A stretch of 64,000 bases of DNA, from contig CBDEUS010000001.1 of NCBI GenBank assembly GCA_965243395.1, positions 416,001 through 480,000 on the forward strand, written 5' to 3'. The first letter of the stretch is position 1. The number at the start of each line of letters is the position of its first letter. Positions 1 to 64,000 of the stretch are shown here, piece after piece. This DNA comes from Gammaproteobacteria bacterium. GTDB lineage: Bacteria > Pseudomonadota > Gammaproteobacteria > UBA4575. The notes beneath the pieces are model-generated. The model was not told the DNA's origin and searched no databases. It worked only from the letters and a program-made list of their open reading frames with translations. Made by a program: the position numbers and the translations under genes.

Positions 1-1380
1 CCAGGTATATTTTTTGGTAAATCTGGAAAGAAAACATGCGGCAGTAATTGTTCCGCCCCAGCGACCACCTATATTGGCTATATCGGCAAAGTTGCTATCG
101 AGTTGCGATTGATATTCATCCCATAGAGGTAATTGCCAGGTACGGTCACCCGTTTGTTCACCTGCACGAATAAGACTTTTAGCCAAATCATCATCATTAC
201 TCATTACGCCTGAAGGGATTTGACCTAACGCCACAACACATGCTCCTGTTAATGTCGCAATATCAATTACAGTTTCCGGTTCAAATTGAGCTATATAGGT
301 TAGGGCATCGCACAACACCAGGCGACCTTCGGCATCGGTATTTAAAATTTCCACAGTCTGACCAGACATGGTTGTGACTACATCACCCGGTTTAGAGGCT
401 CTACCATCAGGCATGTTTTCTGCGCAGGCCATTACACCAACAACATTAAGTGGTAAATCTAATTCGCAGCATGCTTTCATTGTGCCTAATACACTTGCAG
501 CCCCACACATATCAAATTTCATTTCGTCCATAGTGGCGCCTGGTTTTAACGAAATACCGCCCGTATCAAACGTTATGCCTTTACCCACTAATACTACAGG
601 GCGCTCATTTTCATTACCGCCGTTAAACTCCATGGTTACTAATTTTGCAGGCTCAACACTTCCATTTGAAACTGAAAGCAGTGCACCCATATTTAGTTTT
701 TTCATTTGTGCTTCTTCCAGCACGTTCACTTTTAATTTTCGATTGCCTTTTTTCAATGCTAATGCTTGTTCAGCAAGATAGGTTGGTGTGCAAATATTTC
801 CAGGTAAATTGCCTAGTTCTTTTGCTAAATTCATTCCACTGGCTATGGCTTTACCAATTTCAATACCATCGCGCATATCGGATAACTCTTTACGATTAGA
901 AGTTATAAATTTTTGTTTGCGAAAATGAATTCTTGTTTTAGCTTTTGGTTTAGTTTCACTATAAACATACATTGATGACTCAATCGTCGTAACGGCTACC
1001 TGAACTTTGGTTAATACATCTGCGTCTTTGACGGGTAACTCGGTGAGGCAATTTATGATATTGCTAATCTTGTTGCGCTTAATTTCATTGGCAACTGCAT
1101 TCAAAGCAGTTTGATATTTGCTTATTGAGAACGTATTTTCATCACCACAGCCCACAACGATAATGCAACTATGTTTGCTTCGCCCTGAATTATGTAATGT
1201 TGCAACTTGCCCTAAACCTCCTCCTGCAGCGCCACGTTGACAGGCATTAGTGATCGTATTGCGATAAGTCTTGTCTAATTTTTTTGCTGAATTACTTAAT
1301 CGTTTTGGTTTAAATATGCCCACTACAACACAATCAGCGGTTTCTTTATCAACTGACGTGGTTTTAGCGATGGTTTCCAT
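1..1380 (-). CDS. pepA: Leucyl aminopeptidase (M17), 3' end runs off the window
   Basis: Not in the ORF track. The reverse strand reads METIAKTTSVDKETADC..., with M17 motifs VGKGITFDTGG, MKFDMCGA and NTDAEGRLVLCD. ATG at 1378-1380 follows a GAGG RBS, and the gene is divergent from lptF. Confidence 0.95.
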   Translation of the reverse strand, partial: METIAKTTSVDKETADCVVVGIFKPKRLSNSAKKLDKTYRNTITNACQRGAAGGGLGQVATLHNSGRSKHSCIIVVGCGDENTFSISKYQTALNAVANEIKRNKISNIINCLTELPVKDADVLTKVQVAVTTIESSMYVYSETKPKAKTRIHFRKQKFITSNRKELSDMRDGIEIGKAIASGMNLAKELGNLPGNICTPTYLAEQALALKKGNRKLKVNVLEEAQMKKLNMGALLSVSNGSVEPAKLVTMEFNGGNENERPVVLVGKGITFDTGGISLKPGATMDEMKFDMCGAASVLGTMKACCELDLPLNVVGVMACAENMPDGRASKPGDVVTTMSGQTVEILNTDAEGRLVLCDALTYIAQFEPETVIDIATLTGACVVALGQIPSGVMSNDDDLAKSLIRAGEQTGDRTWQLPLWDEYQSQLDSNFADIANIGGRWGGTITAACFLSRFTKKYTW

Positions 1381-1474
1381 GATTTTCCTCAATTTAACTA
1401 TTTGTACTTGCTGCATTATTGCTAATATTGGCCTAAATGTAACCGTATCTGGCCTATATCTACCAAAAGCCTGA

Positions 1475-2542
1475 ATGTTTTCTACACTTAATCAATATTT
1501 TTCCCGAGAACTTGCTCAAACTTTCGCCGCAGTCAGCATCGTTTTACTGGTTGTTATTGTTGGCAAATCTTTTGTGAGTCTTCTTTCAAATGTTATCAAC
1601 GGAAAATTGCCCTCTGATGTTGTGTTTTCTATGCTTGGACTAGGGATTTTAAAATCGGCAATTGTATTAGTACCTTTTGCGCTGTTGATAACCATTATGC
1701 TTGTGGTGGGTCGTTATTATCGTGATAGTGAAATTTACGCAATAAAAGCTGGCGGAATAGGGTCCTTGGCATTATTTCGATATGCCAGCCTGATTGTTAT
1801 ACCAGTGATCGTTATTTTGTTTTACCTCTCTATCTATTCAGCGCCATGGACTGAGCAGCAAATTGAGAAGATCAAACTTCAAGCAAAAGGATTAACCGAC
1901 ATCTATGGTTTAACGCCCGGTCAGTTCATTGAGTCTAACCAAGGTAACTGGGTGGTGTTTGTTGAGGAGGCCGATAAAGAGTCGGGTAAAGTTAAAAATA
2001 TTTTTATTTCGGATCGTCGAGAGGGCAAAGTTGCGATAGAAACTGCACAGTATGCTGAGCAAAAGAATTTGCCGGAATTAGGAGGTGAATCACTAATATT
2101 GAAGCAAGGTCAACGTTATCAAGGCATACCGGGTGAAGGAGGCTTTACATTACTTGCATTTGATCAACACGCGATTCGCATTCCAGAATTTGATTTAAAA
2201 CTGGATAGTAATGACCCTGAATTCAAGGCAACTTCAGAGCTTATGCAATCCAGTGTTCTTGCAGATATTGCAGAATTCCAATGGCGTATCTCCGTGCCCA
2301 TCGCAGCAATTTTATTAGCATTATTAGCTTTTCCTTTAAGCGTGACCAATCCAAGACAAGGAAGGTTTGCAAAACTTGGAATCGCAATTGTTATCTATTT
2401 AATTTATGCAAATCTTCTGATTTTAATGGAATCATGGGTCGCGGATGGAAAATTTCCTGCAATGCCCGGAATGTTAACCGTGCATGCGGGCATGTTGTTA
2501 CTTATTGTTGTTTTAATGTGGCGTCATCGCTTAGGTGCTTAG
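1475..2542 (+). CDS. lptF: LPS export ABC transporter permease LptF
   Basis: YjgP/Q architecture, GRYYRDSEIYAI and AEFQWRISVP..NPRQGR motifs; pepA-lptF-lptG order. Confidence 0.93.
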   Translation: MFSTLNQYFSRELAQTFAAVSIVLLVVIVGKSFVSLLSNVINGKLPSDVVFSMLGLGILKSAIVLVPFALLITIMLVVGRYYRDSEIYAIKAGGIGSLALFRYASLIVIPVIVILFYLSIYSAPWTEQQIEKIKLQAKGLTDIYGLTPGQFIESNQGNWVVFVEEADKESGKVKNIFISDRREGKVAIETAQYAEQKNLPELGGESLILKQGQRYQGIPGEGGFTLLAFDQHAIRIPEFDLKLDSNDPEFKATSELMQSSVLADIAEFQWRISVPIAAILLALLAFPLSVTNPRQGRFAKLGIAIVIYLIYANLLILMESWVADGKFPAMPGMLTVHAGMLLLIVVLMWRHRLGA

Positions 2543-3652
2543 ATGACGTTGTTTAAACATTTTGATCGTTATATAGGGCGTACCGTTTTTATAGGTACCT
2601 TATTTGCGTTACTGGTTTTGTTTGCTATTGATTCGATTATTGATTTTATAAACGATGTTGAATCAGTCGACGATCGTGGCTTTACGATGACTCATGTTTT
2701 CTTGCGGCTGTTTTTTGAAATGCCTCAGCGTTTATACGAGTTTATGCCTACAGCATTGCTGCTTGGTGCATTGATTGGAATAGGCCAGCTTGCATCGAAA
2801 AGCGAACTCATTGCACTACGTGCAGCGGGAATTAGTAAATTAAGGATCATCTGGTCTGCACTAAAAGTGGGGATCGTTTTAGTCGTATTAAGTGTGTGGG
2901 TGGGAGAAATGATAGTGCCCACTTCGCAAGGTTATGTGAACAGTTTAAGTAAAAGACAAGTTCGCACAGTTGATGAAAATGGGGAAAAACTCAGTGATGT
3001 TAAAAAAATTGCATTGCGCTCAAAGTACGGTGTATGGGTGCGTGATGGTAATAAATATATTAATGCACAGGAAATTTATCCTGACTATCGAATGCGCGAC
3101 ATATGGATTTATGAACTGGATTCACAATATAAATTAAAGCGCGCTAGTTTTGCTAAACAAGCAGTTTACGTAAATGAAGTTTGGCAACTATCGGATATTA
3201 AACACAGTTTAATTTCACCTAACGGTGTTGAAACCGTTGCAGCGGAAGAGGAGCATTGGGAGAGATTAGTTTCGCCTAATTTGTTTGATGTCATCACCGT
3301 AAAACCAGAATACATGGGTGCGGCCAAGCTTAAAAAGTACATTAACTATTTAGATGGTAACGAGCTGGACTCACAACGCTATCAGCTTGCTTATTTTAAT
3401 CGTTTCGCTGTGCCATTATCCGGCATTGCAATGCTATTTCTTGCTTTACCATTTGTGTTTCGTTCTGCGCGTACCGGAGGGTTAGGGCAAAGGATCATGT
3501 TAGGTGCTGTGATTGCATTAAGCTTTAATATCTTGAGTAAAGTATTGGGTAATGCGAGCGTGGTCTATAATTTACCGCCCTTAATGGGGGCGTTTTTACC
3601 TACGTTGATTGTAATTGTTGCTGCAACTATTGCGATTCGAAGAATGGCTTGA
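2543..3652 (+). CDS. lptG: LPS export ABC transporter permease LptG
   Basis: FDRYIGR, LASKSELIALRAAGIS, GVWVRDG motifs; directly follows lptF. Confidence 0.93.
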   Translation: MTLFKHFDRYIGRTVFIGTLFALLVLFAIDSIIDFINDVESVDDRGFTMTHVFLRLFFEMPQRLYEFMPTALLLGALIGIGQLASKSELIALRAAGISKLRIIWSALKVGIVLVVLSVWVGEMIVPTSQGYVNSLSKRQVRTVDENGEKLSDVKKIALRSKYGVWVRDGNKYINAQEIYPDYRMRDIWIYELDSQYKLKRASFAKQAVYVNEVWQLSDIKHSLISPNGVETVAAEEEHWERLVSPNLFDVITVKPEYMGAAKLKKYINYLDGNELDSQRYQLAYFNRFAVPLSGIAMLFLALPFVFRSARTGGLGQRIMLGAVIALSFNILSKVLGNASVVYNLPPLMGAFLPTLIVIVAATIAIRRMA

Positions 3653-3778
3653 TTATAAATCGGTTGGGAGTTTCAATTTAGAAATTTAATAAATCCGCTT
3701 TAGTCCCAAGACATTTATATATAACTAAAGCAGTAGATAGTAGATCAGAATATAAATCTACTCAGGTAAATTGTTACC

Positions 3779-3795
3779 TGCGACAAAATGCCACA
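3779..3795 (+). promoter_or_regulatory. Putative RegA/PrrA/RoxR-type binding site TGCGACAAAATGCCACA
   Basis: Resembles the RegA/RegR consensus GCGNC-AT-rich spacer-GNCGC (one mismatch in the right half); about 65 bp upstream of the ORF that precedes regB-regA. Confidence 0.55.
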
Positions 3796-3860
3796 TTCTA
3801 ATCTGTAATTCCTGATTCTAATATTCTAATTCTATTATTAATCAAAATGGAGTTAGAACA

Positions 3861-4988
3861 ATGGATTTTCCAAGCAGTAAGCACTTTTTTTTATTTCTAA
3901 TATTTTTATTCCTTTTAATTGTACTAGTAACAAAAGCGAGTGCTGATTCAACTGCTCAACCAATAGGATTTGATGTTCATTCTGAAGGTTTGAGTCGGGC
4001 AGACAGCCATGCTCCGATTGGTGTCATGGGGGATCACATGCATCACAAAGGTGAATGGATGATTTCCTATCGGTTTATGACTATGGAAATGAAAGGAAGT
4101 AGAGATGGGAGTAGTGATATTAGCCGTGATGAAATTGTTACAACTGTCCCAAACCGATTTTTTGGTATGCCTATGCAGCCGCCTACGTTACGTGTTGTAC
4201 CTACCGAGATGACAATGGACATGCATATGTTTGGTTTAATGTATGCACCGACAGATTGGTTGACTTTAATGTTGATGACTTCATACATTGAAAAAGAAAT
4301 GGATCATGTTACTTACATGGGTCCAGCGGGGACTACAGTGCTTGGTCGATTCACTACAAAATCGGAAGGGTTTGGGGACACAAAATTAAGCGGTTTGATA
4401 CGTTTATATGATGATGGGAAACATCATTTTCATCTAAATGCAGGAATTAGTTTGCCAACCGGATCAATTACAGAAGATGATGAAATTTTAGCCCCAACTG
4501 GTGCAACACCCTCACCAAATTTACCCTATCCAATGCAACTTGGTTCTGGCACATTTGACCTATTGCCAGGAATTACATATACAGCAGCTTCAGGTCGTAT
4601 GGGGTGGGGTGCTCAATATAGTGCTGTCATTCGGTTAGAAGATGAAAATCATGAAGACTATAGTCTTGGAGATGAACATCGACTTACCGCTTGGGGAAGT
4701 TACTTATGGAAACCTTGGATGAGTACATCATTACGTTTAGCGGGTCAGACTATAGATAAGATTGACGGCCAGAATCCGGATATTGTTGCTCCGGTTCAAA
4801 CTGCAGACCCTAATAACCAAGGTGGTGAGCGGGTAGATTTATTACTAGGTGTTAACTTTTCGGGGCAATCTAATTTAAAAGGCCATCGCATAGCATTTGA
4901 ATTTGGCGCACCTATTTATCAGCACTTGAATGGGCCGCAACTTGAAACTGATTGGATTTTCACTGGGGGTTATCAATTTGCGTTTTAG
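3861..4988 (+). CDS. Outer-membrane beta-barrel 'transporter' (MetA-pathway/phenol-degradation-like family), Met/His-rich
   Basis: Signal peptide; HAPIGVMGDHMHHKGEWM and MTMDMHMFGLMY segments; GFGD and LGSGTFD motifs; C-terminal YQFAF beta-signal. Confidence 0.7.
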   Translation: MDFPSSKHFFLFLIFLFLLIVLVTKASADSTAQPIGFDVHSEGLSRADSHAPIGVMGDHMHHKGEWMISYRFMTMEMKGSRDGSSDISRDEIVTTVPNRFFGMPMQPPTLRVVPTEMTMDMHMFGLMYAPTDWLTLMLMTSYIEKEMDHVTYMGPAGTTVLGRFTTKSEGFGDTKLSGLIRLYDDGKHHFHLNAGISLPTGSITEDDEILAPTGATPSPNLPYPMQLGSGTFDLLPGITYTAASGRMGWGAQYSAVIRLEDENHEDYSLGDEHRLTAWGSYLWKPWMSTSLRLAGQTIDKIDGQNPDIVAPVQTADPNNQGGERVDLLLGVNFSGQSNLKGHRIAFEFGAPIYQHLNGPQLETDWIFTGGYQFAF

Positions 4989-5126
4989 GCCCTAGTTTTT
5001 ATCTATGAAATTAGTGTTTTATTACAATAATTAATTATCACATTTTAGGGTACAGTTTATGGGGTTGCGAGAGTAATTTTCATAAATAAAATAACGACTT
5101 AAATAATTGGATAAGTTTTAGAGCTA

Positions 5127-6389
5127 ATGAACAAACTAAATACATACACCCAGCAATCAGGACATCATGCCAACTTAAAATTACTTATCTGGTTGCGTGC
5201 AGTTTCGATTGTTGGACAATTTACCGCTGTCATTATTGCTAAACATTATCTTGAAATTTCTTTACAAACAGGTGTGTTGTATACATGGATTGGCATTTAT
5301 GTATTTATCAATCTATTAACCATCACGCGACTTTATACAAAAATTGAAATTCACAAATGGGAATTTTTTGCTCACTTAATTGTTGACATAATAATTCTGA
5401 CTATTTTATTAAAATATTCAGAAGGAGGTGCGAATCCGTTTGTTTCCCTATATTTAATCCCTCTTACCATTTCAGCAATAACGCTCCCGGCAATGTTTAC
5501 TTGGGTGTTGGCTGCTATCACGATTTGTTGTTATAGCCTACTTGTATGGGTCTTTAGCCCAATGACTGGACATAGTTTTCATGCAAATCATTTTGATGTT
5601 CATGTTATAGGTATGTGGTTGGGGTTCGTGATTAGTGCTGCTCTTGTCGCATTTTTTGTAGTTAGGATGGGCCGAATTATTCAACTACAGCAACAAAAAC
5701 TTGCAGAACAAAAATCACAACAACTACAAAACGAACAATTTGTAAAACTAGGCACGTTAGCCGCCAGTACTGCCCATGAGCTGGGTACACCACTCGGTAC
5801 TATGCAACTCGCTGTAGAAGAGTTGCAAAATAATCCTGAAGATAACAAGAAACAACTTCATATTTTAAATGATCAAATAAAACGCTGTAAAGAAGCGTTA
5901 TCAGTATTATCCGCTTCTGTAGGCGCACCGCCACTAGAAAGTGGTCAACCTATGAAGGTTAAAAACTTTATTGATGATGTCTTTAATGATTGGCAGCAGT
6001 CTCGCCCAGCCATCAATATTGAAACAAACTGGGTCTCTGATTCCTCTGGTCCAGAAATCATTGCAGAGAGATCGCTGAAACAAGCCATCAAAAATATTTT
6101 AGATAATGCAGCTGATGTATCACCAGAATATGTATTATGTGAAGCCTCGCTAAAACAAGATGAGTTGATACTCAAAGTATCAGATCATGGCCCAGGCATC
6201 ACATTTGATAAAAATGAGAAGATTGGCCAGCAACCTGTTTCAAGTAAAGCGAAAGGAATGGGGCTTGGGTTATTTTTATCGCATGGAATTATCAAAAGAT
6301 TTGGAGGAAATGTTTCTCTAAAGAATATTAGGGAAGGTGGATTACAAACCACTATTTCTTTACCAATACAAACTCTTGCCATTTCATGA
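5127..6389 (+). CDS. regB: RegB/PrrB/RoxS-family redox sensor histidine kinase
   Basis: About 6 TM segments, GANPF motif, H-box AHELGTPL, Cys in QIKRCKE, N/G boxes (LDNAAD, DHGPG, GMGLGL). Confidence 0.85.
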   Translation: MNKLNTYTQQSGHHANLKLLIWLRAVSIVGQFTAVIIAKHYLEISLQTGVLYTWIGIYVFINLLTITRLYTKIEIHKWEFFAHLIVDIIILTILLKYSEGGANPFVSLYLIPLTISAITLPAMFTWVLAAITICCYSLLVWVFSPMTGHSFHANHFDVHVIGMWLGFVISAALVAFFVVRMGRIIQLQQQKLAEQKSQQLQNEQFVKLGTLAASTAHELGTPLGTMQLAVEELQNNPEDNKKQLHILNDQIKRCKEALSVLSASVGAPPLESGQPMKVKNFIDDVFNDWQQSRPAINIETNWVSDSSGPEIIAERSLKQAIKNILDNAADVSPEYVLCEASLKQDELILKVSDHGPGITFDKNEKIGQQPVSSKAKGMGLGLFLSHGIIKRFGGNVSLKNIREGGLQTTISLPIQTLAIS

Positions 6390-6916
6390 ATAATAATTTG
6401 CTCATAGTTGAAGATGATGAAGCTTTTTCATGTGCGCTCGGAAACGCACTAGAGAAAAAAGGATTCAATGTATTTAGTTCAAGTACAGTAAGCTCTGCAA
6501 TTCATGCAGCGAATACACACTCCCCAAATTTTGCTGTTATAGATTTAAAATTAGAAAATGAATCGGGTCTGAAGATTATTCCAGTATTAAAAGGGCTAAA
6601 CTCTAAAATAAAAATAGTCGTGCTTACTGGATATGCAAGCATTGCTACCGCAGTAGAGGCTATTAAACTTGGGGCAATGCAATATTTAACAAAACCCGCT
6701 AGTAGCGAAGAAATTTATCAAGCGTTTTTTAAATCAGACGGAGATGCGGAACAAAATCTTGTTTCAAATCCAATGTCTCTAAGACGTCTTGAATGGGAGC
6801 ATATTCAAAAAGTACTAAGCGAAAATGATGGAAATTTATCTGCCACTGCAAGAGCATTGGGAATGCATCGAAGAACTTTGCAGCGCAAATTAAATAAGAA
6901 TCCTGCAAAAAATTAA
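6386..6916 (+). CDS. regA: RegA/PrrA/RoxR-family response regulator
   Basis: LTGYASIATAVEAIKLGA, WEHIQKVL and SATARALGMHRRTLQRKL hallmark motifs; ATGA overlap with the kinase. Confidence 0.92.
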   Translation: MNNNLLIVEDDEAFSCALGNALEKKGFNVFSSSTVSSAIHAANTHSPNFAVIDLKLENESGLKIIPVLKGLNSKIKIVVLTGYASIATAVEAIKLGAMQYLTKPASSEEIYQAFFKSDGDAEQNLVSNPMSLRRLEWEHIQKVLSENDGNLSATARALGMHRRTLQRKLNKNPAKN

Positions 6917-6946
6917 ATGTCTGCTATCGACCTAAAGCGGACATTT
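6915..6946. repeat. 32-bp imperfect palindrome, copy 1 (AAATGTCTGCT-ATCGACCTAA-AGCGGACATTT)
   Basis: 11-bp arms with 1 mismatch and a 10-nt spacer; overlaps the regA stop codon. Confidence 0.85.
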
Positions 6947-6963
6947 TGAAGTCTTTTATTCAG

Positions 6964-7395
6964 ATGAAGTATTTATTCAGCTTAGCTTGGTTATTGCTGA
7001 TACTGTTGCTTCTTTCATCTTGTGGACCATCTTGCCAAAAAGACTCTGAGGCTGTTGTATTTGCAAAATCTTTGTCAAATGAACAACTCGAAAAATTATT
7101 TATTGATATGCAAACACACTGGAGAAGATTCGACGCTCCTGACGATGGATACTTTCGGGGAACAGAGCCTATTGAGTTTGCTTATCTAAATGCTGCAAAG
7201 GTAAGACCAAGAGATATGAACATAATGCTAGAAGGGTGTCTCGATGAATTTGTCGGCTTAATATTTCACGGGTTCACACTTGAGCCAGATGATGTGATTA
7301 AAGAGCAGAAAATTGAAATTGAATATCACGACAGAGAAAATATAGTGCGAGAGGTATTATGGGTAAACGTTAAATTAGATGATAAAGACAAATGA
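6964..7395 (+). CDS. Hypothetical lipoprotein between the two palindromes
   Basis: MKYLFSLAWLLLILLLLSSC lipobox; ATG at 6964 preferred over TTG at 6946; stop TGA lies inside palindrome 2. Confidence 0.7.
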   Translation: MKYLFSLAWLLLILLLLSSCGPSCQKDSEAVVFAKSLSNEQLEKLFIDMQTHWRRFDAPDDGYFRGTEPIEFAYLNAAKVRPRDMNIMLEGCLDEFVGLIFHGFTLEPDDVIKEQKIEIEYHDRENIVREVLWVNVKLDDKDK

Positions 7396-7421
7396 CCGTT
7401 ATTGGCCGAAAGCAGTCATTT
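7390..7421. repeat. 32-bp imperfect palindrome, copy 2 (AAATGACCGTT-ATTGGCCGAA-AGCAGTCATTT)
   Basis: 11-bp arms with 2 mismatches; 10-nt spacer identical to copy 1 at 7/10 positions. Confidence 0.85.
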
Positions 7422-7446
7422 TAAAAACGGAGTATTTCTATTCAGA

Positions 7447-7488
7447 AACAACATCCATGTTGTTACTCATATTCGCACATCCATGTGC
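7447..7488. repeat. Two short hairpins sharing an ACATCCATGT core
   Basis: AACAACATCCATGTTGTT (7447-7464) and GCACATCCATGTGC (7475-7488). Confidence 0.7.
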
Positions 7489-7672
7489 TCACTACTCACT
7501 GCAATAGGTAATTTCTTGCTAAAGATATAGTAGGAAGGTCATGTATTTATATGCAATGACTTTGATTCCATGGGCTCATGTAAGTTTTTGGTCTTTTGTC
7601 AGGTCAGATAACTAAGTTGAACAACAGAATGAGGAGCTAACTTTTTATACTCCTTGTGAAATTGAGGCAAAG

Positions 7673-8281
7673 TTGAATCAAAAACCTATTAAAGTAACTA
7701 TATTTCGTTGGGCAGGTTCCTGGGGGCCTTTCAAAGTTAAAATTTCTTGTGGTGAATGTACTTTAACCAAAGATGTAATTTTAGATACTCTTGAAAATGA
7801 ATTATCTGGAATTTCAATAGAAATAGAATCACGAGAATGGCTGAGTGAATGGTGGAAGCCTTTAGCAAAAGGAGGATGGCATGCTCCAATTGTAATGGTT
7901 GAAGGTAAAGTTGTAAGTCAAGGAGTTGCAATCAACCGAGGTATTCTTACGCAAGCAGTTATTGAAGCCTATTCTAGAAATTTAGAAATTGAAGGCAACC
8001 ATCTTTTTGGAAAAGAAAGTTGTCCTCATTGTAAACGGGCGAAAGGGTATCTTGATCAGGCTCAAATTCCTTATCACTATCATGATGTTGTCAAAAGCCC
8101 AAGTGGCTTGTATGAAATGCTTGCTCGTGTGAAACCTCTTATTGGTTCTAAAACACCTGTAACTGTTCCACAAATATGGCTTGATGGCACATACATAGGA
8201 GGAGCGGATCAGCTTAGTAACGTAGTACAGCAAAAAGTCGAACCTAATTTTGATCGTGGTAAGTGCTCAATTTCTCCATAA
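7673..8281 (+). CDS. Two-domain thioredoxin-fold/glutaredoxin protein
   Basis: N-terminal CGEC; C-terminal CPHC with TVPQIW and YIGG; TTG start after GAGG. Confidence 0.8.
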   Translation: MNQKPIKVTIFRWAGSWGPFKVKISCGECTLTKDVILDTLENELSGISIEIESREWLSEWWKPLAKGGWHAPIVMVEGKVVSQGVAINRGILTQAVIEAYSRNLEIEGNHLFGKESCPHCKRAKGYLDQAQIPYHYHDVVKSPSGLYEMLARVKPLIGSKTPVTVPQIWLDGTYIGGADQLSNVVQQKVEPNFDRGKCSISP

Positions 8282-8544
8282 AGTCGCAGATCACACAATA
8301 AAATTCACTCCATATTATTTCCTCAGTTTTTCAGCTCTCAGAGAAAATCTTAAGAAAATATCAACAGCAATCTATGTAGAGAGTGACACTGAATACAAAG
8401 TAATCAAATTTAAATTTATTTTTTATCAGTGAGATACTAAAACCATCTGTAGTAAATTCTTAACAAGAATAAATTTAATTTCTCATTCATCTGGTTAGTG
8501 TAAAATAATGCCTTAAAAAATAATTTAATTAATTTGGAGGAGCT

Positions 8545-8765
8545 ATGAAAAAACCAGTATTCACTGCGACTCTATTCATCACAATTATATTAATACCGTT
8601 TCTTGCTTTTTCTGACAGAAATGAGCATAAAGAAACAATCAAAGTTCCGCATTCACTAAAACTACTGCTATTCCGAGTGATGTGTATGTAAATCCTCAAT
8701 TTGATATGGAAGCTGATAGGGAATATAACGAGCAGGCTGAAATGGAATTTCGTGTGTGTGGTTAG
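8545..8765 (+). pseudogene. Small secreted protein, apparently frameshifted (48-aa ORF 8545-8691; alternative frame continues to 8765)
   Basis: Strong GGAGG RBS, signal peptide MKKPVFTATLFITIILIPFLAFS, and an open shifted frame NQSSAFTKTTAIPSDVYVNPQFDMEADREYNEQAEMEFRVCG*. Confidence 0.45.
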
Positions 8766-8820
8766 CCAAATAATTTGGTATAAGTTGCAGCCATAATAGA
8801 ATCTATTAACTAGATCATGT

Positions 8821-8849
8821 AAAGAAGCTTAATTGTATTGGGCTTCTTT
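8821..8849 (+). terminator. Probable intrinsic terminator hairpin
   Basis: AAAGAAGCTTAAT-tgt-ATTGGGCTTCTTT followed by T-rich sequence. Confidence 0.55.
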
Positions 8850-8914
8850 GTAGTTTTATTTTCCTTATTTTTTACGCAAACGCGATCCTAGTTTGAATAA
8901 ACTAATGCCAAGTA

Positions 8915-9709
8915 ATGACTATCAATATCGAAGATAAATATGTAGGGCTCATCCCAGCTGCTGGATGTGCCAGTCGCTTACCAAACTTAGGTTGTAGTAA
9001 AGAAATTTATCCAATACCTACGATTACCGAGCAGAATGAACAAAAATTTACCCCTGTAAGTTCTTATCTTATCCAGTCTTATCAAAGGGCAAGCATAAAT
9101 AATATAAAGATTATTCTTCGTGATGGTAAAGAAGATATCATTGAAACATTAGGCAATGGTCAGCAATATGGCGTACAGCTAAGTTATTTGTACACACAGA
9201 TTTTTCATGGCCCACCTTATAGCTTAGATGCTGCCTTTTCAGATGTTCAAAGCAAATCCATTGCGGTTGGATTTCCTGATATTTTGTTCACACCTCAAGA
9301 TGCATTTGCATCGCTTATTAATAAACAAGAACAGACTCAAGCCGATGTTGTTCTGGGCCTGTTTGTTGCGCCACATCCACATAAAATGGATATGATTGAA
9401 TTTGATTCAGCGAGCAACATTAAATCCATTCACATTAAACCTTCGCAGTCTCCACTAAAATGGACGTGGATATTAGCGGTGTGGACACCTCTTTTTAGTG
9501 TGTTTATGCATCAAACACTGAAAAAAATGCTGCCTGAATTTGAGACCAAACAGCGCAATGAGTGCCATATTGGAACTATTTTTCAACTAGCATTAAACGA
9601 GGGACTTCGTTTTGATTATGTGTATTATGATACAGGTGAGTTGATTGATATAGGCACCCCGGATGACTTGCATCGCATTGAGCATTCATGCCCGGACTGG
9701 CTTAAATAA
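8915..9709 (+). CDS. Sugar-phosphate nucleotidyltransferase (RmlA-like)
   Basis: GLIPAAGCASRL..SKE N-terminal motif, GFPD, C-terminal DIGTPDD. Confidence 0.8.
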   Translation: MTINIEDKYVGLIPAAGCASRLPNLGCSKEIYPIPTITEQNEQKFTPVSSYLIQSYQRASINNIKIILRDGKEDIIETLGNGQQYGVQLSYLYTQIFHGPPYSLDAAFSDVQSKSIAVGFPDILFTPQDAFASLINKQEQTQADVVLGLFVAPHPHKMDMIEFDSASNIKSIHIKPSQSPLKWTWILAVWTPLFSVFMHQTLKKMLPEFETKQRNECHIGTIFQLALNEGLRFDYVYYDTGELIDIGTPDDLHRIEHSCPDWLK

Positions 9710-9733
9710 GTTTTGTATTTGAAAAAAGCTCGT

Positions 9734-10177
9734 TCACATATCATCGTACTCAATTCTGATGAGTTTCGTTTTTGAGGCAATGTCGTGCCAAGTACGGTTT
9801 TGTTTATCCCACAAGCTCCAAAGAAAACCAATACCGAAAATTGCCCATGAAAAGATGGCTACAACAAAACGAATTAAGCAACTTTTCCAAGAAACAATCA
9901 TTCCATTTTCGGGTACGAGTTTCATTTTCCAAGTGCGCATTCCAAGTGTTTGGCCATTGTGCGTCCAGAACCAGGCAAAGAATATAAATGCAACAAGAAA
10001 GATATACACTTGATATAAATAGAAAAAAGGGCTTTCAGGTTTGATATTAAATGGAATAACTACTAAAAATGATGCAATAAATAAAACGGTAAGTAATAAA
10101 AAGAAATCATAAAAAATTGCACCAAATCGTCGTAGCAATGAAACATGTTTCTGTGAGGAGGAGTTTTTAGAATTCAT
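9734..10177 (-). CDS. RDD family membrane protein
   Basis: RRFGAIFYD, GQTLGMRTW, RTWHDIASKT motifs. Confidence 0.9.
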   Translation of the reverse strand: MNSKNSSSQKHVSLLRRFGAIFYDFFLLLTVLFIASFLVVIPFNIKPESPFFYLYQVYIFLVAFIFFAWFWTHNGQTLGMRTWKMKLVPENGMIVSWKSCLIRFVVAIFSWAIFGIGFLWSLWDKQNRTWHDIASKTKLIRIEYDDM

Positions 10178-10416
10178 TTTAATTTGTAATAACTATACAA
10201 AAGTTGATTTTATTATGTGAAATTCATAAACTTAGCTTTAATGGATTAAGTATATCGATTTCAGTACTAGAAAAATCATAAAGATTGATCAATAACAATA
10301 ATAAAACTGAAGTGAAATCGTAAGAATTAGCTAAAAATTGGGAGCTATCTTGCAAAAATTTCAGCGAAATTATTCTTGCCTAAAACCTAGTCGCATTATC
10401 TTTTCAGAATTATCAT

Positions 10417-11334
10417 ATGAGTGATTCTTCATTTACTTTGCCGCCTGACCAGCCTGTTATTGAGGCTTTTCTTGATACTTTGTGGGTAGAACATGGCTTA
10501 AGTGAGAACACATTATCTGCGTATCGTAACGATTTGTTAGGTTTGTCGAAGTGGTTGTCTAAAATGACAGTGAATATTACCGATGCCCGCCGAGATCATT
10601 TATTGGATTATTTGTCCTATCGTGTGCAACAAGGCAGTATGCCGCGTACTTCTGCAAGATTATTATCAAGTATTCGACGTTTTTATCGTTATCTTGTGCG
10701 ACAAGGCGCTGTGCAGAAAGATCCTTCTGCACAAATTGAATTTCCGAAACTCGGTCGTCCGTTACCCGAAACTTTAACGGAAGAAGAGGTTGAACGTTTA
10801 CTCGCTGCACCTAATACAAATAAGGCGCAAGGGGTGCGTGACCGTGCAATGTTAGAGGTACTTTATGCTTGCGGATTGCGAGTTAGTGAATTGATTGGCT
10901 TAACACTCAGTCAAGTAAACTTAAATCATGGTGTAATTCGCGTGACAGGCAAGGGCAATAAAGAACGCTTAATTCCATTTGGAGAGCAAGCCAATGAATG
11001 GATTTCGAAATTCATAAATGAAGCACGAGCAGATTTGTTAAAAAATAATCGTCCTTGCGATGCATTATTTATAACTAATCGAGGTGCTGCAATGACACGG
11101 CAGGCATTTTGGCATTTGATTAAAAAGCACTCGAAAAATGTAGGCATTACTAAGCACTTATCTCCACATACTTTGCGACATGCATTTGCGACTCATTTGT
11201 TAAATCATGGTGCGGATTTGCGCGTTGTGCAAATGCTATTAGGACATAGTGACCTATCTACCACGCAAATATATACGCATGTAGCACAAGCAAGATTACA
11301 GGAACTGCACCGCAAGCATCATCCCCGAGGCTAA
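10417..11334 (+). CDS. xerD: Tyrosine recombinase XerD
   Basis: GLSENTLSAYRNDL, YACGLRVSEL, SPHTLRHAFATHLLNHGADLRVVQMLLGHSDLSTTQIYTHV; precedes dsbC. Confidence 0.96.
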   Translation: MSDSSFTLPPDQPVIEAFLDTLWVEHGLSENTLSAYRNDLLGLSKWLSKMTVNITDARRDHLLDYLSYRVQQGSMPRTSARLLSSIRRFYRYLVRQGAVQKDPSAQIEFPKLGRPLPETLTEEEVERLLAAPNTNKAQGVRDRAMLEVLYACGLRVSELIGLTLSQVNLNHGVIRVTGKGNKERLIPFGEQANEWISKFINEARADLLKNNRPCDALFITNRGAAMTRQAFWHLIKKHSKNVGITKHLSPHTLRHAFATHLLNHGADLRVVQMLLGHSDLSTTQIYTHVAQARLQELHRKHHPRG

Positions 11335-11373
11335 AATGTGTTGCTGGGCGGTTAATTTAGTCATTCTAAAGGA

Positions 11374-11402
11374 TGAAATTATTCTCTAGGACAAAGGTCT
11401 TA
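11374..11402 (+). promoter_or_regulatory. Putative sigma-E promoter for dsbC
   Basis: tGAAATT-N16-GTCTTA versus the consensus GGAACTT-N16-GTCnnA; dsbC is sigma-E regulated in E. coli. Confidence 0.4.
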
Positions 11403-11478
11403 TATAGTATGCCTGCAATGGCCTTGCAGCTATGTAGCTACTGAGTATTCATTTCAAATTCAATAGGGAAATAACAGA

Positions 11479-12210
11479 ATGTATAAGTTGATCATTTATT
11501 TAGTGTTGCTTTTATTTAGCTCTCAAATAGCAGTTGCTGGTGAGTCTGAGGATATTGCTAACATCATGGAGCGTTTAGAAAAATTAGCACCGCAAGATAA
11601 GCCAGACTCAATTAAACCCACTGCTGTAAATGGCTTATATGAAGTTATTTTTGGTTCAGAAATATTTTATGTTTCATCAGACGGTCGTTATGTTATTCAG
11701 GGTGCATTATTGGATTTAAATACCAATGAGAATATGACTGAAACGACACGAGCTAATTTACGCAAGACAGCCATGAGTCAGCTGAAAGAATCTGAAATGA
11801 TCGTATTCTCACCAGAAAAGCCTCGTCACACACTAACGGTGTTTACGGATATCGATTGTGGTTATTGCAGAAAATTACATTCTGAGATGGATCAGTTAAA
11901 TAGTTATGGCGTTAAAGTGCGTTATATGATGTTTCCACGTAGTGGTCCTAATACTCCATCCTTTCAGAAAGCAGTAAATGTTTGGTGCGCAAAAGACCAG
12001 CAGGTATCGATGACTAGAGCAAAGGCGGGCGAGAGTGTTCCTCAAGCGAATTGTGATCATCCTATCAATTCGCAGTTTAGTGCAGGACAACAATTAGGTG
12101 TAACTGGTACTCCTGCATTGTTGCTAGATGATGGAACATTGATTCCTGGTTATCGACCTGCAAAAGATTTAGCAGCAATGTTGGATGAACATACTAAGAA
12201 GAGTAATTAA
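11479..12210 (+). CDS. dsbC: Thiol:disulfide isomerase DsbC
   Basis: Signal peptide, FTDIDCGYCRKLH, GVTGTPA. Confidence 0.95.
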   Translation: MYKLIIYLVLLLFSSQIAVAGESEDIANIMERLEKLAPQDKPDSIKPTAVNGLYEVIFGSEIFYVSSDGRYVIQGALLDLNTNENMTETTRANLRKTAMSQLKESEMIVFSPEKPRHTLTVFTDIDCGYCRKLHSEMDQLNSYGVKVRYMMFPRSGPNTPSFQKAVNVWCAKDQQVSMTRAKAGESVPQANCDHPINSQFSAGQQLGVTGTPALLLDDGTLIPGYRPAKDLAAMLDEHTKKSN

Positions 12211-12212
12211 TT

Positions 12213-15200
12213 TTATCCGTTTAACTCATCATCAGAATAATCATAGATTGCCGGAATGGATGTAAACAAAACTGATGTGCGTATCGTTTTGTTTGGATAT
12301 AGTTTTTTCACAGCATTTTTATAAACACTCATTTGAGGACAATACTGCTTCGCTAATTCGTGCATCGAGGCCAGTGTGGCTTCGCTTGAGGTTTTATAAT
12401 CAATAATCCAAGCAGACATTTTGTAAATTATTATGTGATCTATGATGCGAAAGTAGACTTTATTGCTTTCTGTAAAGCTTATCGGAATTTCTTTTAAAAT
12501 TTCTTTTTCGTCTGAGGTTGAAAATATCTCTTCTAGCTCTTTCGATTGATAACAATTTTTTACTTCATTCAATGCGCGTTCAAAATTAGAGTGACTTTCA
12601 ATAGACCCAAGTTCAGATTCAACCGTGATTCTTAAATTTTCGTAGTCTGACTCTTCTTGGAAAAAGTGTGGTTCGGCGAGTTCAAATATCTTATGCACAA
12701 GTGTTCCATAATCAGCTTTAGTATCATTTTTAACGCCCTGTTTAGTATTTGCATCGATGTCGTTTGGTTTAACAAAAGCTTGGCTTAAGTCGTAAGTATG
12801 ATTTTGATACTGCTTATTTTTTTCAGCTTCGACTTTTTGTGACTCTGGTATAGGAGCAGTACCAAACTTCATGCATAAGGGATTACTATTGATATCTTGT
12901 TCAAACGCATCATTAATTATGGAGTGCCAAGAAATTGAATGATGTTGTGAAGCAGTCCCGCTGATAAATAAGTATTGTTTTGCGCGAGTTAAGGCTACAT
13001 AAAGTAAGTTTAGTTCTTCTAGACGTTCTTTATCAGTTTGTTTATTGATTATTGATTGTGTATCTGTATCAATTTCGTTTTTGCGTCCTAGTATGAAAAA
13101 TAATTCCGGCTGTAGAGCGCCTGGGGGCCACTGAATGATGGGTTGATAAGTAAAGGGTTTGTTTTTTTGTGGTCCTGTATCATACAAAAATACTACAGGC
13201 GCTTCTAAGCCTTTAGCAGCATGAATAGTCATGATCTGCACAACATTTTCATTTTGCTGCTGTAAGTTTCTCGATAGCGAAATACCAGCATTTGGTTTTC
13301 GTAACGCGTTTAAGAAAGACTGAACGCTAGAATATCTACCTGCATCTATATCTAAACTAAGTTGAAGTAGTGAAATAAGGTTATCTAATACTTGCGTTTT
13401 CGATTTATTGTTATCCTTTTTTGTACAGCACGATGCATAACGTGATAGTAGATTAGTCTGAAAATATATTTGATCAAGTAAATCATGAACTGGAAGCGTA
13501 TTAGTCATTAGTTGCCAGTTATGAATCTGTTCTAGCGCAGATTTTGCTTTAGGGTTGGCCGAAGTGTCTGCATATTCGATAAGTTTTTCATGCCACGTAT
13601 TTTGGTTTTGAATAGATATCTGCATCAATTCTTCATCTGAAAACGCATACAAGGGGCTACGCAACACTTGTGCAAGTGCTAAGTCATTGTGAGGCTGGAT
13701 TAAAAATGTCAGTAGAGCCAATATATCTTGAATTTCGAGAGCTGATAAAAAATCTTTTTCATAAGTGCTGTTGTAGGGTATGTTTTGCTCGCGCAATGCA
13801 AGTTCAAGCTGTGCCAAATGTGTGCGGTTGCGAGCCAAAATCATGATATCGCTGAAACAGACTGCTCTTGCCCCAGATTGATCATTAATCGTAGTTGAGT
13901 TACAGATTATTGTGTTTATTTTGTTTGCTACGCTTTGTCCTTCTAAATAATGACAATCGTATTCGACATTTTGCTTAGGCTCTGTAAGTGGATTTCGAAA
14001 AGCTTTATGTTGAATAGCTTTTTCATCTAAATCATCAACAGTGATTAAAGAATCTACATGGACTTCTCCCCATAAATTTGATTGCACGGCTTGATGAGTA
14101 TTAAAGTTATTGAGCAATATATTTTCTTGTGAAAATACTTGGTTAACAAAATTTACAATTGCTGGTGAGGAGCGAAATGATTCATCCGTTTCGAGTACGT
14201 CAGCTTTAAGGTTTTGTTTAGCCCAATTTGCAGCATTAAATTGCAGCTCAGAATTTGCTCGGCGAAAGCCATAAATGGATTGTTTGGCATCGCCTACAAA
14301 AAATAAGCTTCTATGATTTTCACTAGAATCTATTGCTAGTTCATTTAGTAAAGGGGATATCAATTTCCATTGAGTTGGATTTGTGTCTTGAAACTCATCT
14401 ATTAAAATGTGCTGAATGCGCTGATCCAGTTTGTACTGAACCCAGGCAGCATTTTCATGTTGGTTTAAAAGTAGATAGGTGTACCACTCGAGATCATCAA
14501 AATCCAAAAAATGTTGCTGGAATTTTAGTTCTTGATATTCCTGTATAAGGATATGCCCCGCAAAAAACCATGCACGGTTAAATTCATATAATGCTTGTTT
14601 CTTTTTATTGTCTAGGTAGTCGAAAAATTTTTCACAAATAATGTCATGTAGCTCAAGCAATTTATTCATATTTTCATTGCCTAAGTTTTTTTCTAGTGCT
14701 TTGCTGGTCTTGAGCTTGCGCATTTTTAATTCATTCGTTAAAAACACATTAACGATCGCGTCCAAATGTTGCTCTTCGAGCTGTGTGCTTTGTAAAAATA
14801 TCGTCAGATTCTTGCAGTGGCGTAGATTAGTATCCGTTGGGTGCTGAGACAGATAAACTGAATACTTTTCAACGAACGGCCTAAGAGAGTTCAAAAAATC
14901 TGATAAGTTAAAAGTTTTCTTAAATAGCTTTTTATGTAAGCATTCACCGGCATAGGTAACAGGATCAGTTTGTAGTTCAGTAAAACTCCACCAGTCACTC
15001 CTGGAGTCAATGAAGGTGTCAAGCAGCTGGTTAACATTATTGACGCTGCTGCTGTGTTGTAGCAGTTTAAACAACGCTTGACTAAGCTTAATATGATCTT
15101 TTGATTGTGCTTTTTTGAACAAGCGTTTTCGTGCTTCTTCTTTGAGCTCAAATGTGGTTTCAACTACTCGAAAGCCTGCAGGCACACCTGCATGAATTGC

Positions 15201-15602
15201 GAAACGTTTTAGAATATCCTGGCAAAATGCATGAAAAGTGGTAATTCGTATTTCATGCTCGGCAAATAATAATTCTTCATATAAGTTTCTCGCTTTTGAT
15301 ATGCTTACGTTATCATATGAATGCGAGAGATCTTTTAGCGTTTTCTGTAATTGTGAATCATCCACTGAAGCCCACTCGGCCAATACTTTCATTAGTCGTT
15401 CTTGCATTTCTGCGGCTGCTTTGCGCGTGAAAGTAATGGCTAAAATTTGTGCAGGCTCAATTCCATTAAGCAATAGTTTTAATATACGGTGAACAAGAAG
15501 ATACGTTTTACCACTTCCTGCAGAGGCAAATACTGCAATATTTGCATACGGATCTGTAGCGCGTTGGGTTTTGTTAATGTGACTAATATTCGAGCCTGTC
15601 AT
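12213..15602 (-). CDS. addA: UvrD-family helicase with C-terminal RecB-type nuclease (AddA-like)
   Basis: ASAGSGKT, ITFTRKAA, IDEFQDT, VGDAKQSIYGFR, TIHAAKGLE, YVALTRAK, GTLVH, IDHI..IIDYKT. Confidence 0.8.
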   Translation of the reverse strand: MTGSNISHINKTQRATDPYANIAVFASAGSGKTYLLVHRILKLLLNGIEPAQILAITFTRKAAAEMQERLMKVLAEWASVDDSQLQKTLKDLSHSYDNVSISKARNLYEELLFAEHEIRITTFHAFCQDILKRFAIHAGVPAGFRVVETTFELKEEARKRLFKKAQSKDHIKLSQALFKLLQHSSSVNNVNQLLDTFIDSRSDWWSFTELQTDPVTYAGECLHKKLFKKTFNLSDFLNSLRPFVEKYSVYLSQHPTDTNLRHCKNLTIFLQSTQLEEQHLDAIVNVFLTNELKMRKLKTSKALEKNLGNENMNKLLELHDIICEKFFDYLDNKKKQALYEFNRAWFFAGHILIQEYQELKFQQHFLDFDDLEWYTYLLLNQHENAAWVQYKLDQRIQHILIDEFQDTNPTQWKLISPLLNELAIDSSENHRSLFFVGDAKQSIYGFRRANSELQFNAANWAKQNLKADVLETDESFRSSPAIVNFVNQVFSQENILLNNFNTHQAVQSNLWGEVHVDSLITVDDLDEKAIQHKAFRNPLTEPKQNVEYDCHYLEGQSVANKINTIICNSTTINDQSGARAVCFSDIMILARNRTHLAQLELALREQNIPYNSTYEKDFLSALEIQDILALLTFLIQPHNDLALAQVLRSPLYAFSDEELMQISIQNQNTWHEKLIEYADTSANPKAKSALEQIHNWQLMTNTLPVHDLLDQIYFQTNLLSRYASCCTKKDNNKSKTQVLDNLISLLQLSLDIDAGRYSSVQSFLNALRKPNAGISLSRNLQQQNENVVQIMTIHAAKGLEAPVVFLYDTGPQKNKPFTYQPIIQWPPGALQPELFFILGRKNEIDTDTQSIINKQTDKERLEELNLLYVALTRAKQYLFISGTASQHHSISWHSIINDAFEQDINSNPLCMKFGTAPIPESQKVEAEKNKQYQNHTYDLSQAFVKPNDIDANTKQGVKNDTKADYGTLVHKIFELAEPHFFQEESDYENLRITVESELGSIESHSNFERALNEVKNCYQSKELEEIFSTSDEKEILKEIPISFTESNKVYFRIIDHIIIYKMSAWIIDYKTSSEATLASMHELAKQYCPQMSVYKNAVKKLYPNKTIRTSVLFTSIPAIYDYSDDELNG

Positions 15603-15664
15603 GTGGCTAGCATACTGTCGTGATTAGGTTCGTACAATTATTTAAGTTTTAAAAAGGAAACTGA

Positions 15665-17551
<1,887 letters not shown>

Positions 17552-17636
17552 TTTATTTGCGCGAAGTCAGGTTAGAAAAAAAGTGAACATGGTGCAATTG
17601 TGAAAAAATCATGCAAGATGGTAGAAAATTAAATAT

Positions 17637-19907
17637 ATGAGTGAAAATTTAGAAATGGACTTTGAACAGTCTGAAGAATTACCCATTCAGGAATTTGCTG
17701 AAAAGGCATATTTGGAATATTCCATGTATGTGATTCTTGACCGTGCATTGCCAAATATTGGGGATGGCTTGAAGCCGGTACAACGTAGAATTATTTATTC
17801 CATGTCAGAGCTTGGTTTGTCAGCAGTTTCCAAACATAAAAAATCGGCGCGTACGGTAGGGGATGTGATTGGTAAATATCATCCTCATGGAGACAGTGCG
17901 TGTTATGAAGCCATGGTTTTAATGGCACAGCCATTTTCTTATCGTTATCCGCTTGTAGATGGTCAAGGCAATTGGGGTTCAACCGATGATCCTAAGTCTT
18001 TTGCAGCCATGCGCTACACCGAGTCAAGATTAACTAAATACGCAAAAGCATTATTGCAGGAGCTGGATCAAGGTACTGCTGAATGGGTGCCGAATTTTGA
18101 TGGCACTTTATCAGAACCAAAAGTATTACCAGCTCGTTTACCAAATGTATTGCTAAATGGCGGAATGGGAATTGCCGTAGGAATGTCTACGGATATCCCG
18201 CCACATAATATCAATGAAGTGGTGAATGCCTGTGTACATTTGCTAGATCATCCCAAGGCAACGGTTGCTGAACTATGCAAACACATTAAAGGTCCAGATT
18301 ATCCAACTGGTGCGGAAATTATTTCAGATCCAAAGGAAATTAAAGAAATTTATGCAACGGGCACTGGTTCCGTGCGAATGCGCGCTGTCTATCAAAAAGA
18401 AGATTCAGATATTGTTATTACTGCATTGCCTCATCAGGTTTCCGGCGCAAAAATATTGGAACAGATAGCGCAACAAATGCAATCCAAAAAATTGCCCATG
18501 GTGCAAGATTTGCGGGATGAATCTGATCATGAAAATCCAATTCGTATCGTAATTACTCCACGAAGTAATCGCATCAATATCGATGATTTAATGTCGCACA
18601 TTTTTGCAACGACTGATTTAGAAAAAAATTATCGTGCAAATTTGAATGTGATCGGCATTGATGGTCTCCCTCAGGTTAAAAATATACGAGATTTGCTTAA
18701 AGAATGGCTGGAATTTAGAAAAGAGACGGTAAAAAAACGCTTGCAATGGCGTTTAGATAAAGTAGCTAAGCGATTGCACGAATTAGATGGACTTTTAATT
18801 GCATATTTAAATATTGATGAAGTCATAAAGATCATACGCAATGAAGATGAGCCAAAAGTTAAATTGATGAAAAAATTCAAGCTTAGTGATGAGCAAGCTG
18901 AATATATATTAAATTTACGTTTACGTAACTTAGCTAAAATTGAAGAAATAAAAATTAAAGCTGAGAAAAAAGAATTATCTACTGAGAGGAAAACACTGGA
19001 GCAGACCCTTAAATCAAGCGCCCGTTTGAAAACCCTAATTAAAAAAGAACTAAAACAAGATGCAGAAGAATTTGGAGATGAGCGTCGCTCTAAATTAGTT
19101 AAACGTGAAGCTGCTACTGCAATAGATGAATCCAAATTAGTTCCCTCTGAGGCTATTACGGTTGTGCTATCTCAAAAAGGCTGGGTGCGGGCAGCAAAAG
19201 GAACAGAAGTTAACGCTAGAGAACTCAATTATAAGTCTGGAGACGCTTATCAAGCTCATGCTTTTGGCAAGTCAAATCAAAACGCATTATTTATAGATTC
19301 GCGTGGACGTTGTTATGCCTTACCTGCACACACTTTACCTTCTGCACGAGGCCAGGGTGAGCCATTAAGTGGTAAATTGAAACCCGCAGATGGTGCACAA
19401 TTTGTGGGTGTAATGATGGGCGATCCCGAAGATTACTACTTACTCGCAAGTAGTGCGGGTTATGGATTTGTCGGCAAACTTGAAGACATGTTTACCCGTA
19501 ATCGCGCCGGTAAAGCGATGTTATCGGTGCCTAAGGGTGCACAAGCACTGCCACCCGTTCGGGTTCGGAGTATTGACGAGGATTGGATCATTTCTATAGG
19601 TTCTGCTGGTAATATGTTAGTCATCCCTTTAAATGAAATTCCGGTATTGCCAAAAGGAAAAGGTAATAAAATCATTAATATTCCAAGTAAGAAAGTGGTG
19701 AGTGGTGAAGAATACATGCGTGCGATAGCTTTAGTGCAAGATGGTGAAAGCCTTACCCTGCACGCTGGAAAGCGTACTAAGAAAATGAAAGGTGATGAAA
19801 TTGACACTTTTGTTGGAGAGCGTGGTCAAAGGGGATTAAAGTTATCACAAGGTTACCGGAATGTTGATGCAATTGAAGTTCACATGGATGAAAAAATAGA
19901 AGAGTAA
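17637..19907 (+). CDS. parC: DNA topoisomerase IV subunit A
   Basis: [30 protein letters not shown]; follows parE. Confidence 0.97.
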
Positions 19908-19910
19908 AAT

Positions 19911-19938
19911 CTTGAGTTTTAATAATAAGGCTCCATAT
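19911..19938 (+). promoter_or_regulatory. Putative sigma-32 (RpoH) promoter for htpX
   Basis: CTTGAG-N14-CTCCATAT versus the consensus CTTGAA-N13/14-CCCCATNT; htpX is a known heat-shock gene. Confidence 0.65.
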
Positions 19939-19981
19939 TTAAATAATGCAGATAAATTTACAATTTTGTGAGGGTTAGTTA

Positions 19982-20866
19982 ATGGCAACTCGAATCTTTC
20001 TACTTATCGCAACTAATTTTGCTGTGATCGTTGTTTTAGGAATTGTGGCTCAGCTTATCGGGCTCGATAAAATCATGGCTCAAAATGGCATGTCTGGTCA
20101 GCTGACGGGTTTGTTTATTATGTCGTTAGTCATTGGTTTTGGTGGTTCATTTATTTCTTTAGCCATGTCCAAGTGGCTGGCAAAAAGATCAATGGGTGTG
20201 CATATGATTGAGCAACCATCAAACGAAGTGGAGCAATGGTTGATGGATACCGTACAACGTCAAGCAGAACAAGCCAACATCGGTATGCCAGAAGTTGGAA
20301 TTTTTGATACACCTGAAGTAAATGCTTTCGCAACAGGTATGCGTCGTAATAATGCGATGGTTGCGGTGAGTACCGGTTTGTTAAATGCAATGAGTCGTGA
20401 TGAAGCAGAAGCCGTGATGGCACATGAGATTAGTCATGTTGCGAATGGAGATATGGTTACTATGGGACTTATTCAGGGTGTATTGAATACTTTTGTAATT
20501 TTCTTGTCTCGTATTGTAGGCATTATTGTCGATAAAGCTGTGTTTAAGTCTAGAAGTGGTTTTGGACCTGGATATTACATAGTTAGTATCATCGCGCAAA
20601 TCGTTTTGGGAATATTGGCATCTATTATTGCGAGTTGGTATTCGCGTCGACGTGAATTTCGTGCAGATGCTGGAGGTGCAGAATTAGCGGGGCGTGAAAA
20701 AATGGCTGCGGCATTAGAGCGTCTTAAAGCACAACACGAGCCACAAGAATTACCAGGACAACTTGCAGCCTTTGGAATTTCGGGTGGCATGAAAGATGGG
20801 CTTAGAAAACTATTCAGTACACATCCACCGCTAGAAGATCGAATTGCGGCCCTAAGAAATTACTAA
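19982..20866 (+). CDS. htpX: Membrane zinc protease HtpX
   Basis: [39 protein letters not shown]. Confidence 0.96.
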
Positions 20867-20931
20867 GGGAGATTATTAAGGGAAATAGCTAATAAAGAAA
20901 ATAGCTAGAAGGTTAATCTATAAAAATTCGT

Positions 20932-23004
20932 TTATAGAGAAAAATCGTAGTTGGGTTGTTCGCCAGGAGGTTGTAAAAAGTTACCTTGTGTATAATTGAT
21001 ACCTAGACTCCATAAGATCGACAGGGTGTCTGCATCTTCAATGAATTGCGCGATAACCTTCGTTCCAGCCGGTTTAAGGGCTTCTGCAATTTCACGGATA
21101 GCGTTCTGATTTTCTTGGTTGTCGCTGACCCCAGACATTAAGCTGTGACAAATCTTCACATAGTTTGCTGGGATTGCTTTCAATATTTTTGCAGGATTTT
21201 CACCTGCGCCGAATGCATCGATTGCAATTTCTGCTTTCATGCCTTGTAATGCAGTGACCAAATTTTTTGATTCTTTGAAATGAGAAATTAATACAGACTC
21301 TTTAATTTCAAAGCATACAAAGTTTGGTGAAATTCCATTGGTATTGAATTGTTCGCCTAACCAAGCCGGTAAATCTTTGTCCAAAATCGAATTAGAGCTT
21401 AATTTAATGAATAAGCGCATATCAGCGCCTTTATTGCGTAGTTCCGATAATTTCTTAAGCGCATTAAGAATAATCCAGCGGTCCAGCATTTTGCCAAAAC
21501 CCGTACGCTCAATTCGCATAACGAATTCACTGGCAGGGACAAGGTCATTTTCTTTATTTCGAAGTGCGGTATAGATCTGATAACGCTCTCCAGGCTCCCC
21601 GTGTAAGCTGATAATGGGTTGGTACAATAGAGCGAGGCGATTTTCTTTTACGGCTTCACGTAGTTTAAGGGTCCAGCGCTCGTCTTTCTCTTTTTCACCC
21701 ATCTGTTCATCATTAGGCTGGAAGATTACAATTTCATTTTTGTCATTTTCCCAAGCCTCATCACAACAATTTTTAGCTTTGTTTAAAATGTCTGGCACAT
21801 CCGTTGTGAACTGATCAATCTTTACAGCGCCAACCGCTGGTTTGATAGAAATGTAATCACTACCTGAAGACGTCATTAAATCTCCAAGACTTTTAATCAC
21901 ACTTGTTCCAAATGCTTGTATTTCTTTTGGATTGATATTGGATGTTAAAACACCGAAAGATTCTTCAGTTAACTTAGAAAGCGTTTCGCCGTGTGTGCAA
22001 CATTTACGTAAGGTGCGTGCCACATCACTACTAACTTTATCAATCGCGGCAATTCCAAACTTATCTTTTATATCACTGAAATTTGCAATATCAATCTGGA
22101 TAAATGCCTGCGACACTTTGCCTTGTGCAGCATCATTTGCAGCGGCATCGAGTTGATCCATAATTGAACGACGATGATAAAAACCAGTATGAACATCTCG
22201 TTCGCTTAAATAATTAAGTTGTTCTTCTAGATCTTTAGTATCTCCTCCACCTTCGCCACTTTGAATAACAATTTGAATGCAATCTTCGCCGGCTAGGCTG
22301 ACAGCATTGTAATTTAATTTGGCAGTAAAGTTTTCATCATCATCTTTTCTGAATGTTAAGCTAGTTTCACCTGGTTCTTTATTTTTAGAAAATGATTTTA
22401 ATAATCCTTTCATTTTAGATTGATCATCTGGAGCGACTAAATCCATGATAGACAATCCATATAATTCTTCGGTATTTGTATAACCAAATTTTTCTAGATA
22501 TTTTTCATTTGCATAAGTATGCATGCCCTCGTGTAGATAACAAATCGCATCACGTGAGCTCTCCATAAGTTTTTTGCAACGTATTTCTAGTTCATCACAA
22601 TTGGCTGCAATTTCTTTAAGTTCCTGGATATGAAATTGAGTTTTTGCGGTACTGTTTACGACTAACTGCAAATGTTCAGTGTTTTTTTTGTTTACTACAG
22701 AAGCAGCACCTTGTTGCATATAGGTGACTGGATCCTCATCAGATGATTTGGTTAGCGCAATAACGGGAATTTCAGGCGCACGTCCATTAATAGTTGTAAC
22801 TGTTTGCTCTAAAGTTACTTCACTATTCTCTAGAGCATGCAAAATGATATGCGGCTGTGCTTCGGTTAGGAGGTTAGTAAGATCATCCGCATCTTGGGCA
22901 ATTCGAGAACGCACAGCCACCCCTGATGTTTTGATGGAGCTGACCATTTCTTCAACATCATTGGGACTGCTGTCAACGAATATGAGTTGCAGCGGATGAT
23001 TCAT
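20932..23004 (-). CDS. fimX: FimX-like REC-PAS-degenerate GGDEF-degenerate EAL protein
   Basis: Domain order, SSRDAICYLHEGMHTYAN, LYQPIISLHG; adjacent to a FimW-like gene near parC/psd as in Pseudomonas. Confidence 0.75.
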   Translation of the reverse strand: MNHPLQLIFVDSSPNDVEEMVSSIKTSGVAVRSRIAQDADDLTNLLTEAQPHIILHALENSEVTLEQTVTTINGRAPEIPVIALTKSSDEDPVTYMQQGAASVVNKKNTEHLQLVVNSTAKTQFHIQELKEIAANCDELEIRCKKLMESSRDAICYLHEGMHTYANEKYLEKFGYTNTEELYGLSIMDLVAPDDQSKMKGLLKSFSKNKEPGETSLTFRKDDDENFTAKLNYNAVSLAGEDCIQIVIQSGEGGGDTKDLEEQLNYLSERDVHTGFYHRRSIMDQLDAAANDAAQGKVSQAFIQIDIANFSDIKDKFGIAAIDKVSSDVARTLRKCCTHGETLSKLTEESFGVLTSNINPKEIQAFGTSVIKSLGDLMTSSGSDYISIKPAVGAVKIDQFTTDVPDILNKAKNCCDEAWENDKNEIVIFQPNDEQMGEKEKDERWTLKLREAVKENRLALLYQPIISLHGEPGERYQIYTALRNKENDLVPASEFVMRIERTGFGKMLDRWIILNALKKLSELRNKGADMRLFIKLSSNSILDKDLPAWLGEQFNTNGISPNFVCFEIKESVLISHFKESKNLVTALQGMKAEIAIDAFGAGENPAKILKAIPANYVKICHSLMSGVSDNQENQNAIREIAEALKPAGTKVIAQFIEDADTLSILWSLGINYTQGNFLQPPGEQPNYDFSL

Positions 23005-23174
23005 AATTCTCGAGTATTCCGTACTTTAGGTGAATTTGACGTCAAAGGTCATTTTGGCAACTGGCTCAGGCTATGCAACAGGCAGACGACAATGCCTTTA
23101 TTTACACTTCTGAACGGTATCTGTAACCGATAAATTACTTGATAATTCAGGTACTTCAAGCCGCTTTTCATTTC

Positions 23175-24956
23175 TTAGTTAAGGTCCCCGGTTGGCATAT
23201 TTGGCATTTCAGAATAGGTGAATCTGGCAAATGAAATGGTCTGCTCTAGCTTGTCTTGAAATACAATATTTTGGTGCTTTTGATTGTGCTGAAGAACTAC
23301 GCTATCTCCATTTTCTGCAGCATTAGGAGGAGTGATCAAAGTTTTGATGGTAGCGCTTGAAGTTTTTTCCGTAATTTGTAGTACAAAATCAAAACCCTTT
23401 AGGCGTTCAAAATTTTGATGTGCGTCAATTACTTCTAACACCTCTACAGAGCCTGGTAAGGTTTCTAGCCCCATTTTTACACCTTGCTTTGATAGAGATT
23501 GCATCCAACGAATTACACCCAAACGCCATTCATCATTCGATTTGTCTTCTAGTCTAAGCAAAATGATATCGCCAACCTGAGATTGATAATCAGAAATGTT
23601 GTAAGAAGTTAAGCAGTATCCACCTTTACTGGCGTTGCTGACATCCCATGTTTGAACAACAGGATTAAGGCTAACTTTTTCAAGCTCTTTTTCTTCTTTT
23701 TGATGTTTTTCATTTTGAGTGTTGTTTTGTTCTGAAATTACGTTGCCACGGCTAACCCAGTCCCATGCATTTGCGCTGGATACTTCATAGCCCACTTTAT
23801 CTTCATCATCATTAAGGTTAAGAAATCGATTACCGCTTGTATTTTCAATTGGCATGAGTTCTAAGTTAGGCTTCATTTCACTATTGAGATCAATACTTGC
23901 ATCAGCAATGGTGACTCCTGTTAGCAAAATTTCTATTGCATCACGCAGGCCAATGACTATATGTAATCTTCCTTTTGCAGGTATGGCTCGTTTAGAGCTT
24001 CGGACGGGTTTGCTGGTGAGTTTGCTCAACAGGCGCTTAGCTAATGATTGATTTAACTCGGTAGACGCTGTTAATAAAGCATTATCAGGTCGGTCGGCTA
24101 TTTGTTCCAAGTCTTCAATTAATGAAGATGCTTTAACATAGCGATTTTTTGAAGATATCGGTATTTCATCATCTGGTAGTAAACGTACAGGTTTGGCAAG
24201 CGCTAAATTTATGTAGAAAGTATATTCACTATCAGTGGGTAATTTATCTGAAAGATCGGTTAAATGACTTGATTTATTTATATAGCCTGCAATTTTTTCT
24301 GCTTCCCCATGACCGTAAGTGTGTAAGTTAGCAAGTGATAATAAACAAGCTTGTGTAAATAGTATTTTTGGAGAAGATTTTGGATTTATTTCATCAATAT
24401 CATTTTTTATTTGTACGTTTGTAAAATTAAAATGTTCTGCTATACCATATAGCTGACATAAATCTTGCCAATAGCTTTGTGGTGGTTCTGAATATACTTG
24501 AGCAAGCGTAATATACTGCTCAAGTTGATAATACATTGCATGATGCACGCAAAATTCAATTTTTTTATTACTAAGAAAGCTATCGCGGTTTACTGTTTCT
24601 TGAATTACAATTCTGTAAGCAACTGCGAGCTCATTTAGAATATTTTGCTGTAGTTTTAAAACTTCATTTGCCTTTTTAGATAATGGGAAAGGCTGGGATT
24701 GTAAATATCTTCGTTGTTGTTTTAAAAACTCATGAGCAACAGGTCGCATGATCTCAATTGCAGCGAGCCTTTGTTTCGTTGAGTGGGCTTGGCGATTTGA
24801 ACGTTTTAAACCATCGTAAAATTGCTGTACTGCGAGATCTTTATCAACGTAGGGTAAATTTTTTATCCATTTGCGTAGATCACGAGGAAGTAAAGAAAAT
24901 TTATTCTCTGCCAAAGGGTCCTGATTTGGCATTGAGATATGAGTATCTAGAAGCAT
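23175..24956 (-). CDS. FimW-like c-di-GMP-binding protein (PilZ-like C-terminus)
   Basis: WIKNLPY N-terminus, RSSKR (RxxxR), NASKGGY, WRLGVIRW; upstream of the fimX-like gene. Confidence 0.65.
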   Translation of the reverse strand: MLLDTHISMPNQDPLAENKFSLLPRDLRKWIKNLPYVDKDLAVQQFYDGLKRSNRQAHSTKQRLAAIEIMRPVAHEFLKQQRRYLQSQPFPLSKKANEVLKLQQNILNELAVAYRIVIQETVNRDSFLSNKKIEFCVHHAMYYQLEQYITLAQVYSEPPQSYWQDLCQLYGIAEHFNFTNVQIKNDIDEINPKSSPKILFTQACLLSLANLHTYGHGEAEKIAGYINKSSHLTDLSDKLPTDSEYTFYINLALAKPVRLLPDDEIPISSKNRYVKASSLIEDLEQIADRPDNALLTASTELNQSLAKRLLSKLTSKPVRSSKRAIPAKGRLHIVIGLRDAIEILLTGVTIADASIDLNSEMKPNLELMPIENTSGNRFLNLNDDEDKVGYEVSSANAWDWVSRGNVISEQNNTQNEKHQKEEKELEKVSLNPVVQTWDVSNASKGGYCLTSYNISDYQSQVGDIILLRLEDKSNDEWRLGVIRWMQSLSKQGVKMGLETLPGSVEVLEVIDAHQNFERLKGFDFVLQITEKTSSATIKTLITPPNAAENGDSVVLQHNQKHQNIVFQDKLEQTISFARFTYSEMPNMPTGDLN

Positions 24957-25180
24957 AATTCCTTAGCTAAACAATGATTTAGTCCGTGTTTATATGGGGC
25001 GAAATATTTCCTACTTAAGTGTATAGATTTAAAGGCTTTTGAACTGTGATTTACCTTGCGACTTGTCTTTTAATTGTGGAGTTTTATCCGGAATGAGGAC
25101 TTAAAATTGATGATTACAACCAATAATGTGACGGTGTTGGCAATATGCGCCATCTCGCCATTCGAAGTTAAGACTGTGCT

Positions 25181-26236
25181 TCAGTAGCTTATTAAACTTT
25201 TAGCATCTTGCCCCGGCATTTCTCTAGCCAGCTTAGGAACCATATAACCAGGTAGTCGTTTAGCTACTTCACGCATTAATTTTTGCGCATGGGTTTCACT
25301 CACTTCAAAATGTGCGGCACCTTCAACTTTGTCTAGTGTGTGTAAGTAATAAGGAAGAATATTGTTGGCGAATAGCGCTTCACTTAGAGTTATTAAGGAT
25401 GCGCTGTCATCATTTATATTTTTTAACAAAACGCTTTGATTTAACAATGTACATTGCATTTTAACTAATTGTTGAATTTTGCTTGTAAATTCCTGGTTTA
25501 TTTCTTGTGCATGATTGATATGCAGCACCACAATAATTTTCAGTCTTGAATGAGTGATCCAATCTAGTAATTCATCGCAAACCCGATTTGGTATAACTAC
25601 AGGAAGTCGTGTATGAATTCTCAATCTTTTTATGTGATTGATTGCTTCAATTTTTTTAACCAAAGTTTTCAATTCTGAATCACTTAAAACTAATGGATCC
25701 CCGCCACTAAGAATAACTTCGTGAATGCTGGTATTTCTTTCCAACTCATTTAAAGCTTGTTGCCATGCATCATATCTGGGGTTTTGTTCAGAGTAAGGAA
25801 AATGTCTACGAAAACAATAACGACAATGTATTGCGCATCGACTCGTTGCCAATAACAATGCGCGACCATCGTATTTTTGTAATAGTCCTGTAGATGTAAC
25901 GCTTTGCAAATCTCCTACTGGATCTTTAGTAAACCCTTTTACGATTTGTTGTTCGTTTATTGAGGGTAGTATTTGCAATAACAGGGGGTCATTCGGATTA
26001 GACCTCTCCATACGTTGTATGTAACTTTTAGGAACACGCAAAGAGAATTGTTTATGAGACGATAAACTGATGGGTAATTGATCAGGTCTTAGATTAAGTA
26101 ACCTGCATAATTCATCAATGTCAGTAACAGAAGATTTATATTCGCGTTGCCAATTTGTTAGTTTATTTTCTTTTCTAACAGATAAAGTTGTTGGTTCTGA
26201 GAAAGTACAATCTCGTGTTAGACTAGCGTTGTTCAT
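25181..26236 (-). CDS. epmB: EF-P beta-lysylation lysine 2,3-aminomutase
   Basis: Radical SAM motif CAIHCRYCFRRHFPY, LSGGDPL, LRIHTRLP; divergent from efp. Confidence 0.94.
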   Translation of the reverse strand: MNNASLTRDCTFSEPTTLSVRKENKLTNWQREYKSSVTDIDELCRLLNLRPDQLPISLSSHKQFSLRVPKSYIQRMERSNPNDPLLLQILPSINEQQIVKGFTKDPVGDLQSVTSTGLLQKYDGRALLLATSRCAIHCRYCFRRHFPYSEQNPRYDAWQQALNELERNTSIHEVILSGGDPLVLSDSELKTLVKKIEAINHIKRLRIHTRLPVVIPNRVCDELLDWITHSRLKIIVVLHINHAQEINQEFTSKIQQLVKMQCTLLNQSVLLKNINDDSASLITLSEALFANNILPYYLHTLDKVEGAAHFEVSETHAQKLMREVAKRLPGYMVPKLAREMPGQDAKSLISY

Positions 26237-26269
26237 GGTACTAATAAATTTATAACTAATTAAATTAAT

Positions 26270-26839
26270 ATGGCAAGTTACAATACTAATGAATTTAGAG
26301 CAGGCTTAAAGCTAAATTTAGATGGTGAGCCTTATTCCATCATTGAAAATGAATTTGTAAAACCGGGTAAAGGTCAGGCATTTAATCGGGTGAAGGTTCG
26401 AAACCTTAAAACCGGGAGAGTGGTGGATCGTACTTTTAAGTCGGGTGAGTCTGTAGAAGCTGCTGACGTAATGGATACCGATATGCAATATTTGTATAAC
26501 GATGGAGAAGAGTGGCATTTCATGGAGCCAAATTCTTATGAGCAGTTTGCCGTAACTAAAGAGGCTATGGGTGATGCGGCACAATGGCTTAAAGGACAGG
26601 AAGAATGTGTGGTAACGCTTTTAGATGGTCAACCTCTATCCGTAACCGTGCCAAATTTTGTTGAATTGCAGATTGCAGAAACGGACCCGGGTGTACGTGG
26701 TGATACCGCTACGGGAGGCACTAAACCAGCAACCTTAGAGACTGGAGCAGTCGTAAAAGTACCATTATTTATCGAGGAAGGAGAAGTTCTGCGCATAGAC
26801 ACCAGGAGTGGTGAATATGTCTCGCGGGTTAAGGAATAA
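26270..26839 (+). CDS. efp: Elongation factor P
   Basis: [10 protein letters not shown] (modified Lys), [18 protein letters not shown]. Confidence 0.98.
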
Positions 26840-26852
26840 TTTTAAGTTTGTT

Positions 26853-27785
26853 ATGAGTTGGCAGCCCCGTGCATCGTTAAATGCCATTGAAGCTCGCGCT
26901 GAACTATTTGTAAAAATCCGTGAATTTTTTCGCGCCAAGAATGTACTTGAAGTAGAAACACCAATTCTTAATTCCTATACCGTTACGGATCAGCAAATAG
27001 AAAGTATTGCGACTGAGCATTCAATGTATTTACATACATCGCCCGAGTATGCGATGAAAAGATTGTTGGCTTTTTATCAACGCGATATATATCAAGTTTG
27101 TAAAGTCTTTCGAGCCGCTGAAAAGGGGGCGTATCATCATAGTGAATTCACTATGTTGGAATGGTATAGGCTAACTTGGAGTTATAAGGATTTAATGCAA
27201 GAAGTGACAGAGTTAGTGAAAACATTGCTATGTAATTCAGGTGAATCATTTGAAACGCAACAAATTAGTTATCAGCAGGCTTTTAAAAGTTACCTAAATA
27301 TTGACGTGCAAACAGCTAGTCAAGCAGACTATTTGCAAGTATGTGCAGATCACTCAGTTAAATTAAATACTGTTTTAAACGTTCAGCAATATCAAGAATT
27401 TGTTCTGGGCCAAATTATTGTTCCAAAGTTACAGCAAAATTGCTTGGTATTTATATATGACTACCCAGTTGAACAAGCAGCTTTGGCTCGGATTAACTCT
27501 GAAGCTTGTGCAGAGCGCTTTGAGCTATATTTCAATGGCATTGAATTGGCAAATGGTTTTCAAGAGCTCACGGATGCAAAAGAGCAAGAGTTACGTTTTG
27601 AAGAGGATAATCGTAAGCGATTACAAGCAAATAAAAATGCAATCGATATAGATAAAAATTTTATTGCCGCACTAGATTCGGGTCTTCCTGAATGCGCTGG
27701 AGTTGCTTTAGGAGTAGATCGCTTGTTAATGATAATCTTGGGTGTCAAACATATAGAAGAGGTTTTATCTTTACCTGTTTCATAA
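26853..27785 (+). CDS. epmA: EF-P lysine aminoacylase
   Basis: LHTSPEYAMKRLL, EFTMLEWY, ELANGFQEL, GVALGVDRL; ATG at 26853 (MSWQP) preferred as start. Confidence 0.94.
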   Translation: MSWQPRASLNAIEARAELFVKIREFFRAKNVLEVETPILNSYTVTDQQIESIATEHSMYLHTSPEYAMKRLLAFYQRDIYQVCKVFRAAEKGAYHHSEFTMLEWYRLTWSYKDLMQEVTELVKTLLCNSGESFETQQISYQQAFKSYLNIDVQTASQADYLQVCADHSVKLNTVLNVQQYQEFVLGQIIVPKLQQNCLVFIYDYPVEQAALARINSEACAERFELYFNGIELANGFQELTDAKEQELRFEEDNRKRLQANKNAIDIDKNFIAALDSGLPECAGVALGVDRLLMIILGVKHIEEVLSLPVS

Positions 27786-28634
27786 ATTCGCATCTAGGGC
27801 TTGTCCTAATGCTTGTCCCATTTTGACTTCTTGCTGAAGCTCGAAATGATCATGCCAGGAAATTTTATTACTCTCGAAGGCTACGATAACAGTGGAGCCC
27901 ATATTAAAAATACCTAATTCCTGGCCTTTTTTAAGATGCACATCAGAATATGTTTTGCGAGCAATTCGCTTTCCGTGAGGCGGGGTGACTAATCCTTCCC
28001 ATGCCATTTCAATGGCTGCAACATTAACCGCTCCCACCATCACGACTGCCATGTAACCCACTTCAGTAGAGAAAATGGAGATCACACGTTCGTTTCTACT
28101 GTATAAGCCTTTAATTACTTCAGCAGCATAAGGCGCTACACTAAATAAACGACCAGGCACATATATCATTTCTACCAATTTGCCTTCAAAGGGCATGTGT
28201 ACGCGATGATAGTTTTTCGGAGATAGATAAATAGTAGTAAAACTGCCCGAATCACATAGAGATCCGTAATTATTGTCACCACCCAATAGTTGTGACATAG
28301 AAAAATATTGTCCTTTTGCCTGAATGACTTGGTCATTCTCATATTCTTGTATTTGGCTAATGCGGCCGTCTGCGGGACAGACAATTGAACTAGTGTTTTC
28401 ATTAATTGGTCGTGCACCTTGTATTAATTTTCGTGTGAAAAAATTATTGAAGGTTGAAAATTGTTCCGGACTTTGTAATACGGAATCCCGCAAATCAACA
28501 TCAAATACGCGCATAAAAATGCGAATTGCAGGGCTAGTAAGTGGTGTTTCTAGGCGAGTTAACCAAAAAGTAAAACGCGATACTAAATGATGGGGGAATA
28601 AATGGAATAATATTCCCTTAAAGTGCTTCCACAT
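27780..28634 (-). CDS. psd: Phosphatidylserine decarboxylase
   Basis: FNNFFTRKL, CPADG, YLSPKNYHRVHMP, NERV, self-cleavage site FNMGST. Confidence 0.95.
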   Translation of the reverse strand: MWKHFKGILFHLFPHHLVSRFTFWLTRLETPLTSPAIRIFMRVFDVDLRDSVLQSPEQFSTFNNFFTRKLIQGARPINENTSSIVCPADGRISQIQEYENDQVIQAKGQYFSMSQLLGGDNNYGSLCDSGSFTTIYLSPKNYHRVHMPFEGKLVEMIYVPGRLFSVAPYAAEVIKGLYSRNERVISIFSTEVGYMAVVMVGAVNVAAIEMAWEGLVTPPHGKRIARKTYSDVHLKKGQELGIFNMGSTVIVAFESNKISWHDHFELQQEVKMGQALGQALDANL

Positions 28635-28642
28635 ATTCTTAA

Positions 28643-29317
28643 TTAACTTTGTTGTTTTCGACTATACGCTTGGCTAATTATTTTAAAATCATCAGTTATA
28701 GTTTTTGCATCATGAGGCGTGCTAAACAATGCAGCAAGCTTTCCATTAGGTGCGATCACAAAAATATGTGCACTATGATCAACTAAATAATTTTCAGTAT
28801 CACTGTTTTGAATGGAATAAATTGCGCCTAAGTTTTGTGTAAGTGTATTGATCTGATTCTCGTTTCCAGTTAGTCCGATCATTTCATTATTAAAGTGCGC
28901 CACATATTCTTTAATTTTTTCAGGCTTATCTCGTTCAGGGTCCACAGAAATAAATATGTTTTGTGCAGAAATGCTTTTATCTAGCTGATCACTTACTTGA
29001 TCCATCACACTAAGCGTAATAGGGCATATATCCGGACAGTTTGTGAAGCCAAAAAATATAAAACTCCATGTATTTTTTAGGTCTTTATTACTAAATTCCA
29101 AACCATTTTGATTTGTCATTTTGAAAGTCGGGAGCTCGCGAGGTTGTTCGAGCAGGGAAACTGCTTTTTGAAGGTTATCAATATTCGCGCTCCCACGAAA
29201 AAAATGTTGAGCGCTATAAAAAGCAATTCCTATTGTGAATGCTGCAATTGCAAAAAGAAGAATACGAATTGTACGGCCTTGTTGCATTTCTATCTTGTTA
29301 TGCATCGTGGATTTCAT
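28643..29317 (-). CDS. SCO1/SenC copper chaperone
   Basis: FFGFTNCPDICP, SVDPERD, VDHSA. Confidence 0.9.
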   Translation of the reverse strand: MKSTMHNKIEMQQGRTIRILLFAIAAFTIGIAFYSAQHFFRGSANIDNLQKAVSLLEQPRELPTFKMTNQNGLEFSNKDLKNTWSFIFFGFTNCPDICPITLSVMDQVSDQLDKSISAQNIFISVDPERDKPEKIKEYVAHFNNEMIGLTGNENQINTLTQNLGAIYSIQNSDTENYLVDHSAHIFVIAPNGKLAALFSTPHDAKTITDDFKIISQAYSRKQQS

Positions 29318-29439
29318 AGTTATAGCATCATGGGTTCATAGCTGTACGGTAAATTCATGAAGATATTATTTCACAGCTACTATGCTTGTATATCAAGCGA
29401 AGTAGATAGTTTTGTATAACATAATGTTAGAATTAGAGA

Positions 29440-30537
29440 ATGTCAGGTAATTCAATTGGTAAGCTTTTCACAGTAACTTCATTTGGGGAAAGTCATGGCA
29501 AGGCCATAGGCTGCATTGTGGATGGCTGCCCTCCTGGTTTGGCGCTTTCAGAACAAGACTTGCAAATCGACTTAGAGCGACGCCGCCCTGGGAAATCGCG
29601 TCATACCACACAACGTCGCGAGCCCGATCAGGTTGAGATCCTATCAGGTACGTTTGAAGGGCTCACTACAGGGTCGCCGATTGGCTTAATTATTTATAAC
29701 AAGGATGCACGCTCAAAAGATTATTCTGATATTAAAGATCAGTTTCGCCCTGGGCACGCTGATTACACCTATTTAAAAAAATATGGTTTACGCGACTACC
29801 GAGGAGGTGGACGCTCATCTGCGCGGGAAACTGCGATGCGCGTTGCGGCAGCAGGAATTGCACGAAAATACTTGCAAGAAAAATTTGGCATTATCATCCG
29901 CGCATACTTAGCGCAACTTGGAGAACTTTTAATTGAGCATAAAGACTGGAATGCTGTTGAGAACAATCCATTTTTTTGTCCAGACGACAGTAAAGTACCA
30001 GAATTAGAAAATTATATGGATGAATTGCGCAAGCAAGGAGATTCCGTGGGCGCACGTGTAAATGTGGTCGCCAGTGGTGTACCGGTAGGATTAGGTGAGC
30101 CAGTATTTGATCGTATTGATGCTGATATTGCACATGCAATGATGAGTATAAATGCAGTTAAAGGTGTAGAAATTGGTGCAGGATTTAAAAGTGTCGCACA
30201 AAAAGGATCGGAGCATCGTGACGAAATTACTCCTCAAGGTTTCCTTAGTAATCATGCAGGTGGCACCTTAGGTGGTATAACAAGTGGACAAGATATATTT
30301 GCCAGTGTGGCATTTAAACCTACATCAAGTATTCGTGTACCGGGTAAAACTGTAAACATAAATGGTGAAGCAACTGAGATTGTTACCAAGGGTAGACATG
30401 ACCCTTGTGTTGGAATCCGAGGTGTGCCGATTGTAGAAGCAATGTTAGCGCTCGTGCTAATGGATCATGTACTACGACATCGTGCGCAAAATACAGATGT
30501 GGAATGTGCAACCCCAGACATACCGCCTACTGTTTAA
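29440..30537 (+). CDS. aroC: Chorismate synthase
   Basis: [29 protein letters not shown]. Confidence 0.98.
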
Positions 30538-30568
30538 ATTTACTCTAGTAGTTTAATTTCAATTTAAA

Positions 30569-31735
30569 ATGTTAAGAAAGCAGAAACTTTCTGCCGAGCG
30601 TCATTCGCTTGCGGGATTTTACTTTTTTTATTTTGCAAGCATTGGGGTTTTCCTTCCTTACTGGAATTTATATTTAAAACACCTGGATTTTTCTGCGCGA
30701 CAAATTGGCGAATTGTCTGCAGTACTTCTCGCTACAAAGATATTTGCACCTTATATTTGGGGCTGGATCGCTGATCACACAGGTAAGCGTTTGCTAGCAA
30801 TTCGTTTAGCCGCATTCATTGGTATGGCAATTTTTTCAATCGTAACGGTTATACATGGTTATTGGCCATTACTTGTAGTTTTGGCTGCATTTAGTTTTTT
30901 CTGGAATGCAACGCTACCTCAATTTGAAGCTGCAACGATGAATAACTTGGGTGATAACAAGCATATGTATAGCCGTATTCGTTTGTGGGGATCAATTGGC
31001 TTTATTGTTACAGCTTCGCTATTGGCTCCATTCATCGAACGCTTTGGTATTCAATATTTGCCATGGGTGATTTTAGTAATTTTGTTATTAACCTGGAGTA
31101 ATACACTGTTCGTGAGTGAAACTCAGCACGGAATAAAAAATACTGTAAGTTCATCAGTATTGAAAACATGTTTGAAGCCCGCAGTATTTTCTTTGTTAGT
31201 GGCATGTTTTCTCATTCAAGTAAGTCACGGGCCTTATTACACCTTCTTCAGCATCTATGCAGAAGACAATGGCTATTCGCGTACATTGATTGGGCAATTA
31301 TGGTCTCTCGGAGTCATTGCAGAAGTCGTTGTATTTTTCTATGTGCATCGTTGGCTCCCCTCAATTGGGGCTAAAACATTATTAGTAGTAGCAATGTTGT
31401 TAACCGTGATTCGCTGGTGGTTAATTGCTTTATACGTAGAATATTTACCGGTACTCATTTTTGCACAATTGTTACACGCAGCTTCTTACGGGTTATTTCA
31501 TGCTTCGGCGATACAGCTCATAGATGAATATTTTTCTGGAAGCATTCAAGGCCGTGGCCAAGCTTTGTTTTCCAGCATCAGCTTTGGGCTTGGTGGCTCG
31601 CTTGGGAGTCTCATAAGCGGGTATACTTGGAACTCAGTCGGGCCTTCCTATGTATATATATTGGCGATGTGTATTGCCTTACTCGCCATGATTCAGTTCA
31701 TATGGATTGCAAAGCCACGTTTCGGCAAGGCTTGA
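30569..31735 (+). CDS. MFS transporter (HcaT/MFS_1-like)
   Basis: About 12 TM segments, WGWIADHTG, YSRIRLWGSIGF, QLLHAASYG. Confidence 0.85.
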   Translation: MLRKQKLSAERHSLAGFYFFYFASIGVFLPYWNLYLKHLDFSARQIGELSAVLLATKIFAPYIWGWIADHTGKRLLAIRLAAFIGMAIFSIVTVIHGYWPLLVVLAAFSFFWNATLPQFEAATMNNLGDNKHMYSRIRLWGSIGFIVTASLLAPFIERFGIQYLPWVILVILLLTWSNTLFVSETQHGIKNTVSSSVLKTCLKPAVFSLLVACFLIQVSHGPYYTFFSIYAEDNGYSRTLIGQLWSLGVIAEVVVFFYVHRWLPSIGAKTLLVVAMLLTVIRWWLIALYVEYLPVLIFAQLLHAASYGLFHASAIQLIDEYFSGSIQGRGQALFSSISFGLGGSLGSLISGYTWNSVGPSYVYILAMCIALLAMIQFIWIAKPRFGKA

Positions 31736-31756
31736 AATTTTTAATGTTTAAAACTT

Positions 31757-33142
31757 ATGCAAAGTAAAACTCTTTACGACAAGGTATGGCAAAGTCACGT
31801 TGTGCACGAGCGCGATGATGGTATGACGTTGTTATATATTGATCGCCATTTAGTGCATGAAGTAACATCTCCACAAGCCTTTGAAGGTTTACGTTTAGCT
31901 AAGCGCAATTTGTGGCGTAAAGATTCAATCTTAGCCACTGCCGATCACAATGTTCCTACTACTGATCGTAGTGCGGGAATAGACGATATTATTTCCAAAA
32001 CTCAAGTTGATACCTTGGATCAGAATTGTAAGGACTTTTCTTTAACACAATTCCCGATGCTGGACGTTCGTCAAGGCATTGTACATGTGATTGGCCCAGA
32101 ACAGGGGGCGTCGTTGCCTGGTATGACGATTGTATGTGGCGATTCTCATACATCCACACACGGTGCGTTAGGTGCGCTGGCGTTTGGAATAGGAACATCA
32201 GAAGTGGAGCATGTCTTGGCGACTCAATGTTTATTGATGAAAAAATCTAAAAACATGTTGGTAGATGTCAAAGGATTATGTGCTCCGGGTGTTACTGCTA
32301 AAGATATTGTCCTCGCTATTATTGGTAAGTTAGGCACTGCTGGTGCGACTGGCCATACTATTGAATTTTCGGGCAGTGCTGTTCGTGCGTTATCCATCGA
32401 AGGACGTATGACAATTTGTAATATGTCTATTGAAGCGGGCGGGCGTGCTGGCATGATTGCCGTAGACGATACAACCATTGAATATGTTTCAGGTCGTCCA
32501 TTTGCTCCACAGGGAGAACTCTGGGAGCAAGCTGTCTCGCAATGGCGAACCTTACATTCTGATGATGAGGCTCAATTTGATTCTGTAGTTGAAGTGGATG
32601 CTAATGAGTTGAAGCCACAGGTTACTTGGGGCACTTCACCTGAGATGGTAGTCAATATAGATGGGGCCATACCTACCGAATTAAATTCTGACCAACAACG
32701 TGCACTTGAATATATGGATTTAGTGCCAGGAACACCTATAAAAGATATTAAACTTGATAAAGTATTTATTGGTTCTTGTACCAACTCGCGTATTGAAGAT
32801 TTACGTGCCGCTGCTGACGTAATTCAAGATAAAAAGCTTGCTAACAATATAAAACTTGCCATGGTGGTGCCGGGTTCGGGTTTAGTTAAGCAACAAGCCG
32901 AACAAGAAGGTTTAGATAAAATATTTAAAGCCGCAGGTTTTGAATGGCGTGAGCCCGGCTGTTCGATGTGTTTAGGTATGAATGCGGATCAACTTGCACC
33001 AGGTGAACGTTGCGCTTCAACATCTAACCGAAACTTTGAAGGTCGTCAGGGTAAAGGTGGGCGTACTCATTTGGTAAGCCCAGCGATGGCGGCCGCAGCA
33101 GCAGTAAATGGCCATTTTGTTGATGTAACAGAGGTGTTGTGA
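31757..33142 (+). CDS. leuC: 3-isopropylmalate dehydratase large subunit
   Basis: [45 protein letters not shown]. Confidence 0.98.
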
Positions 33143-33143
33143 G

Positions 33144-33782
33144 ATGAGGGCGTTTACTGAAATTACATCGAGTTTATTGCCATTGGATCGTAGCAATGTT
33201 GATACGGATGCCATTATTCCACAGCAATATTTAAAATCGGTAAAGCGAACAGGATTTGGTGTCGTTCTATTTGATAATTGGCGTTACCAAGACCCAGGTG
33301 TTCTGGGGCAAGACCATAGTAAGCGCCGATTAAATCAAGACTTCGTATTAAACAAACCCGAACACAAGACAGCAAAAATTATTTTGGCTAGAGAAAATTT
33401 TGGTTGTGGTTCCTCGCGTGAACATGCTGTGTGGTCAATTTTGGATTATGGGTTTGAAGTTGTCATTGCGCCGAGTTTTGCAGATATTTTTTGCAGCAAC
33501 TGTTACAAAAATGGGTTATTACCTATCGTATTAAAAGAAGATGAAGTGGATTATTTGTTTGAACAAGTAAAGTTAAATTCAGATTTTAATTGTAAGGTTG
33601 ACTTGAACTCCCAGAAAGTTGTTGATGAAAAAAACAAAACTTTTGAGTTTCAAATAGACGAATTTAGAAAATATTGCTTATTAAATGGCTTTGATGAAAT
33701 TGATCTTACTTTGCAACACTCGGACAAGATAAAAAAATATGAAAATGAGTTGCGTAAGATATCCCCGTGGTTAATTAAATGA
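33144..33782 (+). CDS. leuD: 3-isopropylmalate dehydratase small subunit
   Basis: [20 protein letters not shown]. Confidence 0.97.
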
Positions 33783-34849
33783 AAAAAATTTTATTACTAC
33801 CTGGAGACGGTATTGGTCCAGAAGTCGTAGCGCAAGCAAAAAAAGTACTTGAGCATTTACGTGCAGAGCATGGTTTAAACGTCGAACTAGAAGAAGCTTT
33901 GATTGGTGGTGCAGCCTACGACGATTGTAAGGATCCATTGCCTGAAACCACCTTGGCATTGGCAAAACAGAGTGATGCTGTTTTATTAGGTGCAGTGGGT
34001 GGACCAAAATATGAAGCTATTGAACGCGAATTGCGACCTGAAAAAGGCTTGTTGCGAATTCGGGCTGAATTAGATCTTTTTGCTAATCTTCGTCCTGCTA
34101 TTTTATACCCATCATTAGCAGGAGCATCTTCGCTAAAGCCTGAATTGGTGGCTGATCTAGATATTATGATTGTGCGGGAGCTAACCGGCGGCATTTATTT
34201 TGGTGAGCCACGCGGTATTCGCACTTCTGGCGATGGAATCAAGCAAGGATTCAATACGCTGGTATATGATGAGAACGAGATCAGTCGAATTGCACATGTT
34301 GCATTTCGAATTGCGCAAAAGCGTAGTGGTAACCTTTGTTCCGTAGATAAAGCCAATGTGCTGGAAGTTTCCGAGCTTTGGCGAGAGGTAGTTGAAACAG
34401 TACATGCAGAATATAAAGGAGTATCACTAAGCCATATGTATGTCGACAATGCTGCTATGCAGCTAGTGCGCGAACCCAATCAATTCGATGTGGTATTAAC
34501 AGGGAACTTGTTTGGCGATATTCTTTCAGATGCTGCAGCAATGCTAACGGGTTCGATTGGAATGTTACCCTCTGCTTCTTTAGATAGTCAGGATAAAGGC
34601 ATGTATGAACCTATACATGGTTCAGCGCCTGATATAGCGGGAAAGAATCTTGCAAACCCGTTAGCGACTATTTTATCCATAGCAATGATGTTACGTTTTA
34701 GCTTGAGCGAAATAGAGCTTGCTAACAAGGTAGAAGATGCAGTTAAACGCGCAATTGAAAAAGGATTGCGTACAGCTGATATTGCTGCGGGTGAGCAAGC
34801 CATTGGTACAAGTGAGATGGGTGATGCTTTAATTAATGAATTAAGCTAA
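33779..34849 (+). CDS. leuB: 3-isopropylmalate dehydrogenase
   Basis: [40 protein letters not shown]. Confidence 0.98.
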
Positions 34850-34895
34850 ACCTAAAATAATAATTTTTACAAATAAACGATTAAAATTTTAAGCA

Positions 34896-35915
34896 ATGAA
34901 AAAATATGATGTTGCAGTAGTGGGTGCTACAGGTGCGGTAGGTGAACAAATGCTTGCGATCCTGGCGCAAAGAAATTTTCCTGTAAATAATGTTTATGCC
35001 GTAGCGAGTGCACGTTCGGCTGGAAAAAAAGTATTCTTTGGTGACACAGAATTAGAAGTACAAGATTTAGCAAAATTTGATTTTTCTAAATGCCAAGTAG
35101 GATTGTTTTCTCCAGGCGCGAGTATTTCAAAAGAATATGCTCCTAAAGCAGCGGATCAGGGTTGTGTGGTAGTAGATAATACTTCGCAGTTTCGCTACGA
35201 CGATGATATTCCTTTAGTTGTTCCAGAAGTTAATGCGCATCAAATCGCAAACTACAAAACTCGCGGCATCATCGCTAACCCGAATTGCTCGACTATTCAA
35301 ATGGTTGTGGCATTGAAGCCGTTGCAAGATGCAGTAGGCATTGAACGCATTAACGTAGCAACCTATCAAGCGGTTTCCGGTACGGGTAAAGAAGCAATTG
35401 ATGAGTTAGATGTTCAAACATCAAATATCATTAACAATGAGCCGATTAATTGTGACGTTTATCCGAAACAGATTGCCTTCAATGCCTTGCCACATATAGA
35501 TATGTTCATGGAAAACGGCTATACAAAAGAAGAAATGAAAATGGTCTGGGAAACGCAAAAAATTATGGAAGATGATTCCATTTTGGTGAATCCAACGACA
35601 GTACGTATTCCAGTCAAATATGGTCATTCTGAAGCAGTGCATATCGAGCTCAGAGAGAAGTTGTCTGCTCAAAAAGCACGCGAATTACTTGCACAAGCTC
35701 CCGGTGTAGAAATCGTGGATGAGCAGCAAGATGGGGGCTATCCAACTGCTGTAACCGAAGGAGAAGGTACGGATCCTGTGTATGTAGGGCGTATACGAGA
35801 GGATATTTCGCACCCACGTGGCCTGAATATGTGGGTAGTTAGCGATAATTTGAGAAAAGGCGCTGCATTAAACAGCATTCAGATCGCTGAGGTTTTGATA
35901 AACAACCATATTTAA
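34896..35915 (+). CDS. asd: Aspartate-semialdehyde dehydrogenase
   Basis: VVGATGAVG, ANPNCSTIQ, DNLRKGAALN. Confidence 0.96.
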   Translation: MKKYDVAVVGATGAVGEQMLAILAQRNFPVNNVYAVASARSAGKKVFFGDTELEVQDLAKFDFSKCQVGLFSPGASISKEYAPKAADQGCVVVDNTSQFRYDDDIPLVVPEVNAHQIANYKTRGIIANPNCSTIQMVVALKPLQDAVGIERINVATYQAVSGTGKEAIDELDVQTSNIINNEPINCDVYPKQIAFNALPHIDMFMENGYTKEEMKMVWETQKIMEDDSILVNPTTVRIPVKYGHSEAVHIELREKLSAQKARELLAQAPGVEIVDEQQDGGYPTAVTEGEGTDPVYVGRIREDISHPRGLNMWVVSDNLRKGAALNSIQIAEVLINNHI

Positions 35916-36037
35916 TTTATAGTTGGCCGGTGAATTATTTTGATAACTCAAAGAATTTTCTAGAGTTTTTTGTTTAGCCCATATATAAATCACAATCAAT
36001 TTAAAAGCACATGTTGCAGTTAAGGTGGAGCACAAAA

Positions 36038-39000
36038 ATGGGGCGTAAATCATCTATTTATTTTCTCATTATTCCAATTTTATTTTTAATCCCTGGGCAT
36101 TTGTTGTCATTAGGGCTAGGTGATATAGAAGTTAATTCTGCGCTTAATCAGCCTCTAAATGCTCAGATAAATTTAATTGCTGCACGTGAAGATGAATTTG
36201 AAGAATTGCGAGTTGAGTTAGCACCTGCGAATGTATTTGACCGTGTTGGTGTTCCACGCCCGTATTTTCTTACTCAATTAAAATTTCAACCCATTAAACT
36301 TCCTAATGGTGGTACTGCAGTTCAAGTAACTTCAAAAGATCCGGTGCGTGAACCGTTTTTAACTTTTTTAGTAGAAGTTACCTGGCCCAAAGGAAGATTA
36401 CTAAGAGAATATACTGTTTTACTTGATCCTCCTGAGTTTGCACAACAACAAGCTCCACAAGTTGCCACTCCTGCTACAGCTCCAGTTGAACCTGTAGTAG
36501 AGACAGACCCGGTCGTTACCCCACAACAGAGTAGTCAACCTGAAATTGTCGACACTGAAGAAGACATTAATGCAATTCGTGAGCGCATGGATAGAGCACT
36601 CGGTATCGATGGCACTGAAGAAATTGAACCTGTTGTAGAAGAAGTTGCTGAAGTTGCTGAAGTTGCTGAAGAAGCTGAAGTGATAGAAGAGGAAGTTGTA
36701 GCAGATGCTGAACCTACTGCTGAAGAGCTTGAAGAAGCCGTCGCAGAAACAGTTGAGGAAGCTGAACCAGTTGTTGAAGAAAGCCCTGTAGTAGAGAGTG
36801 TCGAAGATGTTGCGGTTGCCGATGATGTTGTTGAAGAAGAAATAGCCGAAGTGGATGAGCGTGATCTTGAAACTATTCGAAAAGAAATGGATGAGGCGCT
36901 TGGTATTGATGGCACAGAACCTATTGAGAGAGATATTGAAGTAGTTGCGGAAACCACCGGTACCCAGGAACTTGTGACTGGAGAAGTGCTCGTCGAAAAA
37001 GGCGACACATTATATAACATCGCCAAAGCTGCAAAACCCAGTAGTGTAACGATGAATCAAATGATGTTGGCAATCCAAGAAGCCAATTCAGATGCATTTA
37101 TAAATAATAATGTGAACCTTTTAAAACAAGGTGCAGTGTTACGCATTCCTCAAGAGAATGAGGCGCAAGCTTTGTCTTCTTCCGAAGCACGTAAGTTAAT
37201 TTCAGAACAAAATGCATTGTGGAAAGAATATCGTGGCGTAGTGACACAAACCCCTGCCACCAACGTGGATGCTCCGGAGCTGGTTGAGGAATCGAGTGAT
37301 CTGGCAAAAGAAGCTAAGCAAGCGCTTAAAGAAGCTACAGAGAAACCAGCTGAAACAAAACAAGATCTCAACATTTTAGCTTCAGAAGATGCAAATCAAA
37401 GTCCAGATACACAGATTGCGGGTGGAGAAGAGGTCAAGAAGCTGCAAAATGAAGTCAATCTTAATAAAGAACTGGCTGCGTCACGCGCGAAAGAAAATGA
37501 AGAATTAAAGAGCCGTGTGGAAGCTCTTGAATCCATGCTGGAAAAGAAGGAGAAAATTCTCAATATACAAAACCAGCAGCTTAAAGAGTTACAAGAACAG
37601 TTAAGTACAGAAACAGATAAAGCCGCTGCCGCGGAAAAACTACTGAAAGAAAAGGCCCTTAAAGAGGAAACAGAACCAGAAGTAAAATCTGAGGCTAAAC
37701 CGGACCCAAAGCCAGTAGTTAAAGAAGAGATTAAAGAACCGGTAGTAGAGCCGCTTCCTGAATTCACCGAGCCTGTTGTAGCAGAACAGGCAATTGGTAA
37801 ACCGAAGTTAGAGCCGCTTCCTGATTGGGACTCATTGCCTGCAATAGAGGAAACCCTAAGCGAAGAAGTCGCAGAAACCCCGCCTGAAGAAAAGCCTGCT
37901 GAAGCAACCAAACCCGAAGAAAAACCTACTGAAATTAAAACCGCTGAAGCACCCACTGCACCTGAGGCAGAAGCTGGTTTCATGGGATTTGCGTTAAGTT
38001 TCTTGGAAAGCTTAAAAGAAAAAGCCTCCAATGCATTACTGCCTTTATTAGGAGGAGTTTTGTTATTACTTGGTGGTTTATGGTTCTGGAAGAAGAAGCA
38101 AGTTAAAACAGTCGAGTTGACTGGACTCGGTGAAATGCCTATGGAAGCCATTGAAGATGGCGAACATTTTGACGACATTTTGGACGAAACTATCATTACA
38201 CCCCAGGTGAGCGCACAAGCCAGCACCAGTGATGAGGATCTTGGTGGGGTAGCTGAGAACTTAGCAACTGAAGGTGAAAATGATTTCAGTGCAGAAGCAT
38301 CTGAAGAATCAGGCGACACGGAAGAGGGTGAAGATGTATTGGATGAAGCAGATGTCTACATTTCATATGGATTGCATCAACAAGCGCAGGATTTGTTGAA
38401 CGATGCTATTGCCAATGAACCTGGTCGTAATGACTACAAGGTTAAACTCGCTGAAGTGTACTATAGCCAGAAAGATCAGGAAGGTTTTGAGCAATATGCA
38501 GGAAAAATTAAAAATGAATTAGGTGAGTCAAGCAACGATTGGCAAAAGATTATGTCAATGGGTAAAGAGCTTGCTCCTGCTAGTGCTTTATTTGCGGGTG
38601 CCGCGGCGGCGGCTGGTACAGCAGCATCTGCTGCTTTTGATAAACCTGATGAAGCGGATGTCGATATTGGTTTGCAAACCGCTATTAACGAGCCATTGTC
38701 TGATGCAAATTTAGAAGACACTATGTTGGATAATGATGCTGAAGAGGATGATGGTGGTTTAGATTTCAATGTGGATGATTTTGTTGATGAGCAAATAGAA
38801 GATGATCCTGTTGCTAGTAAAATCATGGAAGCGAATGAAACATCAGATATTCTAAACTTTGATGTAGATGACATATCTGAAGATGCTATGACTGAGGACA
38901 GTGTGGATACTGAACTTGATGCTATCGCTACCGGTTTGCATGAATCCGCAAGTATGGATGACCTCACTCAAGAGCTAGAAGAAATTGGTATGCAAACTAC

Positions 39001-39454
39001 CATGAACGACCTTAAGCCTCTTGAAATTGATGAAGATGAAGACGATGCGAGTGATGAAGTTTCGCCCCAGGATACAACGATTGCTATGGAGCAAGACGAA
39101 ATAGGAATTGATACCGGTATTTCGGAGCCTGATCCTGAAGCCACTGCTGCTTATTCGTCTAGCTCGTTAAGTAATGAAATTGATCAGGTGACAGAACAGT
39201 TTGATGCTGGCGATATGGATACTGAGTTTTTAGATCCTGCTGAACAAACTGTTGCGCAAACACACACTGATCTAGAAGAATTAGGACCTCCTTCTTTAAT
39301 TGAAGAAGTTGGCACTAAGCTTGATTTAGCCAAAGCTTTTGTAGACATGGGCGACTCAGATGCTGCTAAAGAAACATTATTAGAAGTGATTAACGAAGGT
39401 GATGAATCACAAATTAAAGCAGCCAAAGATTTGATGGATAAACTTGGTAGTTAG
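36038..39454 (+). CDS. fimV: Polar landmark protein FimV/HubP
   Basis: LGLGDIEVNSALNQPL, REYTVLLDP, LysM-like GDTLYNIA, coiled coil, TM segment, EADVYISYG, C-terminal TKLDLAKAF; lies between asd and truA; ATG at 36038 after GGAG. Confidence 0.9.
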   Translation: MGRKSSIYFLIIPILFLIPGHLLSLGLGDIEVNSALNQPLNAQINLIAAREDEFEELRVELAPANVFDRVGVPRPYFLTQLKFQPIKLPNGGTAVQVTSKDPVREPFLTFLVEVTWPKGRLLREYTVLLDPPEFAQQQAPQVATPATAPVEPVVETDPVVTPQQSSQPEIVDTEEDINAIRERMDRALGIDGTEEIEPVVEEVAEVAEVAEEAEVIEEEVVADAEPTAEELEEAVAETVEEAEPVVEESPVVESVEDVAVADDVVEEEIAEVDERDLETIRKEMDEALGIDGTEPIERDIEVVAETTGTQELVTGEVLVEKGDTLYNIAKAAKPSSVTMNQMMLAIQEANSDAFINNNVNLLKQGAVLRIPQENEAQALSSSEARKLISEQNALWKEYRGVVTQTPATNVDAPELVEESSDLAKEAKQALKEATEKPAETKQDLNILASEDANQSPDTQIAGGEEVKKLQNEVNLNKELAASRAKENEELKSRVEALESMLEKKEKILNIQNQQLKELQEQLSTETDKAAAAEKLLKEKALKEETEPEVKSEAKPDPKPVVKEEIKEPVVEPLPEFTEPVVAEQAIGKPKLEPLPDWDSLPAIEETLSEEVAETPPEEKPAEATKPEEKPTEIKTAEAPTAPEAEAGFMGFALSFLESLKEKASNALLPLLGGVLLLLGGLWFWKKKQVKTVELTGLGEMPMEAIEDGEHFDDILDETIITPQVSAQASTSDEDLGGVAENLATEGENDFSAEASEESGDTEEGEDVLDEADVYISYGLHQQAQDLLNDAIANEPGRNDYKVKLAEVYYSQKDQEGFEQYAGKIKNELGESSNDWQKIMSMGKELAPASALFAGAAAAAGTAASAAFDKPDEADVDIGLQTAINEPLSDANLEDTMLDNDAEEDDGGLDFNVDDFVDEQIEDDPVASKIMEANETSDILNFDVDDISEDAMTEDSVDTELDAIATGLHESASMDDLTQELEEIGMQTTMNDLKPLEIDEDEDDASDEVSPQDTTIAMEQDEIGIDTGISEPDPEATAAYSSSSLSNEIDQVTEQFDAGDMDTEFLDPAEQTVAQTHTDLEELGPPSLIEEVGTKLDLAKAFVDMGDSDAAKETLLEVINEGDESQIKAAKDLMDKLGS
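36563..36928 (+). repeat. Internal duplication in fimV (two about 22-aa copies exactly 300 nt apart) enclosing (GAAGTTGCT)x3 at 36641-36667
   Basis: DINAIRERMDRALGIDGTEEIE versus DLETIRKEMDEALGIDGTEPIE. Confidence 0.8.
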
Positions 39455-39613
39455 TCTCCAGGGCTAGTCAGAAATAATTTTTAAAATTTGTAATTTCCTG
39501 ACCCTTAACGTAATACGGTAATTTCTACCGTTTCAAATTCATAGTGAACCCTTAAACTTATTCCCTTATTGGTGCTTGAGTAAATTCTCTGCATCAATCA
39601 TAGTCTTGACATT

Positions 39614-40399
39614 ATGCGTATAGCGTTAGGAGTTGAATACAACGGTAGCCATTTTTGTGGTTGGCAACGTCAAACAAATGCTCAATCTGTACAGCAAGCT
39701 TTAGAGCAAGCTGTATCAAAAGTTGCCGATGCAGAAATACATGTACAAGCTGCAGGAAGAACGGATACAGGAGTGCATGCAACTGAACAAATTGTGCATT
39801 TTGATTGTGATAATTCGCGCGAATTAAAAGCTTGGGTAATGGGCGTAAATTCATACTTGCCGAATTCAGTTAGCGTTTTGTGGGCTAAACATGTTGACGA
39901 GGAGTTTCATGCTAGATTTAGTGCGCAGTCTCGACGTTATCGCTATGTAATCTACTGTAACGCAACTCGACCGGCATTATTAGATGGTTTGTTGACATGG
40001 GAATATGCAAATATAGATTTGGATAAAATGCTTAGTGCAGCTAAACATTTGGTTGGGACACATGATTTCACCTCATACCGAGCTGTAGCATGTCAGGCAA
40101 AAGATCCAACGCGTACGGTATATGAGCTCAATCTGAGTCAGCGAAATGAATTCATTTTTATGGACATTTGTGCCAATGGATTTCTACATCATATGGTTCG
40201 CAATATAGCGGGCGTTCTAATTTCTATTGGCAAAAATGATCAACATGAAGATTGGGCATTAAAAGTTTTAGAGAGTCGTGACCGAACACTAGGGGGTATT
40301 ACAGCTCCGGCAGCAGGCTTATATCTCGTTAAAGTACAGTATGATGAAAAATATGGTTTAAACTCGAAGATTAGATGGCCCGCGATTACAGCTATATAG
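39614..40399 (+). CDS. truA: tRNA pseudouridine synthase A
   Basis: AGRTDTGVHA, FHARFSA, FLHHMVRNI. Confidence 0.97.
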   Translation: MRIALGVEYNGSHFCGWQRQTNAQSVQQALEQAVSKVADAEIHVQAAGRTDTGVHATEQIVHFDCDNSRELKAWVMGVNSYLPNSVSVLWAKHVDEEFHARFSAQSRRYRYVIYCNATRPALLDGLLTWEYANIDLDKMLSAAKHLVGTHDFTSYRAVACQAKDPTRTVYELNLSQRNEFIFMDICANGFLHHMVRNIAGVLISIGKNDQHEDWALKVLESRDRTLGGITAPAAGLYLVKVQYDEKYGLNSKIRWPAITAI

Positions 40400-40414
40400 A
40401 CAAAAAACCTAATT

Positions 40415-41032
40415 ATGAAAACACGAGTCAAATTTTGTGGAATGACACGCATACAGGATGTGCAATCCGCAATTGCGTTGAATGTAGATGCTTTGGGATT
40501 TGTATTTGTAAAAAGTAGTCCTCGTTATCTTGATGTTGAAACTGCAGAAAAAATTATTCAAAAAATTCCGCCCTTTGTTGTGAAAGTAGCTTTATTTATG
40601 AATGCTCAAGCTTCGGAGATTGAAAATGTTCTCAAAATGGTCAGATTTAATCTGCTTCAGTTTCATGGAGATGAAGAAGAGCAATTTTGTACTCAGTTTG
40701 ATATGCCTTATCTAAAAGCTGTACCCATGGGGAGTGTTTCTTCTCTTAGTGATTATTGCCAGGCCTACTCCAGTGCCACCGGATTTTTATTGGATAGTCA
40801 TGCTAAAGGTGAAATGGGTGGCAGTGGTGAAAAATTTACCTGGACTAAGCTACCAGAAGATATCAATAAACCTATAATTCTGGCTGGTGGATTAAACCCG
40901 GATAATGTCGCTGAAGCCATACGGACAGTACATCCGTATGCCGTAGATGTAAGCAGTGGAATCGAGACTAGTAAAGGTATCAAAGACCCCGCTAAAATGG
41001 AGCAATTCATTAAGGAAGTACATAGTGACTAG
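40415..41032 (+). CDS. trpF: Phosphoribosylanthranilate isomerase
   Basis: [30 protein letters not shown]. Confidence 0.96.
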
Positions 41033-42266
41033 GAATGCATCACAACTCGCTCCAGATAAAGAGCCCCAAACTGATCAATTATTGCCAGATGAGCATGGCA
41101 TGTTTGGGGAATACGGTGGGCGTTATGTTGCTGAGACCTTGATTGAACCACTTTCCGAATTAGAGCAGGCCTATTTTCGCTATAAAGAGGATCCGGAATT
41201 TATTCATGAGTTTGATGCGGATCTTGCTAATTATGTGGGTAGACCCAGCCCCCTTTATCATGCAAAACGTTTAAGCCAAAAGTGTGGTGGTGCACAAATT
41301 TATTTAAAACGTGAAGACTTAAATCACACAGGTGCACACAAAATTAATAATACGATTGGTCAGGCACTTCTCGCGAAGCGCATGGGTAAGCCACGTATTA
41401 TTGCCGAGACGGGCGCAGGTCAGCATGGAGTTGCAAGCGCGACGGTAGCTGCACGTTTAGGCCTTGAATGTGTGGTGTATATGGGTGAACAAGATATTCA
41501 TCGTCAAGCACCTAATGTTTACCGTATGCGTTTACTGGGTGCAGAAGTCGTACCTGTTACTTCAGGTTCAAAGACACTCAAAGATGCGCTTAATGAAGCC
41601 TTGCGTGATTGGGTAACAAATGTCGACAATACTTTTTACATTATTGGTACCGTTGCAGGACCACATCCATATCCATTGCTAGTGCGTGATTTTCAAGCTG
41701 TAATCGGCCGGGAAGCAAAATCACAAATGCTGGAGCAAACAGGCAGCTTGCCTGATGCGTTAGTGGCTTGTGTTGGCGGCGGTTCAAATGCCATAGGACT
41801 GTTTTATCCTTTTATTGAGGATGAAAATGTAACTATGTTTGGTGTGGAGGCAGCAGGTTTAGGAATTGATACAGATAAGCATTCAGCCCCCCTTAATGCC
41901 GGACGTCCTGGTGTGCTGCATGGTAATCGTACCTATTTAATGGAAGATGATGATGGACAAATCATAGAAACCCATTCAATTTCTGCGGGACTAGACTATC
42001 CAGGTGTGGGTCCGGAGCATGCATGGTTAAAAGATATTGGTCGTGTGGAGTATGACGCGGTTACTGATGAAGAGGCGCTTTCTGCATTTCATGAATTGAC
42101 ACGTGTAGAAGGAATTATACCCGCCTTAGAAAGTAGTCACGCCGTAGCTTATACCTTGAAGCTGGCACGTACTATGTCGAGTGATAAAACGATATTAGTA
42201 AATTTATCCGGAAGAGGTGATAAAGATATTAATACAGTTGCTGATATTGAAGGTATAACAATATGA
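41025..42266 (+). CDS. trpB: Tryptophan synthase beta chain
   Basis: [40 protein letters not shown]; GTG at 41025 after AGGA is the likely start. Confidence 0.97.
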
Positions 42267-43102
42267 GCCGTATAGAATCTTGTTTTGCTGCACTCGAAAA
42301 AGCTAATCGCAAAGCATTAATATCTTATATTACTGCAGGAGACCCACATCCAGATCTAACCGTTTCTCTAATGCACACTTTAGTTGAGGCGGGTACTGAC
42401 ATTATCGAATTAGGTGTACCTTTTTCTGATCCCATGGCAGATGGGCCCGTTATACAAGCTGCATGTGAACGTGCATTGTCACATCATACTAGTTTGCAAG
42501 ATGTGTTAAACATGGTTAAAGAGTTTCGTAGTAAAGATAATCAAACCCCAATTGTGTTGATGGGCTATCAAAATCCAATTGAAGTAATGGGTATAGAAGC
42601 ATTTGCTGAATCCGCAAAACAAAATCAAGTAGACGGTATTTTAACGGTAGACGTACCTATTGAGCAGGCAGATGCAACCGTCTCAATATATAGTAAAAAT
42701 AATCTTGATAATATTTTTCTGATTGCCCCGACAACCAGCACTGAACGTGTAAAAAATATCTGTCAACAATCATCAGGATTCGTTTACTACGTTTCTTTAA
42801 AGGGGGTTACAGGTGCCGGGCACCTTGATACATCTGAAGTTGAAAATAAAGTTCTAGAAATCAAGCAAGCTACTTCATTGCCAGTAGGCGTGGGATTTGG
42901 AATAAAAGACGCGGAAAGTGCAAGTAAAGTAGCCATGATCGCAGATGCCGTTGTTGTGGGAAGTGCAATTATTCGTGAAATTGAAACCCATGCTAGTAAT
43001 AAAGATAAAATGTTGAAAAATATTAAAACTTTGCTTTCTGAAATGCGTATAGCAATGAATAATGTTTCGAGTGAAGAGCAAACGAATAAAGAAGTCGCCT
43101 AA
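42263..43102 (+). CDS. trpA: Tryptophan synthase alpha chain
   Basis: [35 protein letters not shown]. Confidence 0.97.
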
Positions 43103-43116
43103 ATGAGTTACGAATT

Positions 43117-44040
43117 ATGAGCTGGTTAGAAAAATTAATGCCGTCGCGGATTCGTACTGAGGGTACGAGCAAACGTAAAGTGCCGGAGGGGTTGTGGGAT
43201 AAATGCCAAAATTGTGGCGCAGTGCTGTATCGATCTGACTTAGAGCGAAATTTACATGTATGCCCAAAATGCAATCATCATATGCGAATTGGTGCGCGAG
43301 AAAGATTAAATTCATTTTTTGATCAAGAAGGACAAGAAGAATTGGGTGCAGAAATCGAGTCCATGGATTTTCTAAAATTTAAAGATAGTAAAAAATATAA
43401 AGACCGAATAAGTGCAGCTCAAAAAGCGACTGGAGAAAAAGACGCTTTGATAATAATGAAGGGCACTTTGAAGGGTATGCCGATAGTAGCGGTTGCATTT
43501 GAGTTTAAGTTTATTGGTGGATCAATGGGATCAGTGGTAGGCGAAAAATTTCTACGTGCTGCAAAATTTGCGCTGAGTGAAGAAATACCAATGATTTGTT
43601 TTTCTACCAGTGGTGGTGCACGTATGCAAGAGGCGTTAATGTCACTATTTCAGATGAGTAAAACGAGTGCAGTGTTAGCGCATATGCGAGAGAAGGGCAT
43701 ACCTTATATTTCAATATTAACGGACCCAACCACGGGTGGTGTATCTGCGAGCTTCGCGATGTTGGGCGATTTAAACATAGCAGAACCCAATGCATTAATA
43801 GGTTTTGCGGGCCAAAGAGTGATTGAGCAAACTGTTCGAGAAACTTTGCCAGAAGGATTTCAAAGAAGTGAGTTTTTACTTGAGCATGGAGCGCTTGATA
43901 TGATTGTTGATCGTAAAGATATGCGTGATCAACTGTATGAATTGCTAAGTATATTGACTCATAAAGAGATTGCTGAACAAGATACAACCATAGAAGATCA
44001 AATTGTTATTGAAACAGATAGCAATGAAAGTCAGAGCTAG
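43117..44040 (+). CDS. accD: Acetyl-CoA carboxylase carboxyltransferase beta subunit
   Basis: Zn-finger [27 protein letters not shown]. Confidence 0.97.
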
Positions 44041-44198
44041 TATATAAATTTATAATAAGAATAATAAACACTCAGTTATACAAAGTTATATAACTAATTA
44101 TTCACTAATATAACTATTCATATTTAAATTTTTAAATTCGAGATATTTGTATCTCTAAATTATTACTTTGGATGGTTTATTTAGCTAACGTAGCCCTT

Positions 44199-45464
44199 AT
44201 GAGATTTAATAGTTTAAAAGAATGGTTGAATTGGCAACAAACTCTGCATTCGCAAAAAATAGAGTTGGGTTTAGAGCGTATTGCCGAAGTAGCCAACACT
44301 ATGGGGGTAGCAAGGCCAAAATATAAAACCATAGTGGTGGCAGGCACAAATGGTAAAGGCTCCATAGTAAGCGTTTTAGAATCTATTTATCTACGAGCGG
44401 GTTATCGTGTAGGCGCTTATACTTCACCACATTTGCTGCACTACAACGAACGTATTCGTGTTCAACAAAAAAATACAGATGATGAAATTTTATGTAATGC
44501 ATTTGATATAGTGGATCGTACTCGTGGGGAAACAAGCTTAAGTTATTTCGAATTTGGCACATTAGCTGCAATGCAAATTTTTAGTGAATCCAAATTGGAT
44601 GTCGCGATTTATGAGGTAGGTTTAGGTGGAAGGCTTGATGCAGTCAACATTTTAGATTCTGATTTAGCTTTCGTTTCTAGTATTGGGATTGACCACGTTC
44701 AGTGGTTAGGACCCACACGCGAATCGATTGGCTATGAAAAAGCAGGTGTATTTCGATCCAATCATATTGCAATTTGTGGAGACATGGACCCGCCCAGCAG
44801 TTTGACTAAATATGCAAAAGAATTAGGGACGAATCTGCTAGTAATAAATAAAGATTTCTCCTATGAAAAACAGAATAGCAAGACATGGTCATTTGATAGT
44901 GAAAAAATGAGTTGGGATAATTTGCCTATGCCAAGCTTGTATGGGGATGTTCAATTAAGAAATGTGGCTACAGCTCTGATGGGTGTGGTAAGCATGGATG
45001 AAAAATTACCGGTCACACGCGAGAGTATTGATCATGGTTTGACTAATATTAGTTTGCCTGGACGCTTCCAGCGTATCCAAGGGCCATGTGAAATCATTTT
45101 AGATGTGGCTCACAATGTGGATAGTGCAAAAGTATTGGTGAATAATCTAAACGAACTAGAACCTGTGACGAAGACCATAGCCGTTTTTGCTGTATTAGCA
45201 GATAAAGATATCTCCGGTATTATTGAATGTGTTGGTGAAGTCTTTGATGAATGGCATATTTCCCAGCTTAAATCTGAGCGAATGCTTGGGAAAGAGAAAT
45301 TAAAACAACAGCTCGAAAACTATTGTAACGAGTGCCTAGTTTATACACATGACTCAATTTCTGCTGCCTATAAAGCGGTAAAAAATAAGGTCGACGAATC
45401 AATGCGAATAGTAGTTTTTGGTTCGTTTTTAACAGTAGCAGAAGCACTGAGCCAAGAAGTATAA
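44199..45464 (+). CDS. folC: Folylpolyglutamate/dihydrofolate synthase
   Basis: VAGTNGKGS, YTSPHL..YNERI, EVGLGGRLDAVN, DVAHN; start at ATG 44199 or 44172. Confidence 0.95.
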   Translation: MRFNSLKEWLNWQQTLHSQKIELGLERIAEVANTMGVARPKYKTIVVAGTNGKGSIVSVLESIYLRAGYRVGAYTSPHLLHYNERIRVQQKNTDDEILCNAFDIVDRTRGETSLSYFEFGTLAAMQIFSESKLDVAIYEVGLGGRLDAVNILDSDLAFVSSIGIDHVQWLGPTRESIGYEKAGVFRSNHIAICGDMDPPSSLTKYAKELGTNLLVINKDFSYEKQNSKTWSFDSEKMSWDNLPMPSLYGDVQLRNVATALMGVVSMDEKLPVTRESIDHGLTNISLPGRFQRIQGPCEIILDVAHNVDSAKVLVNNLNELEPVTKTIAVFAVLADKDISGIIECVGEVFDEWHISQLKSERMLGKEKLKQQLENYCNECLVYTHDSISAAYKAVKNKVDESMRIVVFGSFLTVAEALSQEV

Positions 45465-45563
45465 TTTGGTCTCTAGGCAAAGGGATGCTAAAAAATTGAT
45501 TTTTTTGTTAAACGGACTTAAAGGTTGATGGTCTAAGTTTTTCCTATACTTAAGATATATATT

Positions 45564-46172
45564 ATGGAAACTACATTAAAACAACGCCTGATTGGAGCCG
45601 CAGTCATTATTGCGCTAGCGGTAATTTTTGTACCTATGATATTAGATGGTTCTGGTCGTGAAGAATCCGTCGCGCTGGATATGGAAGTACCGCCCGAACC
45701 TACTTTTACTTTTGAAAGTGAATTACCCGATCCAAAAAAATTAGATGAACTACCACCTATTGATGCAGAAGTGGTCGAAGAACAAGAGGAGCCCAAAGTA
45801 GAAAAGTCTGCTGATCAAGAGTCCAATGAAACTGTAAAGACAGAAAATCCAGACAAAAAAGAGGAACAAAAGATTGCAACCGCGACTCAAGTGGTTGAAG
45901 CCACGGAAGACCATATTGAAACTAATCCTGCATTGAGTGCTTGGGCAGTACAGGTTGCCGCCTTTGGTGAGAAAAACAAGGCGGTAGCATTACAAGAAAA
46001 ATTGATAGCCAAGAATTTACCGGCCTTTACTGAGCAGTCTGAAAAAGGCAATAAAATACTTTACCGAGTAAAAGTTGGTCCTGAGCTACAACGTGAAAAT
46101 GCCGAAAAATTACGTGATAAAATTGAAAAAGAGCATGGTTTAAAAGGTAGTTTTGTAACTAAACATCCTTGA
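45564..46172 (+). CDS. dedD: Cell division SPOR-domain protein DedD
   Basis: KQRLIGA TM segment, C-terminal SPOR (WAVQVAAF, YRVKVGP); folC-dedD-cvpA-purF order. Confidence 0.88.
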   Translation: METTLKQRLIGAAVIIALAVIFVPMILDGSGREESVALDMEVPPEPTFTFESELPDPKKLDELPPIDAEVVEEQEEPKVEKSADQESNETVKTENPDKKEEQKIATATQVVEATEDHIETNPALSAWAVQVAAFGEKNKAVALQEKLIAKNLPAFTEQSEKGNKILYRVKVGPELQRENAEKLRDKIEKEHGLKGSFVTKHP

Positions 46173-46228
46173 TGAAAATTAAATTACTGTGCTGAGAAAA
46201 TATTTTATTTAACCGCTAGAAGTCACAT

Positions 46229-46795
46229 ATGGAATTTTCTTGGATTGATATAGGAATTATCATCATTCTTTTGATCTCGATAGCTGTGGCTATCTTTCGT
46301 GGCTTTGTGAAAGAGGCAGTATCACTTGCGAGTTGGGTAATTGCAATTTGGTTGGCGATGACGTTCTCACATCAGGTGGCATTATTTTTACCTTCAAGTA
46401 TCGATGAAGCTTCTATCAGCTTGTCTCAAAGCGAAGTAGAGGTGAGTAAATTACGTATTGGTATTGCCTTTGTGCTGATTGTTATTGGAACTTTGATTGC
46501 AGGAGCATTGTTAAATTATATTCTTAGTCATTTAACTAAAAATCGTGCTATTAAAGGTATAGATAGAATCTTGGGCGGTTTTTTTGGTTTCTTTCGTGGA
46601 ACCGCAATTGTAGTGTTATTAATTTTGGCAGCTTCTTATACTAATTTTCCGGTATCTGAAACCTGGAAATCTTCACAAGTTTTACCCCCATTTGAAGAAG
46701 TCGCAAAAAAAGCTATTGAGATGATGCCTCCAGAATTTTCTAAATATTTCTCACTAGATGAGAAAGAATTAACAGCTTCTTCTTTTCACTTATAG
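46229..46795 (+). CDS. cvpA: CvpA family membrane protein
   Basis: RGFVKEAVSL, DRILGGFFGFFRG. Confidence 0.92.
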   Translation: MEFSWIDIGIIIILLISIAVAIFRGFVKEAVSLASWVIAIWLAMTFSHQVALFLPSSIDEASISLSQSEVEVSKLRIGIAFVLIVIGTLIAGALLNYILSHLTKNRAIKGIDRILGGFFGFFRGTAIVVLLILAASYTNFPVSETWKSSQVLPPFEEVAKKAIEMMPPEFSKYFSLDEKELTASSFHL

Positions 46796-46813
46796 CGAAA
46801 TCGAATCTAAAAG

Positions 46814-48319
46814 ATGTGTGGAATAGCAGGAATCGTTGCAAACAGCGCGGTTAATCAAGACTTATATAACGCTTTATTGATGTTGCAACATCGAGGGCAA
46901 GATGCTGCGGGCATTGTTACATACGATAACGGGAGATTGTATCAACGCAAATCGATTGGATTAGTAAGTGATGTTTTCCAAAGCCGTCACATGGAGCGTC
47001 TAAAAGGGAATATGGGTATCGGTCATGTTCGTTATCCTACTGCTGGCACATCATCTTCGGCAGAAGCACAACCGTTCTATGTAAATTCACCTTTTGGTAT
47101 TTCCCTGGCGCATAACGGAAATTTAGTGAATGCTGAGCAACTTAAAAAAGAATTGTTTTTAGAGGATCGGCGACATCTTAACACCGATTCAGATTCGGAA
47201 ATTCTATTAAATGTATTTGCACATGAATTAGCTAAACAGGAGTCTTTGCAACTACACCCGGATGATGTCTTCGCTGCGGTAAGGGGTGTACATAGACGCT
47301 GTAAAGGTGCTTATGCAGTTGTAGCTATGCTCACGGGTCGTGGAATTGTTGCATTCAGAGATCCTAATGGAATTCGACCTTTAGTGTACGGTGTGCGTGA
47401 ATCTAAACATGGTATGGAATATATAGTTGCATCCGAAAGTGTAGCCTTGGATGTTTTAGGTTATAGCTTAGTGCGAGATATTTCCCCGGGTGAAGCAATA
47501 TTTATCGATGAGCATGGCAAAATTTCTACCCAGCAATGCGCAAGTGATGCATTACACACGCCGTGTATTTTTGAATACGTCTATTTCGCAAGACCTGATT
47601 CGGTAATTGAAGATGTTTTTGTGCAGAAAGCGCGTATGCGCATGGGGCAGTGCTTGGCAAAAAAAATTCTTCAGGAATGGAAAGATCACGACATTGACGT
47701 TGTGATGCCTATACCAGATACCAGTCGCACGACTGCAATAGAAATTGCCTATCTGTTGGGTGTGAAGTACCGTGAAGGTTTCATTAAGAACCGCTACATT
47801 GCACGAACATTTATTATGCCAGGTCAAAAGAAACGTAAGAAATCAGTACGACAAAAATTAAACCCTGTGGGTTTAGAATTTCGCGATAAAAATGTTTTAC
47901 TGGTGGATGATTCGATTGTTCGTGGAACGACTTCTCGAGAGATTGCTCAGATGGCACGAGATACAGGCGCAAAGAAGGTTTACTTTGCTTCTGCATCACC
48001 ACCTGTTCGTTATCAAAATATTTATGGTATTGATATGCCTGCGCGTAAAGAGCTAATTGCTTACAATCGCGATGTTGATGAAATATGCAAAGAAATTCAA
48101 GCGGATGGGCTGATTTACCAAGATCTAGACGATCTTATATGGTCAGTACAGCAAGGCAATTTACGTTTAGAAAAATTTGATACTTCAGTGTTTAATGGAG
48201 ACTATATAACAGGAGTTGAAAAAGGATATTTTGAGAACCTTGAAAGTACTCGCAATGATAAATCTAAACAAGAGCGTGAAAAAGAGTATGTAGGAATTGA
48301 TTTGCATAACAGTAATTAA
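46814..48319 (+). CDS. purF: Amidophosphoribosyltransferase
   Basis: MCGI N-terminal Cys, [23 protein letters not shown]. Confidence 0.98.
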
Positions 48320-48330
48320 TACTTACTACC

Positions 48331-48903
48331 ATGTCAGACAATAAAACAGCTGAAGAACTGTTACCCATCTTGCAGCAGACCTGTGAAAAATATCCATTGC
48401 ATGCAGGTTTTCCAGCAGCAATAGTTAAAGTAAATGAACAAAACTTATTTTTATTTGAAAAAAATAAACTGATCGCGGAATATCCTGTCTCGACATCGCG
48501 ATATGGAGTAGGACAAATAGAGGGTTCGTATATGACCCCTTTAGGTGTGCATTATGTTCAAGAAAAAATTGGTGCGCAGTCCAAATGTGGTGAAATATTT
48601 TTATCACGAGAACCGACCCATACTATGGTTAACATAGAGCATAATGCAGTTAGCACGGATAAAGAATGTATAACTTCCCGAATCCTTTGGTTGAGTGGGA
48701 TGGAAGAAGGGTTTAATAAGGGAATTAATTCAGCGGGCGAGTGTGTAGATAGCTATGAGCGATATATTTATATACATGGTACGCATGAAGAAGGACTTAT
48801 AGGGCAAGTTGCTTCAATAGGCTGTGTACGAATGAAAAATATTGACGTAATTGATCTTTTTGATCGTCTCGTACTTTCTTCCTTAGTTATTATCTTGAAC
48901 TAG
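48331..48903 (+). CDS. L,D-transpeptidase (YkuD domain)
   Basis: YPVST, TPLG, IYIHGT...SIGCVRM catalytic His/Cys. Confidence 0.88.
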   Translation: MSDNKTAEELLPILQQTCEKYPLHAGFPAAIVKVNEQNLFLFEKNKLIAEYPVSTSRYGVGQIEGSYMTPLGVHYVQEKIGAQSKCGEIFLSREPTHTMVNIEHNAVSTDKECITSRILWLSGMEEGFNKGINSAGECVDSYERYIYIHGTHEEGLIGQVASIGCVRMKNIDVIDLFDRLVLSSLVIILN

Positions 48904-48911
48904 ATTAATAA

Positions 48912-49706
48912 ATGCTTAGTTTGTTTCAGTCAGCATTAGATTGTTTGTTGATTACCGATCCGCGAGATAAGTGCAAATCTGTATTCGCATTACAGAAACA
49001 TTTTCATATAGATAATAATGCCCTGGTTAATTCAATTGATGTTAGCTCAATCATTACTCCAGGCCGTCCTGATTTGCCTAAACTAGTTCCTCCGCAACAG
49101 GTTCCCAAGCGCAAGTTAGCCACAGAAGAAGGACGCATTGCACTTATACATGCAATTGCTCATATAGAGTTCAATGCTATCAACTTGGCATTGGATGCGA
49201 TGATGCGTTTTCAAGATATGCCCATTGAATATTATCAAGACTGGATGCGAGTTGCGTTCGAAGAAGCGCAACATTTCACAATGCTGCAAAAACGACTGCA
49301 GCAATCAGGTTACAACTATGGTGATTTTGATGCACATAATGGCTTGTGGGAAATGGCAATGAAAACACGTGATAGCGTGATCGCACGAATGGCATTAGTG
49401 CCAAGAGTGCTGGAAGCCAGAGGCTTGGATGTTACGCCGGGAATGATAAAGCGATTAGAAAGCTATAAAGATTTTGAAACCGTTGAGATTTTAAAAATAA
49501 TTTTTGAACAGGAAATAGGGCACGTTGCAATCGGGAGTCGCTGGTTTAAATATGCCTGTGAACAAAAACATCTAGAACCAGAAAAAACATTTCAGGACTT
49601 GCTAAAAGAGTATATGTCGGGTGAGCTTAGAGGCCCCTTTGAAATAGATGCACGAAAAAAAGCAGGCTTCAGCCATGCAGAGCTGCAAGCTTTACAAAAT
49701 GTGTAA
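48912..49706 (+). CDS. Ferritin-like DUF455 family protein
   Basis: HAIAHIEFNAINLA, EEAQHF, EARGLD, EIGHV. Confidence 0.88.
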   Translation: MLSLFQSALDCLLITDPRDKCKSVFALQKHFHIDNNALVNSIDVSSIITPGRPDLPKLVPPQQVPKRKLATEEGRIALIHAIAHIEFNAINLALDAMMRFQDMPIEYYQDWMRVAFEEAQHFTMLQKRLQQSGYNYGDFDAHNGLWEMAMKTRDSVIARMALVPRVLEARGLDVTPGMIKRLESYKDFETVEILKIIFEQEIGHVAIGSRWFKYACEQKHLEPEKTFQDLLKEYMSGELRGPFEIDARKKAGFSHAELQALQNV

Positions 49707-49741
49707 ATTACACATCGTTAAATAGCAATCAAGAACAATGA

Positions 49742-49969
49742 TTATTTTTTAAATAACCCTTTAACGACTTTAAGTGATTTGTCTATGCTTTTTGCGTCAG
49801 ACTCTCTTCGTTTCATCACTCTTCTTTCTTTCATCACTAGTTTGTGATCATCATCGATAAAAGGAAACCGTGTCTTGGAATTTGAAATTCTTCGATCACC
49901 ATATTTTCTTCGCTCAATTGAGTCGTCATTACTTTCTGTGCTGTGTGATTTTTTCGCAGGATTTAACAT
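49742..49969 (-). CDS. Small basic hypothetical protein with ERR/DRR motifs
   Basis: AGGA RBS; ERRKYGDRR and ERRVMKRR. Confidence 0.6.
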   Translation of the reverse strand: MLNPAKKSHSTESNDDSIERRKYGDRRISNSKTRFPFIDDDHKLVMKERRVMKRRESDAKSIDKSLKVVKGLFKK

Positions 49970-50156
49970 ATCCTTAATCTATATTTACAAAAAATAAAAT
50001 TATAGACTCACAAAATTTGACTTGAGCAACAGTTGAATAAGAGGATTAATTGGATACCTGAACGGTTAAACACTTATATAAAACGTGATTGAGTACTCAA
50101 TTTAAAATGCTTTCTGATTTGCTCCTATCCTCTTAGAAAACAAGCATCGGAATCTG

Positions 50157-50879
50157 TCAGGTGCGTAGGGTTTCAAGATGTGAACTATCAGGAGTGCAGC
50201 GGAGAACACTGCCTTGGTCATACCAGTCTCCTAGCACGGTTCGTTGATGGGGTTTGCCATTTAATATGAATTCATGCTCGGCAGGGCGGTGAGTGTGGCC
50301 ATGAATCAAGTGCGTGACATTATGTTTTTGCATTACTTTTTCGACAGTTTGTTGGTTTACATCCATGATTTCTTCTGGTTTCTCTTGAATAGCTGATTTG
50401 CTCTTATTGCGTAAACCATCCGCAATTTTTAGGCGTTGCTTTACGCTAAGTAATAGCACGGCTCTTCTAATTAACGGGTTGCGTGCTTTCGCGCGATATT
50501 TTTGATAAGCAATATCATCGGTGCATAACGTATCACCATGCATAATGAGCGTAGGGGTGCCATATAAATCGATTACCGTTTCTTCCTGTAATATTTTGCA
50601 CTGTATTTGTCTAGCAAACTTTTTGCCTATTAAGAAATCACGGTTTCCATGAATTAAAAAAACGGGCGTTCCCGAAGCACTGAAAGTGCGAAGAGAATCA
50701 ATTACTGGTTCAAGTCCTACTGCAGGGTCGTCATCACCAATCCAGTATTCAAATAGATCGCCTAAAATATATAGCGCATCTACACCAGAATTACTTTCTA
50801 AAAAACGACAAAAAGCCGCAATGATATGCGGCCTTTTGGGATCGAGATGTAAATCAGATACAAATAGTGTTTGAGTCAT
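50157..50879 (-). CDS. lpxH: UDP-2,3-diacylglucosamine diphosphatase
   Basis: SDLH, LGDLF, HGNRDF, HGD, HGHTH, LGDW; downstream of ppiB. Confidence 0.95.
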   Translation of the reverse strand: MTQTLFVSDLHLDPKRPHIIAAFCRFLESNSGVDALYILGDLFEYWIGDDDPAVGLEPVIDSLRTFSASGTPVFLIHGNRDFLIGKKFARQIQCKILQEETVIDLYGTPTLIMHGDTLCTDDIAYQKYRAKARNPLIRRAVLLLSVKQRLKIADGLRNKSKSAIQEKPEEIMDVNQQTVEKVMQKHNVTHLIHGHTHRPAEHEFILNGKPHQRTVLGDWYDQGSVLRCTPDSSHLETLRT

Positions 50880-50904
50880 TCCTCAATACTTGTTTGATAT
50901 CGAA

Positions 50905-51483
50905 TTATTCTACAACGGTGACTTTCTCAATCACGACCGTTTCAGAAGGTACGTCCTGGTAAGGGCCTTTAGTTGTTGTAGGGACATCTTTGATTTTATT
51001 TACAACATCCATGCCTTCAGTAACTTTACCAAAGACAGCATATCCCCATCCTTGTGGAGTTTCACTGCTGAAATTCAAGAAATCATTGTCTTTAACATTA
51101 ATAAAAAATTGTGCAGTAGCGGAGTGTGGGTCTCCTGTTCTTGCCATAGCAATTGTGCCTACATCATTTTTAAGCCCATTATTGGCTTCATTGTTAATAG
51201 GATCATGTGTAGTTTTTTGGCTCATATCTTCAGTAAAACCGCCACCCTGTATCATGAAATTTGATATCACACGATGAAAAATCGTGCCATCATAAAAACC
51301 TTCTTTTGCATAAGTTAAGAAGTTCGCAACAGTGTTTGGAGCATTATCAGCATCGAGTTCGAGCATGATTGTTCCGTGATTAGTGTCCATTTTTACCATT
51401 GTAGTTTCTGCCTGAGTGTTAGTGGTTATCATGAAAAATGATATGAATACGAACAGAAGAATTTGCTTGCGCAATGATTTCAT
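50905..51483 (-). CDS. ppiB: Cyclophilin-type peptidyl-prolyl isomerase
   Basis: [37 protein letters not shown]; the N-terminal extension looks like a signal peptide. Confidence 0.88.
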
Positions 51484-51636
51484 TTCGCCTCCAATATGTT
51501 TGTGAATATTAATAATTTCATATATTTGTCAGGAAAACCACCTCTAAAGTTCAGAGTATGGCGTGTGGATTCGAGCTGATTAATCAGTAAAACTAAGTTA
51601 AATAGCATTCAAGATGTGGATGGATCCCGTGTGGCA

Positions 51637-51666
51637 TTGACCTATGGAATCACTAGCACGTATGAT
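51637..51666 (+). promoter_or_regulatory. Putative sigma-70 promoter for tRNA-Pro
   Basis: TTGACC-N18-TATGAT followed by a GC-rich discriminator (CCGC). Confidence 0.5.
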
Positions 51667-51720
51667 CCGCAATCGGTTAAGTTTGATGGTTCTTCCGCCA
51701 TCGATATAAAATCAAGAGAT

Positions 51721-51797
51721 CGGGGCATAGCGCAGTCTGGTAGCGCATCTGCTTTGGGAGCAGAGGGTCGGGGGTTCAAATCCCTCTGCCCCGACCA
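51721..51797 (+). tRNA. tRNA-Pro (TGG)
   Basis: Cloverleaf CGGGGCA.../TGCCCCG-ACCA, anticodon arm CTGCT-TTGGG-AGCAG, GGTTCAAATCC T-arm. Confidence 0.97.
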
Positions 51798-51861
51798 CTT
51801 TCGCGACGGGTACTAGTCGCAGGATAAGTGTTTCGAAGCTATTCAAATATTTTAATAAACC

Positions 51862-52164
51862 TCAAGGATCTGTAAACGATCCTTTCTTATATATATAGAC
51901 GTATGAGACATGGGTGTCTCTAACAAACCCGCTTTCCAATCCCAATTGATTTATGAAATGACGCTCCACTGCGCGAGCTTCTGCATCTTTTATTGGTTGT
52001 GCGTTAAATAAATGAGGTATTGATCTACTGACATGATGTTCCTGATAAAGCCGACGATATAAGTTATCTGAAACACCTACATACCAACTGTTGCTTAGCC
52101 CGCCATTCTCAGCAATGTATGTATTGAACTCTAAAATTAATTTATTGACTATGCTTGTATTCAC
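51862..52164 (-). CDS. Small hypothetical protein with a GIY-YIG-like motif
   Basis: WYVGVSDNLYRRLYQEH...ARAVE resembles the YIG/R/H/E core; GTG start. Confidence 0.55.
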   Translation of the reverse strand: MNTSIVNKLILEFNTYIAENGGLSNSWYVGVSDNLYRRLYQEHHVSRSIPHLFNAQPIKDAEARAVERHFINQLGLESGFVRDTHVSYVYIYKKGSFTDP

Positions 52165-52324
52165 TCTCTTAAAATTGCGTTACCAGCACTGGGAAGTTGT
52201 GGAATAACAAATACTGGCAACGCGGTCCCCGAAACTTATTAAACATGTGTCACTAGCGCCAACTACGTGCTTTGTGATAACAACTACACTTTTCCTAAAA
52301 AACTGTATATCAGAAATACGAGGT

Positions 52325-52702
52325 ATGTACGATATAGTTGGACTATCAACAATAATTCATGAACCTAGAATCTGGACTGTTAGAAATGACCTTGTAATTG
52401 GAGGCCAGCCTGTAGGCGCAGTAATCATTCATGTTCCGCCAATTGTTAATGACACTGAAGTGTCAAAGTATGTAGGGAACTGTTGCTTGTATGGAGATGT
52501 AAAAGGAAAACTTGTTCTTTCATCAAACGTCGTTTACAAACATTATGAAATACCCGAATGTAACTATATTGGATTTGAGCATTTTAGAAAGTTAAGTGAC
52601 GAAGTTTACGATGTTAGTGGTACTATTATTGATGATCGATCAACTGTACTCCAGTGGGAATACCAGCTAGAAAGAACTGAGAGCAGTGTTCCTGTTTCGT
52701 AA
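52325..52702 (+). CDS. Hypothetical protein
   Basis: Open frame 52247-52702; ATG at 52325 follows GAGG; no recognisable motif. Confidence 0.5.
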   Translation: MYDIVGLSTIIHEPRIWTVRNDLVIGGQPVGAVIIHVPPIVNDTEVSKYVGNCCLYGDVKGKLVLSSNVVYKHYEIPECNYIGFEHFRKLSDEVYDVSGTIIDDRSTVLQWEYQLERTESSVPVS

Positions 52703-52869
52703 CTTGCGTCTTCTTACGCATTTACGCTGTGAGTAGTCACTAAATAATGTCTATGCCATTCCAGCTGCATCATTAATTATAAAGTCTACTTTTCTCAAAA
52801 TTGTAAATTTTCAGGGTCTATTCAATTCAGAAAGCCCTTTGAAATTAATAACTTGGAATTCAAAATGCC

Positions 52870-52917
52870 GCTATTTGGAGTAAAGGGTCGGTGGGATTTA
52901 ACACCTTGCTTCAACCA
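52870..52917 (+). repeat. Degenerate direct copy of the tRNA-Pro 3' half (possible relic att site)
   Basis: GCTATTTGGAGTAAAGGGTCGGTGGGATTTAACACCTTGCTTCAACCA versus tRNA GCTTTGGGAGCAGAGGGTCGGGGGTTCAAATCCCTCTGCCCCGACCA; about 60% identity by eye, ending in ACCA. Confidence 0.45.
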
Positions 52918-53022
52918 GTCTTTTTGAGTACTTCTAGCAGCTAACTGACTTCGAAGCGATTTTTTGCAACCTATTTTCTTTGTCATATAAACAACTCGAT
53001 AATGTTCTACTAAGATAGAACT

Positions 53023-54318
53023 ATGTCGAAAAGCTCATTACCACCCGGACCTGAACAAGCATTTAGTCTAAATGCTGATGAACAATCCTTTGAATTGATT
53101 GGGAGTTTACTGAGTGAGTATGGAGATATTGTTAGCCTGCCAAGCCCTGAAGGGAAACCCGCACAAATAATCATTAATCACCCTGATTACATTAAAGAAG
53201 TATTTGTAACCGAACATAAAAGTATGCAAAAGGGCACAGGATTTGATCGTGTGAAAATTTTGCTTGGTAATGGGCTTATTGTGAGTGATGGGGAATTTTG
53301 GCAGCGTCAAAAACGCATGATTCAACCGATGTTTCATAAAAATGTATTACAGAAAGTGCACACCATTATGTGTGAATGCAATATTCGTTTGGTTGAAAAC
53401 TGGAAAACCAAAACAGAACAGGGGAAGAATATCAATGTAACTAAAGATACTTGTTATCTTGCTTTAGAAATTATCCTGCGCGCACTATTTAGTGAAGACT
53501 ATGATGAAATGTCCTATAAAGGCGTTAACCCGTTTTTCGTCTTAGCCGAACATACGGAAAGGGATTTAGACTTAGTAGTTAAATTTCATAATTTAGGTAA
53601 GTATGTCACACGTTGTATGCAAGATCGTATTGAGCATGAACGTTATCCTGATGACTTACTGTCTATGCTGATGTTGACGGAGGATAAAATCACTCAAGAG
53701 CGAATGACAGAAAAGGAAGTATTAGATGAAGTGATGACTCTGATCGTTGCGGCACATGAAACGACAGCAGCTACGGTTAATTGGATTTGGTATTTTCTTT
53801 CTGAATATGATCAGGTTCTTGCCGGTATCAGAGATGAAATTGACCGCTTAGAGTCAAATCCGCCCAATTTTGAAGCCTTGCAAAAACTGCCATATATTCG
53901 ACAAGTGATTGATGAGGCATTGCGCATGTACCCACCCGGATGGTTACTAAGTCGAGAGGCAATTGAGGACGTTGAGTTAGGAGGTTATCAGCTAGAGGCA
54001 GGCACAAATATTTTTATTTCTCCCTATTTTGTGCACCGACACGAGAAATTTTGGCAACAGCCAGAACAGTTTGATCCACATCGTTTTTCTGAGAGCAATG
54101 CCAAGCAGATCAATCGTTATGCCTATTTTCCATTTTCTATGGGGCAAAGAAGATGCCCAGGCGAAATATTTGCATTGATTGAAATGCAAGTGCATTTCGC
54201 TTATGTTTGCAAGCACTTGGATATGAAATATATTAAAGACATGCCAATTACTTTAGAACCTTTGATAAATCTGCGTACGCAACAAGATTTTTACATGCAA
54301 GCACAGCCTCGCCATTAA
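53023..54318 (+). CDS. Cytochrome P450
   Basis: I-helix AAHETT, ExxR (EALR), FDPHRF, heme motif FPFSMGQRRCPG. Confidence 0.95.
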   Translation: MSKSSLPPGPEQAFSLNADEQSFELIGSLLSEYGDIVSLPSPEGKPAQIIINHPDYIKEVFVTEHKSMQKGTGFDRVKILLGNGLIVSDGEFWQRQKRMIQPMFHKNVLQKVHTIMCECNIRLVENWKTKTEQGKNINVTKDTCYLALEIILRALFSEDYDEMSYKGVNPFFVLAEHTERDLDLVVKFHNLGKYVTRCMQDRIEHERYPDDLLSMLMLTEDKITQERMTEKEVLDEVMTLIVAAHETTAATVNWIWYFLSEYDQVLAGIRDEIDRLESNPPNFEALQKLPYIRQVIDEALRMYPPGWLLSREAIEDVELGGYQLEAGTNIFISPYFVHRHEKFWQQPEQFDPHRFSESNAKQINRYAYFPFSMGQRRCPGEIFALIEMQVHFAYVCKHLDMKYIKDMPITLEPLINLRTQQDFYMQAQPRH

Positions 54319-54346
54319 TTCTTGGCAATTCAATTAAAATTAAATA

Positions 54347-56344
54347 ATGCAATTTCAAACCTTAGTCGCTGCACTCGAGTACAATCGAAGTGATGATCGT
54401 TTTGTGGGCTTTATCAATGGTCAAGACCAAGAAAAGATTATTACGTTTAACGAGCTTTACCAGCGTGCATTAGGCTTACTAAATTTTTTGCAAGAAAAAG
54501 ATGTTAGTCAAGGCGACTATCTAATATTAAATTTAAATGATAATGAACAAATGGTGGATGTGTTTTGGGCATGTCAGTTCGGTGGCATTGTCCCTGTGCC
54601 GTTGGCAATTGGTATAAGCGATCAACATCGTCAAAAAGTTTTTAATGTTTATCAACAATTAACCTCTAAAGAATTAAAAAAAGCATATTTGTATACGGAC
54701 CGTAAAACTTTTCACAAGTTACAAGCGAGTGCTGCTGATCAATCTGACAATATGGTATGGCAGTCATTATCGGCAAATACAATTCTTACGGATGATGTTG
54801 TTGATGTTTCTCACCCTGGACAAATTGCGAACGTTCTACCCGAAGATATTTCATTTATTCAGTTTTCCTCTGGCTCCACAGGCAGTCCTAAAGGAGTGGT
54901 GCTAAAACATCGTAATCTGTTGGCAAATATTGATGGAATACAACAGGCTGCACAATTTACAACAAACGATACCAGCTTAAGTTGGATGCCGCTTACGCAT
55001 GATATGGGATTGATTGGATTTCATTTGAATCCAGTCGTGTGTAATTACAACCACTATATTATGCGAACAGATTTATTTGTACGCAGACCTTTATATTGGA
55101 TGACTGCGGCAAGTGATAAAAAAGCTAACGTCTTATGTTCGCCCAATTTTGGCTATAAGCATTTTTTAAATGCGTATCGTCGCAAAGGGTTGCAAGATAT
55201 TGATCTTTCCCATATGCGTTTAATTTTTAATGGTGCTGAGCCCATTTCTGTAAATCTGTGTGAGCAATTTACTAACGAATTGGCACAGTATGGTTTGCCA
55301 AAGAACAGCATGTTTCCTGTTTATGGTCTAGCTGAGGCAAGCCTGGCCGTAAGCTTTCCTACTATAGGAGCAGAATTGGAAGTGCTTAACGTAACACGGG
55401 AGTCAATTGCTATTCATTCAGCAGCAAACTTAGCATCAGATACTGAAGCGGCTTCAACCCTGGTGGGTGTTGGTCAAACTATTCCTCACTGTTATGTCAG
55501 AATAAGTGACGAATTGGGTAAAGAACTTCCAGAAAACATGGTTGGGCATATACATATTGGAGGTAAAAACGTTACAGAGGAAATTATTGGAGATGACGGC
55601 ACAATGTTTTTTGACGGAGGTTGGGTAAATACGGGGGATCTTGGTTTTGTTTCTAATCAGGGTTTGTTTATTACGGGAAGATATAAAGAAATTCTGTTTG
55701 TGAACGGACAAAATTTCTATCCGCATGATATTGAAAATTCCTTGCAGAACATTGCAGGATTGGAACAAACACTTGAATTAGGTAAAGCTGTCGTTACTGG
55801 TGTGACTTCTAATAAAGATGATTTAGAGCAGGTGCTTATTTTTGTTTTACATAAAGGTGCAGTAGAAGAATTTAAACCAATTGCTGCAAAGATTAAAACT
55901 AATGTAAACGAACAATTTGGCATAGAAGTACATCATGTTATCCCGATACGAAAAGTTCCAAAAACAACAAGTGGGAAAATTCAACGTTCGGCTTTAGCTG
56001 ATGCTTATCTTGATGATGAATTTAGTGACATACTGCAAGAGCTTTCTCCCCAGCCAATTTCTGAAGTGAATGATGAGCAGCCAGGTGAAGAAGAAGACAA
56101 TCAAGATGAGGTCGTTAATGCAATTCGTAAAATTTGTTTAGAGGCTTTGCCGGATAAGACTTTCAGCGTGAATGATAGCTTATTGGAATTAGGTGCAAGT
56201 TCGCTTTCTCTAGTAGAAATTCACTCGGGTTTAGACGAGCTCTATCCTGGTCAAATTGAAATTACAGACTTGGTGGATCATCCGACGATTACCGACCTCG
56301 CAGCGTTTATAAAGAATAAAGAATCATTGGCTGTGAGTGGTTAG
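54347..56344 (+). CDS. Fatty acyl-AMP ligase (FAAL/MycA-like adenylation domain) fused to a C-terminal carrier protein
   Basis: QFSSGSTGSPKG, WMPLTHDMGLIG, NGAEPI, YGLAEA, TGDLGF, PKTTSGKIQR; acidic linker; carrier motif ELGASSL..HPTI. Confidence 0.88.
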   Translation: MQFQTLVAALEYNRSDDRFVGFINGQDQEKIITFNELYQRALGLLNFLQEKDVSQGDYLILNLNDNEQMVDVFWACQFGGIVPVPLAIGISDQHRQKVFNVYQQLTSKELKKAYLYTDRKTFHKLQASAADQSDNMVWQSLSANTILTDDVVDVSHPGQIANVLPEDISFIQFSSGSTGSPKGVVLKHRNLLANIDGIQQAAQFTTNDTSLSWMPLTHDMGLIGFHLNPVVCNYNHYIMRTDLFVRRPLYWMTAASDKKANVLCSPNFGYKHFLNAYRRKGLQDIDLSHMRLIFNGAEPISVNLCEQFTNELAQYGLPKNSMFPVYGLAEASLAVSFPTIGAELEVLNVTRESIAIHSAANLASDTEAASTLVGVGQTIPHCYVRISDELGKELPENMVGHIHIGGKNVTEEIIGDDGTMFFDGGWVNTGDLGFVSNQGLFITGRYKEILFVNGQNFYPHDIENSLQNIAGLEQTLELGKAVVTGVTSNKDDLEQVLIFVLHKGAVEEFKPIAAKIKTNVNEQFGIEVHHVIPIRKVPKTTSGKIQRSALADAYLDDEFSDILQELSPQPISEVNDEQPGEEEDNQDEVVNAIRKICLEALPDKTFSVNDSLLELGASSLSLVEIHSGLDELYPGQIEITDLVDHPTITDLAAFIKNKESLAVSG

Positions 56345-57198
56345 TTATAAAGAGATTTTTTCTTTTTCCATCTTTTGTGAATCCATAACCAGTCTTCCGG
56401 TCTTTTTAAAATTTGTTGCTCAACCGCGTCCACATACGCTTGGGTGATTGGTGTTGTATCTTTTTGGTAAGGTGGTACAGCGAGCAGCTTGAAACTTGCA
56501 TGGTACTTACCCCGACTGATTCTTTCTAAATCCATGAAAAATACAGGATACTTAAATAAGGCTGCTATTTTTTCTAAACCTAAATAAAACGGCGTATCCT
56601 GATTTAGAAAAGTAGTCCAGTAAGCATCATCGCGGCGACGCGGAGCTTGATCAGGTGCGATAGCAATAATTCGCGTTTGCTTGGAACGTTTAATTAAATC
56701 TGTAATGCAGGTTTTAGCAGGAGTAAGAGTGATCCCGTATTGTGAACGCGATTCGAGGGCTAGTTCATTAATCCATTTTTGATGCAAAGGTTTATATATG
56801 CCGTCAATGGGGTGTTTAAAAAACTGACTTGCAGCCAGTATCGCCCATTCCTGATTACACTGATGAGCTAAAGCTAAAATTATTGTCTGGTTGTTGTTTA
56901 GTGTTTTTTCGATAGCTTCAGCATTGCTGTAAGTAACATATTCACTAATCTCATTTGGTTTTAAGTCAATGGTCTTAAGTATTTCCAATAAAATTTGAGA
57001 AAAATTACGATAATTTTTTTTCACTAATTTTCGTTGTTCTAGTTTGTTAAGATCAGGAAATGAATTGCGGATATTTTTTTCTGCAACATCGCGCCTAAAC
57101 CTAATAATATAAAACATCAAAAAATAAACTGGCCACGACAGTCCATACAAAACTGGCAGCGGCAAAGTTGCAATAAGTTTTAGAAAAGTTTTACGCAA
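56341..57198 (-). CDS. LpxL/HtrB-family acyltransferase (copy B)
   Basis: NIRNSFP, AHQCNQEW, DQAP, FLNQDT, WLWIHKRWK. Confidence 0.88.
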   Translation of the reverse strand: MRKTFLKLIATLPLPVLYGLSWPVYFLMFYIIRFRRDVAEKNIRNSFPDLNKLEQRKLVKKNYRNFSQILLEILKTIDLKPNEISEYVTYSNAEAIEKTLNNNQTIILALAHQCNQEWAILAASQFFKHPIDGIYKPLHQKWINELALESRSQYGITLTPAKTCITDLIKRSKQTRIIAIAPDQAPRRRDDAYWTTFLNQDTPFYLGLEKIAALFKYPVFFMDLERISRGKYHASFKLLAVPPYQKDTTPITQAYVDAVEQQILKRPEDWLWIHKRWKKKKSLYN

Positions 57199-57226
57199 GA
57201 AATGTATGTTTTGTTATTTAAAAAGT

Positions 57227-58096
57227 TTAATTTTGCTCAACAGGTTTTTGTAGTTTCCATCTACGATAAGCCCATAACCAATCTTTTGGATTATTGTTTA
57301 TTTGTGCTTCTAATTCAGAGATATATGCACGCATGATTTGGTTAGGATCTTCAGAAAAGGGCGGCTCAGCAAGAAACTTAAAGTTTGCTTGATAATACCC
57401 TTTTCGCTTTCGTGCCAGTGACATAAAAACTATCGGGTACTTAAATGCTCGTGCAATTTTTTCTGTACCAGTATGAAATGCCGTATCGCGATTTAAAAAA
57501 TGTTGCCAATAAGGCGTATCATTTTTTTTGGGTGATTGGTCTGCTGCCATCGCGAGCATGCGGGTGATTTTGGCGCGTTTTAGAGAATCAGCAACAAATG
57601 TTTCCATTGGTAATGGTGTGACATCAAAACGAGTTCTTAAATGATAAAAAATTTCTTCTAAGCTTTCTGTACGCTGTTTACGGTACACGGTATCCACTGG
57701 AAAATTTAAGTACTGCGCACAAGCTAAAAGTGCCCACTCAAAATTGCAGTAGTGCGCTGTAACAACGATGACTGATTGCCCTTGTTTCAGGTAATCTTCC
57801 AATAAATGTAAATTTTTAAACTCAACGCGTTTTTTTATCTCTTCTTTACTGAATCTAAGCGCTTTTATAGTTTCTGCCAGCACCATGCATGTGCTCTTGT
57901 AATGGTTTTTAGCCAACTCAAGGCATTCTGATGCAGAATATTCAGGAAAAGATGCTTTAATATTATTTAGCGTAAGTGCTCTACGTACTTTGAAGACATG
58001 AAAAAGTAATACATAGCACACCCAGGAAATACCGTGCAGTAACCAAAGTGGTAATAAAGATAAAAGTTTGATTACAAGAACAATGATTTTCTGCAT
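57227..58096 (-). CDS. LpxL/HtrB-family acyltransferase (copy A)
   Basis: NIKASFP, AHYCNFEW, DQSP, FLNRDT, WLWAYRRWK. Confidence 0.88.
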   Translation of the reverse strand: MQKIIVLVIKLLSLLPLWLLHGISWVCYVLLFHVFKVRRALTLNNIKASFPEYSASECLELAKNHYKSTCMVLAETIKALRFSKEEIKKRVEFKNLHLLEDYLKQGQSVIVVTAHYCNFEWALLACAQYLNFPVDTVYRKQRTESLEEIFYHLRTRFDVTPLPMETFVADSLKRAKITRMLAMAADQSPKKNDTPYWQHFLNRDTAFHTGTEKIARAFKYPIVFMSLARKRKGYYQANFKFLAEPPFSEDPNQIMRAYISELEAQINNNPKDWLWAYRRWKLQKPVEQN

Positions 58097-58303
58097 ATTT
58101 TGGATTGCTTTCTACACTTGTGCTCAGATATCAAATTTACTAATAAGTAATATAAATTACCAGTTTCAGCGCTGTTTCGAAGAGAAAGCTGACATATGGT
58201 AGCGGTCTATATTGGTAATTTGAATTCAGTCAAAACTTTTTAAAATTTTAATAGTCACAATAACATGGACTTAGATGACATGGATGTTCAAGGAAGACAA
58301 ATA

Positions 58304-58594
58304 ATGAAATGGATTATCAATACAGTATTGAGTCTTGCCAAGTTAATTATCATTAGCGGTTTAGTTCTGCTTTCTGTTTTTGTATTGCCCGTCATTGCAT
58401 TGATACTTGGATTAGGCATATCGCTTAGCTATGTGCGTGATAATGAATCTAAGTTCTATAATTTTAAATTACCTTTGATAAAACTAAATGCTCCAACCTT
58501 AAGCTATTTTAAACACTTCGAGCTTTTATTACCTCCAAGACTTATTACTCGAGTTCAGCATATTCGTATTTCACGAAATAAATCTATTTACTAA
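58304..58594 (+). CDS. Small hypothetical membrane protein
   Basis: Long hydrophobic N-terminal half; ATG at 58304 after AGGA (frame open from 58265). Confidence 0.5.
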   Translation: MKWIINTVLSLAKLIIISGLVLLSVFVLPVIALILGLGISLSYVRDNESKFYNFKLPLIKLNAPTLSYFKHFELLLPPRLITRVQHIRISRNKSIY

Positions 58595-58669
58595 TAAGAT
58601 TTATTGTTGGCTTCTACATTGCCTTACAAAAAGTTATTTCGCCCAGTATTAACGGATTTTCAATCCTGA

Positions 58670-58686
58670 TGCTACAATTGCGCGCA
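58670..58686 (+). promoter_or_regulatory. Extended -10 promoter with GC-rich discriminator for tRNA-Arg/His
   Basis: TGcTACAAT followed by tGCGCGC just before the tRNA. Confidence 0.55.
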
Positions 58687-58690
58687 TTAT

Positions 58691-58767
58691 GCGCCCGTAG
58701 CTCAACTGGATAGAGCACCGGCCTTCTAAGCCGGGGGTTGCAGGTTCGAGTCCTGCCGGGCGCGCCA
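58691..58767 (+). tRNA. tRNA-Arg (TCT)
   Basis: GCGCCCG.../CGGGCGC-GCCA, anticodon arm CCGGC-CTTCTAA-GCCGG. Confidence 0.97.
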
Positions 58768-58879
58768 TTCATGTTATCGATGAGTCGCAAGTTAGTTTAT
58801 AGCTATAAAATTTAGACGTACCTCTATAGGTAGCGTGGCCATCGCTTGATCAAATGCGTTAATATTCATTCCCCGTTAT

Positions 58880-58956
58880 GGTGAGCGTAGCTCAGTTGGT
58901 AGAGCGCAGGATTGTGATTCCTGTGGTCGTGGGTTCGATCCCCATCGCTCACCCCA
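58880..58956 (+). tRNA. tRNA-His (GTG)
   Basis: G(-1) plus GTGAGCG.../CGCTCAC-CCCA, anticodon arm CAGGA-TTGTGAT-TCCTG. Confidence 0.97.
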
Positions 58957-58973
58957 CCTTTGCGTGTAGGTAC

Positions 58974-59058
58974 TACACGTAAATCAAACTGTCACGTAGT
59001 GACGCAAGTTTATAAGGCTATTACTCGCAAATGAAATGGTCGCGTAGCGACACAAGTT
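58974..59058 (+). repeat. Two-unit tandem repeat (period 48) with GTA-loop hairpins
   Basis: 29/37 identity by manual alignment; GTCAC-GTA-GTGAC versus GTCGC-GTA-GCGAC. Confidence 0.7.
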
Positions 59059-59076
59059 CTTTAAGCAGAGTGTTTA

Positions 59077-59277
59077 TTAAAGTGAAATCTTATTTTTAAT
59101 ACACCACTCGATAACTTCTGTTGTATCAAAAATGTAATCTTTTGAGGTAGTAGGCTGAGAGGAATTTTTTTTAGGTTTAATAGAGTAGGGTAGACCTTGG
59201 TCAGCCCAGGCATCAATTTTAGTTTGGCTAACACCGAAGATAGCCGCTAAGTCAGTACAATTTACTTTGAGGCCCAC
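59077..59277 (-). CDS. Stand-alone winged-HTH protein resembling the N-terminal domain of lambda terminase small subunit Nu1
   Basis: KVNCTDLAAIFGVSQTKIDAWADQGLP...FDTTEVIEW versus Nu1 EVNKKQLADIFGASIRTIQNWQEQGMP...YDSAAVIKW (recalled from memory); GTG start after GGAG. Confidence 0.7.
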   Translation of the reverse strand: MGLKVNCTDLAAIFGVSQTKIDAWADQGLPYSIKPKKNSSQPTTSKDYIFDTTEVIEWCIKNKISL

Positions 59278-59455
59278 GCTTACTCCATATGCTTTAACTG
59301 GGATAAAAACAGAGTGCAATTTATAACAAATATTTGGAATTTTTGCTCAAATTTGCAAAGGCTTAACTGCTTCTCTATGCAGGGATCTTGAATTGGTCGA
59401 TATTTGTTCGATTAACGCTATACTTGTCAATAATAATTGAGCAATTTTATTAATA

Positions 59456-60073
59456 ATGAAGTCATTTCTCTCGATGTTTCTGTTGACTCTGCTGCTAGGT
59501 CAAACTTATGCAAATGATTTACAAAATATTCCCCCTCAGTGCCTTACTGATTGCGAATCTGATTATGGTGTGGTGTTAGGTGTTTCACCTGCCGACATTC
59601 CTGCTTATTCAAATTGTAATGCTAAGTGTGTCGTGTTTGAGCCGAATCATCATGATGACGTCTACACAGGTATTAAATGGCAGTGCGTTGAATATGCGCG
59701 GCGTTGGCTGCTGCAACAAAAACAAGTTGTTTTTGGAGATGTCGATATTGCTGCCGATATATGGGCGTTAGAGCAAGTCACGAATCCTATTAATAAGAAA
59801 ACGTTTACATTTGAATCCATTACAAATGGCGCGCTAATGCTACCTAAACGTGGAGATCTTTTAATTTATAGTGAAGAATATCTTGGTACGGGTCATGTTG
59901 CAGTAGTTGTTTCTATTAATGAAGAGCAAAAATCAATTAACGTGGCAGAACAAAATTTCGAAAATAAATTATGGGAAGATAAGTATGCTCGAAGCATAAA
60001 ATATATTATTAACGAAGACAGAATTTGGTTATTAGACCAATTTCTAGTAGGTTGGAAACGTGCCAGAAATTAA
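59456..60073 (+). CDS. Secreted CHAP-domain amidase (glutathionylspermidine-amidase-like)
   Basis: Signal peptide, KWQCVEYARRW, GHVAVV, AEQN. Confidence 0.88.
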   Translation: MKSFLSMFLLTLLLGQTYANDLQNIPPQCLTDCESDYGVVLGVSPADIPAYSNCNAKCVVFEPNHHDDVYTGIKWQCVEYARRWLLQQKQVVFGDVDIAADIWALEQVTNPINKKTFTFESITNGALMLPKRGDLLIYSEEYLGTGHVAVVVSINEEQKSINVAEQNFENKLWEDKYARSIKYIINEDRIWLLDQFLVGWKRARN

Positions 60074-60948
60074 TGGCTAGACTTATTCTGGTAATTTAAA
60101 TAAATAATAATAAAAATTGCCAAACAAATTGCTGCTAGATATCCGATCACTTTGTCATAATTACCTGTTAAAAAAGCATATTCAGACTGCACATTCGTAT
60201 CCGTCACGCGTTTAAATACTTTAATTACAACTACCCATCCAGCGTGTATACCCATACAAAGTGCTATACGATTACTGCGAATTCTAACGAAAGCAAGTAA
60301 TACACCTGCTAAAAAAAGTGCAATGAACGAATCAAAAATAAGGCTTACTTGTGTAAGCGCTTGTAACGCATCTTTCAACAACACAAATCCACTGCTCCAA
60401 TTGAGTGAATTTGGGTTCAATTCAATTGTAGGTTGTAAAAAATGCACCAATGCATAAATAAAACTGGTTGTGATAACAGCAAAAGCGACCGTGCTTTGGT
60501 TTTTGACTGCCGTTAACAATGCGCCACGAAATAATGTTTCTTCTATTAATGCGACAATTATTCCTGCACTAAGCCCTGTGAGAAATAAGCCTGCTATATT
60601 TACAAAGGATATTTCCCAGTCTTTATCTATTACACGGTTTTGGGTAATTAATAATCCCGCAATTACAGGTAACATAATCAAAATTCCGTAGCCTAAACCT
60701 TTTGCGAAATCTCGGAAAAACTGTTTTTTATTGTTGCTAAAACCGAGTTCTTGCCATGATTTAAATTTGAGTAACTTAAATAATCCAAAAAACAAAATTA
60801 TCGCCATAAGAAGCACACTTCGACTCACGACACGATCAAAATCCAAATCCATCCAGTTGGTTAAAAATTGATGCAGGGGATATGCGATAGCTGCTCCTAG
60901 CATGAGGGCTAAAGCAAAATAAATGACAAATACGATGAGTGTTGGCAT
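60070..60948 (-). CDS. CPBP (Abi/CAAX) intramembrane metalloprotease
   Basis: EETLFRG, YALVH, GIHAGW; multiple TM segments. Confidence 0.88.
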   Translation of the reverse strand: MPTLIVFVIYFALALMLGAAIAYPLHQFLTNWMDLDFDRVVSRSVLLMAIILFFGLFKLLKFKSWQELGFSNNKKQFFRDFAKGLGYGILIMLPVIAGLLITQNRVIDKDWEISFVNIAGLFLTGLSAGIIVALIEETLFRGALLTAVKNQSTVAFAVITTSFIYALVHFLQPTIELNPNSLNWSSGFVLLKDALQALTQVSLIFDSFIALFLAGVLLAFVRIRSNRIALCMGIHAGWVVVIKVFKRVTDTNVQSEYAFLTGNYDKVIGYLAAICLAIFIIIYLNYQNKSSH

Positions 60949-61081
60949 TGATAAATTTCTGATTAAATATATAGATGGGGTAAGATTTTTTAGGAAGTTA
61001 TTTCGGTTATAATTCTGGTTGATTCATATTAAAGTCACAAGCTCATATGGTGAATTAGGATCGCCATATGCTGTTATGTAT

Positions 61082-61167
<86 letters not shown>

Positions 61168-61352
61168 ACCGCCAAGCACATTAATGAGTTAGGCGTAAAA
61201 GCTGAGTTCGGCACGATTGATTGATAAAAATGTAGCCTCTCCAAGGCGGTGTATAATTTCGCTGTAGACAAATTTTTAGCATGTTAAAGCTGAATGTAGG
61301 ATAGAGATAACTATAATCAACCCTTAATTTTTAAAATAACCAAGAAAACCCC

Positions 61353-62660
61353 ATGCAAGTATCACTCGAAACAACTGATGGATTAGAACGCAAAATGACA
61401 GTAGAAGTGCCTGCTGAGAAAATCAGTAGCGCCATCGAAGAAAAATTAAAAAACTTAAGCAAACAAGTTAAGTTGTCTGGGTTTAGGCCAGGTAAAGTTC
61501 CCATGAATGTTGTGCGTCAACGATTTGGCAAAAAAGTTTCTCAGGAAGTGATTGCAGATACTATGCAAATGAGTTATCAAGAGGCCATTATTCAGGAAAA
61601 ACTCAGACCTGCGAGCAACCCAAGTATTGAACCTTTGAATTTAGAAGCAAATGAAGATTTAAAATATATTGCTACATTCGAAGTTTACCCGGAAATCACA
61701 CTAGTGGATTTGAACGCTCTGGAAGTTGAGGTAGCCGAGGTCGAGATTGAGGAAAGTGATGTTGAGGATATTGTGCAAAAGCTTCTTCAACAAAAAATGA
61801 TCTGGACAGAGGTTGAACGAAAATCTAAAACAGATGATCAGATAACGATTAACTTCATTGGTAAAATCGATGGTGAAGAATTCCAGGGTGGAAGTCAGGA
61901 GAACTTCGTTACCGTAATTGGCTCGAGTAATTTATTACCTGAGTTTGAAAAGCAACTCGAAGGCGTCAAAAAGGAAGATAAAAAAAGTTTTGAGATAACA
62001 TTTCCAAAAGATTATATGCAGAAAGACTTAGCTGAAAAAGTTGCTACTTTTGAAATAGAAATATTAAAAGTTGAAGAAGGAGAGCTGCCCGAACTCAATG
62101 AGGAATTAATCAAAGAGTTTGGAATAGAAGACGGCAAAGAAGAAAGTTTTCGTAAACAGCTCAAAGATAATATGACACTTGAACTAGAGCAGCGAAAGAA
62201 AGCTTATGCAAAGAACAGCGTTATGCAAAGTTTGTTTGATGCAAATGAAGTTGAAACCCCTAAAGCGCTCTTGCAGCAGGAAATTCAGACATTACGTCAA
62301 CAGATGATTGATAACATGCAGCTTCCTGAACAACCCAAACCTATTGAGGAGATGATGCCTGATAATCTGTTCGAAGATGAGGCTAAAAAGAGAATCTCGC
62401 TCGGTTTGTTGATCGGTGAAATTGTCAATAAAAACGAAATTAAGCTAGATCAAGAAAAAGTAACTCAGCAATTACAAATGATTGCTGCGGGTTATGGTAA
62501 GCAGGATGAAGTTATTCAATACTACCGCAATAATCGCGAAGCAATGGCGAATATAGAAATGTCGGTTATGGAGGAACAAGTGGTAGACTATGTACTTGAA
62601 GCCGCAAAACAAACCAAAAAAACTTTTAACTTTGATGAATTTGTAAATAAACAATCTTAG
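61353..62660 (+). CDS. tig: Trigger factor
   Basis: GFRPGKVP, FEVYPEI, FKBP domain; precedes clpP. Confidence 0.96.
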   Translation: MQVSLETTDGLERKMTVEVPAEKISSAIEEKLKNLSKQVKLSGFRPGKVPMNVVRQRFGKKVSQEVIADTMQMSYQEAIIQEKLRPASNPSIEPLNLEANEDLKYIATFEVYPEITLVDLNALEVEVAEVEIEESDVEDIVQKLLQQKMIWTEVERKSKTDDQITINFIGKIDGEEFQGGSQENFVTVIGSSNLLPEFEKQLEGVKKEDKKSFEITFPKDYMQKDLAEKVATFEIEILKVEEGELPELNEELIKEFGIEDGKEESFRKQLKDNMTLELEQRKKAYAKNSVMQSLFDANEVETPKALLQQEIQTLRQQMIDNMQLPEQPKPIEEMMPDNLFEDEAKKRISLGLLIGEIVNKNEIKLDQEKVTQQLQMIAAGYGKQDEVIQYYRNNREAMANIEMSVMEEQVVDYVLEAAKQTKKTFNFDEFVNKQS

Positions 62661-62669
62661 GAATCGTAT

Positions 62670-63317
62670 ATGGCAAACTCTAACTCTAAAGACAGCGCAT
62701 TACATACTCAGGCATTGAATCTTGTGCCTATGGTTGTAGAACAATCTGCGCGAGGCGAGCGAGCTTATGATATTTATTCACGTTTATTAAAAGAACGGGT
62801 GATATTCATCGTAGGCCCGATTGAAGATCAAATGGCTAACCTTGTGGTAGCACAATTATTATTTCTGGAATCTGAAAATCCAGATAAAGATATTTCTGTT
62901 TATATTAATTCCCCTGGAGGTTCGGTAACGGCAGGCATGGCGATATACGACACTATGCAGTTTACGGGTCCTGACATTAGTACTTTATGTATTGGTCAAG
63001 CCGCAAGTATGGGTGCATTACTTCTTGCCGGAGGAGCAAAAGGTAAACGTTATTGTTTGCCACACTCGCGAGTCATGATTCACCAACCATTAGGTGGTTT
63101 TCAAGGACAAGCTACAGACATCGATATACATGCGCGTGAAATTTTAAAAATTCGTGAGGAATTAAATAACATACTTGCTAAGCACACTGGTCAATCTGTA
63201 GATCGCATTGCAGAAGACACGGAGCGTGATAATTTCATGGATAGTGAAACGGCAAAGGAATACGGCTTGATTGATGAAGTGTTGAATAAACGTAAGGAAA
63301 AGGTTCAGGAAGAATAG
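62670..63317 (+). CDS. clpP: ATP-dependent Clp protease proteolytic subunit
   Basis: [30 protein letters not shown]. Confidence 0.98.
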
Positions 63318-63590
63318 AGCCACCTCACAATTATCAAAATAGCTGACTCAAGTTTTAAGGCTTTTTGACGATATAGTTCAAATAAGAACCATCTTTGAAT
63401 CAATGAGTTGTAAAATTGCTCAAATTTTGTTCAAAAAGTGTGCTTTGTATACGCTGCATATTCTAGGAAATAAGCGTATAGTTAATATAACTAGAGGGGG
63501 TTATCTATATAGATAATCGACATTTCCACGGAAAACTTAATTCATATTTAAGTATCTAAATGTGCATCAAAGGATGTACGATAATCTTCG

Positions 63591-64000
63591 ATGAGTGACG
63601 ACATAACAACCAAGGATCAGGAAAGCGGAAAACTACTGTATTGCTCTTTTTGTGGAAAGAGTCAGCACGAAGTTCGTAAACTCATAGCGGGACCATCTGT
63701 ATTTATATGTGATGAATGTGTCGAGCTTTGTAACGACATAATTCGTGAGGAGATGCAAGATCAATCTCCTACCGGTACCACAAAACTTCCAAAGCCTGTA
63801 GAAATCAATTCGATTCTAGATGAATACGTAATTGGGCAAGACCGTGCCAAAAAAGTTTTATCTGTTGCGGTGTATAACCACTACAAACGTTTAGATGCAA
63901 AGACTGCAAGTAAGAATGCTGTTGAACTTGCAAAGAGTAATATACTTTTAGTTGGTCCAACCGGTTCTGGTAAAACGCTTCTTGCAGAAACCTTAGCGCG
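63591..64000 (+). CDS. clpX: ClpX ATPase, 5' part (runs off the window)
   Basis: Not in the ORF track. Translates [47 protein letters not shown]...[15 protein letters not shown]. Confidence 0.97.

What the first reader, a model, noticed from the sequence alone, without database searches (positions are those of the whole stretch)
6915..7421. Single-gene cassette exactly bracketed by two related 11-10-11 palindromes: possible non-integron gene-cassette system
Seen: AAATGTCTGCT-ATCGACCTAA-AGCGGACATTT and AAATGACCGTT-ATTGGCCGAA-AGCAGTCATTT, in the same orientation with similar asymmetric spacers. The arms co-vary (TGTC/GACA versus TGAC/GTCA). Between them is one orphan lipoprotein ORF with no room for a promoter, starting 17 nt after site 1 and with its TGA stop inside the left arm of site 2; the regA stop likewise overlaps site 1. 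Inference: inverted arms, a directional spacer and a compact promoterless ORF are the layout of recombinase-mobilised cassettes, yet the sites match neither attC (RYYYAAC..GTTRRRY) nor dif/pdif (11-6-11). From memory, similar palindromes are dispersed in many proteobacterial genomes, but I know of no assigned mechanism. No cognate recombinase is visible; xerD is 3 kb away and may be coincidental.
Basis: partly seen in the sequence, partly recalled or inferred. Interest (0 to 1): 0.72.

Follow-up and report, generated by a model that had tools for sequence, protein, structure and literature searches.

The report
Palindrome-bounded gene cassettes, not integron
The two palindromes are copies of a widespread 30-base site that marks the seams between swappable single-gene cassettes in many environmental bacteria, which looks like a gene-shuffling system that works like an integron but uses different sites and an unknown enzyme.

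Summary

They are not a private pair. This genome holds about 83-113 copies in two loop classes (A and B) and none of a reversed control. They are co-oriented with the genes they follow and clustered in arrays of small, mostly orphan ORFs. The family is in 13 of 14 other genomes of the genus and in MAGs labelled as several phyla.

At the regA locus the nearest relative carries a different cassette behind the same site. Where 90-100% identical cassette DNA of different contigs stops, it stops at a site in 10 of 13 cases, sometimes inside it.

The arms do not co-vary across the family, so they read as protein half-sites rather than hairpins. attC cores, integron integrase, RAYT and dif likeness were all tested and not met. 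This complete genome shows no transposase or serine recombinase of the families searched.

Best reading (0.58): crossover sites of a non-integron cassette system whose recombinase is unidentified. No excision or circle was shown.

The scan noted the same family before on another stretch of this genome (e1-1206741).

The parts
6386..6916 (+). regA-type response regulator (receiver + Fis-type HTH); its stop TAA overlaps site 1. This is the conserved gene behind which the cassette sits.
   Evidence: ORF; Pfam Response_reg 1.6e-22 and HTH_8 6.7e-13; conserved with regB in 11 fetched loci of the genus.
6915..6946 (+). Site 1: 30-32 bp inverted-repeat site, class B with a hybrid loop (ATCGACCTAA). 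It is the docking-side site, and synteny with the nearest relative ends at its 3' edge (6944).
   Evidence: B+, 9 of 10 arm pairs; blastn against G012 locus L136 stops at 6944.
6947..6963 (+). 17-nt leader between site 1 and the ATG. It lacks the GGTTGGAA promoter-like linker that precedes B sites in composite elements.
   Evidence: Read; linker anatomy.
6964..7395 (+). Cassette ORF: 143-aa putative lipoprotein, an orphan. Its stop TGA lies inside the left arm of site 2.
   Evidence: Translation; no Pfam family; found in 0 of 55 other genomes of the family; 2 proteins in the 5.8-billion collection, itself called as 95 aa and one at 73% identity.
7390..7421 (+). Site 2: class A site (loop ATTGGCCGAA), the cassette's own 3' site.
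   Evidence: A+, loop 0 mismatches.
7422..7494 (+). 'Tail' repeat that follows the last A site of several arrays. It has two ACATCCATGT boxes 26 nt apart. It is multi-copy and its function is unknown.
   Evidence: Direct repeat D4; query 1592-1695 matches many places in all 15 genomes of the genus, including site-free G014 (tail part only).
6945..8409 (+). Variable segment relative to the nearest relative G012, which holds 740 nt of other DNA here (linker, decayed B, a 146-aa membrane ORF, decayed B).
7673..8281 (+). Glutaredoxin-domain ORF (202 aa) inside the variable segment, with no recognisable site behind it. It may be an older cassette or backbone lost in G012.
   Evidence: Pfam Glutaredoxin 3.3e-13; no tblastn match in L136.

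Best explanation
The two palindromes are members of a large family of 30-bp sites: two 10-11-bp inverted arms, consensus AATGTCCGCT / AGCGGACATT, around an asymmetric 8-10-bp centre of class A or B. These sites are the seams between mobile single-gene cassettes. The window holds a one-cassette array docked behind regA.

Shown:
- The family is multi-copy, co-oriented with genes and arrayed.
- Array content turns over between species.
- Identical cassette DNA in different contexts ends at or inside a site. The arm next to the ORF travels with it; the centre and the far arm do not.

Inferred:
- A site-specific recombinase binds the two arms as double-stranded half-sites and exchanges strands at the borders of the centre. 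The 11-8-11 geometry is that of Cre or Xer type tyrosine-recombinase core sites (recalled).
- This excises and inserts units of the form [right arm]-leader-ORF-[left arm].
- The common A-(43 or 53 nt)-B composite is then an ORF-less mini-cassette. Its invariant GGTTGGAA-N20-B module looks like a sigma-70 promoter reading into the next cassette.

The enzyme is unknown. In this genome the only site-specific recombinases found are XerC, XerD and three P4-type island integrases.
For: 1. Copy number. 62+62 matches against 0 control in this genome. 83 high-confidence sites, 43 A and 40 B, or 113 with laxer limits.

2. Spread. 13 of 14 other genomes of the genus, with up to 204 forward matches per genome. 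Also in contigs titled Alphaproteobacteria, Nitrospina and others. 291 copies in one Pseudolabrys MAG. Present in contigs of 57% and 65% G+C.

3. Orientation. 54 of 83 sites have a co-oriented ORF of at least 60 codons ending within -40..+12 nt. Only 9 of 83 have an opposite-strand ORF ending at the far side. In 12 the stop is the site's own TGA.

4. Arrays. Small ORFs are each separated by sites. A 16-kb array in G012 has about 30 units. Most products have no family; the rest are GNAT, glyoxalase, nitroreductase, OsmC and DUFs.

5. Turnover.
- regA locus: G000 and G012 share regB-regA at 86% up to the site and then differ.
- Of a 7.4-kb array, only one cassette matches in 5 congeners at E<=1e-25.
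- The array behind ychF and tRNA-Met is absent in G012.

6. Breakpoints. Of 13 ends where at least 90% identical DNA stops, 10 lie at or within 10 nt of a site and 3 do not. 15 further ends run on collinear.
- L198/L244: the ORF-side arm, including the rare variant AGCGGTCGTT, is shared while the loop is class A in one and class B in the other.
- L190/L217: only the ORF-side arm is shared at both ends.
- L192/L202: linker, B and downstream are identical, and the upstream ORF and the left arm of A differ.

7. Decay. Decayed sites sit behind old copies, at C1:753939 and in G011 behind the SNase gene. This fits sites that arrive fresh with cassettes.

8. Composite anatomy. 135 of 139 close site pairs are A then B. 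GGTTGGAA lies exactly 20 nt before B in 111 of 112.
Against: - No recombinase was found. Integron integrase is over cut-off in 6 of 41 relatives, and only 1 of those carries the sites. Y1 transposase is in 3 of about 20 site-bearing relatives. The P4-type integrases are not conserved among site-bearing genomes.
- This genome has no match to Resolvase, IS110 DEDD, rve, DDE_Tnp_1, Relaxase or Y1 and no dispersed repeat typical of an IS.
- No gene for such an enzyme recurs beside arrays in 16 metagenome contigs.
- No circle, empty site of the same strain or excision joint was seen. The two joints in the source run are cross-matches of other repeat copies.
- HSP ends were defined on site-masked DNA, which favours ends at sites. 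The test rests on whether identity resumes beyond the site.
- ORF cassettes are flanked by unlike centres (B upstream, A downstream). A classical tyrosine recombinase that needs identical overlap regions would not readily recombine these.
- In many contigs the sites follow ordinary housekeeping-size genes, as REP elements do.
- Some taxon labels come from MAG titles and may reflect binning errors.
Confidence: 0.58

Rival explanations
1. REP/BIME-like intergenic elements. The palindromes (two unit types plus conserved linkers) are selfish or expression-related extragenic repeats that colonise the 3' ends of genes. Cassette-like variation is ordinary gain and loss of island genes, with illegitimate or short-homology recombination happening to break at the repeats.
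For: Extragenic, high copy, just after stop codons, two unit types combined with fixed linkers. The A-linker-B composite is an inverted pair of related units of about 105-115 nt that can fold as one long hairpin (-12.2 kcal/mol, z -2.1), like REPIN doublets (recalled). In metagenome contigs the sites follow genes of all sizes and kinds. No dedicated recombinase was found. The promoter-like geometry of the linker fits a role in expression.
Against: RAYT/Y1 transposase, the defining partner of REPs, is absent from this genome and from most site-bearing relatives. REP families are lineage-specific (recalled), whereas this 30-mer recurs nearly unchanged in contigs of many taxa and of 36-65% G+C. 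Arrays of about 30 orphan single-gene units with full turnover between sister species are not a REP trait. Breaks occur inside a 30-bp site with arms of only 10 nt, too short for RecA-type exchange (recalled). Sites decay where cassettes are old, which argues against a selected host function.
Confidence: 0.24
2. The host XerC/XerD pair is the recombinase, so these are Xer-mobilised modules (a sub-case of the best explanation).
For: XerC and XerD are the only tyrosine recombinases shared by all site-bearing genomes examined. The complete genome G011 has just XerD, XerC and one P4-type integrase. The site geometry can be read as 11-8-11. In this genome both xer genes lie within 3.5 kb of a cassette: xerD at window 10417-11334, and xerC at C2:250961-251932 with sites at C2:247854 and 248474. 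A universal host enzyme would explain the missing dedicated gene and the wide spread.
Against: This genome's dif-like site (ACTTCGCATAA-TATATA-TTATGTTAAAT at C1:959290, near the GC-skew maximum) shares no arm similarity with AATGTCCGCT. The centre is 8-10 nt, not 6. Site-free genomes (G014, G016, G018, G020) also have XerC/D-type genes, so there is no discrimination. The xerD proximity is shared by synteny within the genus and is one event, not several.
Confidence: 0.08
3. Classical integron remnants: the sites are divergent attC sites in clusters lacking an integrase (CALIN).
For: Same layout as cassette arrays: promoterless small ORFs, co-oriented, site right after the stop, typical cassette gene content. 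The A-linker-B composite mirrors the two simple sites (LH, RH) of an attC (passages of PMC3053210). CALINs are common in genomes without IntI (abstract and passages of PMC4889954).
Against: RYYYAAC and GTTRRRY are both present in 0 of 83 sites, in either orientation. A single 30-bp site, below the 57-141 bp attC range, is enough as a seam. There is no co-variation for an attC-like fold. IntI does not co-occur, and G014 has IntI and no sites. The family is abundant in Alphaproteobacteria-labelled MAGs, a group reported to lack integrons (abstract of PMC4889954). The break lies inside the site, not at its 3' end. There are at least 10 array loci per genome rather than one platform.
Confidence: 0.04
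4. Plain transcription terminators or mRNA-stabilising hairpins with no role in DNA rearrangement.
For: Position right after stop codons, orientation with the gene, A-rich and T-rich flanks. Site 1 folds well as RNA (-12.6 kcal/mol).
Against: Only 9 of 83 sites are followed by a T-run. Mean RNA energy is modest and equal on both strands (-6.7 and -7.1 kcal/mol). Site 2 is no better than shuffles as DNA (z -0.7). There is no compensatory change. Terminators are not conserved in sequence across phyla (recalled). None of this explains breaks at the sites.
Confidence: 0.04

Closest known systems
Integron cassette arrays, especially sedentary chromosomal integrons and CALINs (IntI, attI, attC)
   Same: Co-oriented single-gene, mostly promoterless cassettes of unknown or accessory function. 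Recombination site immediately after, or overlapping, the stop codon. Array content differs between sister species. A composite form with two inverted simple sites and a variable middle.
   Different: No RYYYAAC/GTTRRRY cores (0 of 83). A 30-bp site suffices. Sites are conserved in sequence and not in structure. No IntI in most carriers. Many array loci per genome and no attI or integrase end. Homology breaks inside the site, so each cassette keeps one arm of each flanking site. Abundant in Alphaproteobacteria-labelled MAGs.
REP / BIME / REPIN elements with RAYT transposases (recalled from the literature, not read here)
   Same: Extragenic imperfect palindromes of 30-35 nt at gene ends, in tens to hundreds of copies. 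Two unit types combined with fixed linkers into mosaic elements of about 100 nt. Inverted doublets able to form a long hairpin.
   Different: No RAYT (Y1) gene in this genome or most carriers. The same sequence occurs across distant taxa. Strict co-orientation with the upstream gene. Arrays of orphan genes with turnover. Breaks of cassette homology at the sites.
Xer-dependent modules: dif, plasmid pdif modules, IMEX elements (recalled)
   Same: Short sites with two about 11-bp arms around a short centre. Genes bracketed by sites. A host-encoded recombinase would explain the missing dedicated gene.
   Different: Arms are unlike this genome's dif. The centre is 8-10 nt, not 6. Sites are in direct rather than alternating orientation. 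Near-palindromic arms rather than distinct XerC and XerD arms.
Neisserial dRS3 repeats and intergenic mosaic elements (NIMEs) (recalled)
   Same: Short palindromic repeat (arms around an 8-nt centre) flanking variable short segments at gene ends. Used as an attachment site by a mobile element. Hundreds of copies.
   Different: Different sequence and size. In Neisseria the partner is an IS110/Piv-type enzyme, and no DEDD transposase is found here. NIME segments are non-coding, whereas here they are genes.

Membership tests
Integron attC site | Inverse core RYYYAAC at the 5' end and core GTTRRRY at the 3' end (PMC3053210, passage seen) | tested here: not met
   Both present in 0 of 83 sites of this genome, in either orientation; one of the two present in 1 of 83.
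Integron attC site | Size 57-141 bp with two simple sites (LH, RH) around a variable palindromic middle | tested here: inconclusive
   The A-(43/53 nt)-B composite of 103-113 bp has this outline. But single 30-bp sites separate cassettes in many places, and breaks fall at single sites.
Integron attC site | Recognition by folded structure: pairing kept through sequence change | tested here: not met
   Long-hairpin model on 94 composites: 89.8% of cells paired against a shuffled mean of 90.0 (420 of 500 shuffles as high); covariation 0.047 against 0.051.
Integron (system) | Integron integrase IntI in the genome or beside the array | tested here: not met
   TIGR02249 is over cut-off in 6 of 41 relatives (G014, G015, G025, G035, G039, G040), and only G015 carries the sites. 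This genome has none over cut-off.
REP / REPIN | Cognate RAYT (Y1 HUH transposase) in the genome | tested here: not met
   PF01797: 0 matches in this genome at 100% completeness. Among site-bearing relatives only G001, G015 and G022 match.
REP / REPIN | Extragenic imperfect palindromes in many copies, often as inverted doublets of about 100 nt | tested here: met
dif / pdif (Xer sites) | 11-6-11 layout with XerC and XerD arms like the host's dif | tested here: not met
   The centre is 8-10 nt. The dif-like site of this genome (C1:959290) has unrelated arms (the probe motif was recalled).
Intrinsic terminator | G+C-rich stem followed by a T-run | tested here: not met
   T-run after 9 of 83 sites. 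The consensus scan of 5000-9000 lists neither site.
Tyrosine-recombinase simple core site (Cre/Flp/Xer type) | Two inverted 11-13-bp arms around a 6-8-bp asymmetric crossover region, with exchange at its borders | tested here: inconclusive
   The geometry fits if read as 11-8-11, and breaks map between arm and centre in 3 pairs. No enzyme is identified, and A and B centres differ, which such enzymes usually do not tolerate (recalled).

The most novel reading that the evidence does not exclude
A second, integrase-less kind of gene-cassette system, spread across several bacterial phyla. Thirty-base palindromic sites, conserved in sequence rather than in fold, serve as crossover points at many chromosomal loci. 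Cassettes carry one arm of each flanking site. An abundant ORF-less mini-cassette supplies a promoter. The recombinase is either a new family or a universal host enzyme.
Probability: 0.4. Interest if true: 0.88.

Novelty: new variant of a known kind. Interest (0 to 1): 0.7.

Why it matters
Integrons are the only well-understood platform that stockpiles and shuffles single genes, and they are reported as missing from groups such as the Alphaproteobacteria (abstract of PMC4889954). A second platform with its own conserved site would matter in three ways if the reading holds.

- It would explain part of the orphan-gene turnover in environmental genomes. The site is present in marine Gammaproteobacteria-type genomes, soil Alphaproteobacteria-labelled MAGs and others.
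- It would give a simple sequence tag for finding mobile genes in metagenomes.
- It would point to an unknown recombinase with a 30-bp target, of possible use as a tool.

It also bears on annotation, because about 100 intergenic sites per genome are currently unlabelled.

I found no description in print. Four sequence strings of the site (none of the listed papers concerns bacterial repeats, and the two 14-mers have no occurrence in them) and two 8-mers of the arms sought together (only unrelated primer and construct papers listed) gave nothing relevant. Three word searches returned only integron papers. Subscription journals are not covered by that library.

Tried and rejected
**Public runs**
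- No RNA holder was listed for the stretch.
- On Logan contigs of four runs, the source run spans the whole region. Its two joints (6947 to 7389 and 7391) come from two other contigs that match only the 31-35 nt of site sequence, so they are repeat cross-matches and not excision.
- In three metagenome runs the regA part and the part from about 7376 on were covered, but 6974-7375 (the cassette ORF) had no cover. No contig joins across it, so this is not evidence.

**Known families and collections**
- Rfam: no family at E up to 5 on the window stretch or on five site-bearing loci.
- Plasmid and phage collections: one weak partial match in 72,556 plasmids and none in 50,697 phages.
- Viral contigs: 2 exact matches.

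**Search for an enzyme**
- Clustering ORFs beside sites in 130 genome loci gave only frames that overlap the repeats themselves.
- Pfam of 210 ORFs in and around this genome's arrays and of 72 ORFs of at least 180 aa on 16 metagenome contigs gave no recurring recombinase. One rve_3 fragment sits on L242.
- The two larger site-flanked ORFs without a family (343 and 323 aa) are unrelated, look membrane-like, and have no NCBIfam match.
- IS91 Y2_Tnp: no match, but the control genomes were silent too, so this is uninformative.

**Other**
- The two dispersed 1.2-1.4-kb repeats of this genome are duplicated ordinary genes without sites.
- A serine-recombinase reading (crossover at a central dinucleotide) was rejected. 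In L198/L244 and L190/L217 the half-centre next to the shared cassette is not shared, and this genome has no Resolvase match.
- A target-site-duplication (DDE transposon) reading was rejected because the centres on the two sides of a cassette differ.
- DNA-uptake sequence, regulator operator and CRISPR readings were dismissed on copy number, position and spacing. These were argued, not tested.
Full report
**1. The observation**

The sequence is as described.
- Site 1 is AAATGTCTGCT-ATCGACCTAA-AGCGGACATTT at 6915-6946.
- Site 2 is AAATGACCGTT-ATTGGCCGAA-AGCAGTCATTT at 7390-7421.
- regA (6386-6916; Response_reg + HTH_8) ends with a TAA that overlaps site 1.
- A 143-codon ORF starts at the ATG at 6964, 17 nt after site 1. 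Its TGA (7393-7395) lies inside the left arm of site 2.
- Its product begins with a lipoprotein-type signal and has no Pfam family.

**2. A family, not a pair**

The same pattern at up to 2 mismatches matches 62 times on each strand of this 2.58-Mb, 100%-complete genome. The reversed control matches 0 times.

With a loop filter I count 83 firm sites (43 with loop near ATTGGCCGAA, class A; 40 near AACGACCCAA, class B). Laxer limits give 113.

They cluster at about ten loci: C1:28-46 kb, 116-118 kb, 232-236 kb, 281-293 kb and 872-902 kb, and C2:162-169 kb, 247-248 kb, 520-543 kb and 997-999 kb. There, ORFs of about 90-200 codons are each separated by a site.

The loop asymmetry follows the genes.
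- 54 of 83 sites have a co-oriented ORF ending within -40..+12 nt.
- 9 of 83 have an opposite-strand ORF ending at the far side.
- In 12 the stop is the TGA of AATGAC.

Most array products have no family. The named ones are GNAT, glyoxalase, nitroreductase, OsmC, isochorismatase, a nuclease, an immunity protein and DUFs.

**3. Composite elements**

Where two sites lie within 120 nt, the order is A then B in 135 of 139 cases, 43 or 52-54 nt apart. The linker holds GGTTGGAA exactly 20 nt before B in 111 of 112 composites, while its distance from A varies.

TTGGAA, 17 nt, then NAAAAT or TTTAAT (whose last three bases are the first bases of B) is a sigma-70-like geometry reading towards the next ORF. 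52 of 122 composites pass a standard rule, against 6 of 11,394 slid positions. These copies are related, so this is an inference and not a test.

Composites in contigs of higher G+C carry a different linker. Site 1 of the window has no such linker in front of it, so the ORF would be read through from regA.

**4. Distribution**

The sites are in 13 of 14 other genomes of the genus and in several other genera of the family, with up to 204 forward matches. They were not found in G014 (same genus) or in three small-genome genera.

The titles include Alphaproteobacteria, Pseudolabrys, Hyphomicrobiales, Betaproteobacteria, Woeseiaceae, Thiotrichales, Nitrospina, Acidobacteriota and others.

Copy numbers vary widely: one Pseudolabrys MAG has 291 copies, and some genomes have only one. 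MAG labels can be wrong. However, composites also sit in contigs of 57% and 65% G+C, so the spread beyond one lineage is real.

Plasmid, phage and viral collections hold next to none.

**5. The locus in relatives**

Eleven loci with regB-regA were fetched from the genus.
- Ten have no site after regA.
- The nearest relative, G012 (86% identity), has a class A site at the same place. It is followed by the linker, a decayed B, a 146-codon membrane ORF and another decayed B.

Synteny runs to window 6944 and resumes at 8410. So the site after regA is shared and what lies behind it differs.

The G012 cassette has an 82% copy elsewhere in this genome, again followed by a decayed site. The window's ORF was found in 0 of 55 other genomes of the family. 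In the large protein collection it has one homologue, at 73% identity.

**6. Turnover and islands**

- A 7.4-kb array shares one cassette with five congeners at E<=1e-25.
- A 5.9-kb array region shares only the composites and three diverged ORFs.
- The array behind ychF and tRNA-Met is the first part of a 20.5-kb island, bounded by a 48-bp repeat of the tRNA end and a P4-type integrase. G012 lacks the island.

**7. Where homology breaks**

I compared site-masked loci of different origin. I then looked at the unmasked ends of all matches of at least 90% identity and 150 nt: 28 ends.
- 15 continue collinear beyond the site (flank identity 0.97-1.00).
- Of the 13 that stop, 10 stop at or within 10 nt of a site and 3 elsewhere.

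Masking forces match ends onto sites, so the count that matters is stops against continuations.

Alignments show the break inside the site.
- L198/L244 share the ORF and the adjoining arm with its rare variant, but one has an A centre and the other a B centre.
- L190/L217 share only the ORF-side arm at both ends.
- L184/L195 and L205/L214 share ORF plus A site, with linker plus B present in one only.
- L192/L202 share linker, B and downstream, but not the upstream ORF or the left arm of A.

A nuclease cassette shared by G000 and G011 is homologous from about 20 nt before the ATG to the end of its 3' site and no further.

The unit that moves is therefore [right arm]-leader-ORF-[left arm]. The linker behaves as an ORF-less unit of the same kind. 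Recurrent hybrid centres such as ATCGACCCAA (site 1 and four others) fit A-by-B exchange.

**8. Hairpin or protein site**

The arms do not co-vary.
- In this genome position 5/26 is A.A in 34 of 83.
- Position 7/24 assorts independently.

On 94 composites from other DNA, neither two local hairpins (87.4% of cells paired against a shuffled mean of 87.2) nor one long attC-like hairpin (89.8 against 90.0) beats the shuffles.

RNA energies are modest and equal on both strands, and T-runs follow 9 of 83 sites. Site 2 folds no better than shuffles as DNA. I therefore read the arms as double-stranded half-sites.

**9. Which enzyme**

None was identified.
- IntI and Y1 transposase do not co-occur with the sites.
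- This genome has XerD, XerC and three P4-type integrases. It has no match to Resolvase, IS110 DEDD, rve, DDE_Tnp_1 or Relaxase and no IS-like repeat.
- The P4-type integrases are not shared by other carriers.
- G011, a complete genome, has only XerD, XerC and one such integrase.
- The dif-like site of this genome is canonical and unlike the arms.
- Flanks of arrays on metagenome contigs show ordinary genes.

**10. Comparison and verdict**

The layout and behaviour are integron-like, but every defining integron feature that I could test fails (definitions from passages of PMC3053210). The anatomy also recalls REP/BIME/REPIN elements, but the RAYT partner is missing and the gene-plus-arm mobility is not a REP trait.

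I rate the cassette-recombination reading at 0.58 and a REP-like reading at 0.24.

A note on another genome suggested looking at modules with inverted-repeat ends (e1-4064210), which I tested here.

I found no published description.

Noticed in passing
window 7422-7494: A 'tail' repeat after site 2 with two ACATCCATGT boxes 26 nt apart. Copies, with or without an A site in front, lie in all 15 genomes of the genus, including G014, which has no sites. On the opposite strand the boxes would put GGA in short hairpin loops. Function unknown, no Rfam match.
   Followed up: partly
window 8640 (and 8545-8691): Contigs of the source run and of one metagenome run carry one more A behind 8640 than the window does (table 4). 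The missing base splits a small ORF that is whole (73 aa) in G012 (L136:3514-3735). This is probably an assembly slip in a homopolymer.
   Followed up: no
G000 C1:1-9348, C2:1-10404, C1:1272337-1279210, C2:1292134-1299313: All four contig ends are perfect tandem repeats, with periods of 387 bp and 318 bp. The two contigs are therefore one chromosome broken at two long repeat arrays, perhaps giant repeat-protein genes.
   Followed up: no
G000 C1:591742-593121 = C2:1003805-1005184; C1:559375-560526 = C2:722704-723855: Two single genes (a periplasmic binding protein and a fatty-acid desaturase) are duplicated at 99.9% identity. The copied stretch runs from just before the ribosome-binding site to just after the stop codon, in unrelated surroundings and without the palindromic sites.
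   Followed up: partly
G000 C1:232177-252647 (locus L157 and beyond): A 20.5-kb island sits at the 3' end of tRNA-Met, bounded by a 48-bp repeat of the tRNA end and a P4-type integrase. It starts with a seven-cassette array and is absent in G012 (L177). A second array abuts another tRNA-Met at C2:543265-543341.
   Followed up: partly
G000 C1:959290-959317: A canonical dif-like site (4 mismatches to the E. coli motif) lies near the cumulative GC-skew maximum of contig 1.
   Followed up: no
G014 (C20:40615-41559) against the rest of the genus: The one congener without any site is also the one with an integron integrase over the curated cut-off. The two cassette systems may exclude or replace one another.
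   Followed up: no
L183, L196, L221, L230, L240 (metagenome contigs of higher G+C): Here the A-B composite keeps both sites but has a different linker, without GGTTGGAA and with complementary GGCCC../..GGGCC stretches that change in step between copies.
   Followed up: no
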